Assembly (NCBI GenBank): GCA_051859245.1
Contig: JBHYGA010000001.1
Coordinates: 736,001-800,000, forward strand
DNA from: Gemmatimonadaceae bacterium
Lineage (GTDB): Bacteria > Gemmatimonadota > Gemmatimonadetes > Gemmatimonadales > Gemmatimonadaceae
Length of the DNA stretch: 64,000 nt
Direction of reading: 5' to 3'
Shown piece after piece: positions 1 through 64,000 of this stretch. Each line of letters opens with the position of its first letter. Position 1 is the first letter of the stretch. The translations under genes and the position numbers were made by a program. Below the pieces are notes generated by a model, which saw only the letters and a list, made by a program, of their open reading frames with translations, ran no database searches and had not been told where the DNA came from.

Positions 1-1152
1 GCGCAAGCGCTCCTCGCTCAATCAAAACCGAACGTCGCCGTCCCCGTGGCCACGTTCAATCGCGTCCGAACGATCACCACCGCCGCCACTCCCGGCGAGC
101 CGTGGGTTACGATCGGTGCGGTGCAAATGGATCGAAGCGGCGGCATCTACGTTGCCTTCCCCGACGAAAACACGATTCGCCATTTCTCGAGCAGCGGCAC
201 GTACGTGCGGAGCATCGGACGAAAGGGAAGTGGCCCAGGCGAGTTCGAGCGGCTCGCAGGTATCGGATGGCTCGGCGACACGCTGTGGGCGAGGAGCCGA
301 GGAGGCCAGCGGTTCGAGTTGTTCCGTGCGTCCGGTGCGCATATCCGCACGCAGACCGCATTGGCAACAAGTCATGACGGCTTCAGCGTAAACGCGGCCG
401 CGATGCTGCAGGACGGCTGGATTGCGTACAATGGTTCGATCAGCGCCGACGCGATGCTCGTAAAACAGCCGCGCGTCACGCCCATGCTCGTAGTGCAGCC
501 ACCTAACACCCGGCTCAAAGAGTACGCACGCATTGCGACCGGTACTCTCACGTTGGCGACACCCGGCAGCGGAATGATGAGCGGGACGGGACGAAACGCA
601 GAGCGCCTGCGTACGGACGGCCTCGTTCGTTTTGCTCCCGACGGCAGCTTTCTCGTGTCGGTCGATCGTGCGCCGAAACCGAGTGGTGCGACGGTGCAGT
701 ACACCGTGAACGTCAGGACGCCGAGCGGAGCGAGTCGCCTGCAGCGCACGTTCACGCTTCCGGGTGTACGCGTGAAGAAGGAACATTCCGCTGAGTTTGT
801 GACCAGTTACGTCGAAGGCCTGCGTATGGGCCCTCGCAGACAACACTTCCCGTCGGATGAGAGTGCGAAAGACTACGTGCTCTCGCAGTTGACGCTGCCC
901 ACCGTCTATCCGGCTGTTTCAGGGCTACTGATTGGAGCGGATCACAATATCTGGCTTCGCGGACTGGACCTTGGAGAGCCGAACGTGGAGTGGACGGTGT
1001 TCAACAGCAAACTTGAACCGCAATTTCGCGTCATGCTGCCCGCCGATATTGTGGTGAAAGCCGCGATGCGCGACGATGTGTGGGGGACCTCGTTCGATGA
1101 CGATGACGTGCCGTATCTCATTCACTTTCGACGCGCTGGTAGTGCGCGTTAG
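1..1152 (+). CDS. Secreted 6-bladed beta-propeller (NHL-like) protein, 5'-truncated
   Basis: Frame 1 is open from position 1 (AQALLAQSKPNVAVP...), so the true start lies left of the window. The motif 'FSSSGTYVRSIGRKGSGPGEF' is typical of this propeller family. Confidence 0.7.
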   Translation, partial: AQALLAQSKPNVAVPVATFNRVRTITTAATPGEPWVTIGAVQMDRSGGIYVAFPDENTIRHFSSSGTYVRSIGRKGSGPGEFERLAGIGWLGDTLWARSRGGQRFELFRASGAHIRTQTALATSHDGFSVNAAAMLQDGWIAYNGSISADAMLVKQPRVTPMLVVQPPNTRLKEYARIATGTLTLATPGSGMMSGTGRNAERLRTDGLVRFAPDGSFLVSVDRAPKPSGATVQYTVNVRTPSGASRLQRTFTLPGVRVKKEHSAEFVTSYVEGLRMGPRRQHFPSDESAKDYVLSQLTLPTVYPAVSGLLIGADHNIWLRGLDLGEPNVEWTVFNSKLEPQFRVMLPADIVVKAAMRDDVWGTSFDDDDVPYLIHFRRAGSAR

Positions 1153-1334
1153 TGTCGCGCGTCGCAACTGTGTGCAGTGTTCATGCACGCGGCGTGTGGC
1201 GAGAAGGTACGATCTATCCAGCTGGCATCTCTACTCTTGATGCTGTTGACGTTTCGAAGAGGGATACGTGATCTACGATTCGCATCCAAATCGCGGTGGA
1301 GAAAACTGAGTCGTCTATGCTTTCCTTACCTGCC

Positions 1335-2570
1335 ATGAGCACGCCGAGATCGCGCCGTCTGAAGCGACGAGTCCCAACAGCGACGTGGACGCTCCTAGCG
1401 GTTGGGCTTCTCGCTGCGTGTGAGCAGTCGAAACGTAGAGCAGCCGCCGAGGTCGAGCTCGCCACGGGCCCGCTGGAGTCGTGCGCGGCCGTTCTTGAGC
1501 TACACGAGACGAAACAACACTCCGGCACCGTAAGGTCCGTCATAGTGCCAGACATGGAGCCCGTGTGCGAGGCTAAGCTCGAGGCCGTTATCCGACTCAC
1601 GCCGCCGATCGGAGAAGGCGAGCTGCTAGCTGGCAAATCGATGAGCCGCCGGAGCGATGGTTTCTACGTCAGCAACTTATTCGGCGAGAACGCTCTCGCC
1701 GTGTGGGACAGCTCGGGTCGGTTTGTGCGGCGCATTGGGCGCTCGGGCGCCGGGCCCGGTGAGTTTGCGAGCGGCATTCAGCCCATATTCGGACCGGGCG
1801 ACACACTGTATGCAATCGATAACGCTCGGCATCTGAACGTCTTCGACAACAGTTTTCGCTACGTGCGGCGATCGTTGCAACTGAACGCACAGCGGCCGGC
1901 CGGTAACTGGTTCCTCACGGTCGATGGACGGAGATTCGTGAGTCCACCACCCGCCGGTGTCCGGTCGCATCATGTCGCAGAGCTCGACGCAGACGGAAGC
2001 ATTCTCAAGCTGCTCGTTCCGGCGGACTCCGCAACAACAGGTCCCGACGTTGAGCAATCTGAGCGCACGATCGCACATGGTGGCGGAGATTCATTTTGGA
2101 TTGGTCCCACGCAGGTGCCCGCGCAGTCGTACGCAATGGAAGAGTGGTCGCTTGACGGCCGATTGCTCCGCCGGGTGCGGCGTAGTGCCGCGTGGTTCGT
2201 GCCGTATCACGTCGCAGACAACGGCGACCCGAGCGGTCCGCCACCCACCTACTTCTCAATGCTGCAGGTGGACGGAAGCGGGCTGTTGCATACGGCGATT
2301 AGCAGTCGCGAACGCGCGCGCCGTTCGCCGCCGGGTGCTGGCGCGAGCAGAGAGGATCGGAAGGCGGGAATTTCGGTCCGATGGGAAATCATTCATCCAG
2401 GCTCGGGCACGTTGGTTGCCAGCACCACCTTTGCCGATGTCGACTCGGTTCCGATGCCGTTCATTCCGCATACAAACACTGCGCTTATTCTGAGTCGCGA
2501 CAGCGCGGACACATATGCAAACGCGATCGCGCGGTGGCGACTTTCCCCGATGTTCTCGCCCATTCCCTAG
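1335..2570 (+). CDS. 6-bladed beta-propeller lipoprotein
   Basis: ATG 1335; basic N-terminus, hydrophobic stretch and lipobox LLAAC; motif 'WDSSGRFVRRIGRSGAGPGEF'. Confidence 0.7.
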   Translation: MSTPRSRRLKRRVPTATWTLLAVGLLAACEQSKRRAAAEVELATGPLESCAAVLELHETKQHSGTVRSVIVPDMEPVCEAKLEAVIRLTPPIGEGELLAGKSMSRRSDGFYVSNLFGENALAVWDSSGRFVRRIGRSGAGPGEFASGIQPIFGPGDTLYAIDNARHLNVFDNSFRYVRRSLQLNAQRPAGNWFLTVDGRRFVSPPPAGVRSHHVAELDADGSILKLLVPADSATTGPDVEQSERTIAHGGGDSFWIGPTQVPAQSYAMEEWSLDGRLLRRVRRSAAWFVPYHVADNGDPSGPPPTYFSMLQVDGSGLLHTAISSRERARRSPPGAGASREDRKAGISVRWEIIHPGSGTLVASTTFADVDSVPMPFIPHTNTALILSRDSADTYANAIARWRLSPMFSPIP

Positions 2571-2689
2571 CAGCATTCCACAGATGCGAGACGCGAGCGG
2601 TCACGAGCGGGAGACAATCTTTCGTGTGCGCAGGCCCGTACATTATCAGTCGGATAGCCACACCAATCAACGTCTCACTGCAGCCACAC

Positions 2690-3292
2690 GTGACGTCCTC
2701 ATCCATAACGCGCGCAATCGCGATCGTTGCGTTCCTCTCCGCACCGCTCGGCGCGCAGCGACCCGACGTCAATGTGACGGGCCGGTTCGGGATTGCAGCT
2801 CCCGCCGATGACTACCAGTCGAACTGTGGACATTCGAGCCTCGCGGTCAGCCTCGATGTGCAGCGACAAGGCCGAGTGTTTCCGCACCTGTCGCTGGATC
2901 ACTTCACGGGGAGCGGAGGCGGCGATGTGTTATGCGTTTCGTTCGAACCCACGGTGGGTGGACTTCGATTGGAAGGTGCGACGCGCTTGGGCCTGGGTAT
3001 GGGCGCGCGGGTTGGTTCGAAGTGGGCGCACCTCGAGGGAGTCTTGCAGGGTGGTCTCATTACGGGACGCCCCGGCTACGAATCGGCGGGCGTAAACCAC
3101 GGGCGAGAAGTTTTGCCCCATGTGGGAGGTCAGCTCACTGCCGTGTTGGCCCGCTACGTGGTGATTTCCTACTCCAGACATCTCACACGCCTGTCGCGCG
3201 ACGTTTTTCCTGCTGACGGCGGCAGCGTGCGCACAAGCCGAAGGTGGTCGCCACTGGTGACGCTGCAGTTTGGCGTGCGAGTACCGCTATGA
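2690..3292 (+). CDS. Hypothetical secreted protein, possible small outer-membrane beta-barrel
   Basis: GTG 2690 gives a signal peptide (...AIAIVAFLSAPLGA|Q); alternating amphipathic strands; C-terminus LQFGVRVPL. Confidence 0.5.
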   Translation: MTSSSITRAIAIVAFLSAPLGAQRPDVNVTGRFGIAAPADDYQSNCGHSSLAVSLDVQRQGRVFPHLSLDHFTGSGGGDVLCVSFEPTVGGLRLEGATRLGLGMGARVGSKWAHLEGVLQGGLITGRPGYESAGVNHGREVLPHVGGQLTAVLARYVVISYSRHLTRLSRDVFPADGGSVRTSRRWSPLVTLQFGVRVPL

Positions 3293-3362
3293 AGCGGTCG
3301 ACGCCGATCCTGCGTACGTCGCGCGCTTGTGTTGGTTGCATGCGCTGATTCGTCCGACTAGC

Positions 3363-3890
3363 TCACTGCCTACCAAAACTCCGCGCATCGTACGTCCACC
3401 GCCGAACTTTGCGCACCGTCAACAGGTGCACGTCTACATGCTGCGGATTGATCAGCACGTTCGACTCCTCCGGCACCACCACAGACGGCACTTCCGCGAG
3501 CACACTTTCTCCTCGTGAGAGCCAGCGGGCGCCCCACTCCAGCGACACGCGACCCTCGGGAATCGCATCCCACCCCACATGCGCCGCGCCTTCACACACC
3601 GTGCGCGACTTCCACACCGCTTCCGGCACGCGGATCTCTACGAGATAGCGATTGAGCGGCAGCCCCTGCTCACGCAGATGTACCACCGTCTCAAGACACG
3701 CCAGCGCGCGCGAGCTCGATGTGTAGAGCAACGCGACACCCGCACGATTCCATCGCCCGCCGGTTTCGCGCGCGCCGGCTCCGCTCACATCGTCGGCGGT
3801 GAAGTGCGGTGTGTCCGCGGCAATACGCCACAGCAGCACGTCACGCGCATCGGTATCGCGCGAGTGCACGTGCAACAACGCGTCACTCAT
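3363..3890 (-). CDS. RES domain toxin (NAD+ phosphorylase family)
   Basis: LWRI, SGAGA..TGGRWN, YTSSSRALACLETVVH, VPSVVVPEE.NVLINPQH, YDAR motifs. Confidence 0.92.
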   Translation of the reverse strand: MSDALLHVHSRDTDARDVLLWRIAADTPHFTADDVSGAGARETGGRWNRAGVALLYTSSSRALACLETVVHLREQGLPLNRYLVEIRVPEAVWKSRTVCEGAAHVGWDAIPEGRVSLEWGARWLSRGESVLAEVPSVVVPEESNVLINPQHVDVHLLTVRKVRRWTYDARSFGRQ

Positions 3891-3902
3891 GCACGCGCGC
3901 GA

Positions 3903-4430
3903 CTACGCGTACGCGCCCGACTGCATTCGCGCCAACAGCCCCGACACAATCGCGCGACCCTCGGCGGTATCCATGAACTCAATTGGCGTGCGGCCGCCGA
4001 GCGCGGGCACTGGCGATTCGATCCACTGTGACACCCAGGCCGCGGCGTCGAACTCGTCGGCGTTGCCTGACTCGCTCACAATCTGTTGGATTTGACTGAT
4101 CAACAACGTGACCCCCAGTACGCGTTCACTTTCCGCCACGCCCAGCCGTCCACCCGAACGCAGTTTGCGCTCCACCGTGGCGCGAGCCAGACCAAGGCTT
4201 CGCACGAGACTGTCGCGCGACATATCGAGCACATCGGCGAGCGACGCTACCGCCTGCGCTGCCACACCTTCACGCACGAGCTGAATGCGGTCGAGCGTAT
4301 TGCTGTGCGCAACGTCGGCGATCCAGGAGTGCCCATCTTCGCGGACGCGCCAGAAGTTGGGGTCGCCGAACGCCGCCTTGGCCGACTTGCTGCGCCGCTT
4401 TGGGGCGGGGTATGTGAAGGGCTTGGTCAT
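3903..4430 (-). CDS. Xre/MbcA/ParS-type antitoxin
   Basis: HTH ('LGLARATVERK'), ESER motif, C-terminal 'W..SPVPALGGRTP...DTAEG...V..LL.RMQSGAYA'; directly upstream of the RES toxin. ATG 4430 chosen over TTG 4457. Confidence 0.9.
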   Translation of the reverse strand: MTKPFTYPAPKRRSKSAKAAFGDPNFWRVREDGHSWIADVAHSNTLDRIQLVREGVAAQAVASLADVLDMSRDSLVRSLGLARATVERKLRSGGRLGVAESERVLGVTLLISQIQQIVSESGNADEFDAAAWVSQWIESPVPALGGRTPIEFMDTAEGRAIVSGLLARMQSGAYA

Positions 4431-4448
4431 CGATGCCTCAATGCTCAA

Positions 4449-4470
4449 ATGATACAATAGAATATATCAT
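4449..4470. promoter_or_regulatory. Putative antitoxin operator (inverted repeat)
   Basis: ATGATA-N10-TATCAT in an AT-rich patch just upstream of the antitoxin start. Confidence 0.45.
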
Positions 4471-4624
4471 ACGATACCCACCGTCGCTAGCCCCTCCCTC
4501 GCTCCGCACGCGCCCTCTCTCGAGCTGCGGCTAGGCGACGGGCGCCACGCTGGCTAAGCTCATCCATATAGTCTCTGGCCGCCCAGTCGCAGCCCAGCGC
4601 CTCTCCAGCCTATTCCTGCCCGTC

Positions 4625-6007
4625 ATGTCCCTGTCACTTCGCGCACCGATTTCCACGCTCGCGCTCACCTTCGTCGCTCTCCACGCCGCAGTGGCGCCAC
4701 TCGCCGCCCAACAACCAACTCCGCTGCCATCGCAGGAAGACCCGCGCATCCATGAAATGGTCGCCGCGTCGTCGGCTGAGCGCATTGAGCGTGACATTCG
4801 ACAGCTGGTGGCCTTCGGGACGCGGCACACCATGTCAGACACACTCTCCACAACGCGTGGCATCGGCGCGGCACGTCGCTGGATCTTCGCCGAGTTTCAG
4901 CGCATCTCGGCGGCGTGCGGTGGGTGTCTGGATGTGCAGTACATCAGCGGTATTGAGAAGGGCTCTCCGACGGGCCGCATTCGTGAAGACATCAACATTG
5001 TGAACGTGGTGGCCGTGCTGCGTGGTAGCGCCGAGCCGAATCGCCACGTGCTGCTCGCCGGTGACATTGATTCACGCGTGACCGATGTGATGAATGCGAA
5101 AGACAGTTCGCCCGGAGCCAACGACAACGCCAGCGGCATTGCGGCGCTGCTCGAAGCCGCACGAATTCTGAGTAAGTACAAGCCCAACGCGTCGATTGCC
5201 TTTGCCGCACTCTCCGGAGAAGAGCAGGGGCTCTTTGGCGGTGATATCGTGGCCAAGCATGCCAAGGCCAACAACTGGCGTATTGATGCGGTGATCAACA
5301 ACGACATGGTCGGAAACATTTCCGGCATTGATGGCGTGATCGAGAATACGAAAGCGCGCGTGTTCGCGCCGGGACTGGCAGCCGATACGCCTGCTTCGGA
5401 GCTGCGTCGCATTCTCACCAACGGCGGTGAGCTCGACACGCCGTCGCGTCAGCTGGCGCGGTACATCGACAAGGTCGCGGATCGATACTTTCCGAATCTC
5501 GACGTGGAAATCATCTATCGACTTGATCGCTACGGTCGCGGCGGACATCACACACCGTTCTTCAACAACGGATTCAATGCGGCCGTGCGTCTCATGGAAT
5601 CGCACGAAGACTATAACAAACAGCACCAGGACATTCGCACCGAGCGCGGTATCGCGTACGGCGACGTCATCGAAGGCGTGAACTTTCCGTACGCGGCCTC
5701 GATCACGGCGCTTGATGCGGCCACACTGCTGTCGCTGGCGTGGGCACCGGCTGCTCCAGACTCGGTGCGCATTCAAGGCGCGGTGCGACCGTCGCCGAGT
5801 TTCCGCTGGGTCGCCTCCAAGTCGCCAGACGTGATTGGCTATCGCATTTACTGGCGCAAGCCGAGCGAAGTGAATTGGACGAGCAGTCGCTTTGTGGGCA
5901 ATGTGACGCAGTTCACATTGCCGAATGTCATCATTGACAATTATTTCTTTGGCGTCGCGGCCGTTGGCAAAAACGGTCAGGAAAGTCTCGTTGCGTTTCC
6001 TCGCTAA
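4625..6007 (+). CDS. Secreted M28 family metallopeptidase with C-terminal FN3-like domain
   Basis: Signal peptide; FGTRHT, GDIDSR, PGANDNASG, GEEQGLFG, NNDM, GGHH motifs. Confidence 0.9.
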   Translation: MSLSLRAPISTLALTFVALHAAVAPLAAQQPTPLPSQEDPRIHEMVAASSAERIERDIRQLVAFGTRHTMSDTLSTTRGIGAARRWIFAEFQRISAACGGCLDVQYISGIEKGSPTGRIREDINIVNVVAVLRGSAEPNRHVLLAGDIDSRVTDVMNAKDSSPGANDNASGIAALLEAARILSKYKPNASIAFAALSGEEQGLFGGDIVAKHAKANNWRIDAVINNDMVGNISGIDGVIENTKARVFAPGLAADTPASELRRILTNGGELDTPSRQLARYIDKVADRYFPNLDVEIIYRLDRYGRGGHHTPFFNNGFNAAVRLMESHEDYNKQHQDIRTERGIAYGDVIEGVNFPYAASITALDAATLLSLAWAPAAPDSVRIQGAVRPSPSFRWVASKSPDVIGYRIYWRKPSEVNWTSSRFVGNVTQFTLPNVIIDNYFFGVAAVGKNGQESLVAFPR

Positions 6008-6491
6008 ACTCGCTGTTTTCTCAATCCTGGGATTGGGATGCACGCACGCTGATACCGCATCAGATGAGAGCGCCGTTCAACAAGCGGCGCTCAGTGCACT
6101 CTTTTTGGAACGTGAACACGCCGGCGCGATTGTGCTGTTTCGCGATAGCACAACGCGTGGGCCGATTTTTTCGGCGCTCGAACTGGACGCAGCTGATCGT
6201 GTTGTCACACCAGCAGGTCTTGCGCTGTCCACCACAACGCTGGCCTCACTTGAAGCGATGTTCCGCGCCAATCCTGATGGCTGGCGCGCGTTTCGTCAGG
6301 CGAATCCCACGGCCAGCGGCGTTGTAGAAGTGGCACCCGTTGCGTTTGATAGCGAACGAACGTCTGCTTCGGTAGTGATCGCACGGAGCTGTGGAGAGCA
6401 CTGCCGAATGGCGTGGACGCTTCGTCTCGCGAAAGACACCAGTGTGTGGCGCGTGCGCGCGGTGGAACAGATGGTCATACCAGCGGAATAG
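5991..6491 (+). CDS. Hypothetical lipoprotein
   Basis: Possible TTG 5991 overlapping the upstream stop; lipobox LGLGC; CGEHC motif. Start is uncertain. Confidence 0.55.
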   Translation: MRFLAKLAVFSILGLGCTHADTASDESAVQQAALSALFLEREHAGAIVLFRDSTTRGPIFSALELDAADRVVTPAGLALSTTTLASLEAMFRANPDGWRAFRQANPTASGVVEVAPVAFDSERTSASVVIARSCGEHCRMAWTLRLAKDTSVWRVRAVEQMVIPAE

Positions 6492-6515
6492 CGCGAACAA
6501 TGCCGAGGAGGGCTG

Positions 6516-7376
6516 ATGTCTCGCTTGCTGCCTGATGATACGCAACTTGGAATGGTCAGTTTGCAGGTGGCAAATCTTGACCGGTCAGTCGCGTGGTATC
6601 GTGATGTGTTGGGTGCGTTTGTGCTTGAGCGCGACGCACAGAGTGCACAGCTTGGCTCGTACTTTGACAAAGTACCGCTGCTCATGCTGACCGAACGCGT
6701 GGGCGCTGAACCCATGCCGCATCGCGGACGTCTGGGACTATTTCACGTGGCGTGGCTGATGCCCAATCGCGCTGCACTGGGGCAGTTCGTTGCGCACCTC
6801 GCGGCGTTCCCTGACCGTGTGGGCACCGCGAATCATCTGGTCAGCGAAGCGCTGTATCTCTCCGATCCCGATGGACTCGGTGTGGAAGTGTACGCCGATC
6901 GGCCGCGTGAACAGTGGACGTTTGCCAACGGCGAAGTGCAGATGGCATCATTGCCGCTCGATCTGAAAGAACTGGTGAGTGCTGGCGGCGGCCATATGTA
7001 CACTGGTATGCCTGAGGGCATGCGCATTGGCCATGTGCACCTGCATGTGGGCAAGCTTGAGGAGAGTACCGCGTTTTATCGCGACGTGATCGGTTTCAGT
7101 CTCACGCAGTCGTCGTATCCTGGCGCGCACTTTCTCGCGGCCGGTGGATATCACCACCATCTGGGCACCAATGTCTGGGCCGGCGATTGGGCCAAGCCGC
7201 CGGCGAGCGGGGACGCACGCTTGTTACATTGGACCATCCGTGTTCCGACGAGTGATGATGTGCAGGCGGTGGCCGCTCGGGCGCAGCAACACGGCGTGCA
7301 GGGGACCCTCACCAACGACAACGCGTTCGCCCTCGATGATCCGTGGGGAACGCGTGTCGTGGTGCGTGTGGCCTGA
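6516..7376 (+). CDS. VOC family protein (CatE-like catechol 2,3-dioxygenase/glyoxalase)
   Basis: Two VOC domains; GLFHVA, HLVSEALYLSDPDGLGVEVYADRP, GHVHL, GGYHHHLGTNVW; RBS GAGGAGG. Confidence 0.88.
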   Translation: MSRLLPDDTQLGMVSLQVANLDRSVAWYRDVLGAFVLERDAQSAQLGSYFDKVPLLMLTERVGAEPMPHRGRLGLFHVAWLMPNRAALGQFVAHLAAFPDRVGTANHLVSEALYLSDPDGLGVEVYADRPREQWTFANGEVQMASLPLDLKELVSAGGGHMYTGMPEGMRIGHVHLHVGKLEESTAFYRDVIGFSLTQSSYPGAHFLAAGGYHHHLGTNVWAGDWAKPPASGDARLLHWTIRVPTSDDVQAVAARAQQHGVQGTLTNDNAFALDDPWGTRVVVRVA

Positions 7377-9371
7377 TTACAGCGGGCGCTGACCGATCAC
7401 AATGGTTGGCGTCACGTTGCTCGCAATGTCAGACGTGGTGTTGCCGTTACCCAACTGACCTACATCATTGCGGCCCCAGCACGACGTGGTGAGACGATCA
7501 ACGGAGATGGCGCAGGTGAATGAGCCCGAACCGCTGGCCACATTCGCGGCGGAAACTTCGCTCGCCCGGATGGTACCGGCACGCACTGGCGTCGTGCTGC
7601 CATTCTGCAGACCCACACCAAGTTGTCCGTTGGCGTTGCTGCCCCAGCAGTAGACATCGGACTGTGTCGTCACGCCGCACACGTGGGCGAAGCCTGCGGA
7701 GATCTGACGCCAGTTGTGTCCGCCGCTGATTGCGCGCGGCGTTGACGTGGCGCTGCCTGTGCTTCCCAGACGACCGCTTGTGGAGTTGCCCCAGCAGTAG
7801 CCTGCGCCTGCTGTTGTGACACCACATGCCACCTGATTGGACGCGCTCAGCATCGCCCAGCGATGGCCACCCGTCATGGCTTGCGGCAACAACTTCGTGG
7901 TATTGCCATTCGATATCGGTGCGCCGGTGCCCGTCTCGCCCGCGCCGTCGGCACCCCAGCACCAGCCGTTACCCGCCATCGTGACTCCACACGTGAACTC
8001 GTTGCCCGTGGTCACGCTGGCAAATGCGTCACCAGACACCGTAACCGTGGGAATGTGCGACGAGACCGTGTTGCCGGCACCGAATTGTCCCCACTGATTG
8101 TTGCCCCAGCAGAAGATACGATTGTCTGTTCCGACGGCACAGACATGATCTGCACCCGCCGAGATCTGTTTGAAGCGCAGCGATGTTTCAACGGCAACTG
8201 GTGTCGCGCTCTGCCCGATCGAACTCGCGATGCCGAGCGCTCCCCAGGCGTTGTAGCCCCAGCAGTACGCGCGACCGTCGGTGCGAATACCACAGGTAGT
8301 ACGACCGAACGTGGCCAACTGGGTAAAGCGATGTCCCCCCGGCACCATCACCGGCACAGTGCTCTTCGCATCATCCGTCAGCGTTGGCAACCCAATCCGG
8401 CCCTGACGGCTGTTCAATCCCCAGCACCAGGCGATGCCACCACTCGCAATGTTGCACGCGTGCTGCGTGGCTGCGGACAACGAGCGGTACTTGATCACCA
8501 CCACTTTGCTGATCGTGCCGAACTTGCCTTCGCTGGTGGCCGTCACGGTGACCGTGCCGCGATCGCGTCCTTCAAGCACGCCCGTCATGCTGTCGATCAC
8601 GGCGATCGCGGTATCCGACACTTTCCAACGCAGGGCCCGTCCATTGAGAATGCTGTTGTCGGCCGCGCGTGTGGTGGCCGTGAGCGGCAGCGACTCCCAC
8701 GCTTCGATGGTATCGGCACTGGCGTTGATGCTGACCGTGGCAACCGGTACCACCACACTGATCGACCCTGTGCCAACCTTTCCTTCGCTGGTGGCCGTAA
8801 TCGTGGCAGTACCCGAGGCGAGTGCACGCGCTGTCCCGGTGTTGTGATCGATCTCCACGATCGCGGGTGCGTTGGACAGCCAGCGCACCGCGCGACCCGC
8901 GAGAGGTTGACCAGCGGCGTTGAGTGTGACCGCTGTCAGGGTGACGGTTTCGCCCAGTTGCATCAGGCGATTCGCGGGTGTGATCGCCACGCTGTGCACC
9001 GGTGCCGGTGCCGCGGGCTGCACGTTGATCACAACCTGCGCGCTCTTGCCCTCACTGGTGGCCGTAATCGTGACGGTGCCTTCCGCCAACGCTGTCACAA
9101 CACCGGTGGCACTGACGGTGGCCGTCGCGGCGGCGGAGGTAGTGAACGTGATGGTGCGACCGGTAAGCGTAATGTCGTTCGCGTCGCGCGCAGTGGCGGT
9201 GAGCGTGGTGGTCGCGCCCACTTCGATCACATTTGACGCTGCCACGAGTGTCACGGATGCAACAGGCGCAGGTGGTGGCGGCGGTGGTGGACTGGTGCTG
9301 TCGGAACTGCCGCAGGCGGCGAGTGCAGCGAGCATGGTACTCGCAACGAGTGCACTGAAATACCGTTTCAT
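7377..9371 (-). CDS. Lipoprotein with three Ig-like (Big_2) domains and an RCC1/BLIP-II-like beta-propeller
   Basis: Lipobox LAAC; poly-Pro linker; three 'GTxTITATSEGK' repeats; about seven 'CWGxNxxGQLG' repeats. Confidence 0.88.
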   Translation of the reverse strand: MKRYFSALVASTMLAALAACGSSDSTSPPPPPPPAPVASVTLVAASNVIEVGATTTLTATARDANDITLTGRTITFTTSAAATATVSATGVVTALAEGTVTITATSEGKSAQVVINVQPAAPAPVHSVAITPANRLMQLGETVTLTAVTLNAAGQPLAGRAVRWLSNAPAIVEIDHNTGTARALASGTATITATSEGKVGTGSISVVVPVATVSINASADTIEAWESLPLTATTRAADNSILNGRALRWKVSDTAIAVIDSMTGVLEGRDRGTVTVTATSEGKFGTISKVVVIKYRSLSAATQHACNIASGGIAWCWGLNSRQGRIGLPTLTDDAKSTVPVMVPGGHRFTQLATFGRTTCGIRTDGRAYCWGYNAWGALGIASSIGQSATPVAVETSLRFKQISAGADHVCAVGTDNRIFCWGNNQWGQFGAGNTVSSHIPTVTVSGDAFASVTTGNEFTCGVTMAGNGWCWGADGAGETGTGAPISNGNTTKLLPQAMTGGHRWAMLSASNQVACGVTTAGAGYCWGNSTSGRLGSTGSATSTPRAISGGHNWRQISAGFAHVCGVTTQSDVYCWGSNANGQLGVGLQNGSTTPVRAGTIRASEVSAANVASGSGSFTCAISVDRLTTSCWGRNDVGQLGNGNTTSDIASNVTPTIVIGQRPL

Positions 9372-9522
9372 GATAAAGCCTCTCGGTCGAAACCGAATCA
9401 GTGGCCGCCGTGCGACCGGATGTCTGTTGGGGAGCGCGTGCAGACTTTACGCGGGCGCGTGCATTCATCGAAGGGTCGTGTGACCCCCAGTGCACATGAC
9501 CTACACGAGCGGTGCGAATGGC

Positions 9523-9666
9523 ATTCAGCATGTCGTCACGCGTGAGTTCATCGAGTTGTCACGCGGCCTTCATCATTCGCTCATGTGCGTGTCATGCACA
9601 TGTCACAGAGCGTTCACGGCGTGCTCATGCGCGCGTCACGTCCGGTTCATGCGGCGGTCGCATAAT
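9523..9666 (+). promoter_or_regulatory. Array of 11-bp-period (G/T/C)TCA(C/T) direct repeats resembling PHO/OmpR-family boxes, followed by a CATAAT -10
   Basis: TCA cores at 9525, 9536, then 9548, 9559, 9570, 9581, 9592, 9603, 9614, 9625, 9636, 9647; CATAAT at 9661, 10 bp after the last TCAT. Confidence 0.7.
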
Positions 9667-9716
9667 GCAGTGTGCACACGGATGGGCCGCGTGCACACTT
9701 CATCCGGGAGGCTCAC

Positions 9717-10439
9717 ATGCTGGGAACGCTGCTTGAATCCGCCGCCGTTGCTCCACGTCGTCGCCTGAGTTCCGTTGTGTCGCTGGCGCTGCACATCGGC
9801 GCCGTTGCCGCTATTGTGGTGGCGACCGCCAAAGCGGACGAGTTGCCGCCCGAACCGCCACCGACCACGCTGACCTACGTGGATCGGCTACCCAAGCCAA
9901 AGCCACCGGTCGCGCCCGCAGGCAGCGATGTCGCGCCGAGCAGCACTACGGCAGAGGTCGCTACTGCCCTGGCGTTGGCGCCGACCTTGGTCGCGCCAGA
10001 GATTATCCCGCTCGACATTCCGGCCGTCGATCTCACGCGGGCGGTGACGGGAGACGACGACTTTGCGCGCGGCAGCACGCGTGCGCTGACCGGCGGCGAA
10101 ACCGGCGGCACCGGATCTCCGTTAGGACAGGACGGCGATGTGTGGTTTGCCCCAATGGTAGAGAAGCCAGCAGCGGTTCGCCCAGGCTCTCCCACGCCGG
10201 AGTATCCCGAGATGTTGCGCGCATCGCAGGCCGAAGGAGCGGTCCGTGCGCGGTTCGTGGTTGATACCGCAGGGCGCGTTGACCTGTCACGGTTAACGAT
10301 TCTTTCAAGTGATCATGTACTCTTTACCCGCGCGGTCGAACGCGCGCTGCGTGGAATGCGCTATCTGCCCGCCGAAGTTGGCGGACGGCCGGTCGCACAG
10401 CTTGTTGAACAAACGTTTGCCTTTACGCTGCATCGCTAG
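9717..10439 (+). CDS. TonB family energy transducer
   Basis: RBS GGGAGG; TM segment with SxxxH (SLALH); Pro-rich linker; TonB_C domain 'PEYPEMLR...GAVRARFVVDTAGRV...YLPAEVGGRPV'. Confidence 0.88.
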   Translation: MLGTLLESAAVAPRRRLSSVVSLALHIGAVAAIVVATAKADELPPEPPPTTLTYVDRLPKPKPPVAPAGSDVAPSSTTAEVATALALAPTLVAPEIIPLDIPAVDLTRAVTGDDDFARGSTRALTGGETGGTGSPLGQDGDVWFAPMVEKPAAVRPGSPTPEYPEMLRASQAEGAVRARFVVDTAGRVDLSRLTILSSDHVLFTRAVERALRGMRYLPAEVGGRPVAQLVEQTFAFTLHR

Positions 10440-10535
10440 CGGAGCGCTTTGCCCTGAGCGGGCGGCGCCCCTAGTTTACCCGCGTGGCGCCGATTCCGGC
10501 GCTCGTACTTACTCCGCCCGCTCTGGAGGCTGGTC

Positions 10536-11549
10536 ATGTCTTTCGGTGATTTTCTCAAGAAGCAATTCATCGACGTCATTCACTGGACCGAAGACGGACC
10601 GGGAGTGCTCATGGAGCGCTTCCCGATGCGTGATATGGAAATCCAGAACGGCGCCTCGCTCACCGTGCGTGAGTCGCAGATGGCGTTGTTCGTGAACGAA
10701 GGCAAAGCCGCCGATGCGTTCGGACCTGGGCTCTACAAGCTCGACACCAACACGTTGCCGCTGCTCACCAATCTCAAGAACTGGGACAAGCTCTTTCAGT
10801 CGCCGTTCAAGAGTGATCTGTATTTCTTCTCCACGCGTCTGCAAACCAATCAGCGTTGGGGCACGCAGCAGCCGATCACCATTCGCGACAAGGAGTTCGG
10901 CGCAATCCGTTTGCGCGGCTTTGGCGTGTACAGCTACCGCCTGGTGAATCCGCTCGCGTTCCATACCAACATTGCCGGTACGCAAGCGCAGTATTCAGCG
11001 AGCGAGTTGGAACCGCAGTTGCGGAACGCCGTGATTACGTCGTTCACCACGGCGTTCGCCAAGTCGCAGGTGCCGTTCCTTGACATGGCCGCGAATCAAG
11101 CCGCCGTGGCCACGCTGATCGCGGCCGAACTTGCGCCACAGTTCGCGGCCTACGGTCTCGAGCTGGCGAGTTTCACGGTCGAAAATCTGTCGCTGCCCGA
11201 CGAACTGCAGAAGCGTCTCGACGAGCGCATCTCCATGAACATGGTGGGCGACTTGCGGCAGTATGCACAGTTCCAGGCGGCGCAGTCGATTCCCATTGCC
11301 GCGGCAAACGAAGGCGGACTGGCCGGCATGGGTGTCGGTCTTGGTGCGGGCGTTGGCATTGGTGGCATGATGGCCGATGCGTTCCGTGGCGCAGCAGCGC
11401 CTGCCGCACCTGCGGCACCTGGCACACCCGCGGCACCGGCCGAGGGTGGCGCCGCGCTCACCGGCGAAACCAAGTTCTGCATTCACTGCGGCAAGCCGAT
11501 TCCCGCGGTTGCCAAGTTCTGCCACCTCTGTGGCGGTGCGCAGGCGTAA
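10536..11549 (+). CDS. SPFH/band-7 domain protein (YdjI-like) with C-terminal zinc ribbon
   Basis: FIDVIHW, LTVRESQMA, FGPG.YKLDT.TLP, SPFKSDLYF, WGT; C-terminal FCIHCG...KFCHLCG; RBS GGAGG. Confidence 0.88.
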   Translation: MSFGDFLKKQFIDVIHWTEDGPGVLMERFPMRDMEIQNGASLTVRESQMALFVNEGKAADAFGPGLYKLDTNTLPLLTNLKNWDKLFQSPFKSDLYFFSTRLQTNQRWGTQQPITIRDKEFGAIRLRGFGVYSYRLVNPLAFHTNIAGTQAQYSASELEPQLRNAVITSFTTAFAKSQVPFLDMAANQAAVATLIAAELAPQFAAYGLELASFTVENLSLPDELQKRLDERISMNMVGDLRQYAQFQAAQSIPIAAANEGGLAGMGVGLGAGVGIGGMMADAFRGAAAPAAPAAPGTPAAPAEGGAALTGETKFCIHCGKPIPAVAKFCHLCGGAQA

Positions 11550-11607
11550 TGACACGATTCCTGTCTGTCGCGAATCGTGGAGTGACGCGTTCTCGCACAT
11601 TCTGTCA

Positions 11608-12006
11608 ATGAACGGTCGCGAATGGCTGGTTGAGGCGTTCGACTGCGACGTCGCTCGCCTCACCAGTATTCCCGCGCTGCAATCGCTGTTCGACGCGCTG
11701 GTGCAGGAACTCAACCTGCATCCGGTGGGCGACGCGGTGTGGCATCAGTTCCCGACGCCCGGTGGCATCACAGGGATGTGGCTCCTCGCCGAGTCGCATT
11801 TGACGGTGCACACATTCCCGGAATTCGAATCGGCGTGCATCAATCTGTTCTGTTGCACGCCACGCGCGTCGTGCGACTGGTCGCAGCGTCTAGCCGAACT
11901 GCTTGGTGCGCGCTCGGTACACGTGCGCGTAGTCGAGCGTGCGTACGGACCAGCCGCGGCTCCGGTGTTGCCGCACGACATGACGGCTGCGCTCCCCGCG
12001 CGGTAG
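11608..12006 (+). CDS. speD: S-adenosylmethionine decarboxylase proenzyme (short prokaryotic type)
   Basis: HQF, GGITGMWLLAESHLTVHTFPE (E|S autocleavage site), INLFCC. Confidence 0.88.
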   Translation: MNGREWLVEAFDCDVARLTSIPALQSLFDALVQELNLHPVGDAVWHQFPTPGGITGMWLLAESHLTVHTFPEFESACINLFCCTPRASCDWSQRLAELLGARSVHVRVVERAYGPAAAPVLPHDMTAALPAR

Positions 12007-12021
12007 CCCACTGCATCGCCC

Positions 12022-12666
12022 ATGACCGCGCCAGCGCCGTTTTCAACCAGCTGTCCATCCTGTGGTGCGCCCATTCGATTCCGGTGGGCGCAGGCCGTGC
12101 AAACCACCTGCGATTTCTGCAAGTCGGTGTTGGTGCGCCAGGGGTTGGATCTCACCAAGGTTGGTCAGCAAGCAGACTTCCCCGTCACCGCGTCGCCCAT
12201 TCAACTGGGTGTTGAAGCGCAGTGGGGCAATCGCACGCTCATTGTGGTGGGTCGACTCACCTACGAATGGTCGCGTGGTCGATGGAACGAGTGGTACTGT
12301 CGGGTCAGTGACGGCAGCAGCGCCTGGCTGTCCGATGCGCAGCTTGAATACGCGATCACCACCGAAGTCGACGCGGGACGCGCCTTGCCCGATCCCGCCA
12401 CGCTCTCCGTTGACGACGTGGTGGAGACGGATCGCGGACGCTACACCGTGACCAGTCTGTCGCAGGCCGTGTACATCGGCACCGAAGGTGAGTTGCCATT
12501 TACCACGAGTGGTCGCGAACACAGCTGGTTTGCCGATCTGCTCGATGCGAGCGGCGGTTTTGCCACACTCGATGGCAGTGAGTCGCCGCCATTGCTGTTC
12601 GTTGGCGAGTACGTGACGTGGACATCACTTCGCGCCACCGGCGCACGTGAGTTCGCCGGATGGTAA
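12022..12666 (+). CDS. DUF4178 domain protein with N-terminal zinc ribbon
   Basis: CPSCGA...CDFCKS; WNEW; WLSDAQLEY; GTEGELPF. Confidence 0.75.
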   Translation: MTAPAPFSTSCPSCGAPIRFRWAQAVQTTCDFCKSVLVRQGLDLTKVGQQADFPVTASPIQLGVEAQWGNRTLIVVGRLTYEWSRGRWNEWYCRVSDGSSAWLSDAQLEYAITTEVDAGRALPDPATLSVDDVVETDRGRYTVTSLSQAVYIGTEGELPFTTSGREHSWFADLLDASGGFATLDGSESPPLLFVGEYVTWTSLRATGAREFAGW

Positions 12667-13979
12667 TGGCCACCGTTCCCGTGAGCGCCACAACGCTCGC
12701 CTGTCCGAATTGTGGTTCGTCCATTGCGCTCCATGCGCAAGGCTGGGCCGTGACCGTGGCGTGCAGCAGCTGCGGCTCCGTACTTGATGCGCTCGATCCG
12801 AATCTGCGTGTGCTGCAGGAACACGCGATGCGGTTGCCGCATACGCCGTCCATTCCGCTCGGTACACGCGGCACGATCCGCGGCGTTGCGTATGAAGTGA
12901 TTGGCTGCCAACGCGTGGCGATTGAAGTGGAAGGCGTGGAGTACTCATGGACGGAATACGTCTGCTTCAATCCGTATCACGGTTTCCTGTATCTCTCGGA
13001 GTATCAGGGGCACTGGAACGTGATCGAAAAGCTGCGTCGTGCACCCGGCGCGCCATCGGGTCGTAGCCGACCTGAGATCACGCTGGATGGTCGCACGTAT
13101 CACCATTTCCAGACGGCCCAGGCGCGCACCACAATGGCCATGGGTGAGTTCCCGTGGGAGCTGCGCGTTGGTGACGAAGTCAGAGCGCGTGACTTCGTGT
13201 CACCGCCGTACATCCTGTCGGCCGAAGTCTCGGATCAGGAAGTCACCTGGTCGCGTGGTGAGTACACCGCGCCGTCAGACATCGCGCATATGTTTGGCAT
13301 CCCGCGTCTTGATCGCCGGCCGGAAGGTGTGTTTGCCAATCAACCGAATCTGCACCTGCGTGCAGCACGTCGTGTGGGCACTGTGGGCGGCCCGCTGCTG
13401 ATGGTCTGGTTGTTGATGCTTGTGCTCACCATTGTATTCTCGCAGCGTGAAGACGTCTTTTCGGAGACGTACACGTACGACCGCACACGCGGCGAACAGA
13501 ACGCACTCGTGACCGCGCCGTTCGAGTTGCGCGGCCGTTCGTCGAACGTGCGCATTACGCTCCGCGCCGCGCTCGAGAACGATTGGACATATTTTGCACT
13601 GGCGCTCATTCACGACAGCACCGGCCAGGCCCGCGATGTGGGTAAACAACTCAGTTTTTATTCCGGGCGCGATAGTGATGGCAACTGGAGCGAGGGCTCC
13701 CGCAACGGGTCGGTCACGCTCTCGTCAGTGCCGTCTGGCCGCTATGTGCTTCGTGTGGCGCCAGAAGGTGGTGAGCCGGTCGGCAATCCCGTCAGCTACA
13801 CGGTGAGCATCAAGCGCGACGTCCCGGCGTATTCGCATTTCGCGATCGCGTTTTTTGCGCTCGTCATTCCGATGGCGCTGGTGTGGGCACCGGTGGTGGG
13901 CTTTGAAAGTCGCCGCTGGATGGAAAGTGATCACGGAAGCGCGCTGCTAAACTTTCCGAAAGACGAGGAACACGCATGA
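12666..13979 (+). CDS. DUF4178 domain membrane protein
   Basis: CPNCGS...CSSCGS; YSWTEY; LSEYQGHW; GEFPW; WSRGEY; two TM segments; C-terminal FESRRWMESD. ATG 12666 overlaps the upstream TAA. Confidence 0.78.
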   Translation: MATVPVSATTLACPNCGSSIALHAQGWAVTVACSSCGSVLDALDPNLRVLQEHAMRLPHTPSIPLGTRGTIRGVAYEVIGCQRVAIEVEGVEYSWTEYVCFNPYHGFLYLSEYQGHWNVIEKLRRAPGAPSGRSRPEITLDGRTYHHFQTAQARTTMAMGEFPWELRVGDEVRARDFVSPPYILSAEVSDQEVTWSRGEYTAPSDIAHMFGIPRLDRRPEGVFANQPNLHLRAARRVGTVGGPLLMVWLLMLVLTIVFSQREDVFSETYTYDRTRGEQNALVTAPFELRGRSSNVRITLRAALENDWTYFALALIHDSTGQARDVGKQLSFYSGRDSDGNWSEGSRNGSVTLSSVPSGRYVLRVAPEGGEPVGNPVSYTVSIKRDVPAYSHFAIAFFALVIPMALVWAPVVGFESRRWMESDHGSALLNFPKDEEHA

Positions 13980-14164
13980 TCCGCTCGGTGCTCTACGCCA
14001 TTTACGGAGTCGCAGTGCTCTCAGTGTTGGGCATGGCGCAGTATCGTGGATGGACCACAACACGCGGCGATAGCGCCAGCGTGGATCCGCAGTCTGTGCG
14101 CGCCAATCCCGGCGCGTACCGGTCGCCGTATTACATCCCGGGGCGCACGCTCCGCGGCAAGTAA
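13976..14164 (+). CDS. Small single-TM protein ending in ...RGK
   Basis: ATGA overlap with the upstream gene and GAGG RBS; 62 aa; N-terminal hydrophobic helix; fills the operon gap exactly. Confidence 0.75.
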   Translation: MIRSVLYAIYGVAVLSVLGMAQYRGWTTTRGDSASVDPQSVRANPGAYRSPYYIPGRTLRGK

Positions 14165-14177
14165 CAGGAGAGAACGC

Positions 14178-14390
14178 GTGGAACTCAGTGTGTGGGACAA
14201 CGTACTCGCCGCGGCGGTGTTCGCCGGACTTGGTGTGGTACTCTTCGCGGTGGCGTTCATCATTCTCGATCTGCTCACACCTGGGAAGCTGTGGCACGAG
14301 ATCAGCGAAAAGAAAAACACGGCCGCCGCAATTCTCATGGGTTCCGCGGCGATCGCGTTGGGCATGATTGTCGCGGCGGCAATCCACTGA
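14178..14390 (+). CDS. DUF350 domain membrane protein
   Basis: RBS AGGAG and GTG 14178; two TM segments; 'DLLTPGKLWHEI.EKKNTAAAI...ALGMIVAAAIH'. Confidence 0.88.
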   Translation: MELSVWDNVLAAAVFAGLGVVLFAVAFIILDLLTPGKLWHEISEKKNTAAAILMGSAAIALGMIVAAAIH

Positions 14391-14433
14391 TCGCGGTTAA
14401 GTCGCTGGCCGGTAGGCCGTCGGTGTTGAGTCC

Positions 14434-15930
14434 ATGAACGCTGCGCTGTTCGCGACGGTTTGTCTGATCGCGGCCTGCGGGCTGATCTACGAGCTGGTGG
14501 CCGGCGCGCTCGCGTCGTACTTGCTGGGCGACAGCGTCACGCAGTTCTCCACGGTGATCGGTACGTATCTGTTCGCCATGGGTATTGGCAGCTGGCTCTC
14601 GCGCTTCATTGTGCGTGGCGTGGTCACACGCTTTGTCCTCATCGAACTGTTGGTGGGAGTGATCGGCGGATTCTCGGCGCTGATTCTGTTTCTCACTTTT
14701 ACGTGGACCGACGCGTTCCGTCCGGTACTGTACGGCCTCGTCACGGTGATCGGCATATTGGTGGGGCTCGAAATCCCGCTGCTCATGCGCATCCTGCGCG
14801 AGCGCTTTTCATTCAAAGATGTAGTCGCAAACGTCCTCACGTTTGACTACGCCGGTGCGCTGGCGGCATCGCTGCTGTTCCCGCTGTTGCTGGTGCCCCG
14901 ACTTGGGCTCGTTCGCTCGGCGTTGCTCTTCGGTTTGGTGAACGTGCTGGTTGCCTTGTGGAGCACATGGTTGTTTCGCGATGTGTTGCCGCAGCGGCGC
15001 ACGCTGCAACTCATGTCGATCGCCGCGGCGCTTGTCCTTGGTGTGGGCTTCTGGAAAGGGCAGGAGATCACCACCTTCGCGGAAGAAGGGCTCTACGCCG
15101 ATCCGGTCATCCTGGCCAGGGACACGCGATACCAGCGCATTATTCTGACCAACTGGAAAGACGACTTGCGCCTGTTCCTCAACGGGCATTTGCAGTTCGC
15201 GTCGCGCGACGAGTATCGCTATCACGAAGCGCTGGTGCATCCCGGGCTGGCTGCGTTGCCACTCGCCAAACGCGTGCTGGTGCTCGGTGGTGGTGATGGG
15301 TTGGCCGTACGCGAAATCCTGCGGTATCCACAGGTGGAGCAGGTCACGCTGGTCGACCTCGACGAAGGCATGACCACGCTCTTCTCAACACACGAGCGGC
15401 TCACAGCCTTGAATCGCAGCGCGCTGAATGACGAACGCGTGCGTGTGATCAATGCCGATGCCTTCGTGTGGCTCGATGAGAACCCGGCGCAGTTCGATTT
15501 TATTGTGATCGATTTTCCCGATCCGTCGAACTACCATGTGGGCAAGTTGTACACGAGTGCGTTCTATCGGCTCGTACGTCAGCATCTGGCGAGTGATGGA
15601 TTTATAGCGGTGCAGTCCACGTCGCCGCTGTTTGCGCGTCAATCATTCTGGAGTATTGTTGCCACGCTGCAGGGTGCGGGGCTGCGCACCTATCCGTATC
15701 ACGTGTACGTGCCAAGCTTTGGCGAGTGGGGCTTTGTGATCGCCGGCGCTGTGCCGTATCAGGTGCCGCATACGCTTCCAGAGGGCCTGCGTTTTCTGCG
15801 TGCCAATACCGTGGCGTCCATGTTTGAGTTTCCGCTGGATATGGCGCCAGTGGCGGCGCAGCCCAACCGCCTGAACGATCAGGTGCTCGTCCGATACTAT
15901 GAGCAGGAGTGGGAGGCGATCAATCGATGA
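14434..15930 (+). CDS. speE: Polyamine aminopropyltransferase (spermidine synthase-like) with N-terminal multi-TM domain
   Basis: ACGLIYEL and about seven TM segments; TRYQRI, LFLNGHLQF, DEYRYHEALVHP, LVLGGGDG, IDFPDP, VPSFGEWGF. Confidence 0.9.
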   Translation: MNAALFATVCLIAACGLIYELVAGALASYLLGDSVTQFSTVIGTYLFAMGIGSWLSRFIVRGVVTRFVLIELLVGVIGGFSALILFLTFTWTDAFRPVLYGLVTVIGILVGLEIPLLMRILRERFSFKDVVANVLTFDYAGALAASLLFPLLLVPRLGLVRSALLFGLVNVLVALWSTWLFRDVLPQRRTLQLMSIAAALVLGVGFWKGQEITTFAEEGLYADPVILARDTRYQRIILTNWKDDLRLFLNGHLQFASRDEYRYHEALVHPGLAALPLAKRVLVLGGGDGLAVREILRYPQVEQVTLVDLDEGMTTLFSTHERLTALNRSALNDERVRVINADAFVWLDENPAQFDFIVIDFPDPSNYHVGKLYTSAFYRLVRQHLASDGFIAVQSTSPLFARQSFWSIVATLQGAGLRTYPYHVYVPSFGEWGFVIAGAVPYQVPHTLPEGLRFLRANTVASMFEFPLDMAPVAAQPNRLNDQVLVRYYEQEWEAINR

Positions 15931-17549
15931 GCACCGGGCCATCGCGGCGCGCGTTTCTTGGCCAACTCGCCGCTGGCTTGGCGGCTCCACTCGTTGCGAC
16001 GCCGCTGGTGTTGCGGGCCGCGCGTAGCACCTCGCCTGATGCGCCAGCACTCATAGGGCTCACCAACAAGAGCGGGCGCGAGATCGCGGGCGGATTTGTG
16101 AACGACGATGCCGCGATCGGGCATCAGCTACGCGATGGTACGTTTGCGCGCGGTGCGGGCAATCGCGAAGTACGACGAACGCGTGTTGCGATTGTTGGCG
16201 GTGGTATGGCCGGTCTCTCCGCTGGCTGGAGACTCGATCAGCTCGGACTTCGAGAGTGGCTGTGTCTTGAGCTCGGAGATTCGGCGGGCGGTAACTCGCG
16301 CGGCGGCGAAAACTCGGTGTCCCGCTATCCATGGGGCGCACACTACGTGCCTGTGCCGTCGCCCGATGCCGTGCACGTGCGCGCGTTGTTGCGCGAGGTT
16401 GGCGTGCTGCACGCCGACGGCAGCTGGGATGAGCGCACACTGTGTCATTCGCCGCAGGAGCGCATCTTTCAGCATGGTGCGTGGCACGAAGGCCTTGAGC
16501 CGCTTGATGCGGCGCCGGCGTGGGAGCGCGCCGAGTGGGAGCGGTTTGACGCGCAGGTTGCAGCGTGGCGTGCGACGGGTGCGTTTCGTGTACCGCTCGC
16601 TGGCGCGCCAGACAATGTGTCAGGTGCTGCTGCGGCCGCAACGCGCGTACTCGATCGTGTATCCGCCAACGCATGGTTCGCGTCGCAGGGATATCGCTCC
16701 CCCACATTGCGATGGTGGATAGAGTACGGCACTCGCGATGACTACGGTGCCTCGCTGACACAGGCGAGCGCGTGGGCTGCTGCACACTACTTTGCTGGCC
16801 GCCCACCCCACGAGGAAGGGCCACTCACATGGCCCGAAGGCAATGCCTTTCTGGTCAAACATCTCACCCGGCTGGCTGGTGACCGCGTGATCACCAAAGC
16901 GCCCACGTACGCCATCGAGCCGCGCGGTTCACGCTGGTTGGTGCGCACGCCAGTCGCTGACATTGAATGTGACGCGGTGGTCTGGGCCGCACCGCTGTTT
17001 GTGCTGCCGCGTGTGATGCCAGCTGTGAAGCTGCCGGTGAGCCTTGAATACGCCCCGTGGGTGGTGGCCAATATCACGCTCGACCGGCGCCCGCAGGAGC
17101 GTGGCGCCCCGATGTCGTGGGACAACGTGATCTACGGCAGTCCATCGCTTGGGTATGTGTCGGCCACGCACCAGTTCGTTGGGCGTCCGGGACCGCAGTC
17201 CGTGTGGACCTGGTATCACGCGGTCGTCGATCGACCTGCGCTAGCCGCACGAACGTGGATGCAGCAGCGACCGTGGTCGGCGTGGCGCGATGACATTGTG
17301 GGCGAACTCTCGCGCGCGCATCCGGATATTGCCGAGTGCATTACGCGCATTGATGTGCGGTACTGGGGGCACGCCATGGCGCGTCCCACGCTGGGGCTGC
17401 TCACGCGCAACGCAACGCTCGCACGCTGGAGTCCGGCGGCGCGCGTATTTCTGGCACACGCCGATCTCAGTGGCCTGTCACTCTTTGAAGAAGCGCAGTG
17501 GCACGGCGTGCAAGCCGCCGAGCGTGTGGCGCGCGCGCTCGGCGGATGA
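15927..17549 (+). CDS. Tat-exported FAD-dependent amine-oxidase-like oxidoreductase
   Basis: ATGA overlap with speE; SRRAFL twin-arginine motif; GGGMAGLSA, GGNSR, PWGAHY, WDNV, WGHAM, SLFEEA. Confidence 0.85.
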   Translation: MSTGPSRRAFLGQLAAGLAAPLVATPLVLRAARSTSPDAPALIGLTNKSGREIAGGFVNDDAAIGHQLRDGTFARGAGNREVRRTRVAIVGGGMAGLSAGWRLDQLGLREWLCLELGDSAGGNSRGGENSVSRYPWGAHYVPVPSPDAVHVRALLREVGVLHADGSWDERTLCHSPQERIFQHGAWHEGLEPLDAAPAWERAEWERFDAQVAAWRATGAFRVPLAGAPDNVSGAAAAATRVLDRVSANAWFASQGYRSPTLRWWIEYGTRDDYGASLTQASAWAAAHYFAGRPPHEEGPLTWPEGNAFLVKHLTRLAGDRVITKAPTYAIEPRGSRWLVRTPVADIECDAVVWAAPLFVLPRVMPAVKLPVSLEYAPWVVANITLDRRPQERGAPMSWDNVIYGSPSLGYVSATHQFVGRPGPQSVWTWYHAVVDRPALAARTWMQQRPWSAWRDDIVGELSRAHPDIAECITRIDVRYWGHAMARPTLGLLTRNATLARWSPAARVFLAHADLSGLSLFEEAQWHGVQAAERVARALGG

Positions 17550-17554
17550 TGCCA

Positions 17555-18733
17555 TCAGCTTGAGTAGTACGCCGCGTTCTCGTCGATGTACTCGCGCGTG
17601 AGATCACAACCAAACGCGGTGGCCTGTCCGTCAGCCACACCGAGATCTACTTCCAGCTCTACCAGTTCATGGCTGAGCGCGGCGCGTACGGTGCCATCGT
17701 CAAACGGCAATCGCTGACCACCGCGAACGACGGGAAACCGATTGATCCAGGCGTCCGTGCTCTCCGGTCGGATGGTGCAGTCAAAGCACTTGCCAACGGC
17801 CATGAGCAAGCGCCCCACGTTCGGATCGGCGCCGTGCACCATGGTCTTGACGAGCGGCGAGTTCACGATGCTCTTGGCGACGACACGTGCGTCGTGCGTT
17901 GACGCCGCTCCACGGACCTGCACGCGCAGCAGATGTTTTGCGCCTTCGCCGTCACGCGCCAGAATTTCTGTCATGCGCACACAGCCCTTGAGCAGCGCCG
18001 CACGAAACGCCTGCTCCGATACCGGTCCAGCGTGACCGTTCGCGAGAATCGCACACGTGTCGGATGTGCTGGTGTCGCTGTCAACCGAGAGCATGTTGAA
18101 CGAATCAGCGACCGCATCACGCAACATGGCGTCGAGCGTGGTCGCGTCAAACGCGGCATCGGTAAAGATGTAGACAAGCATCGTGGCCATGTTGGGTTCG
18201 ATCATTCCCGAACCTTTTGCCACCCAGGTGATCGTGGCGTTTTCCACGCTGAGAGAAATCGCCTTGGGGTGAGAGTCGGTGGTCATGATGCCTTCGGCGC
18301 CCACGAGCGGATCATGCTGCAGCTCACGCGCAATGCCGGGAATCCCTGCTTCGATCATTTTGATCGGCAGCGGCACGCCAATTACGCCCGTCGAACTCAC
18401 GAGCACACGTTCGGCGTCTGTCCCAAGTTCTGTGGCTGCCGCTTTGGCCATGCGACGCGCGTGCTCAACACCAATCGCACCCGTCGCCACGTTGCTCACT
18501 TTGCTGTTGGCAATAATGGCGCGGAGTGAACCACCACGAATGGTTTCGCGTCCGAGAATAATCGGCGCGCCAGGAAAGTGATTCCGCGTAAACACCGCGG
18601 CCGCGGCCGCGTCCACGTCGCTCACAAAAATGGTGAGATCTTTCGCGCTCGGCTTGAGTCCGACATTTCGGCTCGCGCAGCGAAAGCCGCGCGGGAAGAC
18701 TGGCGTGGTGTGGAAGTCAGTGTTCTGAGGCAT
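17555..18733 (-). CDS. argJ: Ornithine acetyltransferase ArgJ
   Basis: AAVFTRN, SSTGVIG, IMTTD, KGSGMIEPNMATML, DSDTSTSD, DGEGA, SPLVKT, DPNVGR, GCDLT. Confidence 0.95.
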   Translation of the reverse strand: MPQNTDFHTTPVFPRGFRCASRNVGLKPSAKDLTIFVSDVDAAAAAVFTRNHFPGAPIILGRETIRGGSLRAIIANSKVSNVATGAIGVEHARRMAKAAATELGTDAERVLVSSTGVIGVPLPIKMIEAGIPGIARELQHDPLVGAEGIMTTDSHPKAISLSVENATITWVAKGSGMIEPNMATMLVYIFTDAAFDATTLDAMLRDAVADSFNMLSVDSDTSTSDTCAILANGHAGPVSEQAFRAALLKGCVRMTEILARDGEGAKHLLRVQVRGAASTHDARVVAKSIVNSPLVKTMVHGADPNVGRLLMAVGKCFDCTIRPESTDAWINRFPVVRGGQRLPFDDGTVRAALSHELVELEVDLGVADGQATAFGCDLTREYIDENAAYYSS

Positions 18734-18847
18734 GGGGACTCACGGTGCGCGGAGCAGAAAATGCAAACGTCCCGCAGGAGGGCGGGACGCGTGCACGGAA
18801 CATAGCATTTTCAGTCGCGTGAAGCGACTGGCTGTGGGGCCGCACCC

Positions 18848-19303
18848 CTACGGCGCGACCACGTTCACATGCCCAACCATGCCAAGCAACGCGTGGGGGT
18901 CACACTGCACAAAGAGGCGTTTGCCCACAGCGTCGGGCACAACCACCTCATCGGTCTGACCAGGGAGCTGCAGCATCGGTCCAGCGGGCGGCAGACCACG
19001 CACACCGGAGTTGGAGTCGGCCACGAAGTGCACGTTGTGCACGCCGCTCACGAGCACGTACTTGAGCACATCACCGGGCTTGGCCGTCACCTCGGCGGGT
19101 TTGAAGTAGTTGCCGCTGTCATCCATGATCATTTCGACCGTGTGCACGGTGCCGGTTCGTGCGGGCAGGATACCGGCCGACTCCGTCAGCTCGGCGGTGT
19201 CATCGGCATCGTCGCCTTCGTCGGTGTCCGGTTTCGGCGCGTCGCCGCCGCATGCGGCGAGTAGAACCGTTGAGGCAAGTAGAAAGCAGGAGAAAGTACG
19301 CAT
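18848..19303 (-). CDS. Cupredoxin (plastocyanin/azurin family) lipoprotein
   Basis: Lipobox LAAC; type-1 Cu ligands HNV...CDPH...GM. Confidence 0.88.
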   Translation of the reverse strand: MRTFSCFLLASTVLLAACGGDAPKPDTDEGDDADDTAELTESAGILPARTGTVHTVEMIMDDSGNYFKPAEVTAKPGDVLKYVLVSGVHNVHFVADSNSGVRGLPPAGPMLQLPGQTDEVVVPDAVGKRLFVQCDPHALLGMVGHVNVVAP

Positions 19304-19356
19304 TGAAATATTCCGGGCGTTGAAGGTTGGAGCAGTGAAACAAACAAACGGTCAGT

Positions 19357-20145
19357 TCAGAAGTCTTTTCGCATGAAGCTTCGGCCCGCAGCGATCGCCG
19401 GCAACAAAATCCACAGCGCGAGAGTCGCCAGCGTGGCGATTGCGCCGCGATACCCACCGAGCACATTGGCGAGCACCGCGCCCGTGTAGCCCATCAGTGC
19501 GGCGCTGTCGAGTTGCAGCATGAGCACGGTGCGCGCGAGATCCACCGGGTTGGCGAACATGAGCGCGAGCATCGGCTTTTCGAGCGGCCAGTCTGAGTAC
19601 GCGGTCGCGACCCACACCACGAGTCCGTCGTACAGTACCGTGGCCGCGAACCAGATACCGAGCGCGAGACCAAGCGCCTTCAGGCGATCATCCTGAGCGG
19701 CGCCAATCCAGAGCGCGATGGCGGCGAAGCACATGGTGAGGGCAGTGCCTACGAGCAGGTACATGGCCAGCAACGGTGCGATTGCCGGCACAAGCTCGCG
19801 ATGCAGCAGCAACGGAATCGAGATGCCAATTGCGTAGGCGAGCACCAATGGAATGGTGAGGCCAAGATAGAGTCCACACCACAGCGCACGTCGAGGCAGT
19901 GGCTGCGCGAGCAGCAGTTCGGTGAACTCGCGTGACGTGTGCCAGTACACCACGCCGAACACGGTGATTACCAATGGTACCAGGAGCAAGACCACGTTCA
20001 ACAATCCACTGAGCGCGCGCGGTGCGCTTCCGCTGAGCTGATAGAGCGCCTCAGTGAGCACTGCCAGCAATACGGTGTACGACAGCACCCAGCGATTGCG
20101 GGAAAGCTCTGCCACCTGCGCGCGAACCACGGCGAGGATCAGCAT
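19357..20145 (-). CDS. nosY: NosY ABC transporter permease
   Basis: SREFTELLLAQPL, YDG, NPVDLAR, SAALMGYTGA, C-terminal RKDF; position in the nos cluster. Confidence 0.9.
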   Translation of the reverse strand: MLILAVVRAQVAELSRNRWVLSYTVLLAVLTEALYQLSGSAPRALSGLLNVVLLLVPLVITVFGVVYWHTSREFTELLLAQPLPRRALWCGLYLGLTIPLVLAYAIGISIPLLLHRELVPAIAPLLAMYLLVGTALTMCFAAIALWIGAAQDDRLKALGLALGIWFAATVLYDGLVVWVATAYSDWPLEKPMLALMFANPVDLARTVLMLQLDSAALMGYTGAVLANVLGGYRGAIATLATLALWILLPAIAAGRSFMRKDF

Positions 20146-20864
20146 TGCAGCATCAGTGTGCTGATGGAGCGTTCAAGCGTCAGCCCGCCCGTCGATGCAC
20201 GAAGTGCCTCGAGCGTGCCCTGAAAACGGATGCGTCCGTCGAGCAGAAACACCACATCGTCAGCGAGCTCTTCGAGTTCGCTCAGCACGTGGGACGTCAT
20301 CAGGATGGCGCGCCCGCTGTTGCGTTCGGCCATGATGCGATCCTTGAGCGCAGCGCTCGACACAGGATCAAGACCGGCGGTGGGTTCGTCGAGGATGATC
20401 ACGGATGGTGCAAAGAGCAGGGCCACCGCGGCGTTAACTCGCTGCCGCTGGCCGCCTGAGCACACACCCAGCGCGCGTGTGTAAAAGGCATCAAGTGCAA
20501 ACGCCGATACGAGGTCATCAAGCGGAACGTGACGCGCCTGCGGACGCAGTGACAAGACGAGCTTGAGCACGTCACGCGCGCAAAGGTTTTCGGGGAACCG
20601 CGGTGCCTGCGGCATGTAGCCGATGTGCGCGCGATACGCGTCCGTGCCGGTTACCGGCATGCCGTTGAGCAGCACGTGGCCCGCGTTCGGGCGTACGAGC
20701 CCAAGCAGCGTCTTGTTCAGTGTAGTTTTGCCGGACCCGTTTGGACCGAGCACGGCGGTCACACGTCCGGGCAGCAACGCCACGCTCACGTCGTGCAGTA
20801 CCGCAGTGCGACCAAACTGTTTGTATACGCCGCGTGTCTCCAGCAGCATTCCGGAAGCAGTCAC
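20139..20864 (-). CDS. nosF: NosF ABC transporter ATP-binding protein
   Basis: Walker A GPNGSGKTT; GYMPQ; SGGQRQR; ILDEPTAGLDP; lies between nosD and nosY. Confidence 0.9.
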   Translation of the reverse strand: MTASGMLLETRGVYKQFGRTAVLHDVSVALLPGRVTAVLGPNGSGKTTLNKTLLGLVRPNAGHVLLNGMPVTGTDAYRAHIGYMPQAPRFPENLCARDVLKLVLSLRPQARHVPLDDLVSAFALDAFYTRALGVCSGGQRQRVNAAVALLFAPSVIILDEPTAGLDPVSSAALKDRIMAERNSGRAILMTSHVLSELEELADDVVFLLDGRIRFQGTLEALRASTGGLTLERSISTLMLQC

Positions 20865-22183
20865 GGGGCACGCTCGTTGGTGTGGCGCAGGACGACGAGG
20901 TTTGCGCTTGGTGCGCGAACAACGGCGCGCATGCGGGGCGCCTGGTCCAGCAGCGTTGCGGGCGTGAGTGTGGGCGCGATGCGTTCCAGCAGGTCGAGGG
21001 CGTCGGCGATCGCGCTGCGCACCAGCAGCAGCGCCGCTGGCGCCCGCTCCACCACCAGCGCAAAGAGCCGGACTGGTGCGTGCGGTACGTCTCCTACCCC
21101 ATCTCGATTGAGATCGTACCCACGATAGCGGTCCCAGTAGTTGCCGCGTACGGTGCTGAAGTGCGACTGACTATTGGTGCTCAGATCAAAGACATTGCGG
21201 AAGAAACTGTTGTCACGGATCTGGTTCTCTTGCGCATCCGCAAGCAATCGCATCGCCCAACCATTGGCTTCAAACCGATTGCCTGCGACCACATTTCTGT
21301 TCGCGCCTTCCAGGTGTACGGCGATCGTATTGTTGAGAAAGTCATTGCCAACAATCTGACTATCGTTGATTTCCTTGAGCAGCAAGCCGTACGACGCACT
21401 GTTGCGCGCGTCACTGAACAGGTTGTCGGCGATACGCACGTGTTTGGCATACATCACGGCGACACCAGATCGATTGCCCACGAAACGATTGGATTCATAG
21501 GCGCAGCTGTCGGAGAACATGAAGTGCAGGCCATACCGAAGGCTCTGCGTAACGTTATTACGACGCGCCGTTGCGAGCCGCGTGAACTCGAAGTAGATGC
21601 CGTCACGATGACCGGTAATGGTATTGCGCTCGACCTGCACGTTACGGCTCGACCAGACGTGTACGCCGTTGCCCGTGGTGCTCTGCGAGCCGGCGAGCCC
21701 CTGCATGGTGTTGTCTCGCACCACACATCCGTCTACGCGCTGCAAGTGCAGCGCGAAGAACGTTGACATGAACTGATTGCGCTCGACTACACAGTCGCTC
21801 GACTCGAAGATGCGTACTGCGGCACGGTCTTCGGTATGACTGGTTCCGGTATTGCGAAACGTGAGACCGCGGAGCTCAACCGAATCGCTGTTGATGATCA
21901 CCAGTCCGTACGTACCCTGGCCATCCAGAACAGCGCCCGGCATGCCCGAAATGCGAACCGGCCGTACGATGATGAGCGTGCTTTCGGCGTATACACCGGG
22001 GTGTACGATCACGCGCCCGTATCGCGACACGCGTAGTAGCGCGTCTGCAATCGTGACCGCCGAGGGCAACGGGGCTCCGGCGCCAACGTGTACCAACGTA
22101 TCACTGGTTTGCGCGGCGAGCGGATTCTGCGACGAGAACAGCAGCGCAGTCGTCAACACAAGCCAGCGTCGGCTGTGGCGCAT
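20861..22183 (-). CDS. nosD: NosD periplasmic copper-binding maturation protein
   Basis: Signal peptide; beta-helix repeats; GNGVHVW, HRDGIYFEF, RYGLHFMFS, GNYWDRYRGYDLNRDGVGDVP. Confidence 0.95.
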   Translation of the reverse strand: MRHSRRWLVLTTALLFSSQNPLAAQTSDTLVHVGAGAPLPSAVTIADALLRVSRYGRVIVHPGVYAESTLIIVRPVRISGMPGAVLDGQGTYGLVIINSDSVELRGLTFRNTGTSHTEDRAAVRIFESSDCVVERNQFMSTFFALHLQRVDGCVVRDNTMQGLAGSQSTTGNGVHVWSSRNVQVERNTITGHRDGIYFEFTRLATARRNNVTQSLRYGLHFMFSDSCAYESNRFVGNRSGVAVMYAKHVRIADNLFSDARNSASYGLLLKEINDSQIVGNDFLNNTIAVHLEGANRNVVAGNRFEANGWAMRLLADAQENQIRDNSFFRNVFDLSTNSQSHFSTVRGNYWDRYRGYDLNRDGVGDVPHAPVRLFALVVERAPAALLLVRSAIADALDLLERIAPTLTPATLLDQAPRMRAVVRAPSANLVVLRHTNERAP

Positions 22184-22186
22184 GGT

Positions 22187-22705
22187 CTAGCGCCCGTCGG
22201 GGCTCCACGCCGAAGCGGGAGCGTGTGCGTGGGCGTGCGAGATGCGCTGCGATGTCGTATCCGCGGCGAGCCGCTTACGCAGCGCAAGCCAGGTGGTGAC
22301 CTCTCCACCGTAGGAAGCCACGAGTGCTTCGGGGTTCGCACTTGGTCCGAAGGAGACAATGCGTCGACCCATCGGGCTCTCGATGCGGCCGTCCATAAGG
22401 TAAACGGCGTCTTCCGCGGCGATCAGGCCATCGGTGTTCGCAAAGTCTGTCACGTAGCCGCCTGTGGATGGCGTTGCGGCTGGAAGTGAAGCGACGAACG
22501 CAACCAGGCACTCGACGGAGTCAAACGTATGAATCACGCCTTTCGCCGTGATAAACTGTGCGCCAAACCGCACATCACTGATGCTCATCCGGCAGTATGC
22601 ACAGCTGTCCTCGCCAGCCACGAGCGCACGTGGCGCTGGCGACGCGCAAGCGCCGACCGTGGAGAGCGCGAGGAGTAGAATGGACATGCGCGTGGTCTGA
22701 TTCAC
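22187..22705 (-). CDS. nosL: NosL copper chaperone lipoprotein
   Basis: GTG 22705 overlaps the nosB stop; lipobox VGAC; CAYCRMSI, FDSVECL, SPMG. Confidence 0.9.
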   Translation of the reverse strand: MNQTTRMSILLLALSTVGACASPAPRALVAGEDSCAYCRMSISDVRFGAQFITAKGVIHTFDSVECLVAFVASLPAATPSTGGYVTDFANTDGLIAAEDAVYLMDGRIESPMGRRIVSFGPSANPEALVASYGGEVTTWLALRKRLAADTTSQRISHAHAHAPASAWSPDGR

Positions 22706-23331
22706 GGCAACGCCTCCTGCGAGTGTACCGGGGTTGCTGCCGCCAACGGCCGGGTCCGCGCGTCGTGCAAGAGAATAAGAAACGCAAACCCGAGAGATGC
22801 GAACGCAGCGAAGCCACCAACGTCGGGCCACGAAGTCGCCGTGAAGTTGAGCAGCTGCTTGCTGCCAATGAGCGGCGGCTGATACGACATGCCCGGAATC
22901 TTGATGGGGGCGTTCTCCCAATCGAGATTATGTCCATAGTCGTACTGCCACATCCAGAAGTCGGCGAGGCCGGCGAGTGCACCCACGAAAAACATCAGTG
23001 TCCACAACCGCGCGACACGCCGGTTCCCGAACGCCGCTGCACCGAGACCAGTGAGCAGCAGCGCGCCGAGAGCCCACGGCATGATGCGAAGTTCCGGAAT
23101 CGTGTCCGGCACGATGCGTTTCATGCCGATGTAGTGATTCAGGCCGTTGATGTTGTCGAGGTGATGCGGTTCAACACCTTTCACCGTGTTGATAGTGATC
23201 AACATGCCGAGCCCTTCAGGGTACTGCGGCGCAACCAGCGATATGCGCCAAAGCGGGAACAGAAATGTGCCGATCAGCAGCATCGCTGAGACCGCAAGCC
23301 AGATGCGGTGCGGGGGTCGAAGCATGATCAT
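22702..23331 (-). CDS. nosB: NosB membrane protein (clade II nos marker)
   Basis: PLWRISLVAPQYPEGL, INGLNHYIGM, YDYGHNLD..API...YQPPLIGSKQLLNF; four TM segments; directly downstream of nosZ. Confidence 0.88.
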   Translation of the reverse strand: MIMLRPPHRIWLAVSAMLLIGTFLFPLWRISLVAPQYPEGLGMLITINTVKGVEPHHLDNINGLNHYIGMKRIVPDTIPELRIMPWALGALLLTGLGAAAFGNRRVARLWTLMFFVGALAGLADFWMWQYDYGHNLDWENAPIKIPGMSYQPPLIGSKQLLNFTATSWPDVGGFAAFASLGFAFLILLHDARTRPLAAATPVHSQEALP

Positions 23332-23363
23332 CTCGAAATCGGGGAGTGCCGTTGGCTGGTGCG

Positions 23364-23392
23364 GACGGCGAATGCGGGATGCATCCGCCGTC
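23364..23392. other. Intergenic GC hairpin between nosZ and nosB
   Basis: GACGGCG...CGCCGTC with inner ATGC/GCAT pairing; no U-tract. Confidence 0.45.
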
Positions 23393-23403
23393 AGCCCAAG
23401 CCG

Positions 23404-25545
23404 TTAGCGAGGCTTCGGAACAGCCGGTGCCGTTGCGCGATGCGCCGCGTGTGGATCGCTCGGTTGCACGCGCTGGCTATCCGTCCTGGTGCTCAGCGGT
23501 GACCGCAGCTGATTCAGCGCCATGCGCTCCGCGGCATTGCCTTCGTTCGCCGCCATACGCGCCGCCTGTTGTGCACGGCGCGTTGTCGTTGCGCTCAGCG
23601 CCACTGTGGAGCCGGACGGTCCAACGCGGACATAACCTTGCATTTCCTGGTGCAGCGCTGAGCAGAAGTCAGTGCAGTACATCGGGTACACACCGGCCGT
23701 TTTGGGAATCCACTTCAGCGTGCGCGTTTCGCCGGGCATGACAAGCAACTCGGCGTTGGTCGCGCCCATGATGGCGAAACCGTGCGGCACATCCCAATCC
23801 TGCTCAATGTTTGTGACGTGGAAGAGCACCGTGTCGCCGGCCTGAATGCCTTCGATGTTGTCGGGCGAGAAGCTGGACCGTACCGCGGACATGCGCACGT
23901 GCACGATCTTTCCCTTGCGCTCGACACCACTCTCGCGAGCAGAGCGTGCAACTTTCGAGTGCGTATTCTCTGCCAGCGAATAGAACTTCTTCTGCTTGTC
24001 CTTGATCAGCGCGGCGGGCAAAGCGCTGGCGTAGTGTGGCTCGCCGATCGTGGGGAAGTCGAGCAACAGTTTCATGCGATCACCGCTGATGTCATACAAC
24101 TGCGCCGAGTGCGCGAGTTCCGGACCCGTGGGCAGAAAGCGGTCTTTGGTGATCTTGTTCATGGCCAGCGCGTACTTGCCGAATGGTTTCTTGGTGTCGC
24201 CGCCAGGAATCATGAGATGGCCCACCGAGTAGTACGTGGGAATGCGATCCACGACTTCCCAGGTGCCGAGTTTCCACTTCACCACTTCTGACGAAATGAA
24301 GATGGACGTGTAGGCGTAACCCTTGCCGTCGAACTCTGTGTGCAACGGTCCGAGGCCGGGATCCTGCACTTCGCCGGCGATAGTCGCGGCGTATTTGAGA
24401 ATCGGTGCGCCATACGCGTCGCCGTCAAACGCCTTGTCCTTGATGGCCTGCAGCATGCGCGAGAACGAATGCACAGGAATTACCGTGGCGAGCTTGCCGC
24501 CGGCCACGATGTATTCGCCGGTCGGATCAACATCGGCGCCGTGTGGCGATTTCGGCGTAGGCAGGTAGTACAGCGAGCCTGGGCAGTCTGATGGCTCCAA
24601 CACTTTCACACCGCGCTTGACGGTGGCCTTGCCTTCACGCGAGAACTCGTCCATCACGTTGTGATTGTACGCAGCGTCCATGGTGCGGAACGTGCCGTTG
24701 GCAACACACTGCTCAAGCACTTTCCAGTTCACTGCGGCAACAAAATCCTTGTCGTTCTTGGAGGCGTTGATCTCGAGTTTTTCAAACGCTTCTTCGGTGT
24801 TGTATGACGTAAAGAACACCCAGTCTTCCGACGGGCCTTTGCCGGCGCGCGCCAGATCGTAGTTGAAGCCCGGCACCAGCAGCTGAAATGCAATGTCCAT
24901 CTGGCCGGGCTTGTCGGCACGAATAAAGCTGACCGTGCCCTTGAAGTTCGTTTTGTAGCTCGAGATCGGTACGTCTGCCTGCGGAATCGGTACGCTGAAC
25001 CGCGTGGCTGCGAGTACGTACTCGGAGTTGCCGGTAATGAACGGCGACGCGTGATTGCCGGCCGAGTTCGGAATCTGCAGAATCTCGGTGGTTTCCATGT
25101 GCGTGAGATCAATCCGCGCCACACGAGGCGTGTTGTTGCCGTTCACAAACAACCAGCGGCCGTCTGTTTCGCCGTTGGTCTGCGAAAGCGACGTGTGATG
25201 CAGATCATCCCACGGCACAAAACCAAACGTGGTTTCCAGCATCGGTTTGGTTTCTTCGTTGTATCCGTAGCCATTCTCCGGATGCTGCGAGAACACCGGG
25301 ATGATTTTGAGCGTGCGTCCTGACGGCAGGCCAACCACAGACAACTGTCCGTTGAAGCCACCAGAGAGGAACGCGTAAAACTCGTCGTGACTGCCTGGCG
25401 CCACGTAGACCTGAGAGGCGACGTCGCCGACGGCGCCAATGGTGCCACCAGCGCGAGTGGCGGGGCCACAGCCGTAGGCGTAGAGTGCGACCGCGGCGAG
25501 GCTCGTTGATGCGACAGCCCATCCGGTCGAGCGGGAACGAGTCAT
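23404..25545 (-). CDS. nosZ: Clade II (Sec-dependent) nitrous-oxide reductase
   Basis: ATG 25545; CuZ motifs DLHH, GNHAS, PKSPHG, GPLH, VGH, EPH; CuA motif HGF...CTDFCSALHQEM; no twin-arginine motif; lipobox-like AYGC. Confidence 0.97.
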   Translation of the reverse strand: MTRSRSTGWAVASTSLAAVALYAYGCGPATRAGGTIGAVGDVASQVYVAPGSHDEFYAFLSGGFNGQLSVVGLPSGRTLKIIPVFSQHPENGYGYNEETKPMLETTFGFVPWDDLHHTSLSQTNGETDGRWLFVNGNNTPRVARIDLTHMETTEILQIPNSAGNHASPFITGNSEYVLAATRFSVPIPQADVPISSYKTNFKGTVSFIRADKPGQMDIAFQLLVPGFNYDLARAGKGPSEDWVFFTSYNTEEAFEKLEINASKNDKDFVAAVNWKVLEQCVANGTFRTMDAAYNHNVMDEFSREGKATVKRGVKVLEPSDCPGSLYYLPTPKSPHGADVDPTGEYIVAGGKLATVIPVHSFSRMLQAIKDKAFDGDAYGAPILKYAATIAGEVQDPGLGPLHTEFDGKGYAYTSIFISSEVVKWKLGTWEVVDRIPTYYSVGHLMIPGGDTKKPFGKYALAMNKITKDRFLPTGPELAHSAQLYDISGDRMKLLLDFPTIGEPHYASALPAALIKDKQKKFYSLAENTHSKVARSARESGVERKGKIVHVRMSAVRSSFSPDNIEGIQAGDTVLFHVTNIEQDWDVPHGFAIMGATNAELLVMPGETRTLKWIPKTAGVYPMYCTDFCSALHQEMQGYVRVGPSGSTVALSATTTRRAQQAARMAANEGNAAERMALNQLRSPLSTRTDSQRVQPSDPHAAHRATAPAVPKPR

Positions 25546-25614
25546 GGGAGTGTCTCGTGAAACGTGAAGTGTGCCAGCATGATCAGACGGACTGTCGATC
25601 ATCGCTGTGAAAAG

Positions 25615-25640
25615 AATGTCGTACCTTAGGTACCAGTTTA
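25615..25640. promoter_or_regulatory. Palindrome upstream of nosZ, candidate Rrf2/NsrR operator
   Basis: GTACCT-T-AGGTAC at 25621-25633, flanked by AT-rich sequence. Confidence 0.45.
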
Positions 25641-25681
25641 AAGTCAGCAGAGTCCGTGCATTGCTGTCGGGGAATCCCCTG

Positions 25682-26137
25682 CTACTGATCGTTGAGCGTG
25701 TCGCTGACGAGGGCAGCCTTTTGCAGTGTCGCCAGCAAATGCAGGAGATCGACGCCCTGCGCTCGTGCGGCGAAGGCCAGCGTGTGCGCGCCACCGCAGC
25801 AGGAATCAAGGCCAAAGGTGGCAAACACCGCTGCGGTCGCGGCGTGCCGACTACGAACACCGGCAACGGTGTGTTCGTCGGAAATGTCAACGCGAGTAAA
25901 CCGCGTATGCCACGCCTGCGTGCCTGCATCAAGCAGGGCGGGGCGCACACGAAACCCGCGCTGGTGCAGTGCATCGTAGAGCGGGCGCGGGTCGAATGGT
26001 GCGATCACCTCGAGGGTGTCTGCGTCCCCGAGTGATTCGGCCAGTTGGAGAATGTCACTCAGCGGTTCGTCTCCTGCGGCGAGGGCTGGTCGCGCATCAA
26101 AGCAGACGGTACGCGGTGCTGTCAGTATCGATTTCAT
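25682..26137 (-). CDS. DUF2249 + ScdA_N (DUF542) fusion protein
   Basis: ATG 26137 overlaps the upstream TGA; 'FDARP...GDEPL..IL...APFDPRPLY..L..RGF' and 'AAVFATFGLDSCCGG..TL'. Confidence 0.78.
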   Translation of the reverse strand: MKSILTAPRTVCFDARPALAAGDEPLSDILQLAESLGDADTLEVIAPFDPRPLYDALHQRGFRVRPALLDAGTQAWHTRFTRVDISDEHTVAGVRSRHAATAAVFATFGLDSCCGGAHTLAFAARAQGVDLLHLLATLQKAALVSDTLNDQ

Positions 26138-27483
26138 TGTGGACTCGTAGCGAGGGAGAGTGAGGGACGCGCCGGTGCGGAAATCACGGCGCGCGGTGAC
26201 GCAAACATGGCGAGCGCATGGTGCAGGGACATGCAAAGAGTGGCAGCCACATAGACCTTCGCGGCGAAGCGCGCGCCAGCCGAGCTTCCCACTGCAATCG
26301 CCATTGAGAGTGAGACGAGCGCGAGGGCATACAGCACCACGCTTGCCCAGGCGAGTGCTGGTCGCGAGAACTGTTGCACGCGCACCGGCGCGCCGGTCGC
26401 TGGTTGCGTGCCAGGGCCGGCGCGCACCGTCCAGCTCAGGAAGACGAACACGCGAAACAGCACACCCACGATGAGCAGGGATAACCAGCCTGCGAGATAC
26501 AACACGCCCCACACCGCAATCGCCCGTTGCACGAGCATGTCGGTGGGTGACAACCGATTCGCGAATGAGGCCGCAGCGAGCGCGAGTTGCAGCGCCGTGG
26601 CGACGGCCAGCGCCATAAACGACATCGCGACCGTGGTGAGCGCGGGATCCCACGCGATTTTCGGTCGGTGCCGGAACCAGCGCGCGGCTCGCCACAGCAT
26701 CAGCAGTTGCCCACACGCGATGATCATGACCGCCGCGGGCCGAAGATACGACAGCGCCGGAAGCACCGCCGGTAGCAGCAGCGCCGCACCACCGAACAGC
26801 AGCAGAGGAATGGCCAACGCGGAGAACGACTGCTCTTCGCGCACGCCAAGAAACATCGGAATCACATGCGATCCAACGGCCCACGCGACCAGTGTGCCAA
26901 AGCCGCTCAAACCAAACGCAACGTGCGCGAGGCGCAGCCCGTCGAGATCCGGCGTGTAGCCGCGCCATCCCCACACCAGTCGCATCGCCGCGAGCACCAG
27001 CACGCCGGCGAGTGAGACAAAGCCGAGTGTGACCAGCCGCATGCGCAGGCGTGTGCTGGACGGCGCGCGCCAGGGTCCGAGTTGCACGATGGCCGACGCC
27101 GCGGTGACCAGCGTCAAGACCGCCCAACCGTGCGCGGCGTCATGCAGGCGTCCAGCGCTCACACCCCAGACCACAGTGATCACGCCAAGTGCGTGCGCGG
27201 GCAGCAACCAGCGCCACAGGCGGGACGAGCGTGGCGCGACCTGCAGCGCCACCGGCCCGAGCTGATACAGTGTGCCCACAATGAGTGTCAGCAACCAGCC
27301 AAGTGTGAATGCATGCACCGCCCCGACAACCGCCGGTGCGCCCCACTCGCCTCGGGAAAGCGCCGGCGCGGCCCGCGTGAGCAGCACGCTTCCGGCCACG
27401 AGGAAGGCCATGCCCACACCACCGTAGGCCAGCGGAATCGCATGGTGCTGCACGACCGCGACCGAATGCACGCGGAGACTCAT
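26134..27483 (-). CDS. Polytopic (about 12 TM) His-containing membrane protein, NnrS/heme-copper-oxidase-like
   Basis: ATG 27483 with GGAG RBS; HAFTLGW, GTLYQLGPV, AHVAFGLSGF, HVIPMF; many TM segments. Confidence 0.7.
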   Translation of the reverse strand: MSLRVHSVAVVQHHAIPLAYGGVGMAFLVAGSVLLTRAAPALSRGEWGAPAVVGAVHAFTLGWLLTLIVGTLYQLGPVALQVAPRSSRLWRWLLPAHALGVITVVWGVSAGRLHDAAHGWAVLTLVTAASAIVQLGPWRAPSSTRLRMRLVTLGFVSLAGVLVLAAMRLVWGWRGYTPDLDGLRLAHVAFGLSGFGTLVAWAVGSHVIPMFLGVREEQSFSALAIPLLLFGGAALLLPAVLPALSYLRPAAVMIIACGQLLMLWRAARWFRHRPKIAWDPALTTVAMSFMALAVATALQLALAAASFANRLSPTDMLVQRAIAVWGVLYLAGWLSLLIVGVLFRVFVFLSWTVRAGPGTQPATGAPVRVQQFSRPALAWASVVLYALALVSLSMAIAVGSSAGARFAAKVYVAATLCMSLHHALAMFASPRAVISAPARPSLSLATSPQ

Positions 27484-27497
27484 GACGGCCAATCTCC

Positions 27498-27523
27498 AAA
27501 AAGGTATTTTACATACAGGTATT
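27498..27523. promoter_or_regulatory. NsrR-like operator
   Basis: AAAAAGGTAT-TTTAC-ATACAGGTATT has the GTAT-N5-ATAC core found in NsrR boxes; lies between the divergent Rrf2 gene and the membrane protein gene. Confidence 0.6.
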
Positions 27524-27621
27524 GTGAATAAGGGGGAAACGTCGCCAATTTGCAAGTAACGCAGATGCGCCGACGCAGATGCCACGCACGGTGACGGTCA
27601 CCGGATTCTTCTCATTGTCCA

Positions 27622-28053
27622 ATGCGCCTGACCCGTTTTACTGACAACGCGCTTCGTTGTCTCACGTATCTCGGATTGCACGAGTCCGAGACGGCCACCG
27701 TCACCGATGTCGCACGCCGCATGTCCATGTCCGAAGACCACCTCATGAAAGTGGTCCAGCGATTGGCCTCGCTCGGCTACGTGGAAACAATCCGCGGTCG
27801 CAACGGCGGCGTGCGCCTGGCGCAGGACCCGGCGGTGATCCGGATCGGCACAGTGGTGCGACAGACCGAGGACAACCTCAACCTGGTTGAGTGTTTTGAC
27901 GCGGAACTGAACACGTGTCCGATTGCGGCGTCGTGTCAGCTTGCCCGAGCGCTCGATGAAGCACTGTCGGCCTTTCTCGCCGTGCTCGACAAGTACACGC
28001 TGCGCGATCTTCTCCAGCACCCTCGACGTCTGGAGCGGCTGCTTCGCGCCTGA
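27622..28053 (+). CDS. nsrR: Rrf2 family regulator, NsrR-like
   Basis: MRLTRFTDNALR, HLMKVV, RGRNGG, and three Cys Fe-S ligands 'ECF...CPI...C'. Confidence 0.85.
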   Translation: MRLTRFTDNALRCLTYLGLHESETATVTDVARRMSMSEDHLMKVVQRLASLGYVETIRGRNGGVRLAQDPAVIRIGTVVRQTEDNLNLVECFDAELNTCPIAASCQLARALDEALSAFLAVLDKYTLRDLLQHPRRLERLLRA

Positions 28054-28147
28054 GGGCTGCGCACGCGACTAGTTTCGGAGCATGACGAATGCATTCGCCT
28101 CTCCCGTGAGTCGCGTGGCCTGTCGTATATCGATGGACGGCCCGTTG

Positions 28148-28927
28148 ATGCGTCGCCGCAGTGCTGGCTCCGTGCTGTTCGCCATGGCGATCCTTGTGTG
28201 CCTGACGCGTGTGGTCGAGGCCCAACGTCCTCCCACCGAACGCGCCCGCGCCTCCATGCGACGAGTGGCTGCTGAGCGCACCACGCGATTTGTGAGCGAC
28301 CTCGGCTACGTGAGCACCACCGGCAACACCACGGTCACCACCGTCAATGTGGGTGAGAAGTTCAACCTGAGCACTGGCTTCTGGCGCTTCGAGCAGTTTC
28401 TCTCGGTGGTGTACGGCGAGAACGACGGCGAGGTGAACAGCAACTTCATTCGCGCTGGCGTGGGCGGCGAGTATGCCCTGCGCTCGACGATGGGGCTGGC
28501 CGGTGGATTTCTCTTCGACAAGAACAGATTCTCGGGCGTATTGCAGCGCACCGAAGAATATCTGGGACTCGTGTGGCGCGTGGTTGAAGGACCACGCGAT
28601 ACGCTGCGGCTTGATGCGGGTGGATCGCTCACGCAGCAACGGAACATTGACGGCACAATTCGTCGTTTTCCAGCGGCCCGCACCGCGCTCTGGTACAAGC
28701 GTGGACTGGCGCCCAAAGCATATGTCCTGCAGACGGTTGAAGTGGTCCCGAACATTGAAACGTCGGAAGACTACCGCGTCAATGCGATTGCGTCCCTCAT
28801 TTCTCCCATCTCGAAAATGATGGCGGTCAAGCTCGAGTTTCAGTGGCGCTTTGACAATCTGCCGGAACCTGATTTCCAGAGTACCGATCGCATTTTCACC
28901 ACTGGTATCCAGGTCTCCTTCGAGTAG
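28148..28927 (+). CDS. DUF481 (YdiY-like) outer-membrane beta-barrel
   Basis: Signal peptide; LGYVSTTGNT, DKNRFSG, FDNLP, C-terminal IQVSFE. Start is uncertain (28082-28148). Confidence 0.8.
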   Translation: MRRRSAGSVLFAMAILVCLTRVVEAQRPPTERARASMRRVAAERTTRFVSDLGYVSTTGNTTVTTVNVGEKFNLSTGFWRFEQFLSVVYGENDGEVNSNFIRAGVGGEYALRSTMGLAGGFLFDKNRFSGVLQRTEEYLGLVWRVVEGPRDTLRLDAGGSLTQQRNIDGTIRRFPAARTALWYKRGLAPKAYVLQTVEVVPNIETSEDYRVNAIASLISPISKMMAVKLEFQWRFDNLPEPDFQSTDRIFTTGIQVSFE

Positions 28928-28961
28928 TCGTCAACCCAACGAGGTCGCGGTGTCGTTGTCC

Positions 28962-29732
28962 ATGCACAGACTGGTTCCCCTCGCGCTCTCTGCGCTGTCG
29001 CTGTCACTACCGTTCGCGGCCGCATCGTCGCAGGCGGCTCCCACCGCGCGCACCACGCAGGCCGCAGCGGCGATTGTCGATCAACCCGTGACCAGTTTCA
29101 CCACCGACCTCGGCTACGTGGCGACGTCGGGCAATACTCGGGTCTCCACCATGAACATTGCCGAACGCGTGGTGCACTCCCGCGGATTCTGGCGGTTTGA
29201 ACAGGTGCTGGGAATCGTGTACGGTGAAGCCGACGGTGAAGAGAACGCGAATCTCTTGCGCGCGGGGCTCGGGGCGGAGTACGCACTACGTCCGTGGGTG
29301 GGGCTGGCCACGGGTGTCTTGTACGATCGCAACCGGTTTGCCGGCATCGCCCGACGGACGGAGGAGTACCTCGGACTGGTGTTTCGTGTCCGACAGGCCG
29401 CGCAAGATACGCTGCGCATCGAAACGGGCGGGTCGCTCACGCAGCAGCTAGGTGTTGACGGTGTGCAGAACGACTTCCCAGCCGCCCGTGTCGCGGCCTG
29501 GTACAAGCGCATGTTCGGTGCCTCAGCGTTCTTTCTGCAAACGATCGAGACGGTGCCGAATCTGGAGGTCTCGGAGGACTATCGTATCAACAGCGAGTCT
29601 GCCCTGGTCGCTCCACTCTCGCGCCGCGTTGCGCTGAAGCTCGGGTACGTGGTGCGTTTCGACAACCTCCCGGAAGCCGGGTTTGAGAAGTCGGATCGCA
29701 TCTTCTCATCAGGGCTGCAGGTGTCCTTCTAG
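28962..29732 (+). CDS. DUF481 (YdiY-like) outer-membrane beta-barrel, tandem paralog
   Basis: Signal peptide; LGYVATSGNT, DRNRFAG, FDNLP, terminal Phe (LQVSF). Confidence 0.83.
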   Translation: MHRLVPLALSALSLSLPFAAASSQAAPTARTTQAAAAIVDQPVTSFTTDLGYVATSGNTRVSTMNIAERVVHSRGFWRFEQVLGIVYGEADGEENANLLRAGLGAEYALRPWVGLATGVLYDRNRFAGIARRTEEYLGLVFRVRQAAQDTLRIETGGSLTQQLGVDGVQNDFPAARVAAWYKRMFGASAFFLQTIETVPNLEVSEDYRINSESALVAPLSRRVALKLGYVVRFDNLPEAGFEKSDRIFSSGLQVSF

Positions 29733-29740
29733 CGAGACGT

Positions 29741-29767
29741 TCAGGTTTGGGGCGGTCGGGCCGACAC
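29741..29767 (+). promoter_or_regulatory. Putative sigma28 (FliA) promoter
   Basis: TCAGGTTT-N11-GCCGACAC versus the consensus TAAAGTTT-N11-GCCGATAA. Confidence 0.5.
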
Positions 29768-29810
29768 TTTGATCGACGAGTACGCCCGTTCCCGATGCCC
29801 CTGAGTAGTA

Positions 29811-32102
29811 ATGTCTGCGCGATCAGTACCTGAGCTGTTGTGCCTTGAATCCGCCGCCTCCTTGCTGAATGCGGTCGGGGACGCTGTCGTGTTGCTTGAT
29901 GATGAGCAGCGCGTAGTGTCGCTCAACGAACCGGCCGCGACGCTGGCGGCGGCCCTCGGACTCGACGCGCAGACGCTGGTCGGACGCGAGCTTCGGGCGC
30001 TGGCGAGTGTGGCAACGCACGCACCGCTCTACGACGAACTGCATGCGCAGATCGAAGACGCGCGCCGAACGCAAGAAACGCGAACCCTGCTGATCAACTC
30101 CGACCGCGTTGCGCGTCCCATGCGCGTGCGTGTTGTCCCGTGCGCCGACGGCGTCGCCATCGTGGCCCGGGAACGGCCGGATGATCAGCTGTTGCAGCGC
30201 GTACACGAACAGCACGAGCAACGCTACCGGGCGCTCTTCGACGCGATTCCGGTGCCATTGGTTGTGTACGCGCGCGAGACGGCCACGATTCTTGCCGTCA
30301 ACCATGCGACGCTGGCCGAGTTCGGTGGTCACGGGGAGCTGGTCGGCAGGGCGGTGAGTACGATCGTACACGCCGACGAGCTGCCACGATTTGCGAGTGT
30401 GCGACGTCAGGGCGAGCTGGACGCTCAATCGCAAGGATTCTGGCAGTTGAAGCGCGGCGACGATTCAACGATGCTGGCGGAAGTGACCACGTTCGACCTG
30501 CAGTTCTTCGGCCAAGGCGCGCGGCTTGCCATGATTCGCGACGTGACCGAATCCACGCGACTTGAAGCCGACCTGCAGCTGCTCCGGGCCGCGATCGGTT
30601 GCATCAACGATCTGATCGTGATCACGCGCGCGGACTCGAGCGAGGATGGTACGCATCAGATTGTGTTTGTGAACGAGGCGTTTGAGCGACACACTGGGTG
30701 GTTGCGCGACGAGGTGATAGGCATGCCGAGCACGTTGCTCGATGGTCCGCGCACGGACCAGAACGTGATTGCACGCGTTCGTGAGCATCTGCGACGTGGC
30801 GCCAGTGTTCGCGCCGACGTATTGCACTACACCAAGGAAGGACGCGAATACTGGGTAGAACTGGTGATCGTGCCCGTGTACAACGGTGCAGGGGTGCACA
30901 CGCACTGGGTTGCGGTGCATCGCGATATTTCCGAGCGCAAGCTGCTGGAAGAGCAGCTCTTTCAGTCGCAGAAAATGGAAGCGGTTGGACGCCTGGCGGG
31001 CGGCATTGCGCACGACTTCAACAATGTGCTCACCGCGATTAGCGGATTCAGTGAGTTGCTGCTCGAAGAACTGCCAGCGGGCGAAGGGCCGCACGAGGAA
31101 GTGCAGCAGATTCGCGCCGCCGCGGCTCGCGCAACGGCGCTGACACGACAGCTGCTTGCGTTCAGTCGCAAGCAGATCATGCGTCCGCGCACCGTCAACG
31201 TGGCATCGCTCGTGCGCGACATGGAGCGGTTGCTCGAGCGGGCGATCACCGAGGAGATCACGATCCGCATGCACATTGCGGATCATACGCCTCCGGTGCT
31301 CGCAGATCCGGTGCAGCTGGAGCAGGTATTGTTGAACCTCACGGTGAATGCTGCCGAGGCCATGCCGGATGGCGGAGTGCTCACCATCGAAGTGAGCGAT
31401 GTGGCACTCGGTGAGTCGTACGCGCATCGACATCACGGCGTGTTGCCGGGACACTACGTGTGTCTGGTTGTGAGTGACAGCGGCGTGGGCATGGATCGCA
31501 TCACCCGCGAGCGCATTTTTGAGCCCTTCTTCACCACGAAGTCCGGCGGTACAGGACTCGGTCTTTCCACCGTGTACGGCATTGTGCGTCAGAGCGGTGG
31601 GCACATCTGGGTGTACAGCGAAGCCGGTGTTGGCAGCACGTTCAAGATCTATTTGCCGGTTGCAACCGGCGAAGCGCCGCTCGAGCCAGAAGGGGTTCGT
31701 GAGACCGAGGCGATCGGCGGCAGTGAAACCGTGCTGATCGTTGAAGATGAAGCGCTGGTGCGCGACGTGACGCGCGCCATGCTATCGCGTCGCGGGTACC
31801 GCGTGCTGGTGGCGAAAGATGGTGAGCATGCACTCGCTGTGGCGGCCAATCACATGGGCGTGATTGATCTTCTGCTGACTGATGTGATCATGCCGCGAGC
31901 AAACGGTCGCCGCGTCGCCGAACAGTTGCGCATGATGCGTCCCGAGCTGCGCGTGGTGTATATGTCCGGCTACACCGAGGACGCGATCGTGCATCATGGC
32001 GTACTCGAAGCCGGCATCGTGCTGTTGGAGAAGCCCTTCACCGAGCAAGCCCTCGCGCGCACCGTGCGCGAAGTACTCGATTCACCCACGGGTTCCGCGT
32101 AA
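29811..32102 (+). CDS. Hybrid multi-PAS sensor histidine kinase/receiver (CckA-like)
   Basis: Three PAS domains; GGIAHDFNNVL; N box, DSGVGM, FEPFFTTK, GTGLGL; REC domain (VEDE, LLTDVIMP, KPF). Confidence 0.93.
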   Translation: MSARSVPELLCLESAASLLNAVGDAVVLLDDEQRVVSLNEPAATLAAALGLDAQTLVGRELRALASVATHAPLYDELHAQIEDARRTQETRTLLINSDRVARPMRVRVVPCADGVAIVARERPDDQLLQRVHEQHEQRYRALFDAIPVPLVVYARETATILAVNHATLAEFGGHGELVGRAVSTIVHADELPRFASVRRQGELDAQSQGFWQLKRGDDSTMLAEVTTFDLQFFGQGARLAMIRDVTESTRLEADLQLLRAAIGCINDLIVITRADSSEDGTHQIVFVNEAFERHTGWLRDEVIGMPSTLLDGPRTDQNVIARVREHLRRGASVRADVLHYTKEGREYWVELVIVPVYNGAGVHTHWVAVHRDISERKLLEEQLFQSQKMEAVGRLAGGIAHDFNNVLTAISGFSELLLEELPAGEGPHEEVQQIRAAAARATALTRQLLAFSRKQIMRPRTVNVASLVRDMERLLERAITEEITIRMHIADHTPPVLADPVQLEQVLLNLTVNAAEAMPDGGVLTIEVSDVALGESYAHRHHGVLPGHYVCLVVSDSGVGMDRITRERIFEPFFTTKSGGTGLGLSTVYGIVRQSGGHIWVYSEAGVGSTFKIYLPVATGEAPLEPEGVRETEAIGGSETVLIVEDEALVRDVTRAMLSRRGYRVLVAKDGEHALAVAANHMGVIDLLLTDVIMPRANGRRVAEQLRMMRPELRVVYMSGYTEDAIVHHGVLEAGIVLLEKPFTEQALARTVREVLDSPTGSA

Positions 32103-32133
32103 GCGGCTATCGCGCGAGCAACGGCGTTCGCGC

Positions 32134-33915
32134 CTACTGCGGCACGGCCGGCAGCCAGACACGGAATGACGCGCCGCTGCCAACGTCACTTTGCACCGTG
32201 CAGAATCCGCCCGACTGTGCCACGATGCCGTACACGGTGGCCAGTCCGAGTCCCATGCCACTCCCAACGTCGCGCGTGGTGAAGAACGGTTCGAACACGC
32301 GTTCGATTAACTGCGGACTGATGCCATGACCGGTATCTCGCACGGTGACTGTGACCCACGTGCCTGCCGGAACGGACGTCGGTCGTGCCGCGAGCGGCGC
32401 ACTGAGCGTGGTGACGCCGGTGGAGATACGCATGACGCCGCCATCGGCCATGGAATCGCGCGCGTTCAACGCCAGTTGCAGTACGACTTCTTCAAGCTGC
32501 GCGGCGTCGGCGTGCACGATCGTCGAGTCACTGGCGAGTGACGTTTCGATCGCAATGGTGTCGGGAAACGCGCGCACAATGGCGGGCATCACCGACGCCA
32601 GAACACTGTGCAGCGAGACCAACTGCGGATCAAGTAACTGCTGCCGACTGAAGGCGAGCAGTTTGCGCGTGAGTTCAGTGGCGCGCGCCGCGGCTCGTCG
32701 GACCTCCTCAATCTCCGTGTGCGCGGCGTCGGCAAACGGCGTTTGCAACATCAACTCAGCGTTGGCGGCAATCACGGTGAGCAAGTTGTTGAAATCGTGC
32801 GCCACGCCGCCAGCGAGCAGGCCGATCGCATCGAGCTTCTTCACCTCGCGGGCCTGCGCTTCGCGACGCGCGCGCAGCGTGTCCGCGTGGCGGGCGACGC
32901 TGATATCACGCAGTGTGACAATCAGTCCGGGGCCGTGTAGCGACGTGCGCGCATCGAACCATCGGTCACTCGATTGATTGTGCCACGTGCAACTGGTCGC
33001 AGTGTGCGTGTCGAACGCGCGATGCCACGACGCCAGCACCGCACTGTCGATGAGCGCGCCGAGCGCGAGTCGCACGTCTTGTCCCACCAACGACTCGGGC
33101 GCTGCCTCCAGCCACTTGGCCATCGTCGCGTTACACCACGTCACCTGCCACTGTGCGTCAAGGACAACGACGCCATCGGGCAAGGCCGTGAGAATGTCAG
33201 TCGCGAGTGCGCCGACGTGGCGCTCCCGGTGTGAGCCGAGCGACGTCACACGATCGATTGAAGCAGCACCAGTGAGCAACGCGCTTACGGCAATGGACAG
33301 TGATTCAAGCAACTGCACGTCGCCGTCGGTCCACCAGCGCGGTACATCATCCACCACGCACAGCGCGCCGTTCGGACGCCCCGAGCCGTCACGCAGCGGA
33401 ACGGCCACCGCCGACAGCACCCGGTGACCGCGCACGATGGGTGTGCTCTGCAGCAGTGGATGGGCGCGCGTATCTTCGACGATCAGCGGTGCGCCCGACT
33501 GCTGCACCGCATCTGACAGCAGGCCCGTGAGCTCCGTGTCACGCCCAAAAAGGGCTGAAATTCTCGCGTCCGAGCGGTCGGCGGCGCCGGAAACGGCCGA
33601 TTCCAGCTCGTCCGAAGCGACCGCGACCAGTGCAATCGGGACCCCCAGCACCCGACGCGCCACGGCGGCCAGCGCCTCAACGGCACCCACAACGTCACGC
33701 GAGCGGCCACCCGCGACCACGGCGGGGGACCGATCAGCAGAGGCAATTGGACCGATACCTTCCCGCACGCTGTCACGCGAGGGGAACGGGGCCGAGGCGT
33801 GCGTCACAACGGCAGCGGGAGTGGAACGGGGGAGTGCTACGGAGAGCGGTCTGGGGGAATCCCGTAGTGTATCACGCCAAACAAAGTCCTGCCATGCTAC
33901 AGCCCAGCTCGCCAA
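32134..33915 (-). CDS. GAF-PAS sensor histidine kinase
   Basis: GAF domain (AVPL..GALCVVD), PAS domain, GGVAHDFNNLL, DTGHG, FEPFFTT, GMGLGL. True start is probably downstream of 33915. Confidence 0.85.
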   Translation of the reverse strand: MASWAVAWQDFVWRDTLRDSPRPLSVALPRSTPAAVVTHASAPFPSRDSVREGIGPIASADRSPAVVAGGRSRDVVGAVEALAAVARRVLGVPIALVAVASDELESAVSGAADRSDARISALFGRDTELTGLLSDAVQQSGAPLIVEDTRAHPLLQSTPIVRGHRVLSAVAVPLRDGSGRPNGALCVVDDVPRWWTDGDVQLLESLSIAVSALLTGAASIDRVTSLGSHRERHVGALATDILTALPDGVVVLDAQWQVTWCNATMAKWLEAAPESLVGQDVRLALGALIDSAVLASWHRAFDTHTATSCTWHNQSSDRWFDARTSLHGPGLIVTLRDISVARHADTLRARREAQAREVKKLDAIGLLAGGVAHDFNNLLTVIAANAELMLQTPFADAAHTEIEEVRRAAARATELTRKLLAFSRQQLLDPQLVSLHSVLASVMPAIVRAFPDTIAIETSLASDSTIVHADAAQLEEVVLQLALNARDSMADGGVMRISTGVTTLSAPLAARPTSVPAGTWVTVTVRDTGHGISPQLIERVFEPFFTTRDVGSGMGLGLATVYGIVAQSGGFCTVQSDVGSGASFRVWLPAVPQ

Positions 33916-34013
33916 AAGTCGTCAATGTCCTATAGCGGAGCTCGCCACAATCAGTAGTTTCCATTTTCATCCGTGACGTTCTGTCGCTTGCTTCGTCTCA
34001 TTTCCCTTTCGCA

Positions 34014-34574
34014 ATGGTCCGACTCCGCGTGCCGTCGCAGCCCACGCTCCGTCCCTTTGATGTGGCGGTGGCTCTGCGTTTGTTACTCGAACCGGAAGAT
34101 CGCTACGAACCGCTAGCCGAGGCGTTGGCCACGAGCACGAGCGCCGTGCATCGCGGTGTGGCTCGGCTGCAGTCGGCGGGGATTCTGCGTGTCGGGAGTC
34201 GCACGGTCGCGCGCCCCGCGCTTCGCGAGTTCCTGCTGCATGGCGTGCGCTACGCGTTTCCACCGGTGCGTGGGCACGACGTGAGCGGCATGCCCACGGC
34301 ATGGTCGCATCCGGCGATCGCGGGATTGTTAAACGCCGAGACGCAGGCGGACGGGATGCGTCCGCACGTGTGGCCCGACGAGGCCGGCACGGTGCGCGGT
34401 GATATGCTGGTGCCGCTGTTCCCCGCGTGTGGCAAAGTGTCGAAGCAGGATCCGCGCTTGTACGAGCTGCTGGCCGCGGTCGACGCGATACGGCTGGGCT
34501 CGCCAGCGGTGCGCCGGCTGGTCAGCGACTTCCTGGCGGAGCGAATCCTCTGGGGCGAGGATCCGGTCGCGTAA
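34014..34574 (+). CDS. Conserved hypothetical winged-helix protein
   Basis: LRPFDV, STSAVHRGVARL..AG, EFLLHGVRYAFP, PTA, VWP, LYELLA.VDAIRLG. Confidence 0.7.
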   Translation: MVRLRVPSQPTLRPFDVAVALRLLLEPEDRYEPLAEALATSTSAVHRGVARLQSAGILRVGSRTVARPALREFLLHGVRYAFPPVRGHDVSGMPTAWSHPAIAGLLNAETQADGMRPHVWPDEAGTVRGDMLVPLFPACGKVSKQDPRLYELLAAVDAIRLGSPAVRRLVSDFLAERILWGEDPVA

Positions 34575-34636
34575 GCGCCCGTTGCGCACGAGCCCGTTGC
34601 GCACGAGCCCGTCGCTCAGGCGCCTGTCGCGTAAGC
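34562..34636 (+). repeat. Degenerate 15-bp tandem repeat, five units
   Basis: GCCCGTTGCGCACGA twice exactly plus three variants; GTCGCGTAAGCG at both 34566 and 34626. Confidence 0.8.
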
Positions 34637-34663
34637 GAGATCAGCCATGCGATCGGTCCGGCA

Positions 34664-35014
34664 CTACCTCGCCACCAGGGCACGCTCCTGTGCCTTGACC
34701 TCGCGCAGCACGCGACCGCACACCAGATCGCACAGGGTGAGTACGTCGTCATCGGCCAGTGAGTAGTATACGAACAGACCATCTTTTCGTCTCGAAACGA
34801 AGCCTGCCGAGTGCAGCTGCTGCAATTGTTTTGACGCGTTTGCCAGTGAAAGCCCTGTCGTTGCCACGAGATCACCCACGGCCATTTCACCGGACTGCAA
34901 TGCGTGCAGCAGGGCCAGGCGCGTGGGTTCGGCAAGCGCCTTGAAGCGGTCGGCCACCTGATCCATCATGGCGGGCGTGAGCGATTTCGGTGCACGACGT
35001 TTGGTAGTGTTCAT
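34664..35014 (-). CDS. ArsR/SmtB family regulator with C-terminal CxxxC
   Basis: FKALAEPTRL, HTH, GLFVYYSL, LCDLVC; ATGA overlap with the upstream gene. Confidence 0.9.
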   Translation of the reverse strand: MNTTKRRAPKSLTPAMMDQVADRFKALAEPTRLALLHALQSGEMAVGDLVATTGLSLANASKQLQQLHSAGFVSRRKDGLFVYYSLADDDVLTLCDLVCGRVLREVKAQERALVAR

Positions 35015-36468
35015 GTCAGCACCTCCGTGCCGTGTTCAATCGGCAATCCCGCGGAACGCCAGCTGGTAAATCCGCCCGTCAGGTTGATCACGTCCTGTCG
35101 ACCGCCGCGCATCAAGACGCTGGCAGCAATCATGGAGCGCGCGCCGCTCTGACACTGCACCACGATCGCACGATGTGGATCGAGTGAGGCGACTTCTGGA
35201 GGCAGCAGCCCGACCGGAATGTTCATCGCGTGCGGGAGATGTCCCGCGGCGTACTCGGAATGCGCCCGCACATCGAGCACCTGCCAATGTTCGGCGTCGC
35301 GACGCGTGGCGAGCGACGTGGCGTCGATCTGCGGCACGATGGCAAAAGACTGTCCACTGCGCTCCCACGCGCCAAACGCCGCCGCATCGAACCAGCCCGC
35401 TACGCGGTCCAGACCGATCAGCATCATGTCGTGCACGGCGCGCTGCACCGATTCGGGCGGAGCATCACCGGTCGCCGTTTCGTCTGTCAACAAGTACAAC
35501 TCGGCGTCGTACGGCAACAGCCAACCGGCCCACGTGGCGAAACTCCGCGAGTACGGTATGGAGAGTGACCCGGGAATGTGCGCGGCCGCAAACGCGGCAG
35601 CGGCGCGTAGGTCTACGATCCACGCGTTCTGACGTGCGAGCGACACGATGGTGTCTGCCGCAAGCAACGTGGGCGGCGCCATGTCGCCAAGCACACGCGG
35701 GCCGTCGCGGTTGATGCGCTTCATCTGGGCAAAGTACGCTGGCGGTTCCGGCTGTCCTTCCAGCACCATGGCAACGAACTCTGTTTCGTTCGTAGTGGCG
35801 ACACCCCAGTTCGCACGTTTTTCGTAGCCAACGGTGGATGAAGGCACGGCACCAAGTGCCTTGCCGCACGCGGAGCCAGCGCCGTGGCCGGGCCACACCT
35901 GCAGATGATCGGGCAGGGCACGAAACTGTTCGAGCGAGTGAAACAAGGTGCGCGCGCTCGCGTCCATGGTGTTCGCGACTTTCGCCGCTTTCTCCAGAAG
36001 ATCCGGCCGCCCGACATCACCAACAAACACAAAGTCACCGGTGATCACGCCCATCGCGCCTGCACCCGCCGGTTGATCCGTGACTAGGAAGGACAAATGC
36101 TCAGGCGTGTGTCCCGGAGTGTGCAAAACATCCACTCGAATGTTGCCAACGTTGATCACATCGCCATGCCGTACGAGTGTGGCGCCGTCAGCCGCGGCAA
36201 AGGCGTACTGCCAGTCGTGGCCACCTTCTGCGGAGAGATACAGTGTCGCGCCCGTGCGCGACGCGAGTTCACGCGCGCCCGATACAAAGTCGGCGTGGAT
36301 GTGCGTTTCGGTGACGTGTGTGATGCGTAGTCCTTCAGCGGCCGCAACCGCGAGGTACGGCTTCACATCGCGCAGCGGATCAACCACCATCGCGTCGCCC
36401 GTCGCCTGACAACCAATCATGTAGCTGGCCTGGGCAAGCGACTGGTCATAGAACTTTCGAAAGAACAC
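35011..36468 (-). CDS. Persulfide dioxygenase-like MBL hydrolase fused to two rhodanese domains (CstB-like)
   Basis: RBS GGAGGT and GTG 36468; THIHADF, HTPGHTPEH, TGD, PGHGAGSACGK; C-terminal rhodanese loop CQSGARS. Confidence 0.9.
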   Translation of the reverse strand: MFFRKFYDQSLAQASYMIGCQATGDAMVVDPLRDVKPYLAVAAAEGLRITHVTETHIHADFVSGARELASRTGATLYLSAEGGHDWQYAFAAADGATLVRHGDVINVGNIRVDVLHTPGHTPEHLSFLVTDQPAGAGAMGVITGDFVFVGDVGRPDLLEKAAKVANTMDASARTLFHSLEQFRALPDHLQVWPGHGAGSACGKALGAVPSSTVGYEKRANWGVATTNETEFVAMVLEGQPEPPAYFAQMKRINRDGPRVLGDMAPPTLLAADTIVSLARQNAWIVDLRAAAAFAAAHIPGSLSIPYSRSFATWAGWLLPYDAELYLLTDETATGDAPPESVQRAVHDMMLIGLDRVAGWFDAAAFGAWERSGQSFAIVPQIDATSLATRRDAEHWQVLDVRAHSEYAAGHLPHAMNIPVGLLPPEVASLDPHRAIVVQCQSGARSMIAASVLMRGGRQDVINLTGGFTSWRSAGLPIEHGTEVLT

Positions 36469-36469
36469 G

Positions 36470-37279
36470 CTACACCTCCGAATGATGAGCGACTGAAACG
36501 GCACGCGGCATCGCCGCCGTTGCTTCATGCATGAATACGCGGCGATTCTGGTACATCACGAAACTTCCCACCAACAGCAGCAGCACACCAAACGACTGAC
36601 GCAGTACTGACTGTGGTACGCGTTGCGCGCTGCTGGTGCCAATGGCTACCCCCACCAGTGCGAAGCCGATGAAGGGAATCAGCAGTGCGAAGGGCCATGA
36701 CACCTGTCCGATGTACCCGATCGTACCCGCCGTTGCGTTCATCGCGATCACGGTGAGTGACGTGCCAACGGCGACCCGCATGGGAATGCGCGCGAGTTTG
36801 ACGAGCGCCGGCACAATGAGAAATCCTCCTCCCACACCCACGAGACCGGTGAGCACGCCCACGGACAGTCCGATCGGCGCGAGTTCCGAGATCGCCACAC
36901 GCGCCACTTCGCCGTCGCTGAGCGCCTCACCCTTGCGCGTACGCAGCATCGACACCGCCGCCAACAGCATCACCGTGGCAAACAGCAGCATTTGCGTCTG
37001 TCCGGAAATCCACTGGGCCGCGCGCGCGCCCGCAAACCCGCCAAGCATGGCGAAGGCACCGAACGTGACCGCAATGCGTGCGTGCACGTTGCCGGAGCGC
37101 CAATGCCCGAGCGCGCCGAACGCGCTGCTGAGTGCGACAATCGGGAGTGACGCCGCAATCGCCGTCTTCGCATCGAGGCCTGAGACATACGTGAGCACCG
37201 GCACGGTGAGAATCGATCCACCGCCGCCGAGCATCCCCAGGGCCACGCCAATGAGCAATGCGAACGCGAGGGTTAACAC
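36470..37279 (-). CDS. TauE/SafE sulfite exporter family protein
   Basis: LGGGGSILTVP, VGVGGGFLIVP, AVGTSL; about eight TM segments. Confidence 0.9.
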   Translation of the reverse strand: MLTLAFALLIGVALGMLGGGGSILTVPVLTYVSGLDAKTAIAASLPIVALSSAFGALGHWRSGNVHARIAVTFGAFAMLGGFAGARAAQWISGQTQMLLFATVMLLAAVSMLRTRKGEALSDGEVARVAISELAPIGLSVGVLTGLVGVGGGFLIVPALVKLARIPMRVAVGTSLTVIAMNATAGTIGYIGQVSWPFALLIPFIGFALVGVAIGTSSAQRVPQSVLRQSFGVLLLLVGSFVMYQNRRVFMHEATAAMPRAVSVAHHSEV

Positions 37280-37397
37280 CCGCTGATCATGCTGGACTGT
37301 TCAACCATTTAGAAGAATAGTACGGTTGCGTGCGAAGCGCAAGTTCGCGTGGCGGCGCGGGGCAGCCTGACGGCGCGCGCCACGATGGCAGATCACA

Positions 37398-38126
37398 TTA
37401 CGCGCCGAGCGCGCTCCAGAGGATCGCCGCGAGCGCGGCGCCGATGAGTGGGCCCACCACGGGAATCCACGCGTAGGACCAGTCACTTTCGCCTTTGCCC
37501 GCGATCGGCAGCAGGGCGTGTGCGATTCGTGGTCCCAGATCGCGCGCCGGATTAATGGCGTAGCCCGTGGTTCCACCGAGCGACAGCCCAATGCCCCAGA
37601 CGAGAGCGCCCACGAGCATCGCGCCAAGATTTGTTGCGGGTGCCGCACCGGCCATCCCGCTGGAGCCGAGTGCAAACGCCGCCACCAGCAAGGCAAACGT
37701 CCCGATCACTTCACTCACCACGTTGGGTACGGTCTGTCGAATCGCGGGCGCGTTGCAGAAGCAGGCACGTTTCACGTCGGCGTCGGGTGTGACGCGCCAG
37801 TGTGGCAAATAGTGAAGCCACACGAGGGTCGCACCGAGGATCGCGCCCACAAACTGCGCGCCCACGTGCCACATCGCATCGGGCACGGTGCGATCGCCGC
37901 GCATTACGTTGGCCAGTGTCACCGCGGGATTCAGTTCGCCGGGCGCGCCAAGTGCGAGCGCCGTTGCGACGCCCAGGAATACGGCCAGCCCCCAACCGGT
38001 GGTGATGGCGATCCAGCCTGCGCCGTGTCCCTTTGATTTCTCGAGCAGTACGCCGGCGACCACACCGTTACCAAACAGAATGAGCAGGCACGTACCAACG
38101 AGTTCACCAAGCGCGCTGTTGGGCAT
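37398..38126 (-). CDS. glpF: MIP family channel, glycerol-facilitator type
   Basis: Two NPA boxes (LNPAVT, INPARD); GGTTGYA; WSYAWIPVVGP. Confidence 0.88.
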   Translation of the reverse strand: MPNSALGELVGTCLLILFGNGVVAGVLLEKSKGHGAGWIAITTGWGLAVFLGVATALALGAPGELNPAVTLANVMRGDRTVPDAMWHVGAQFVGAILGATLVWLHYLPHWRVTPDADVKRACFCNAPAIRQTVPNVVSEVIGTFALLVAAFALGSSGMAGAAPATNLGAMLVGALVWGIGLSLGGTTGYAINPARDLGPRIAHALLPIAGKGESDWSYAWIPVVGPLIGAALAAILWSALGA

Positions 38127-38285
38127 GCGAGAGCGGCGGAAGTTGAAGGGCAAGTGAAGCACACCGAACGTGCGCGAGGCGAATATGCACGCGGTGCCGC
38201 ACGGCGAACAGACGCAGGCCAGAGGCGTGACGAAGTTGCCACGTGCGCTATGTCGAAGCGCAGGGAAAACCAGTAGTCTCCAGCC

Positions 38286-38936
38286 ATGGCTGATTCGACC
38301 GTTCGCTCACCGAAATCGTCTCTCGCTGCGTCGCGCGCAACCGCGGCGCCGTGGGGCATTCCGGTGCCGGTCAAGCCAAAAGCGCCGACCACCACTGCAG
38401 GTGCGTCCATCCCGGTTGGAAGCGCGCGTCCGCTCACCGCTGGTGCGATACGCAGCGCTCCGGGTGCAACTCGCGCCTCCACGACTACGACAACGGGAGC
38501 ACAGCGCCCGCGAACCACCGGCGCGGCTGTGCGCGCGGTGCGGCAAGCGCGTGTACGCTCCGTGAGCGAACAGCGCACCATTATTGCGTTGATTGCGGCC
38601 GGGGTTGGGTTGTTGCTGGCGTTGAGCGCCATGGGGGCGCAGGCAAAGTTCGCCGTGTCCAATTCCGAACAGGTGATGGGCGGTACGCTTGGCCGTGCGT
38701 CCCTTGCGCAAATGGAGTTTCGGGCCCGCCACGAGCGCTACGCACTGTGGGAAGAGCTCGAAGCCAACGGCATGCGGTTGCCGGAAGACGTGGCCGTAGT
38801 GCATTCAAATGCGAGCATGTCGCATTGGTACCTGCGCTTGCAGGATCGCGCCACGGGCGTGACCTGTGAGCGTATTGGACAGCTCATCGATCCGCCAATG
38901 GATGTCGTGGATCCCACCTGCAAGCGCGCGCCATAG
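38286..38936 (+). CDS. Hypothetical single-TM protein
   Basis: Low-complexity Ala/Thr/Arg N-terminus, one TM segment, small C-terminal domain with two Cys. Confidence 0.6.
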   Translation: MADSTVRSPKSSLAASRATAAPWGIPVPVKPKAPTTTAGASIPVGSARPLTAGAIRSAPGATRASTTTTTGAQRPRTTGAAVRAVRQARVRSVSEQRTIIALIAAGVGLLLALSAMGAQAKFAVSNSEQVMGGTLGRASLAQMEFRARHERYALWEELEANGMRLPEDVAVVHSNASMSHWYLRLQDRATGVTCERIGQLIDPPMDVVDPTCKRAP

Positions 38937-38989
38937 TCCTTCTGCGTGGCCGCAGTTGCATATGTTGGTCCACCAGCGTTGAATGTGGT

Positions 38990-41137
38990 GTGACCCAACT
39001 CTCTCAGATTCCGAATCGTGTGGCCGTGGTACGTGCCGCACGTTGTCTCGCCGCCGGCGTGTGCATGCTGGCGTCGTCGTCCACACTGGTTGCGGCGCAG
39101 GCCGATACCACGCGCGTTCCAGCCACGATTGAAGAAGTGCGTGTTCGCATCGCGCGCGATGCCGAACGATCGGTGCTCGATTTGCCGTTCGCCATCAGTC
39201 GCGTGTCACCCGATAGTCTGCGTCCGCAACTTCGGCGCGCGAATGTGGGTGACCTGCTCTTTGCGATTCCGGGCGTGCAGGTGCAGACGCGCAACAACCC
39301 CACACAAGATGCGCGCATTGCGGTGCGCGGGTTTGGAGCGCGCAGCGCGTTTGGAGTGCGCGGCGTGAAGGTATTGCGCGACGGCATTCCCATTACGCTG
39401 CCAGACGGGCAAACGCCGATGGACTGGCTCGATCTGGAAAGTGTTGGCAGCGTAGAGGCCATTCGCGGCACTGCGGCGGCGCTCTATGGGAACGCCGCCG
39501 GCGGCGTCTTGGACTTTCGCACGCGTGATGCGGCCAGCGAACCAGCATCCGCGCACGCACGCCTGTGGGACGGTGGTGGTGCACGACGTGCGCAGGTGCT
39601 CGCATCGGGCACGTTGGAATCCGCGCGCGGACCCACGCGTACCTGGTTAGCGAGCGTGGCCCATACACGCACGGACGGACCGCGTAACTACGCCAGACAG
39701 GAAGCCACGAGTGCGTTTGTGCGCGGCGAAGGGAATGTGGGGGGCGCCCGCATTCGCCTCTACGGCAGCGCATTCGACATGCCGCTCGCAGAAAACCCTG
39801 GTGCGCTCACGGCCGATGAACTGTCACGTGATGTGCGACTGGCTGATTCACAATCCGTCGCGCGCGGCGCGAGCAAAACGGTGCGACACGCGCAGCTGGG
39901 TTTCAGCGCAGAACAGGGAACGGCCGATGACGGACTCGCGATTGCCGCATGGGCTGGTGCGCGCGAGTTGGACAATCCGCTGCCGTTCGCGGTGGTGAAC
40001 GTTGACCGCCGGAACCTTGGCATGTGGGTGCGAGGTACATCCACATCGCAGCTTCGCGGACTGACGGCCCGCATGTCAGCTGGCATCGATGTGCAAAGTG
40101 TGAATGACGATCGGCGCAACTTTGAAAACTGTGTGGCACAAGCGACGTCGACACGCTGCCCAACGGCTGGCAGTGATCGCGGAACGCTGCGCCTCGATCA
40201 GCGTGAAGTCGTACAATCCGAAGGCGCGTTTGTTCGCTACGAACTGGGACTGCCGCGCACATTTGAAGCGAGCGTTGCGCTGCGCTGGGACCAGATCCGC
40301 TTTCGCGTGACGGATCGTTTTGTCACGTCAACCGATCGCGACGACAGTGGCGAAGAAGGACAAACGGCGGTCAATCCGATGCTCGGCCTTACGTGGCGGG
40401 TGCGACCGTCTCTCTCCGTGTATTCCAATCTGAGTTCGGCGTTTGAAACGCCAACGGTCACTGAACTCACCACGCAGGCAGACGGCACGGCTGGACTGAA
40501 CGCGGTGCTCAAGCCGCAACGTACGCGCACACTTGAGGCGGGGGTACGCGGATTGCTCGGTACGCGCACGTGGCTCGACGTGGCGCTCTTTGAAGCGCGA
40601 TCGCTGGATGAGCTCGTGCCGTTCGATGTACCGAATGCTCCGGGACGTCGAGCGTTCCGCAACGCCGGACGTACATCGCGTCGCGGGCTTGAGGCGAGCG
40701 TGCGCACGCTTGTTGGTCGCGGCGATATCGGCGTGTCGTACACTGGCTCTCGCTTTCGCTTCGTTGACTACGATGTGAGCGGCACGCGCTTTGACGGAAA
40801 TGTTGTGCCCGGTATTCCGTCGCATCAGGTGCAGGCGTGGAGCACCTGGCGTCTGCAGCGCTGGTTTGTCACGACTGATATGGCGATGGCGTCGTCGGTA
40901 ACCGTGAACGATGCGGGAACGGAACGCGCCGACGGGTGGACTGTGGTCGGCCTGCGCGGCGGCCTGGAACGTGGCGCGTCGATTGGGCGCTGGAGTGTGG
41001 CGCCGGTGTTTGGTATCGAGAATCTGTTCGATGCACGCTACGCAAGCGCGGTGCTGATCAACGCCACGCGCGGCCGATTCTACGAACCGGCGGCGCCGCG
41101 CACCGTCTTTGCCGGACTGCGCATGGACGTGCGATAA
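38990..41137 (+). CDS. TonB-dependent receptor (YncD-like)
   Basis: Plug domain 'RGFGARSAFGVRG...DGIP.T.PDGQ', 'EAIRG.AAALYGNAAGGV'; FETPT; YEPA.PR near the C-terminus. Confidence 0.9.
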   Translation: MTQLSQIPNRVAVVRAARCLAAGVCMLASSSTLVAAQADTTRVPATIEEVRVRIARDAERSVLDLPFAISRVSPDSLRPQLRRANVGDLLFAIPGVQVQTRNNPTQDARIAVRGFGARSAFGVRGVKVLRDGIPITLPDGQTPMDWLDLESVGSVEAIRGTAAALYGNAAGGVLDFRTRDAASEPASAHARLWDGGGARRAQVLASGTLESARGPTRTWLASVAHTRTDGPRNYARQEATSAFVRGEGNVGGARIRLYGSAFDMPLAENPGALTADELSRDVRLADSQSVARGASKTVRHAQLGFSAEQGTADDGLAIAAWAGARELDNPLPFAVVNVDRRNLGMWVRGTSTSQLRGLTARMSAGIDVQSVNDDRRNFENCVAQATSTRCPTAGSDRGTLRLDQREVVQSEGAFVRYELGLPRTFEASVALRWDQIRFRVTDRFVTSTDRDDSGEEGQTAVNPMLGLTWRVRPSLSVYSNLSSAFETPTVTELTTQADGTAGLNAVLKPQRTRTLEAGVRGLLGTRTWLDVALFEARSLDELVPFDVPNAPGRRAFRNAGRTSRRGLEASVRTLVGRGDIGVSYTGSRFRFVDYDVSGTRFDGNVVPGIPSHQVQAWSTWRLQRWFVTTDMAMASSVTVNDAGTERADGWTVVGLRGGLERGASIGRWSVAPVFGIENLFDARYASAVLINATRGRFYEPAAPRTVFAGLRMDVR

Positions 41138-41143
41138 ACACAA

Positions 41144-41171
41144 GGCGGCGCGGTGAGTGTCACGCGCCGCC
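41144..41171. terminator. Hairpin between convergent genes
   Basis: GGCGGCGCG...CGCGCCGCC stem in the short convergent gap. Confidence 0.5.
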
Positions 41172-41182
41172 GTCTCGTACGT

Positions 41183-42160
41183 TTACTGATACTGGATATA
41201 CAGCGGCGCCGGTGTGAGCGTGACCAACTCTGCTGGCGTCATGAGCACGCTGCCTTTTCGCGTGTCATTTTTGTAGAAAATCTTGAAGCCCGTGAACTGC
41301 ACCGGCTCCTTGTAAATGTACGCGTTGTACGTATCGCGCTTGAGGCGCGGTGCACCCCAGCCGTCCATATGCATGACCACCTGTACGCGCGGATCACGCT
41401 TGATGCGGTCGTAGCCCGTGACCATGCGCTGCGTGAAGCGATGGATCACGAGCACCTTGGGCGGCAAGTTGTGCTTGGTGACGAGATTCGCCAGATAGTC
41501 GATCACCCAGTTGATCTCGTCGGCGTCGTACGTGCCCACGCGTTTTCCGGGCAGCGCACCGTGCTTCATGGCGAACTCGGGATCGATGCCAAGATGCACG
41601 TCTGGCATAGACAAGTATTTCTCAAATCGCGGTGCTTCGGCCTGAATCGTGCTCAAGCCGATTTGCAGGTCGAGAAACAACAGGGCATTGCGTCGCTTGG
41701 CCCAACCGTGCACACGGTCCACGAGCGTGTCGGCCATCTTGGCCCGCCACTTCTGATCGCTGCCTGCGCTTCCCTGTGCGACCATGGCAACAAGATGCAG
41801 CGCCGGTTGTACCGGCGTAGCGGGATCTGCGGCTTTCCACGCGGCGACTTCCTTATCGAGCCTGGCCAACATTTGATCAGCAGGCAGCTCGCCCAGGATG
41901 CCCATGCGCTTGGAGAGCGGGTTGCCGTAGTACGCGACAATCCGCTTTGAGGGCAGGATCGATCCCGGCAGCGGCGCCGGGCCGGGCACCGGCCACACCG
42001 GTCCCGGTTTTGTAGCGGCCGGCACGCTCGACGCCGAATCTTGCGCGCGCAGCGAATCGTGGGGCAGCAACGCGAGCGCCAACGTTGCGCCGATTGACGT
42101 AGCGATTGCTCGGCCAGAGATCAGACCACGATTCGATGGCGTGCGAGACGTGTAAGGCAT
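41183..42160 (-). CDS. Conserved secreted hypothetical protein
   Basis: Signal peptide; VAYYGNP.SKRMGILGE, LDLQIG, HLGIDPEF, HRFT, MDGWG, GFKIFY, C-terminal YIQYQ. Confidence 0.75.
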   Translation of the reverse strand: MPYTSRTPSNRGLISGRAIATSIGATLALALLPHDSLRAQDSASSVPAATKPGPVWPVPGPAPLPGSILPSKRIVAYYGNPLSKRMGILGELPADQMLARLDKEVAAWKAADPATPVQPALHLVAMVAQGSAGSDQKWRAKMADTLVDRVHGWAKRRNALLFLDLQIGLSTIQAEAPRFEKYLSMPDVHLGIDPEFAMKHGALPGKRVGTYDADEINWVIDYLANLVTKHNLPPKVLVIHRFTQRMVTGYDRIKRDPRVQVVMHMDGWGAPRLKRDTYNAYIYKEPVQFTGFKIFYKNDTRKGSVLMTPAELVTLTPAPLYIQYQ

Positions 42161-44182
42161 TTACGGAAGTTGAATGACAAAGGGCATGCGCGCGTACGTG
42201 CCGCGCGGATCGTTCAGCATCAGGAGACCACCGAGCTCGCGAGCGAGCGACCGCACTGCGTCCGCAAGCGGTCCGTGACGCGATGCAGAACGTGTCCACG
42301 CGTCAATCGCAGCACTTGTCTGCACCGGCGCGCTCGACACTCCGAGCGCCTGTTTTACTGTACCCACAACCGGCGGCGGAGTGTCATCAAAGAGCTCCTG
42401 CAACATTTCCGTGGCGCCCTTCACCTTGGGCGCCTCCAACAATCCGTAGTCATCGCCGAGTTGCGCCAGGTCGGCGGCGTGCACGATCGCGTCGTTCAAG
42501 TCGCCCATTTCGTCTACCAGACCAAGCGCGAGTGCGTCTTCGCCAGACCATACACGACCTTCGGCGATCGCCGCGACAGAATCGAGCGGCAGCGAACGCG
42601 CATTGGCGACGCGCAACAGAAACGCATCGTACACCGCATCAATGCTGCGCTGCACGAGGGCGAGCTCGGCGTTGGTACGCGGGCGTGCAATGGAGTAGAT
42701 GTCGGCGTAACGCGCTGTGCTGACCGTATCCACGGTGATGCCGTTCTTCTCGGCGATGCCTTTGAGATTCGGGAACACGGCGAACACACCAATCGATCCC
42801 GTGAGGGTCGTTGGCTGCGCAAACACGCGGCGTGCGGCGGTGGCAATCCAGTAGCCGCCGCTGGCCGCGAGAGTGCCCATGGAGACCACCACGGGCTTCT
42901 TCGCGTTCAGCAACACGAGCTCGCGCTGAATCTCTTCCGACGCCGTGACGCTGCCACCGGGGCTGTTCACGCGCAGCACAATCGCACGCACCGAGTTGTC
43001 GTTGCGCAGCGTGCGCAGCTCTCGCGCGAACGATGTTCCACCCACCTGATCGGTGCCGCCTTCTCCATTCACGATTTCGCCCTGCGCATACACTACCGCA
43101 ACTTTGCGTCGCGCCGTGACATCGCTGGTGCGAGCAACGGCGATGCGCGCGTAGTCGCGCAGCAGGATCTGTGGCAGTGTGGTGGGCAGGGACGGCAGCA
43201 GTGATCCTGAGGTCGCGGTGTCTTCATTCACTACGTCTTGCGCGGTGGAATCGGCGGCCATGGGCAGTGGCGCCGCCGAGTCGATGGAGCTGGCGGTTGA
43301 ATCGCCGCCCGATTCCGTTTCGCTTGACGCAACCGTTGCGCCGCTCGCCCGTCGCAAATCCGCCAGCAGCACGTCAAAGTGCGCCACGCGATCAATGAGG
43401 CCGTAACGCAAGGCTTCATCGGGCGTGAAGAGCGCGACCGAATCGGCGAGCTGCTGCAACTGTGCGGTGTCGAGCGTGCGCGACTCTGCGACGCTGCGCT
43501 TGATCTCGCTCCAGGTGGATTCGAGATAGCGCCGCGTCTGCGCTCGGTTTTCCGGGCTCATATCCGTGCGAGTAAACGGCTCGACGGCCGCCTTGAACTT
43601 GCCCACGCGGCTCACTTGCACACCGATGCCGTATTTCTCAAGGAAACCGGCAAAGTGCACCTGTGTGGCCGACAATCCATTGAATTGCACGGTACCGAAT
43701 GGATCGAGCGTGATGGTGCTGGCGGCGCTGGCCACGTAGTAGTCGCGCACCGTGGGATCCACGAGGTAGGCATGCACTGGCTTGCCAGAGGCGACCACAC
43801 GTTCGAGTGCGTCGCGGAACTCGATCAGTCCACCGTACCCCGACGAGAGTCCATCGCTCGCCACGTTGCCGCGCAGCAGCACGGAGCTGATGCGCTCGTC
43901 AGTCGCGGCTTCCTGCAGCGCGACCACGGCGCCGCGTAGCGACAGCTTTGACGTGCCTGGATCGGCCAGTGCACGGTCCCACGCGCTGCCAGGCGAGTGT
44001 TCCGCCGGACGGTCAGATAGTGACTGTGACAGGTCCACCACGAGCACCGCGCCATTGGGCACCGACGGCGCTGCGTCACCCGACGCGGCCGCAATCAATC
44101 CGATCGTGAGCATGAGCACGACGAGAAAGAGCAGGGCGATGGTGGCGAGGTTGGCAGCAATGTTGGTGAAGAACTGTTTCAT
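42161..44182 (-). CDS. sppA: Signal peptide peptidase SppA (67K type)
   Basis: GKFKAAVEPF, LRVNSPGGS, AASGGYWI, TGSIGVF, AEGRVWSG. Confidence 0.93.
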   Translation of the reverse strand: MKQFFTNIAANLATIALLFLVVLMLTIGLIAAASGDAAPSVPNGAVLVVDLSQSLSDRPAEHSPGSAWDRALADPGTSKLSLRGAVVALQEAATDERISSVLLRGNVASDGLSSGYGGLIEFRDALERVVASGKPVHAYLVDPTVRDYYVASAASTITLDPFGTVQFNGLSATQVHFAGFLEKYGIGVQVSRVGKFKAAVEPFTRTDMSPENRAQTRRYLESTWSEIKRSVAESRTLDTAQLQQLADSVALFTPDEALRYGLIDRVAHFDVLLADLRRASGATVASSETESGGDSTASSIDSAAPLPMAADSTAQDVVNEDTATSGSLLPSLPTTLPQILLRDYARIAVARTSDVTARRKVAVVYAQGEIVNGEGGTDQVGGTSFARELRTLRNDNSVRAIVLRVNSPGGSVTASEEIQRELVLLNAKKPVVVSMGTLAASGGYWIATAARRVFAQPTTLTGSIGVFAVFPNLKGIAEKNGITVDTVSTARYADIYSIARPRTNAELALVQRSIDAVYDAFLLRVANARSLPLDSVAAIAEGRVWSGEDALALGLVDEMGDLNDAIVHAADLAQLGDDYGLLEAPKVKGATEMLQELFDDTPPPVVGTVKQALGVSSAPVQTSAAIDAWTRSASRHGPLADAVRSLARELGGLLMLNDPRGTYARMPFVIQLP

Positions 44183-44410
44183 GCGGGCTCCAAAGCGTGG
44201 ACAGAAAACGATACAGGGAGTCTAACGCGGCAGCAGGCCCCGCGGTGTCGAGATGCGAGCGGATTCAAAACATGACGCCAGCGTCGTGATTTGGCCTTGT
44301 CGGACCGCCGATTCAGGCACATCTTCAAGGAGGCCGCAGAGCTCCGGCGCGCCGGCACCGTACGACGGTCCGGCTGGCTCCGCGATGGTAGTCCTCCCCT
44401 GAGGTGTTGC

Positions 44411-46201
44411 ATGCCCACGTATCGCGCTCCGCTCGACGACATTCGTTTCGTTCTGCATGACGTTCACGGCGTGGCCCGTCTGGCCGAACTTCCTGGCTGT
44501 GAAGAGGCCACTCCTGATGTGGTCGATGCTGTACTCGCGGAAGGGGCGAAGGTGTGTGAAGAGGTGTTGTTCCCGATCAATCAGTCAGGCGATGCAGAAG
44601 GTTGCACCTACGATCAGGGTACGGTGCGAACGCCGAGTGGTTTCATTGACGCGTACAAGCAGTACACCGCGGGTGGATGGACTGGTCTCGCGGCCGATCC
44701 GGCGTATGGCGGCCAGGGTTTGCCGGAAGCGGTGCGCTTTGTGTTCGAAGAAATGCTCTGTTCGGCCAATCTGTCATTCAGCATGTACCCGGGCTTGTCG
44801 CACGGCGCGTACAGTGCGCTCACGAGTCATGGTGATGACGAACTCAAGGCGCGCTATCTGCCCAAACTTGTTGACGGCACGTGGGCCGGCACGATGTGCC
44901 TTACTGAAGCGCACGCGGGTACCGACCTCGGCATTATCACCACGCGAGCGGTACCGTCGGGAGACGGCGCGTACAGCATTACCGGCTCGAAGATTTTTAT
45001 TTCGGCTGGTGAGCAGGATCTGACCGAAAATATTCTGCATCTGGTCCTCGCGAAGCTGCCCGACGCGCCGGCCGGCACCAAGGGCATCAGCATGTTTCTC
45101 GTGCCCAAGTTCTTGCCCACGGAGGACGGGCGTCCGGGCACGCGCAATGGCGTGACGTGCGGCTCGATCGAACACAAAATGGGCATCAAGGGCTCGGCCA
45201 CCTGCGTGCTCAACTTTGACAACGCGACCGGCTTCATGGTGGGCGAAGCGAACAAGGGCATGCGCGCCATGTTCGTAATGATGAACGGTGCGCGCCTTGC
45301 CGTTGGTATGCAGGGGCTTGGATTGTCTGAAGTGGCCTATCAGAACGCGCTCGCGTACGCGAAGGATCGTTTGCAGGGTCGTTCGCTCACCGGCGCAAAG
45401 AATCCGAGCGGCCCCGCCGATTCGATCCTTGTGCATCCCGATGTGCGCAAAGGACTGCTGCGCGTGAAAGCGTTCAACGAAGGCGCGCGTTCACTCGCGT
45501 ATTGGGTGGGCATGCTGATCGACATTGAGCATCGTCACACCGATGCGGCCACACGCGAAGAAGCGAGTGATCTGGTCGCGCTCATGACGCCTGTCATCAA
45601 GGCGTTCTTTACCGATCTCGGGTTCGAGTCCACCAATATCTCGCTGCAAACGCTTGGCGGTCACGGTTACATCAAGGAATACGGAATCGAACAGTATGTG
45701 CGCGACGCGCGCATTGCGCCGATCTACGAAGGCACAAACGCGGTGCAGGCGCTCGATCTTGTGGGGCGCAAGTTGCCGATGGAGGGCGGTCGTCTGGTCC
45801 GTCGTTTTTTTGCGCTGGTGAAATCCGACATTGACGCGGTTGCGGATGACGACGTGCTGGAAGCGCTGGCGAAGCCGGTGAGCGAAGCGCTCGTCAAGTT
45901 GCAGAAAGCCACCATGCTGCTGGCCGAAAAGGGATTCGCTAATCCTGATGAAGCGGGCGCGGTGGCGACCGACTATCTGCACCTGATGGGGTACACGGCG
46001 CTTGGTTGGCAGTGGCTTAAAATGGCCGCGGTCGCGCGTCGTCAGCTTGATGCGGGTCAGGGAGACGCCGCGTTCCTTGGCGCCAAGGTCAAAACGGCTC
46101 GCTTCTATATGTCACACATGATGCCGCAGACGCATTCGTTGCTGGCCCGCATTCAGGCGGGTGCGTCGTCGATCATGGCGTTGTCTGAATCGGAGTTCTA
46201 G
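44411..46201 (+). CDS. Acyl-CoA dehydrogenase (about 600-aa type)
   Basis: RBS GAGG and ATG 44411; GTMCLTE, KIFISAGE, EHKMGI, GGHGYI.E, IYEGTN.VQALDL. Confidence 0.93.
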   Translation: MPTYRAPLDDIRFVLHDVHGVARLAELPGCEEATPDVVDAVLAEGAKVCEEVLFPINQSGDAEGCTYDQGTVRTPSGFIDAYKQYTAGGWTGLAADPAYGGQGLPEAVRFVFEEMLCSANLSFSMYPGLSHGAYSALTSHGDDELKARYLPKLVDGTWAGTMCLTEAHAGTDLGIITTRAVPSGDGAYSITGSKIFISAGEQDLTENILHLVLAKLPDAPAGTKGISMFLVPKFLPTEDGRPGTRNGVTCGSIEHKMGIKGSATCVLNFDNATGFMVGEANKGMRAMFVMMNGARLAVGMQGLGLSEVAYQNALAYAKDRLQGRSLTGAKNPSGPADSILVHPDVRKGLLRVKAFNEGARSLAYWVGMLIDIEHRHTDAATREEASDLVALMTPVIKAFFTDLGFESTNISLQTLGGHGYIKEYGIEQYVRDARIAPIYEGTNAVQALDLVGRKLPMEGGRLVRRFFALVKSDIDAVADDDVLEALAKPVSEALVKLQKATMLLAEKGFANPDEAGAVATDYLHLMGYTALGWQWLKMAAVARRQLDAGQGDAAFLGAKVKTARFYMSHMMPQTHSLLARIQAGASSIMALSESEF

Positions 46202-46216
46202 CCGTTGGTGCGCGAT

Positions 46217-46244
46217 TAAAGAAAAAAGGGGGGGAGGCCGAAAC
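46217..46244 (+). promoter_or_regulatory. Putative sigma28 promoter
   Basis: TAAA-N16-GCCGAAA about 30 bp upstream of the GGDEF gene. Confidence 0.5.
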
Positions 46245-46273
46245 CCTAGAGCAACAATTTCTCCCTCCCTCTT

Positions 46274-47530
46274 ATGTTCTTCCGCAAGTTCAGTCTGGAC
46301 CGCGGTGGGGCAGCTAAGACGAACTCTACGCCGACGACGACGCCGTCTCCTGCCGAGAGCAATCGCCCGAGCGCCGACGCCTCCGGTTCGCCGAGTCTCA
46401 CCGCCGTTCCTGGCGGACTTTCCGGTCGTTCCCGCCCCACGCCTGCGCACGGCCTTTCCCTGCGCACGGTTGATGGGCGCGTGGACGAGGTCGGGCTGGT
46501 GCTCGACACGCTCGGCAGCATTCTGACGGCGTTCTCGCGCCACGCGTTCGACCTGCCGGATCGTTCCGCCGAACAGATCTCATCGGAGCTGCAGCGTTGG
46601 CAGCGTCACGCCACGCTGGGTGTGCCGGTTGAGGAGCACGCCGGTGGTGCACTCGGTGTGCGTGAGCGCGACTGGGACGGGATTTCGCGCACGTTTACGC
46701 AGCACCGGCGCGAAGAGTCGCGGTATGTGGATACGGCGGTCACCGAGTTGCGTGACGCGCTGTGGTCCGTGGTGGAGACGGTACACAACGCTGTTAAGGC
46801 CGAGCAGTCGGCGGATCGGGTGACCGATACGGCGGTGCACCGCGCGCGAACCGCGATGACGCGCATGCAAACAGGTCAGATCAAGCAGGAAGTGCTTGGT
46901 GCGTTGTCGGCCATTGAAGAAGCGTTCCGCATGCGTCAGCAGCAGATGCAGGCGCAATATCAGGCGCTCGCGGGTCGCATTGAAAATCTTGGCCACCAGC
47001 TTGAGGAAGCCAAGAAGGAGAGCACCACCGACGCGCTGACCGGTCTGGGCAATCGCAAACTGTTCGACGCCATGGCGCACCGGGCTGTGCATATGCACGC
47101 ACTGTCACGGCAGCCAGTGGTGCTGGTGATGGTGGATCTGGACAAGTTCAAGATGGTGAACGACATGTACGGCCATCAGGCGGGCGACCAGACGCTGGTG
47201 AACGTCGCGAAATGCCTCTCCAAGGTGTTCATGAGACAGACGGACGTGGTGTGTCGCTACGGCGGTGATGAATACGCCGTGGTGCTCAACAACACCGACA
47301 TCAAGGTGGCGCACATGCTGGCGCACCGGTTGGTGGAGTCGGTGGGGCAGATGCCCACGCCGCATCAAGCGATGGAGTTCGCGGTGGGTGCGTCGGTCGG
47401 GATCGCCGAGTACGATGGCGAGGAGAATCTTGAGGCGTGGATCGCTCGGGCCGACCGGGCGCTGTACACGGCGAAGCAGATGGCGGGCGAGCGGATTGCG
47501 GTGGCGGGGGCGACGTTGGCGGTGAGTTAA
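46274..47530 (+). CDS. Diguanylate cyclase (coiled-coil + GGDEF)
   Basis: DALTGLGNR, DLDKFKMVND..GH, RxxD I-site (RQTD), RYGGDEY, ADRALY.AK. Confidence 0.9.
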   Translation: MFFRKFSLDRGGAAKTNSTPTTTPSPAESNRPSADASGSPSLTAVPGGLSGRSRPTPAHGLSLRTVDGRVDEVGLVLDTLGSILTAFSRHAFDLPDRSAEQISSELQRWQRHATLGVPVEEHAGGALGVRERDWDGISRTFTQHRREESRYVDTAVTELRDALWSVVETVHNAVKAEQSADRVTDTAVHRARTAMTRMQTGQIKQEVLGALSAIEEAFRMRQQQMQAQYQALAGRIENLGHQLEEAKKESTTDALTGLGNRKLFDAMAHRAVHMHALSRQPVVLVMVDLDKFKMVNDMYGHQAGDQTLVNVAKCLSKVFMRQTDVVCRYGGDEYAVVLNNTDIKVAHMLAHRLVESVGQMPTPHQAMEFAVGASVGIAEYDGEENLEAWIARADRALYTAKQMAGERIAVAGATLAVS

Positions 47531-47556
47531 TGTCTTGTGCGCGAGTGATTTATGTC

Positions 47557-47595
47557 ACGGGCAGGCCGGTCGAATGAGACGGTCTGCCCGTTTTT
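47557..47595 (+). terminator. Rho-independent terminator
   Basis: ACGGGCAGGCCG...CGGTCTGCCCGT followed by a T-tract. Confidence 0.8.
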
Positions 47596-47675
47596 GTTGT
47601 GACGCTGCCGGCCTTGACCGTTGTGGTGTTGATTCACTGTGTGGGGCAGGCGCAGCAGTATGGCGGCAGTAGTCG

Positions 47676-47691
47676 TGGTATAGTCTTTGCT
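47676..47691 (+). promoter_or_regulatory. sigma54 -24/-12 element (distal)
   Basis: TGGTATAGTCTTTGCT (GG-N10-GC). Confidence 0.5.
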
Positions 47692-47804
47692 CTGCGCGGA
47701 AGGCTCATCCGTATGAACTGTGGCAAGATGTTTGTGTGTAACGCTTTCCGCTGAGTGGAATGGATGAGTCCGGCGACTTTATCAATTGCTGGAAAGCCCA
47801 TTCG

Positions 47805-47821
47805 CTGGCATGGCGTTTGCT
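47805..47821 (+). promoter_or_regulatory. sigma54 -24/-12 promoter of the PEP-CTERM gene
   Basis: CTGGCATGGCGTTTGCT (GG-N10-GC); PEP-CTERM genes are commonly sigma54-dependent. Confidence 0.75.
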
Positions 47822-47916
47822 ACTTCCTAGCAATGTGAGAGAGTCTCGATCGTGAAGGTCTACGACTGACGTCTCGCGATTGGCCCCTGCGGCCGCCACA
47901 CTAGGAGATCATTCAA

Positions 47917-48555
47917 ATGTTTAAAAGCCGTGTTTCACTAGTGGCGGCCTTCGCCACGCTCGCTTTGGCAGCTCCGGCTGCTCAGGCTTCTGCTCAGGCG
48001 CTGCCAGGTCCGGTGGCGGGTCTCACCTGCGCGAATGCAACCTTCTCGATCAGTTTTTCGAAGTGCTGGACTGCCAGCGGCAATGATCACGGCGGACCGC
48101 CGGCCACATCCATCCAGAAGGGTATCGCAACCTTCTTGGATGGTGCTGAGAGCGCTGGCGCTACTTGGAGTTTTGACGCCAAGTCCGATGACCTCGACAA
48201 CGGAGCCTTCGGCGCAAACGTTACGACTGACGTCGGAACGATCAACTTCTCGCCGAGCCTCACCGGTTGGTTCGCGTTGACGTTCAAGCAGGCGAATGAC
48301 GGTTACGCGCTGTACACGTTTAACGTGGGCAACAGTGCACTTTCGTCGCTCAACTACAACGTGTCTGGCGTTGGATTCACGGGCAACGGAATCTCGCACT
48401 CTTCTTTGTTCGATGGCAAGGATGCTCCCGCGTGCGACACCCCCGGTGGCGTACCGTGCGAACCGAACATCGTCCCGGAGCCGACCTCGTTCGCCCTGAT
48501 GTTTGGTGGCCTCCTCGGACTGGGCGTCGCCGCCCGCCGTCGTCGCAACTCGTAA
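47917..48555 (+). CDS. PEP-CTERM sorting domain protein
   Basis: RBS AGGAG; signal peptide; C-terminal VPEP + TM + RRRR. Confidence 0.93.
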   Translation: MFKSRVSLVAAFATLALAAPAAQASAQALPGPVAGLTCANATFSISFSKCWTASGNDHGGPPATSIQKGIATFLDGAESAGATWSFDAKSDDLDNGAFGANVTTDVGTINFSPSLTGWFALTFKQANDGYALYTFNVGNSALSSLNYNVSGVGFTGNGISHSSLFDGKDAPACDTPGGVPCEPNIVPEPTSFALMFGGLLGLGVAARRRRNS

Positions 48556-48573
48556 TCAGCTCGCACGAACACG

Positions 48574-48607
48574 AAGCGCCCCGGTCCTCACGGATCGGGG
48601 CGTTTTT
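48574..48607 (+). terminator. Rho-independent terminator
   Basis: GCGCCCCGGTCC...GGATCGGGGCG followed by TTTTT. Confidence 0.8.
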
Positions 48608-48694
48608 GTTTTGTGTTGCTGCAGCGCGACAGCGCGCGCTGCCAGTCTTTATGTGCTGAGCACCGCCGCCGCCTTTGTACCGGTTGAGCGGGGC

Positions 48695-50578
48695 CTACCC
48701 CCGCGCCGCCCGCAGCGCGTTCACGATCACCGCCACGTCGATCACCTCCTGCGCGATCGCACCGGCCGTTGGCTCGAGCATCCCAGCCGCCGCAAAGCCC
48801 ATTCCGATCACGCTCAGGCCAAGACCTACGCCAATGCTTTGCCGCGCGATGCGCATGGTGTAGCGGCCAATCGTGATCGCGTCCACCACACGCAGCGGCT
48901 CGTCCACCAGGAGCACCACATCCGCCGCCTCGGCGCTCACGCCGCCACCGTGCCCGGCGAGCGCTACACCCACCCGCGCGGTGCTGAGCGCAGGCGCGTC
49001 GTTCGTACCGTCGCCAACCATCAACACGTGCGCGCCGGCCTTCTGAAGCGCCGACACACGCGTGACCTTGTCGGCCGGTGACAGATCGCCCGCAAAATCG
49101 GCGATGCCGAGCGATGTCGCGATTTTCTCGACATTCGCCGCCTGATCGCCTGAGAGCAGCACCGTTTGTGTCAGGCCCAGCGCCCGAAGCGACGAGAGCA
49201 GTGTTGACACGTTGGGGCGGAGCTCGTCCATGAACTCGAGTCGGCCGAGCGCGCCAGCGTCGGTACCCGCGTACGCGCGAAGTCCCGCCAGCTGATGCTC
49301 CATCTCGGCGATTCTCGGTGCCAACGCCGGCAGTTCGCGCGAAACGTACGACGGAGAGCCCACGGCCACGCGCACGCCGTCTACAACGCCCTGCACGCCA
49401 CTGCCGGGCTCCTCGCGCAGTTCACGCGCCGGCTGCACGGCCAACCCATGCGATTCAGCCCAGCTTACGAACACGCGCGCCAGCAAGTGTCCCGAGCCTT
49501 GTTCAACGCTCGCCGCCTGCGACGCGAGCGTACGCGCGCTGCCGGCTAACGTCGCATCGGATGTCGCATCCAACGTCGCATCAATCCGCGACCCGTCCGC
49601 CATCACGAACGCCGACACCTGCGGTCGCCCCACCGTGAGCGTGCCCGTCTTGTCGAACACCGCCACGTTCACACTGGCCAGCGCCTCGAGCGCTCCGCCG
49701 TGCCGGATAATGATCCCTCGCCGCGCCGACCGACTGATACCGCCAATCACCGCCACCGGCGCCGCCAGAATGAGCGGGCAGGGCGTGGCTACCACTAACA
49801 CGGCCAGCACGCGCGTTGCGTCATGCGAGATCATCCATGCAATCGCGCACACAATCAGCGTAAACGGCGTGAACCACACCGCCCACTTGTCGGCCACCCG
49901 CTGCAGCGGGCTTTTGCTGGCCTGCGCCGAACGCACCAGCTCCACAATGCGCGCGTATTGACTCTCCGCGGCCACACGTTCGGCCCGCACGGTCAGCGCC
50001 CCGTCGCCATTTACCGATCCAGACGGCAGCGCGACGCCGGCCACGGCGCGCACCGGCACTGGTTCACCTGTCAACCGCGACGCGTCCACAGACGATGCGC
50101 CGTCAATCACCACCACGTCGCAGGGCACGAGCGATCCGGGGCGCACGAGCAGCGTGTCGCCGCGCACGATGGCCGACGCTTCAATCTCTTCCACGCGCCC
50201 GTCTGCAAGGACCCGCTGCGCCGATCGTGGCGCGTCGGCCTCAAGGGCGGCCACCGCGTCTGATGCGCGATCAACGGCCCACGCTTCGAGCGCCTCGCCG
50301 CCTGTTTGCATGATCACCACCACCAGACCAGCAAGCGGCTCCTGCAGCAGCACCGCGCCAACGATCGCCATCGAAGCCACGAGGTCCGCGGCAAACTGAC
50401 CGCGCGCCATGCCCCGCAACGTGCCCCACACCACCGGCGCGCCGCACACCACAAGCGACGCGAGCCAGAACGTGCCGCGGAGCGACGGATCGCCGGACAC
50501 AAGACCCAGAACAAAGCCGAGCAGCAGCGCAATCGCTGCCAGGATCGGTACCAGCGGAATTCGACGTCCGAATGACAC
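48695..50578 (-). CDS. Heavy-metal P1B-type ATPase, P1B-5 subgroup
   Basis: TGEP, TPCP, DKTGT, GDGTND; Qx4Gx3Sx3M and Px6QEx2Dx5N signatures; GTG 50578. Confidence 0.9.
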   Translation of the reverse strand: MSFGRRIPLVPILAAIALLLGFVLGLVSGDPSLRGTFWLASLVVCGAPVVWGTLRGMARGQFAADLVASMAIVGAVLLQEPLAGLVVVIMQTGGEALEAWAVDRASDAVAALEADAPRSAQRVLADGRVEEIEASAIVRGDTLLVRPGSLVPCDVVVIDGASSVDASRLTGEPVPVRAVAGVALPSGSVNGDGALTVRAERVAAESQYARIVELVRSAQASKSPLQRVADKWAVWFTPFTLIVCAIAWMISHDATRVLAVLVVATPCPLILAAPVAVIGGISRSARRGIIIRHGGALEALASVNVAVFDKTGTLTVGRPQVSAFVMADGSRIDATLDATSDATLAGSARTLASQAASVEQGSGHLLARVFVSWAESHGLAVQPARELREEPGSGVQGVVDGVRVAVGSPSYVSRELPALAPRIAEMEHQLAGLRAYAGTDAGALGRLEFMDELRPNVSTLLSSLRALGLTQTVLLSGDQAANVEKIATSLGIADFAGDLSPADKVTRVSALQKAGAHVLMVGDGTNDAPALSTARVGVALAGHGGGVSAEAADVVLLVDEPLRVVDAITIGRYTMRIARQSIGVGLGLSVIGMGFAAAGMLEPTAGAIAQEVIDVAVIVNALRAARG

Positions 50579-50690
50579 GCGCAAGTCTGGTCCCAAGGGT
50601 GGTCCGCAGTTAACCTCTCACGGAGTTGAAGCGGCCGACGTCGGCGCGACCAGGAGAACGCTACGTACCAACCGCACTACACGGAATGGC

Positions 50691-52310
50691 ATGAGCGAAC
50701 GGCATTCGCAGGCAGCGCTGTCGGCCATCATTGATATCGCGGCTGACGGCGTCATCGCACTCGATGAACGCTTTCGCATTGTGCGGTACAACAAAGGCGC
50801 CGAGCGCATTTTTCAGTGGACCGAAGACGAGATGCTCGGCGAGCCGCTCGATCGGTTGCTGCCGCTCGCATCGCGCGCTGTGCACCGCGGACACATGCGC
50901 GGGTTTGCCGCGGGCGAAGTGGACGCACGTCGCATGGCGGAACGTCGCGCCATTGCCGGTGTGCGTCGCAACGGCGAAGAGTTTTCGGCCGACGCGTCGA
51001 TCGCACGTGTTACGGTTGACGGCGAACGCACCTTCATGGTGCTCATTCGCGATGTCAGCGAACGCAAGCGCATGGAAGATGGACAGCGCATGCTGGCGAT
51101 GGCCGGATGGGTGCTTGCTGCATCGCTCGATGTCGAATCGACGCTCGCGACGATCGCGGAAATGCCGCTGCCGATGCTCGGCGATTGGAGTCTCGTTGAA
51201 CTGCTGACCAGTGATGGACACATTCGGCGTGCGGCCGCTTCGCACGCAGAAGCCATTCGTGGAGCGGAGCTGTCGCCGCTGGTTTCGTCGATCGCCACGC
51301 CGCTTCCCGCGTTGCTTCCGTATGGCAGCACGGCGCGCGTGGCACACGGTGGCGAACCAGTGATCATTAGCGATGCGGAGCGTTGGCTGGATGCCACGTT
51401 TCCGAACGACGTGGACCGTGAACGCGCGGCCGCGATTGGTGCGTCGAGTGTCTTGATCGTTCCCTTGCGTGCCGGAGGGCGCGCGATTGGCGCGCTCAGT
51501 CTAGTACGCTCACGCACAGGCGCACTGCACGTGCCAGATGATGTGAGTATTGCGGAACAGTTTGGATCGAGCGCCGCGCTCGCATTGGAAAACACGCGCT
51601 TGTATCAGGAGTCGCGACAGGCAGTGCGTGAGCGTGACGAGCTCATGGCGATCGTGTCGCACGATCTGCGCAATCCCGTGAACGCGATCGTGATGCTCAC
51701 GGGTGCGCTGATGGCACAGAGTGACGCGGGTGCGCCCGTGCCGGTGGAACTCGAGCAGTTGCAGGCCGTGCGCGGCGCGGCGCGACAGGCCGATGGATTA
51801 ATTCAGGATCTGCAGGACGTCACGCGCATTTCGGCGGGTCGTTTTCACGTGGACATTCGCACGTGCGACATGTCGGACATGGTGATCGAAACGTGTGAGC
51901 TGTTCGACTCCACTGCCGAAGCGGCCGAACTCACACTGACACATCACGTACCGACTGATCTGCCGCGCGTCCAGGCCGACGGACAGCGCATTCAGCAGGT
52001 GTTGTCCAACCTGTTGGTGAATGCGATCAAGTTCACACCACCCGGCGGTGAGGTACATGTGGATGTGTCGATGACAGGGTCCGGACGCAGCGTGTGTGTG
52101 GCCGTGCGTGACAACGGACCTGGCATTGCCAACGAAGACGTGCCGCGCTTGTTCGAACGTTACTGGCAGGCGCCACGCTTGATGCGCGCGGGCTCCGGAC
52201 TTGGACTATTCATCGCCAAGGGCATTGTTGAGGCGCACGGCGGCAGCATTTCTGTGCAAACGGCGCCGGGGAAGGGCACGACCATGTCATTTACCCTGCC
52301 CGTCGCGTAA
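50691..52310 (+). CDS. PAS-GAF sensor histidine kinase
   Basis: PAS domain, GAF domain, VSHDLRNP, NAIKFT, DNGPGI, GSGLGL. Confidence 0.92.
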   Translation: MSERHSQAALSAIIDIAADGVIALDERFRIVRYNKGAERIFQWTEDEMLGEPLDRLLPLASRAVHRGHMRGFAAGEVDARRMAERRAIAGVRRNGEEFSADASIARVTVDGERTFMVLIRDVSERKRMEDGQRMLAMAGWVLAASLDVESTLATIAEMPLPMLGDWSLVELLTSDGHIRRAAASHAEAIRGAELSPLVSSIATPLPALLPYGSTARVAHGGEPVIISDAERWLDATFPNDVDRERAAAIGASSVLIVPLRAGGRAIGALSLVRSRTGALHVPDDVSIAEQFGSSAALALENTRLYQESRQAVRERDELMAIVSHDLRNPVNAIVMLTGALMAQSDAGAPVPVELEQLQAVRGAARQADGLIQDLQDVTRISAGRFHVDIRTCDMSDMVIETCELFDSTAEAAELTLTHHVPTDLPRVQADGQRIQQVLSNLLVNAIKFTPPGGEVHVDVSMTGSGRSVCVAVRDNGPGIANEDVPRLFERYWQAPRLMRAGSGLGLFIAKGIVEAHGGSISVQTAPGKGTTMSFTLPVA

Positions 52311-52313
52311 CAG

Positions 52314-52347
52314 AAAAAAAGCGCCACTCTGCAAAACAGAGTGGCGC
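52314..52347 (-). terminator. Rho-independent terminator (minus strand, possibly bidirectional)
   Basis: Perfect 11-bp stem GCGCCACTCTG/CAGAGTGGCGC with an adjacent A7 tract. Confidence 0.8.
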
Positions 52348-52374
52348 CTGATACGAGTCAAGCAAATCGCCGGC

Positions 52375-52599
52375 TTAGTGCTCGCCGCCGTGATCTTCAC
52401 CTTCGGCTGCCGGCTTGCCCGCCTTGCTCGCCTTCTCCGCATCACGATCGGAATACACCTGGGTGGTCATCGGATCGCGCGGATGACGATAGGTGTTCTT
52501 GTGAATCGTGTAGGCGGTTCCGGCCAACCCGGCCGTAAGTGCGCAAACGACAAGAGCGAATCCCCAGCCCTGCGTATTCGGATTGTATGGCTTGCTCAT
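52375..52599 (-). CDS. Small single-TM hypothetical protein (74 aa)
   Basis: ATG 52599; one TM segment, then IH..TY.HPRDP; followed by a strong terminator. Confidence 0.65.
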   Translation of the reverse strand: MSKPYNPNTQGWGFALVVCALTAGLAGTAYTIHKNTYRHPRDPMTTQVYSDRDAEKASKAGKPAAEGEDHGGEH

Positions 52600-52719
52600 G
52601 CGGGAAGAGGTCGGTGCGGTGTACTGGCGACGATCGCAACTGCGAACGGGAGACAAAGCGCTCCGTGGCTATCCGTACAAAGTAATCCGGCGTGCCCGCG
52701 GTTTCCACCGCCTGCCAAT

Positions 52720-54009
52720 TCAGTCCGGTTCGTCTTCGACGCGTGGGCCTGGATCGTCTCGTCGGTCAACCAGCTGGGCCGGCACGATCGCCGACGCGCC
52801 AAAGCGGGCCCGAATGCGGTCGAGCGCCTTGGTCAGCGCCCGGTCGCGGTCGCCCTCGACCGGAACCACATCATCCTGAGCTGAGGCCTGAGCCGGCGCT
52901 TCGTCGGCAAAGAGCCCAAGCTGCGCCGCCTCGGCGTCGCGCCCTTCAAAGTGCGAGAGGCCGATGCCGAGCAGGCGGACTGGCGTGGTACTGCTGCGAC
53001 GAAGCTTGCGAAAGAGCAGGCGCGCCACGCGATACACCGACTGCTCACTGGCGATGGGGAGCACCAGTGAGCGCTGCGCGGAACGCGTGCTGAACGTGCG
53101 ATCACGCAGCTTCACGGTCACGGTGCGTGCCTCGAGGGATTGTTTACGCAGGTCTGCGGAAACCCGCACCGCAAGTCTGAGCAGCTCACGTTCGAGCAGC
53201 GCATTGTCCGAAATGTCGCGTGCAAACGTGTCTTCTCGACTGACGGACTTCTGCGTATCACGCGGCTCTACCTCACTCGGATCAACGCCGTGTGTGCGAT
53301 CGAACAACCACTCACCCGCGCGTTCGCCGAGCACGCGGATCAGACGTTCGCGTCCCGCCTGCTGGGCTTCCGCCACGCTCACCAGGCCCGCACGCTCAAG
53401 ACGCTCGGCGAGTTTGGGTCCCACCATGGGCAAGTCGGCGAGTCGAAATCGCGACAGATACGCCGCTTCACGGCCGGGTTCCACGCAGTGCACACCCGTG
53501 GCGCCGCGCGAAGGTTTGGCGTCTTCGACGGCCATTTTGGCCACGAGCCGCGATGTGCCGCCGCCAATCGACACCGAGAGGCCTGTTGCTTGGGTGACCG
53601 CGTAACGAATACGGGCGGCGGTTACGTGCAGTGGCTCATGTTTGTACATCGCTTCGGTGCCCGACAGGTCGAGATACCATTCGTCGATACTCGAGGCCTG
53701 GACCACGGGCGCGAACTGGTGCAGCACGGCGGCAATCGCTCGGCTACTGCGTGAACACGCGCCACGTGGCACGGGCACGCACATGGCTTGCGGGCACAAC
53801 TGCAACGCGCGCGCAATCGGCATGGCCGAGCGTACACCGTAGGCTCGACATTCGTACGACGCCGAACAGACAACGCCGCGACTGCCGGGCCGACCGCCAA
53901 CAATGAGCAGAGCGGCTCGACCAGCACCTTCGGGATCTTCCTGACGCGCGACGGCCACAAAAAATGCGTCGGCGTCGGCGAGCAGAATGCGTCGTGGAGA
54001 AGCGATCAC
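52720..54009 (-). CDS. dinB: DNA polymerase IV
   Basis: DADAFFVAV, ASYE.R.YGVRSAM, SIDEWYLD, AKP, little-finger domain KSVSREDTF. Confidence 0.93.
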   Translation of the reverse strand: MIASPRRILLADADAFFVAVARQEDPEGAGRAALLIVGGRPGSRGVVCSASYECRAYGVRSAMPIARALQLCPQAMCVPVPRGACSRSSRAIAAVLHQFAPVVQASSIDEWYLDLSGTEAMYKHEPLHVTAARIRYAVTQATGLSVSIGGGTSRLVAKMAVEDAKPSRGATGVHCVEPGREAAYLSRFRLADLPMVGPKLAERLERAGLVSVAEAQQAGRERLIRVLGERAGEWLFDRTHGVDPSEVEPRDTQKSVSREDTFARDISDNALLERELLRLAVRVSADLRKQSLEARTVTVKLRDRTFSTRSAQRSLVLPIASEQSVYRVARLLFRKLRRSSTTPVRLLGIGLSHFEGRDAEAAQLGLFADEAPAQASAQDDVVPVEGDRDRALTKALDRIRARFGASAIVPAQLVDRRDDPGPRVEDEPD

Positions 54010-54073
54010 GTGACTGGTTGGGGATCCCTGAAAAATAGTGCAACTCTCGCGTGGCGCAGACTGTTTGCTTCAC

Positions 54074-54910
54074 GTGAAACCCCTACGAACCATTGCCGTG
54101 GACTGGTCCGGCGCCCGCACCGGTGCGCAACACAAGATCTGGCTGGCCGAGGTGATGGGCGGGCAGGTGGTGCGTTTGGAGAGCGGACGCACGCGGGCGG
54201 ATGTCACGCAGGAGCTGGTGCGTGTGGTGCACGAATCGGCTGGCGCACCGGTTGTGATTGGTCTCGATTTTTCGTTCGGCTTTCCGGCCTGGTATGTTCG
54301 GGACCAGCAGTGGAAAAACGCGCCCGACATGTGGCGCGCGTGGACCGACGAACGTGTTGAGCACACGCTGCAGGCGCCTGCGTTTCCGTTCTGGGGACGC
54401 GGTGCGCAGCGTACGCGTCCGGCAACACTTCACGATGAAAGCGACACACCTCCACTACGCAGCACAGAGCTTTACCAGGCGGCAAGCAGCTCCCGCCCAT
54501 TCTCGGTTTTTCAGTTGGTAGGCGCCGGTGCAGTTGGACCGGGCACATTACGTGGTATGCCGACACTTCGTGCATTACACGAGGCGGGTGCTGCGATCTG
54601 GCCCTTCGCTGACGTGCGCGACGACACCAACGCCACTGTGGTGGAAATCTGGCCGCGCCTTTACGCGCCGCAGGTGAACAAATCCAACGCCCACGCGCGC
54701 GTTGCACACCTGCGCCGCCTGTCACAGAGCACTCGCGATCTCACGCGTTTCGAGCACTCGATTGAACACAGCGATGATGCGTTCGACGCACTCATCGGTG
54801 CGCTCGCGCTTGCTGACCAGTTCGACTCCCACGCGCTCGACCAGCTGTGCGACGATTCCACGCTCGCACGTGAAGAAGGTATGATCTGGCGGCCGCTGCC
54901 CTCGCATTAG
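54074..54910 (+). CDS. Predicted RNase H-fold nuclease (DUF429-like)
   Basis: Acidic motifs IAVDWSG, IGLDFSFGFP, VVEIWP, DAFDA. Confidence 0.6.
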   Translation: MKPLRTIAVDWSGARTGAQHKIWLAEVMGGQVVRLESGRTRADVTQELVRVVHESAGAPVVIGLDFSFGFPAWYVRDQQWKNAPDMWRAWTDERVEHTLQAPAFPFWGRGAQRTRPATLHDESDTPPLRSTELYQAASSSRPFSVFQLVGAGAVGPGTLRGMPTLRALHEAGAAIWPFADVRDDTNATVVEIWPRLYAPQVNKSNAHARVAHLRRLSQSTRDLTRFEHSIEHSDDAFDALIGALALADQFDSHALDQLCDDSTLAREEGMIWRPLPSH

Positions 54911-54957
54911 GAGCACCATCGCGAATCAACCGCACCCGTGACGGCTGAGGTGAGTGT

Positions 54958-56097
54958 TCACATCGCGCGCGGCCCACGCGGTGCGTGCTCCTGTTGGAGA
55001 TCGATCGCGCCGCGACCGCGCGCGAGAACAGGCCATGACGTTTCGACGTAATCGCCGCGTACGCCAACGATTTCGTCGAACTGCTGCACCACGATGCATA
55101 CGTGGTTGGGTACGAGGCGCACGCGATCGCCAACGCGTGGTCGCCAGTCGGTGTGCGAAAGATCGAGCACGCCGTGTTCTTCGCTCATGCGGCTCACGAT
55201 TACGTCGGGGCGATCGAGCACGGCGGCCCACCCATCGCCGTCGGCACGGAGTGGTTCGCGCGCGAGCGCCTTGGTGCCGGCGTCAACAACCGCCTGTCCC
55301 GGCACCGCCGTGCTCACCACGGTGGCGAGCACCGTCAGTGCGCAGTCTTCCCAATCACAGGCGCCAATCGCAGCGGTTGTGCGGTCGTTGTACACGTACG
55401 TGCCCGGGCGCACTTCGGTCACGCCGGGCACTTCGTGAATGCGCCACGCCAGCGGTGTGCTACCACCGCTGATCACCCGCGGTGCGAGTCCGGCGTCGAG
55501 CAAGAGCTCCTGCAAGTTGGCAAGTTGCTTCGCGAGGGCGCCAACCGCTTCGCCTTGATCCTCCACACGCGAGCGCACGTGTCCCGGGTAAAACGTGATG
55601 CCGGCAAAGCGGAGCGGTGCGTGTGTGTGCACCGTGCGCGCCAGCGTGACGGCCGCTTGTTCCGGTGTCACCCCCACGCGCTTCATGCCGAGGTCGACTT
55701 CCACGTACACCTCAACATCTCGGCGCGCGAGATTAGCCGCCATGGCGAGGGCCGGAATGCTTTGTGCTGAATCAACGGCCACGGTGAGCCGCACGCTGCC
55801 GGGCAGTCGCATCAGTCGCTCCAGCCGCGCCGCGCCCACGGGAGGGTAGGCGAAGAGCAAGTCGTCGCACACTTCCGACATAATTTCGAGCTCGCGGGTG
55901 GTAGCGCAGGTGAGCCCCACGGCGCCACGTTGCAGTTGCTCGGTCGCGATGCGCGTAGACTTGTGCGTTTTTACGTGCGGGCGCAATCGCAGATCGTGAA
56001 GGGTGGCATACGCCGCCATTCGATCCAGATTCTGTGTAAGCCGATCAAGGTCAACGATCGGAACCGGCGTCTCGAGTGTTTCGAGGTGCGTCGCCAC
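54958..56097 (-). CDS. Fold-type III PLP enzyme (D-serine dehydratase/D-threonine aldolase, DSD1 family)
   Basis: RBS AGGAG and GTG 56097; LRPHVKTHK, SGGSTP, EVRPGTYVYND, DAGTKAL, SEEHG, VPNHVC. Confidence 0.88.
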   Translation of the reverse strand: MATHLETLETPVPIVDLDRLTQNLDRMAAYATLHDLRLRPHVKTHKSTRIATEQLQRGAVGLTCATTRELEIMSEVCDDLLFAYPPVGAARLERLMRLPGSVRLTVAVDSAQSIPALAMAANLARRDVEVYVEVDLGMKRVGVTPEQAAVTLARTVHTHAPLRFAGITFYPGHVRSRVEDQGEAVGALAKQLANLQELLLDAGLAPRVISGGSTPLAWRIHEVPGVTEVRPGTYVYNDRTTAAIGACDWEDCALTVLATVVSTAVPGQAVVDAGTKALAREPLRADGDGWAAVLDRPDVIVSRMSEEHGVLDLSHTDWRPRVGDRVRLVPNHVCIVVQQFDEIVGVRGDYVETSWPVLARGRGAIDLQQEHAPRGPRAM

Positions 56098-56127
56098 TGC
56101 TGCTCCTGGGCCTGAACCCGACTGCCA

Positions 56128-56526
56128 ATGTCTGAAGAACTTCGCCACTGGACACCTGTCCAGCCAGCTAATGCAAAACCACCAGCCGGAGCGTACAGCC
56201 CGGGGGTGTGGGCCGGCAACCTCTACTTTGTGTCCGGGCAAGTGCCGCGAGATCCGAACACCGGAGAACTGGCGGGAGACGACATCGAATCGCAAGTCCG
56301 CCAGACCATGACGAATCTTGCGCGCGTACTCGAAGCGGGCCAGTTGACGCTGCGTGATGTGGTCAGCGTGAGCGTGCACCTGGCCGATGAAGGAGACTGG
56401 CCGGCGTTTGATCGCATCTATCGTGAGTTCATGTCACCGCCATTCCCCACGCGCACGGTTGTTGGTGCACGTCTGCGGGGAATTCTGGTAGAGATTACCG
56501 CCACGGCGTATCGTCCGCGTGACTGA
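56128..56526 (+). CDS. RidA/YjgF family enamine/imine deaminase
   Basis: YSPG, FVSGQ, PTRT (catalytic Arg), LVEI. Confidence 0.9.
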   Translation: MSEELRHWTPVQPANAKPPAGAYSPGVWAGNLYFVSGQVPRDPNTGELAGDDIESQVRQTMTNLARVLEAGQLTLRDVVSVSVHLADEGDWPAFDRIYREFMSPPFPTRTVVGARLRGILVEITATAYRPRD

Positions 56527-56560
56527 GTCGCAACGCGAACACGGGCCGAGGGCGTAGCGA

Positions 56561-57289
56561 ATGTCAGATGCGGAATCAGCGTTGCAGATGCACAAACTCA
56601 CCGTGTCGCGTACGGCCCGGTACGCCACGGCGGGTGCACCGCACGCCGACGCGGCGCGACTGTGGATTGTGTTTCACGGCTACGGTGAAACCGCCGCCGG
56701 ATTTATTGCGCCGTTTGTGAATGCGGCGCCAGATGACACACGCATTGTCGCGCCCGAAGGTCTTTCGCGTTTCTACGCGCAAATGCCTCGCGCTGACGGG
56801 TCACATCTCGCGCAAACTGGCGCCACGTGGCTGACACGCGACGATCGTGAGGATGATTTGCGAGACGCGATGGGCATGCTGCACGCGGTGGTCGCGCGCG
56901 AACACGCGTCGATCGTACACCGCCGAGGCACCGCGCCACGCGTGTGTCTGCTCGGATTCTCGCAGGGTGTGGCGATGAGTATGCGCTTTGCGATCGACGT
57001 CGCGAACAATCCATCCCTCGGTGCGTCGGCCACGCTTGCGGCGCACGTGTTGTGGGCGGGTGGGCTGGCGCATGACGTAACCAATAGCGCGCTGCAGAAC
57101 GCGTGGCGCGACACCACGGTGGCCGCGGTGCTCGGCAGTCGCGACCAGTTTGCAACCGACGCGTCACGCGCCGCGATGCGCCAACGCATGGACGAGATTG
57201 GCGTGCGTGTGCACGAGTATTCGTTCGATGGCGGTCATCGATTACACACACCGCTGCTGCGTGAACTGCTTGCCTCGCTGGCCGTGTAG
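56561..57289 (+). CDS. Alpha/beta hydrolase (phospholipase/carboxylesterase)
   Basis: HGYG, APEGLSRFY, GFSQG nucleophile, D, FDGGH. Confidence 0.85.
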   Translation: MSDAESALQMHKLTVSRTARYATAGAPHADAARLWIVFHGYGETAAGFIAPFVNAAPDDTRIVAPEGLSRFYAQMPRADGSHLAQTGATWLTRDDREDDLRDAMGMLHAVVAREHASIVHRRGTAPRVCLLGFSQGVAMSMRFAIDVANNPSLGASATLAAHVLWAGGLAHDVTNSALQNAWRDTTVAAVLGSRDQFATDASRAAMRQRMDEIGVRVHEYSFDGGHRLHTPLLRELLASLAV

Positions 57290-57314
57290 CGTTGGCTGAT
57301 CGCGCGATGGTGGA

Positions 57315-57707
57315 CTAACGATCACCCTTGAGTCGCCGAATCGCGCGACGATCGTGCTTGGTTGGTTTGCCCTCGCCGTGCGCGAAGAAACTCGGCATGC
57401 TGTCGAGCTGCACCTTGAGTGCCGCCCGGCGCGCGATGCTCTCGGGCGTCTCTTCATACAGGAGCTGCGCTTCCGGTGCCGGTCCGCGCCGCTCGGACAC
57501 TCCGCGCACCACCACGTGCCATTCGTATTGTCCGAGGCGCAACGACACACGATCGCCGGGCGCGAGATGACGTGAGCGTTTCGCCCGGTCGCCATTCACA
57601 TCCACCTTGCCGCCGTCGATCGCTTCGGCTGCGACCGCTCGCGTTTTGAAGAAACGCGCGGCCCACAGCCATTTGTCGAGCCGAACTGTATCAAGCGTGT
57701 CGCTCAT
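57315..57707 (-). CDS. hslR: Ribosome-associated heat shock protein Hsp15
   Basis: VRLDKWLWAARFFKTR, RRGPAPEAQLLYEET, KPTKHDRR. Confidence 0.93.
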   Translation of the reverse strand: MSDTLDTVRLDKWLWAARFFKTRAVAAEAIDGGKVDVNGDRAKRSRHLAPGDRVSLRLGQYEWHVVVRGVSERRGPAPEAQLLYEETPESIARRAALKVQLDSMPSFFAHGEGKPTKHDRRAIRRLKGDR

Positions 57708-57718
57708 TCCAGAACGCG

Positions 57719-58129
57719 TCAGCCGAGTTTCACGTCATCGTCAGCGACGTCGTCTGGCAGATCGTCGTCGTCCACATCATCGTCGGCGTCGGCATCGTCG
57801 CCGCGTGTCCGACGTACAATTTCCGACACACGCGTGGCCGCGCCACCGTACACGCTGCGCACGAACGCATCTTCGGCGCGTTCCGAGAGCGCATGCAGTT
57901 CCGGACCGAGACCGTCGAGCGCGTCAAGCATCTCGTCATCGGTCTCTGTCGACAGATCATTCAACATGGCAAGCACCAGCTCGCACGCTTCGGCCATGCG
58001 CAGTGATGCAGCGGCATCCGGACCGTGCGCCGGCGGCGCCGCACCCGCCAGATGTGCGGCGCGTGCGCGAAGGGTTGTGGCATCGGTGGCAAACCGGTCG
58101 AGCAGATACGTCAGCGGGTCGTCAGACAT
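57719..58129 (-). CDS. Hypothetical helical protein with acidic tail
   Basis: Fills the gap between co-oriented genes; Asp-rich C-terminus. Confidence 0.65.
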   Translation of the reverse strand: MSDDPLTYLLDRFATDATTLRARAAHLAGAAPPAHGPDAAASLRMAEACELVLAMLNDLSTETDDEMLDALDGLGPELHALSERAEDAFVRSVYGGAATRVSEIVRRTRGDDADADDDVDDDDLPDDVADDDVKLG

Positions 58130-58193
58130 ACGCGATAAATGCACCCGCGCAGAGCACTTCGCCAGTGTCCCGGAGAGGGTGGGCGGTGTGCAA

Positions 58194-59417
58194 CTACGCT
58201 TCGTTCACGGCCCGCGCGGCGAGTTCCACGCGCGCCTGCTGCCACCCTTCAAACCAGGCATCGCCAACAATCGACGGCGCGATACCGATCGCTGAACACC
58301 GCGCAAACAAGTCATCCCACCAGCCGTATTCGTGCGCCTCGATCACATCGAGCAGCGCGCCAAGCGGCAGCTCGCGTTCTACAAGAGCGTCGCGCAATGG
58401 AGGAGGCGCTTGCAGCTCGTCGGCCAGCATCACGCTGGGCATACCGGTCGCGCCATCGGCCACGGAGAGCAACCCCGCCACAACGCGAAGCCGCGGGTGC
58501 CCCACGCGATCCAGTGCTCCCCCCAACCGTTCGAGCGATCGAGAGCGACGAATCGCGATTGCCGGCAGCTCCGGATCACCGCCGCAGTCGCCAAGCAGGA
58601 ACGAGGTGGCCACAACCAATCGCGCGAGCATCGCTTCGCGACCGAGCAATGTGAACGCGTGCGTGAGCGTGCGCGGTCGCGTGGTGCCCACCGCGGCGGA
58701 CGACGTGGCGCGCAGTACTGATTGCGCAACCACGGGATCGCTCGCGACAAACTGATCGAAGCTCGCGTCGGGTGGTCGACCGTCCGACAGCGCAGTGAGC
58801 AGCTTGAGTGCACGCAGCACGCGAGGGCGTGCATCGTTGGATGCAGAACGGCCGCGCGGCAGCGGGCGACCGGTGAACGCAAACACGCCGCTGGCACGCA
58901 GACGCTCGCGCGTGGCGCGATCATCAACTTGTCGTGCGATGGGGCGCGCACCCGCATCGAGCAGACGCTGTACGGTGCTGGCGAGTTGCAGTCCGCTCAG
59001 CGCGCCGGCGTCAAAGGCCACGGGCGACCCGCGCAACGGCTCCGGTAACTCCGCCTGCAGTTCCGCGCCAACAAATCCAAACTTGAATCCGGTTGAGACG
59101 TAACGTTCCATGGCGCGCACCGTCTCTGCATCTTCCAACGCATCGCTCGCCACAAAGAACACAATGTCGGCGGACGCGAACCCCGTGATGGCACCACCGC
59201 GCAGCACCGCTGGGGATACGGGCACGTACAGCGGTCGACCACGAACAGCGCGCAACAGTTCGCGCCGCTGCAACATGGTGAGCGTGGCGCGCACTTCGTC
59301 GTCGATACTGGCGAACGGATGCCCTGCGAGCGGATGCGTGCGCAACTCATACGCAATCGTTCGCTCGCGCGCATCGCGTACAGGAAGCAGCGTGGACAGC
59401 AGCGGGATGGCACTCAT
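58194..59417 (-). CDS. Degenerate EAL + HDOD (YuxH-like) signalling protein
   Basis: AYEL near the N-terminus; HDOD features 'ASDPVVAQSVLR', 'LLGRE', 'AGLLS', 'DAL...LG.LL...EAHEYGWW'; no DDF motif. Confidence 0.7.
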   Translation of the reverse strand: MSAIPLLSTLLPVRDARERTIAYELRTHPLAGHPFASIDDEVRATLTMLQRRELLRAVRGRPLYVPVSPAVLRGGAITGFASADIVFFVASDALEDAETVRAMERYVSTGFKFGFVGAELQAELPEPLRGSPVAFDAGALSGLQLASTVQRLLDAGARPIARQVDDRATRERLRASGVFAFTGRPLPRGRSASNDARPRVLRALKLLTALSDGRPPDASFDQFVASDPVVAQSVLRATSSAAVGTTRPRTLTHAFTLLGREAMLARLVVATSFLLGDCGGDPELPAIAIRRSRSLERLGGALDRVGHPRLRVVAGLLSVADGATGMPSVMLADELQAPPPLRDALVERELPLGALLDVIEAHEYGWWDDLFARCSAIGIAPSIVGDAWFEGWQQARVELAARAVNEA

Positions 59418-60829
59418 GCCGTGGTACTGTGCAGGCGACGATCGCGCGCAAGGTTCGCGTTGACATACTCGGCATCACCGGTCACATCCCGCACAACGAA
59501 CGGCGCCAGCCACTCAGGGAACGTCACCAGCGTGTCGGCCGACGGCAGCTCAACCTCGGCGAGCACCAGCTCGCGATCGAGGAACACGTCCACTTCCCAA
59601 TGAAAGGCACCATCAACCACGGTATAGCGCACCTTCTCCACGCGCGCTGCGGCGGTGAGTGGCCACAGGCTTTCGAACAACAGCGGCTCGGTGGCTTCTT
59701 CCACCTCAATGCGTGCGACGCCTGTGCCTACCTTGACGGTACGCGTCCAGTCCACCCGTCCGTCGGCGCGCACGCTGCGACGCAAGCGCTCGCGGAGTTT
59801 TTCGCCGGGCAACCAGCCTTGCGCAATGCGAACGCCCGCATGTTTGGTGGCGTGCGGTGGTGCCTGACTTAGCAGAAATTTGCGTTCGATTTCGTGGTCG
59901 GCACGCGCAACGGTTGCGAGCGCCTGCGCGGTGGCCGGTACACGCTGCATCGCCGACGCGTGCACGTTTTCCAGCCACGAGCCTGAGGTTGCCTCACTCA
60001 GACGCTCACTCTCGTCATGGCAATAATCTGCCAACGCCGACAACGCCGCTGCCGCCGTTGCGTCGCGACGAGCAAGGAGACGCACGCGCAGCGCGAGCAA
60101 ATGTGCGTCCCGCGACGCACCCAGCGCATCCTGGGCAGACGACAAGACATCATACAAACCACGGATCGCGGGAAGTTCGTCGAGCCATGGAGCAAGCAGC
60201 GCGCGCAGTCGCTTGATGGCGATCCGCGCCGCGTGCAGACGCTCGCTGTCCGGCTGTTCGACGGCCAGCGTGACGGTGTATTCAAAACGATGGAGCGCGT
60301 GGTGCAACTGCTGCACCACTACCGCCGCAAACGGTTCGTGTCGTGCGGCCTCACCAACAATACGGCGCTCGGAATAGTGCATCAACCGATGTTGCCACGA
60401 CTCAACCGTCGAATCAAAATGGCGTGTCAACAACGGATCGATTCGCAGCGCATGCTTGGCACGTTTGCGTTCGAGCTGCACCATCAGATCATGGGCCCCG
60501 TCCTGCGCGAGCGTGGGCATGGCGCCAATGTGTTGATCAATCCAGGCACGTTGTACATCAAGGTCACGTACCTGGCCGAGTGCGCGATTGATCCGGCGCA
60601 GCGCGCGTTGCCCGCTTTTGCTGAAGGCCCGGTCCAGTACTTCGTGGTACGCGCGTAACGTTGCACGCAGGCGCGTTATTGCAACGCGTGCAGCGTGGAC
60701 CGCCTCGACATCATTCGAGTCGAGTCGGAGCAGTTCGCGTGCCTCACGGATGCGCGCGAGGAATCGCAGCGCGAGCGCACGCGCGGCGTCCGGAGCGGGT
60801 TCAGCAAGCAGTGGAGCAGGGTCGATCAT
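59414..60829 (-). CDS. CHAD-CYTH domain protein
   Basis: Two CHAD half-repeats (EAVHAARVA..RLR, LGQVRDLDV; LHAARIAIKRLR, QDALG..RD); C-terminal CYTH domain (EIERKFL, WEVD.F, LAEVEL). Confidence 0.88.
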   Translation of the reverse strand: MIDPAPLLAEPAPDAARALALRFLARIREARELLRLDSNDVEAVHAARVAITRLRATLRAYHEVLDRAFSKSGQRALRRINRALGQVRDLDVQRAWIDQHIGAMPTLAQDGAHDLMVQLERKRAKHALRIDPLLTRHFDSTVESWQHRLMHYSERRIVGEAARHEPFAAVVVQQLHHALHRFEYTVTLAVEQPDSERLHAARIAIKRLRALLAPWLDELPAIRGLYDVLSSAQDALGASRDAHLLALRVRLLARRDATAAAALSALADYCHDESERLSEATSGSWLENVHASAMQRVPATAQALATVARADHEIERKFLLSQAPPHATKHAGVRIAQGWLPGEKLRERLRRSVRADGRVDWTRTVKVGTGVARIEVEEATEPLLFESLWPLTAAARVEKVRYTVVDGAFHWEVDVFLDRELVLAEVELPSADTLVTFPEWLAPFVVRDVTGDAEYVNANLARDRRLHSTTA

Positions 60830-60906
60830 GGCCAGGCAGGAGTGGTGCGGCGGGAGAAGCGAGGCAGGTGTGGCGCGGCAGGCGTAGCGCGGCAGGAACG
60901 GTGCGG

Positions 60907-61134
60907 CTAGTCGCCGTCAGCCGCCGAGACGGTCACCTGCGCTGAACCATCCGGCAAGTAGTGGACGACGACCAACCATGGTTGGCAGCAGACCTGGCAA
61001 TCTTCGATGTACTCCTGAACGGCTCCAGACCCGGGGTCCAGCGCGATCTCATTGGGCTCGCCGCAGTAGGCGCAGTACACAAGGCTCGTGTCATCGGCCA
61101 CGCCATCGCCCAGGGGGAAGTCTTCATCATGCAT
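60907..61134 (-). CDS. CPXCG-motif cysteine-rich protein
   Basis: CAYCGE...QEYIEDCQVCCQP. Confidence 0.85.
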   Translation of the reverse strand: MHDEDFPLGDGVADDTSLVYCAYCGEPNEIALDPGSGAVQEYIEDCQVCCQPWLVVVHYLPDGSAQVTVSAADGD

Positions 61135-61347
61135 ACGCGCAAGTTACCGAGCCTCGGCGCCCGCGGCAGCTCGGTGTCCTCAAATGGCGACGTGCGATCG
61201 TCCCGCACGCGAGACGCTGCGGGTGACCGGCATCACCGAAACATGTTGCAGGACAAGTAGTTAGCTGCGCCGGTGGTCAGTGGCGCGCGGTCTGCAATAG
61301 AGACCGGCGTACACCACTGTCCCCCGAATCAGTTTCAGGAGAGTTGC

Positions 61348-61956
61348 ATGCCTTCCCTCACAGTTCGTGCCGTCGCGCTGGTCGCGGCCGTCCTCACGCT
61401 CGCCGCCTGCGGCAGTACGCGTGTGGCTCGAATTGATCCCGAGTCCGTCACCGACCTGTCGGGTCGGTGGAATGACGCGGATTCGCGCCTCGTCGCGAAC
61501 GCGCTGATCACGCAATCGATTGACGCCACCTGGTCCACCCAGTTCAGTGCGGCCAACGGCGGCAAAACGCCCACCGTGATTGTGGGCGCGTTCCGCAATC
61601 GCACGCTCGAGCACATTCCGGTGCAAACCTTCACTCGCGATCTCGAGCGCGCCTACATCACCACCGGCGCGGTTCGCGTGGTGGCCAGCGTAGATGAGCG
61701 CGGTGAGGTGCGTGCGGAACGCGCCGACCAGCAAGTGAATGCGGTGGCCGAGTCCCGCGCAAAGCTTGCCATGGAGCAGGGCGCCCAGTTCATGCTGCAG
61801 GGTGATGTGCAGGCCATTGAAGACGCGCAAGGTCGCGAACGCGTAGTCACCTATCAGATCGACGCCACGCTTTTGAATCTCGAAACCAACGCGAAGGTCT
61901 GGGTTGGTCAGCACAAGATCAAGAAGTACGTCGATCGCCGCCGTATCGGCTGGTAG
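61348..61956 (+). CDS. LpoB-like lipoprotein
   Basis: RBS AGGAG; lipobox LAAC; DLSGRWND.D, NRTLEHI, YQID..L...ETN.KVW....IKK. Confidence 0.8.
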   Translation: MPSLTVRAVALVAAVLTLAACGSTRVARIDPESVTDLSGRWNDADSRLVANALITQSIDATWSTQFSAANGGKTPTVIVGAFRNRTLEHIPVQTFTRDLERAYITTGAVRVVASVDERGEVRAERADQQVNAVAESRAKLAMEQGAQFMLQGDVQAIEDAQGRERVVTYQIDATLLNLETNAKVWVGQHKIKKYVDRRRIGW

Positions 61957-61965
61957 GAGAACCCC

Positions 61966-62805
61966 ATGCCTCTCATTCCAATGATTCAGACACATCGTCT
62001 GTTCGCGTGCGCCGCGCTCGTGGCGGCTGCCATTCTGGTTGGCTGCAACGGCCCGCGTGTGGTGCAGGAAGTTCCGATTCTGGTGACGGGCGATCGCGTG
62101 CAGATGGCTGATGAAGCCATCGCGAACGCGCAAGCTCGCGAAATCAGTGCGCGTGCCGAGCGCCAGGCACAACACGATTCCGTGACGGCGGCGGCTGTTG
62201 CCAACTGTGCGCCGTCTATTTGTGATGCCATCGGGCGCGGTGAAGTCGCGCTCGGCATGACAAGCGCGCAGGTGATGGCGGCTTCGCGCTCCGCACCAGA
62301 TGCGTGGAGCGTTCGGCGTACGGCCAGCAGTGCGGTGATGACCCCGGCGTCGCTCGATGCCGTACCCACCGATGCGCAGGGCGAACTGGCGATTGTGCAG
62401 TTCGAAGGCGACCACGTGTCGAGTGTGGCCCGTCGTGACCGCACAGGGCTGCGCGTGGAGAGTCGCCCTGCGGATACAACACGTGCGGCGCGCTCGCAGG
62501 CGTTGGCCGACGCGATCGTGCGAGAGGGCGATGATTTTGTCGCCGCCGGTGATCGGACGCGTGCGCTCGAGCGCTACGATCGTGCGCTCGTGCTCTCACC
62601 CGATGACGCGCTGCTCAACTACAAAGTCGCACAGTTGCTCGATCAGCAGTTGCGGCCGGTGGAAGCGTTGATGCGCTACCAGAAGTTCCTGCTGTCCCTT
62701 GAACTGCAGCGCATTGATGCCGTGGGCACGCAGAACGCAAAGCTGGCCGAAGCGATTGCTCTCGCGCAGCAGCGCATTGTGGTGCTCGATCGCCGCAGTC
62801 GTTGA
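61966..62805 (+). CDS. TPR-containing lipoprotein
   Basis: RBS AGGAG; lipobox LVGC; TPR-like segment 'ALERYDRALVLSPDD'. Confidence 0.7.
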   Translation: MPLIPMIQTHRLFACAALVAAAILVGCNGPRVVQEVPILVTGDRVQMADEAIANAQAREISARAERQAQHDSVTAAAVANCAPSICDAIGRGEVALGMTSAQVMAASRSAPDAWSVRRTASSAVMTPASLDAVPTDAQGELAIVQFEGDHVSSVARRDRTGLRVESRPADTTRAARSQALADAIVREGDDFVAAGDRTRALERYDRALVLSPDDALLNYKVAQLLDQQLRPVEALMRYQKFLLSLELQRIDAVGTQNAKLAEAIALAQQRIVVLDRRSR

Positions 62806-62836
62806 TCTGGACACTCCCGTACTCCACGAGCCCGTC

Positions 62837-64000
62837 ATGCGTCGATCCATTGCCATCGTCCTGCTGTCACTCACCGCGTTCGCGTTGAGTGGCTGCAGCG
62901 CGTGGTCACGCGGGCCGTCGCACGTCTCGAGTGTGGCACCAAGCGGCTTGCCGTGGGGCGAGGAGTTGATCCGACGCGCGCTGGTCATGGGCACGTTTGA
63001 TCAGGCGTATGATCGCACACTCAAAGGGCGTGATGGTGCGCCAAAAGACGCGCTGCTTCGCGCACTCTTTCGAGGGCAGGCGGCGTATTACGCGGGTCGC
63101 TTCGAAGACGCCGCGTCGGCGTTTGCCGAAGCGGAGCAGCTGACGGAGCAGCGTTACACGAAGAGTGCGTCGCGGGGCGTGCTTTCCGTGCTTACCAATG
63201 ATCACGCGCTGCACTACGTGCCGCCGCGCACCGAACGCCTGTTCATGCGCTACTACGCAATGATGGCGCGCGTCCAGTCTGGAGATGTTGATGCGGCCGC
63301 CGTAGACGCGCGTCGCCTGTCAGCGTTGCTTGAACAGTGGGCGGGCGATGTGGATCCGGCAGAGCGCGCCACGCACGCCGCTCTGCGCGACGTCGCTGGC
63401 GCCGTGTTCGAAGCGGCAGGTGAATGGAATGACGCGAGTGTCGCGTATCGCAACAGTGCGTTGCTGCGCGGTGCGTCACGCGCCGCCGTGGATTCCATTG
63501 AGGTCACACGGCCGCTCGGCGACAGCGCCACGGTGCTGCTCGTGATGGAAAGTGGATTCGTGGCGCACTACGTGTCGCAGGAGATTGCCATTCCGATGGA
63601 AACGGAGCGCAGCGCGCGTCGTACACGCGGGTCGTTTGCCGATGACATTGAGACGATCGGGATCGCGTCCGCGCGCAATCCGTTCGTCGACACTACCGTG
63701 TCCGCGCCGTCAACGAACATTGCACGTCCGTCGCGATCCGGGGGGCTGCAACGACTGCCTAATAACTATCCGGCACGCATGTCCATGCCGCGTCCTGATC
63801 GTGTTGCGGTCGCGCTGCCAACGGATTCCACAGATCCCGATTCTGTCGCTACACCGTCACGTACGTCCACCTGGCTCGCCGCGTTTGATGCGCTGCCAGA
63901 CGGTGGTGTGTTTGCCGACGCCGCGCCGGACGGAAACGCGAGTGTTGAAGCATCAACTGACATGCCGTTCACCGTGGCGAGCGACTGGACGCCACGTCGC
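62837..64000 (+). CDS. COG3014-like TPR lipoprotein, 3'-truncated (absent from the ORF track)
   Basis: My translation: MRRSIAIVLLSLTAFALSGC (lipobox)...YTKSASRGVLSVLTNDHALHYVPPRTERLF...AAVDARR; appears open to the window edge. Confidence 0.7.
   Translation, partial: MRRSIAIVLLSLTAFALSGCSAWSRGPSHVSSVAPSGLPWGEELIRRALVMGTFDQAYDRTLKGRDGAPKDALLRALFRGQAAYYAGRFEDAASAFAEAEQLTEQRYTKSASRGVLSVLTNDHALHYVPPRTERLFMRYYAMMARVQSGDVDAAAVDARRLSALLEQWAGDVDPAERATHAALRDVAGAVFEAAGEWNDASVAYRNSALLRGASRAAVDSIEVTRPLGDSATVLLVMESGFVAHYVSQEIAIPMETERSARRTRGSFADDIETIGIASARNPFVDTTVSAPSTNIARPSRSGGLQRLPNNYPARMSMPRPDRVAVALPTDSTDPDSVATPSRTSTWLAAFDALPDGGVFADAAPDGNASVEASTDMPFTVASDWTPRR

Follow-up and report, generated by a model that had tools for sequence, protein, structure and literature searches.

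An eight-gene operon around a membrane SpeE-like enzyme: a candidate envelope system for aminopropyl transfer and oxidation

We identified an operon of eight genes, all on the + strand, arranged around a membrane SpeE-like enzyme at positions 10536–17549 of the window (the whole 64,000-nt stretch of Gemmatimonadaceae DNA that was analyzed). We lean towards reading it as a membrane-assembled envelope system for aminopropyl transfer and oxidation, with the C-terminal lysine of a co-encoded microprotein as the leading acceptor candidate. The eight-gene arrangement exceeds chance. The set is co-conserved in at least six phyla, and the operon represents, in the Gemmatimonas lineage, a modular envelope system that is widespread and has moved horizontally.

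Genes of the operon

The preliminary description had called the operon tightly coupled, and all eight genes were indeed found, with start/stop overlaps at three of the seven junctions. The two DUF4178 genes overlap by 7 nt, and an ATGA joins the second of them to the microprotein gene and speE to the oxidase gene. At the other four junctions the genes lie 58, 15, 13 and 43 nt apart.

The membrane SpeE (14434–15930, 498 aa) is a seven-TM aminopropyltransferase of the PRK03612 type (NF002956, 699.5 bits; cut-off 472). Its AF2 model (pLDDT 87.4) places seven helices within residues 2–220, and the catalytic domain spans residues 261–436 (PF01564, 122.5 bits). The motifs DEYRYHE, GGGDG and D360xxD363P are invariant in 40 sequences, as are four carboxylates within the membrane domain (E20, E71, E113 and D138) across the alignment. 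Judged by its motifs, the protein is a catalytically competent aminopropyltransferase. Its scores miss the curated cut-offs set for the canonical SpeE equivalogs (TIGR00417, 127.8 vs 249.55 bits; NF002010, 157.5 vs 260), and it reaches only 28.9 bits with NF037959, the NCBIfam model for 'fused MFS/spermidine synthase'.

The C-terminal 280 residues share their fold and motifs with the soluble agmatine/triamine enzymes of T. thermophilus (1uir, 3anx) and with thermospermine synthase (6bq2), with Foldseek E-values of 5e-17 to 3e-15, TM-scores of 0.73–0.79 on the target and phmmer E-values of about 1e-31 to 1e-30. Unlike the window SpeE, these enzymes have no membrane domain, and no membrane-fused SpeE is among the solved-structure matches listed from the sequence and Foldseek searches. 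It counts against the reading we favor that the window SpeE is closest, among solved enzymes, to agmatine/triamine and thermospermine synthases, and that no residue held in common with polyamine-forming enzymes has been lost, not even the second Asp of DxxDP.

The loops on the N-terminal side of the SpeE membrane domain carry on average 2.73, 3.52 and 2.83 Lys plus Arg, and those on the head side 0.00, 0.88 and 1.40. The head is therefore most likely periplasmic, a placement drawn solely from the positive-inside rule, applied to the K/R-rich N-terminal-side loops, and the predicted count of seven helices. Against this placement, no SAM-derived donor is known to be used in the periplasm, and SpeD is without an export signal.

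The last gene (15927–17549, 540 aa) encodes a Tat-exported protein of the flavin amine oxidase family with the N-terminal sequence SRRAFL. The RR motif was found by pattern in 58 of 61 homologues, and two of the three misses have RR by eye; 18 homologues also have a lipobox-like Cys. PF01593 is present in 22 of 26 family members, and the window oxidase matches NAD_binding_8. The family profile matches L-amino-acid, monoamine and putrescine oxidases.

SpeD (11608–12006, 132 aa; PF02675 AdoMet_dc, 80 bits) is a class 1b S-adenosylmethionine decarboxylase homologue. Its frame opens at 11377, but this would overlap the SPFH gene, so that the ATG at 11608 is the likely start. In alignment with the T. 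maritima enzyme (1tlu), the processing serine of ESH, the histidine of HT and the cysteine of FxC, equivalents of the functional residues S63, H68 and C83 (roles per PMC10407285), are all kept. In proteobacterial loci speD lies downstream of the oxidase gene.

The operon begins with a cytoplasmic SPFH/band-7 protein (10536–11549, 337 aa) of the YdjI/SamI-like Band_7_1 type (PF13421, 245 bits), with GGAGG 8 nt upstream of its ATG and a C-terminal zinc ribbon (Zn_Ribbon_1, residues 314–333). No TM segment was predicted in this protein or in the soluble zinc-ribbon protein DUF4178a (12022–12666, 214 aa; PF13785, 55 bits). DUF4178b (12660–13979, 439 aa; PF13785, 85 bits) is bitopic with two TM helices, and its zinc-ribbon residues C15, C18, C35 and C38 are invariant. 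In its AF2 model (pLDDT 90.8) helices 233–260 and 391–421 bracket strands at 264–386, and the predicted order is a cytoplasmic N-terminal half, a TM helix, an outer-face beta-sandwich of about 125 aa and a second TM helix. DUF350 (YjfL family; 14178–14390, 70 aa; PF03994, 53.8 bits) is a two-TM membrane protein whose GTG start at 14178 has AGGAGA 7 nt upstream. Its coding frame, with two hydrophobic segments, is that of ORF 14046–14390, where the PF03994 match sits; ORF 14192–14437 is in the wrong frame and was rejected as the DUF350 gene.

The 62-aa microprotein (13976–14164), whose start overlaps the upstream stop, has a signal-peptide-like N-terminus, a conserved core of PxSVRxNPGxYRxxY and a C-terminus ending in RGK. 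It matched no family in Pfam or NCBIfam, and the corresponding ESM Atlas clusters are unnamed. All 41 homologues found by tblastn (34–61% identity) end in lysine, 39 in GK and two in HK. Among 29 sequences the invariant residues are G25, P38, R42, N44, P45, G46, Y48, R49, Y52 and K62. Small residues precede the conserved Q/E-Y-R-G-W at -1 in 30 of 34 sequences and at -3 in 32 of 34, a pattern that resembles signal-peptidase sites. Upstream of SpeE at 30 further loci are 35 small TM ORFs, of which 15 have a terminal lysine. The invariant lysine could have a structural role instead of marking a substrate.

Co-conservation and distribution

Neighbors on the same strand were counted by tblastn at the 56 of 80 SpeE-relative loci with flanks of no less than 4 kb upstream and 3.3 kb downstream. 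These loci come from Gemmatimonadota, Acidobacteriota, Alpha-, Beta- and Gammaproteobacteria, Myxococcota and Bacteroidota. The SpeE relative is accompanied by DUF4178b at 50 loci, DUF4178a at 49, the oxidase at 45, DUF350 at 44, SpeD at 39, SPFH at 35 and the microprotein at 30, and all seven adjoin it at 22. In the same count the TonB and ArgJ genes that flank the operon in the window were each found at 0 of 56 loci. The genes conserved at the relatives' loci bring neither a lipid-handling domain nor a lipid-biosynthesis gene.

Three genomes have a SpeE locus that lacks the accessory genes; in all three the modules lie at separate loci and still co-occur. In two of them SPFH, DUF4178a, DUF4178b and a K-terminal microORF stand together at a second locus. 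In the third the second-locus stretch ends at a contig end and has no SPFH match. DUF350 was matched in one of the three, and each has one AdoMetDC located elsewhere. The neighbor counts and the split genomes thus bear out the earlier suggestion of a conserved functional unit instead of speDE with passengers. Within the phylum, this type of SpeE is sporadic, occurring in five of 121 sampled genomes.

Relation to known systems

The system had been put forward as undescribed. However, the operon family already appears in Ravi et al. 2024 (mSystems; PMC11237479), the available portion of which describes PSP-associated 7TM-SpeE/DUF350/DUF4178 operons, including a variant that swaps the PspA/CesT dyad for band-7 and adds AdoMetDC and a polyamine oxidase. 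That portion proposes 'aminopropylation of other substrates' and also suggests that the operon 'monitors polyamine concentration'. The seven-TM spermine/spermidine-synthase-like protein, DUF350 (YjfL) and DUF4178 are common to these operons and ours. A small exported 'LipoSIG+Ctha_1186+Low-comp' protein in the Shewanella example stands directly upstream of DUF350, the slot of our microprotein, and is likened to it by position. In contrast, the band-7 protein of the published variant, as described there, is fused to 2TM and SHOCT, whereas ours lacks a TM segment and joins Band_7_1 to a C-terminal zinc ribbon, and our operon has two DUF4178 genes, one of them membrane-spanning. Neither the invariant C-terminal lysine nor the head-outside topology is part of the description in that portion. 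New relative to the published operon type are the predicted periplasmic SpeE head alongside a Tat-exported amine oxidase, the 62-aa ORF as a conserved microprotein that starts like a signal peptide and invariably ends in lysine, and the genome-wide polyamine gene context, sporadic phylum distribution and split-locus co-occurrence. As the preliminary description had stated, no demonstrated product for this operon type was found in the literature searched.

Clusters of AdoMetDC, a membrane-protein/SpdSyn-like fusion and DUF350 were reportedly described by Li, Kurihara, Kim, Liang and Michael in 2019 (Biochem J 476:2579), who are said to have concluded that the fusion makes neither spermidine nor spermine and may aminopropylate another substrate. 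As far as that account is available, our operon, like these clusters, links AdoMetDC to DUF350 and a membrane-fused SpdSyn-like protein. The fusion of Li et al. could be either of the PRK03612 type, as here, or of the NF037959 'MFS' type.

The scaffold module resembles, by analogy, the logic of B. subtilis PspA-YdjGHI. The available parts of the accounts of pspA-ydjGHI (samGHI) describe membrane proteins that recruit a cytosolic zinc-ribbon SPFH protein (Band_7_1) encoded in their own operon; one of these recruiters carries zinc ribbons and a TM segment (PMC8581546, PMC13713150). The system described there is without aminopropyltransferase, AdoMetDC, DUF350, DUF4178 or amine oxidase. PspA is part of the B. 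subtilis system, whereas here it is encoded outside the operon (G000:C5).

Polyamine genes and alternative readings

The genome is 99.87% complete. A whole-genome search with the Spermine_synth profile gave no other strong aminopropyltransferase, only a weak 243-aa SpeE-like ORF (28.5 bits). The separate soluble speE whose presence the preliminary description had left to be checked is thus not present in strong form, and housekeeping or free-polyamine synthesis is compatible with the sequence of this organism. Only a single AdoMetDC in the genome keeps its processing serine intact. No Orn/Arg/Lys decarboxylase is among the operon genes, as had been noted. This absence was a weak argument, because SpeA (857 bits), agmatine deiminase and an arginase-family gene are encoded elsewhere in the genome. 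With such agmatine/putrescine capacity and no other strong aminopropyltransferase, the operon could be the sole route to spermidine or aminopropyl polyamines. No nspC-type decarboxylase is among the genome's two Orn_Arg_deC_N matches. A deoxyhypusine-synthase homologue is encoded and would allow a separate triamine route; this homologue and the occurrence of the SpeE type in so few genomes of the phylum argue against a housekeeping role.

In the reading we favor, cytoplasmic SpeD would supply decarboxylated SAM, as its kept catalytic residues and context suggest, and the four invariant buried carboxylates point to the SpeE membrane domain as a path for a cationic substrate. On the periplasmic face, beside the oxidase, the SpeE head would transfer aminopropyl groups to a primary amine; both this transfer and amine oxidation would take place on the inner membrane's outer surface, in contrast to bulk spermidine synthesis in the cytoplasm. 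The SPFH/zinc-ribbon protein, the two DUF4178 proteins and DUF350 probably serve to assemble the enzymes, or to regulate them, when the membrane is stressed. The leading acceptor candidate would be the terminal lysine of the exported microprotein; other possible acceptors are a polyamine, agmatine or an amine lipid. The membrane-assembled machine that had been proposed earlier holds insofar as the predicted cytoplasmic SPFH, SpeD and zinc-ribbon/DUF4178 parts are joined to an extracytoplasmic Tat oxidase and beta-sandwich. For the SpeE head the positive-inside rule agrees. The lack of another strong speE leaves room for housekeeping or free-polyamine synthesis.

A less likely alternative is free-polyamine synthesis localized at the membrane, in which SpeE aminopropylates putrescine, agmatine or a triamine from the SpeA pathway. 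The seven-TM domain would export the product or import the acceptor, the periplasmic oxidase would trim or recycle, and SPFH, DUF4178 and DUF350 would only regulate output under stress. The lack of a second strong Spermine_synth match, the presence of SpeA, agmatine deiminase and an arginase-family gene, the missing nspC-type decarboxylase, the intact catalytic and amine-binding motifs of SpeE, the substrates of the closest solved enzymes (agmatine or polyamines) and the alignment of the oxidase profile with putrescine oxidase over about 300 positions are all consistent with it. A functional parallel is reportedly offered by P. aeruginosa PA4773–PA4775, where, according to Johnson et al. 2012, a second speD/speE pair is said to make surface spermidine for envelope protection, not bulk supply. 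Its product is reportedly free spermidine from a soluble-type SpeE, and it is said to be without DUF4178, DUF350, SPFH, microprotein and Tat oxidase. Free-polyamine synthesis in our operon would leave unexplained why six further genes co-occur so tightly, even at split loci, and why the microprotein invariably ends in Lys, and it fits poorly with the sporadic occurrence of this SpeE. The available part of a 2025 paper (PMC12803844), citing Li 2019, moreover states that experiments showed bacterial membrane-APT fusions to be uninvolved in Spd/Spm synthesis.

It seems unlikely that the acceptor is instead a membrane lipid or envelope polymer with an amine group (such as phosphatidylethanolamine, an ornithine or lysine lipid, or a stem amine of peptidoglycan), aminopropylated to add positive charge to the envelope, with the microprotein and DUF350 structural. 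The fusion of the catalytic domain to a seven-TM domain with conserved intramembrane residues would suit such a substrate, as would the predicted outer-face head, where these acceptors lie exposed, and the membrane-stress scaffold context, SPFH here and the PspA link in the available portion of Ravi et al. (PMC11237479). However, no gene for lipid handling or lipid biosynthesis is among those co-conserved, the buried carboxylates would better fit a cationic soluble substrate than a lipid head group, and the amine oxidase is left without a role. More improbable still is that the operon acts mainly in membrane stress or as a scaffold and that its SpeD, SpeE and oxidase sense or buffer polyamine levels with no dedicated product. 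The module of SPFH, both DUF4178 proteins, microORF and DUF350 can occupy its own locus away from the enzymes, and related operons have PspA/CesT in place of band-7, as described in that same portion (PMC11237479). Against this, the catalytic residues of SpeD and SpeE are invariant, which argues for real turnover, and the modules co-occur genome-wide in three of three split cases.

Gene content and candidate enzymes of the operon

The operon consists of eight genes, all co-directional on the + strand, that span positions 10536–17549 of the window. The first encodes a cytosolic SPFH protein (Band_7_1, 245 bits) with a zinc ribbon at its C-terminus, and the second encodes SpeD, a class 1b AdoMetDC homologue. 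These are followed by genes for two proteins that combine a Zn-ribbon with a DUF4178 domain (PF13785): the soluble DUF4178a (55.4 bits) and DUF4178b (84.6 bits), which is 439 aa long and has two hydrophobic segments. Further downstream are a 62-aa ORF without a Pfam or NCBIfam family, hereafter the microprotein, and a 70-aa DUF350 (YjfL) protein (PF03994, 53.8 bits). The Pfam gathering cut-offs, 26 for PF03994 and 25 for PF13785, are passed by the window proteins. The last two genes encode a 498-aa aminopropyltransferase (membrane SpeE) and a 540-aa FAD protein (the oxidase).

Three of the seven junctions are overlaps (7 nt, ATGA and ATGA), and the remaining four are gaps of 13–58 nt. The start of speD is most likely the ATG at 11608. 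The DUF350 reading frame is the ORF at 14046–14390, with a likely GTG start at 14178 that is preceded by AGGAGA 7 nt upstream; an ORF at 14192–14437 was rejected as the DUF350 gene because it is in the wrong frame. The genes flanking the operon are a TonB-like one, co-directional with it, and a convergent argJ. A scan of positions 9400–18900 for consensus promoters and terminators returned sites no more frequently than in shuffled sequence. The neighborhood also includes, on the - strand at 7377–9371, a gene for a 664-aa protein in which RCC1 repeats (WD40_RLD, 162.6 bits) come after three Big_2 Ig-like domains; it shows no co-conservation with the operon. On the same strand at 18848–20145, a cupredoxin-like protein (Copper-bind, 33.7 bits) adjoins an ABC-2 permease; the two genes may belong to a cluster for copper-enzyme maturation.

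Membrane SpeE scores 699.5 bits on NF002956 (PRK03612), for which the cut-off is 472, over residues 2–495. A multi-TM N-terminus precedes the Spermine_synth domain (PF01564, residues 261–436), and the protein falls below the cut-offs of the canonical SpeE equivalogs (TIGR00417, 127.8 vs. 249.55; NF002010, 157.5 vs. 260). The segments D259-E-Y-R-Y-H-E265, G285-G-G-D-G289 and D360-x-x-D363-P364 are invariant in 40 membrane SpeE sequences. These catalytic and decarboxylated SAM (dcSAM)-binding motifs (DExxYHE, GGGDG and DxxDP) align with those of solved enzymes, nearest among which are a plant thermospermine synthase and, from T. thermophilus, the agmatine/triamine aminopropyltransferase. Neither a sequence search nor Foldseek returned a membrane-fused SpeE among the solved-structure matches.

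SpeD scores 80 bits against PF02675, and 63.5 against TIGR03330, which is below the cut-off of 75.65. Its alignment to 1tlu retains ESH...HT...FCC, including the equivalents of S63, H68 and C83 of T. maritima AdoMetDC, whose roles as processing Ser, His and Cys are given in a passage of PMC10407285. Based on their motifs, both SpeD and membrane SpeE look active. Neofunctionalised SpeD proteins use Arg or Orn instead of AdoMet, and a figure of PMC10407285 shows the diagnostic residues. AdoMet is the putative substrate of the window SpeD, an assignment based on linkage to SpeE.

The window oxidase matches only NAD_binding_8, DAO and FAD_binding_2, and has no match to PF01593 (Amino_oxidase) at E≤0.01. 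PF01593 is matched by 22 of 26 aligned homologues (best E 4e-21), and the family profile finds L-amino-acid (LAAO), monoamine (MAO) and putrescine oxidases in the PDB. The N-terminal part of the window protein, SRRAFLGQLAAGLAAPLVA, contains a twin-arginine motif (S/T-R-R-x-F-L) and a hydrophobic stretch. A pattern search finds the motif in 58 of 61 homologues, and inspection by eye reveals RR in two of the remaining three; 18 of the 61 have a lipobox-like cysteine in addition. The Pfam TAT_signal model matches one of the 26 aligned homologues. From the motif, the oxidase is predicted to be exported by the Tat pathway.

Conservation and modular arrangement

A scan of one genome per species returned at least 600 stretches with membrane SpeE relatives, of which we kept the best 80 (55–81% identity). 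These are found in Gemmatimonadota, Acidobacteriota, Alpha-, Beta- and Gammaproteobacteria, Myxococcota and Bacteroidota. Neighbors were counted by tblastn with ten proteins from the window at the 56 of these 80 loci that have at least 4 kb upstream and at least 3.3 kb downstream. The set of genes proves conserved in these counts, a check that the preliminary description had suggested: the partners lie beside SpeE on the same strand at 30–50 of the 56 loci and the flanking TonB and ArgJ at none (0/56 for each). SPFH is a neighbor at 35 loci, SpeD at 39 (41 if anywhere in the locus), DUF4178a at 49, DUF4178b at 50, and the oxidase at 45 (48 if anywhere in the locus). The microprotein and DUF350 are found at 30 and 44 loci, respectively, tblastn giving an undercount for the two very short proteins. 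All seven partners are adjacent to SpeE at 22 of the 56 loci.

In proteobacterial loci SpeD is located downstream of the oxidase. At eight loci (Competibacter, Contendobacter, Accumulibacter and Gallionella types) SpeE occurs alone or with the oxidase, and we followed three of these genomes, titled Accumulibacter (G121), Contendobacter (G122) and Gallionella (G123). Each of the three has, far from SpeE, a locus with two DUF4178 domains, contained in one open frame of 637–666 aa, and its only AdoMetDC lies at yet another site. The scaffold genes are separated from SpeE-oxidase by hundreds of kb or lie on different contigs. Two of the three distant loci have the order SPFH-DUF4178a-DUF4178b-microORF, with the microORF ending in YHK; the third stretch, which ends at a contig edge, has no SPFH match, and DUF350 is matched in one of the three. 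Because the scaffold genes, SpeE-oxidase and AdoMetDC co-occur at separate loci in these genomes, the system is modular, and its three parts (the scaffold module, the enzyme module, and SpeD on its own) co-occur even where they are not linked.

The preliminary description put the operon forward as its best candidate for an undescribed system. This view is not tenable, since the sections of Ravi et al. 2024 (PMC11237479) consulted here already describe both the operon type, in which DUF350 and DUF4178 accompany a 7-TM-fused spermine/spermidine-synthase-like protein, and a variant that adds band-7, AdoMetDC and polyamine oxidase. The set of 7TM-SpeE, DUF350, DUF4178, AdoMetDC and polyamine oxidase in that variant, as described there, is common to the window operon. 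However, the band-7 domain of the variant is fused to 2TM and SHOCT in that description, whereas the window protein has Band_7_1 and a zinc ribbon without a SHOCT match or TM segment. The operon therefore adds no new system and belongs to a type already described.

Predicted topology and a lysine-terminated microprotein

An AF2 model of membrane SpeE (40-row alignment, mean pLDDT 87.4) consists of seven long helices within residues 2–220 followed by the catalytic domain. With seven TM helices, the N-terminus and the C-terminal aminopropyltransferase domain (the catalytic head) would therefore be on opposite faces of the membrane. Averaged over 40 sequences, loops 2–3, 4–5 and 6–7 on the N-terminal side contain 2.73, 3.52 and 2.83 K+R residues, and loops 1–2, 3–4 and 5–6 on the side of the catalytic head contain 0.00, 0.88 and 1.40. 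Because K/R-rich loops mark the cytoplasmic side (the positive-inside rule), this rule and the AF2 helices together predict a periplasmic head. The prediction carries a difficulty, as SpeD is cytoplasmic and a SAM-derived donor is not known to be used outside the cytoplasm. Among the 40 sequences, no variation is seen at E20, E71, E113 and D138 inside the TM helices or at D33 in the first outer loop, and these residues may form a binding path for a cationic substrate.

Database entries in which SpeE appears fused to the oxidase (15 returned, six inspected) were rejected as evidence on topology. The six look like frameshift read-throughs or mis-called genes across the ATGA overlap of SpeE and the oxidase, the two bodies being separated by Arg/Ala-rich junk. 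Among them, a 1287-aa entry labelled as eukaryotic, is a eukaryote-style gene call that joins four operon genes.

The positive-inside rule also gives a self-consistent topology for DUF4178b, with the Zn-ribbon/DUF4178 half and the C-tail predicted inside and a beta-sandwich of ~125 aa predicted outside. In the AF2 model this sandwich lies between helices 233–260 and 391–421. The PDB folds returned for the model by Foldseek were rejected as generic beta-sandwiches (TM-score ≤0.23, rmsd ~27 Å); they include Cry-toxin domains, phage fibres and lectins. A sequence search of the PDB with DUF4178b and SPFH gave nothing useful, the sole match being the LysW zinc ribbon (E 0.3). The window SPFH protein is similar to YdjI/SamI of B. 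subtilis; according to passages of PMC8581546 and PMC13713150, membrane proteins from the operon of YdjI/SamI recruit that protein.

The microprotein ends in lysine in all 41 homologues found by tblastn (GK in 39, HK in 2), and further homologues were recovered by motif and position searches. In an alignment of 29 sequences with 34–61% identity to the window copy, G25, P38, R42, N44, P45, G46, Y48, R49, Y52 and K62 are invariant. Small TM ORFs ending in K occur at 18 of 30 further loci without a tblastn match. Among 35 small TM ORFs located upstream of SpeE and collected, as a control, regardless of their last residue, 15 end in K; G, at the DUF350 position, comes second with 7. The N-terminus of the microprotein looks like a signal peptide, in that a hydrophobic stretch comes after one or two basic residues. 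A conserved Q/E-Y-R-G-W motif is present in 34 of the 41 homologues, preceded by a small residue at -1 in 30 of the 34 and at -3 in 32. A complex prediction with the alignments of membrane SpeE and the microprotein scored 0.01 against a mark of 0.32, and has no bearing either way. The ESM Atlas contains clusters of microprotein-like sequences without names.

A table of Ravi et al. 2024 includes a Shewanella operon in which 'LipoSIG+Ctha_1186+Low-comp' is directly upstream of DUF350, the position that the microprotein has in the window. A small exported protein at this slot is thus already in print, at least in the form of that table entry. In the portions of Ravi et al. 2024 consulted, the terminal lysine and its invariance go unmentioned, and a full-text literature search that paired the themes of aminopropylation, aminopropyltransferases, microproteins and C-terminal lysines returned nothing relevant.

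Possible functions and genomic context

The pairing of AdoMetDC with a membrane-fused spermidine-synthase-like enzyme is among the larger unexplained pieces of polyamine-type chemistry, and comparative genomics ties membrane-stress (PspA/SPFH) systems to this pair. Li et al. 2019 reportedly found AdoMetDC paired with a membrane/SpdSyn-like fusion in thousands of genomes; the organisms tested are said to lack spermidine, and an E. coli speE mutant is said not to be complemented by the fusion. For the M. tuberculosis Rv2597-Rv2601 neighborhood, which we take to be a relative of the operon cluster, a literature search found nothing informative, and another on Gemmatimonas polyamine content found no relevant paper. 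The instance described here sharpens three points that can be tested at the bench: the side of the membrane on which the catalytic head lies, the lysine-ended microprotein as a possible acceptor, and the presence or absence of aminopropylated free polyamines in a host with this fusion as its sole aminopropyltransferase.

We lean towards the operon being a dedicated envelope aminopropyl-transfer system with its chemistry at the outer face of the inner membrane. In a more specific version, membrane SpeE would pass dcSAM through its own 7-TM domain, with its four invariant buried carboxylates, to an outward-facing head, which would aminopropylate the invariant lysine at the C-terminal end of the microprotein, with its predicted signal peptide. 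The putative flavin amine oxidase, exported by the Tat pathway, would then process the adduct, and the outcome would be a ribosomally encoded periplasmic peptide, polyamine-tailed or aldehyde-bearing, controlled by the SPFH/DUF4178 membrane-stress scaffold. As a joint reading, the combination of dcSAM export, the microprotein lysine as acceptor, oxidase processing and such a peptide is improbable. If true, it would set two precedents: SAM-derived alkyl transfer beyond the cytoplasm, and aminopropylation of a protein in a bacterium.

The main rival is free-polyamine synthesis or export at the membrane, which we consider unlikely. It is favored by the lack of another strong aminopropyltransferase in the genome of the window (G000; 4.70 Mb, 99.87% complete), where the one strong Spermine_synth match is that of the operon. 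A separate soluble speE, a point raised in the preliminary description, did not emerge as a strong match; there is a 243-aa soluble ORF at G000:C4:455103–455834 (+), with a weak spermidine-synthase-like methyltransferase core (PF01564, 28.5 bits; PRK03612, 33 bits). The bacterial fusions do not make spermidine according to a citing passage in PMC12803844. The genome encodes SpeA (857 bits), LysA, an arginase-family protein, agmatine deiminase and a deoxyhypusine-synthase homologue. Given these genes, agmatine and putrescine can be made without the operon, and plausibly homospermidine as well. The second of two AdoMet_dc matches in the genome lies outside the window (G000:C1:678953–679381, -; 60.5 bits). 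It is probably not a pyruvoyl enzyme because, read by eye, EGGH replaces the ESH processing site and the catalytic cysteine position is absent.

For systems of this type, the part of Ravi et al. 2024 (PMC11237479) consulted suggests a role either in polyamine monitoring or in the aminopropylation of other substrates. Aminopropylation of lipid or the cell wall is, in our estimate, quite improbable as the function of the window operon, and a mainly regulatory role is very improbable. A PspA gene is present in the genome, outside the operon.

Our sample of the phylum consisted of 121 genomes, one of which is unpublished and enters in the denominator only. Among the matches listed, the SpeE type of the window (ORFs of 504–576 aa, 116–125 bits) is found in 5 of the 121 genomes and canonical-size SpeE (276–308 aa, at least 149 bits) in 4, with six weaker matches besides. 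This sporadic spread and the occurrence of close relatives in other phyla are consistent with the system being accessory and transferable. Many Gemmatimonadota genomes (G002–G118), G000 not among them, also contain one to six ORFs of ~800–1400 aa with weak Spermine_synth matches (45–97 bits), which represent a different, larger fused family than that of the window.
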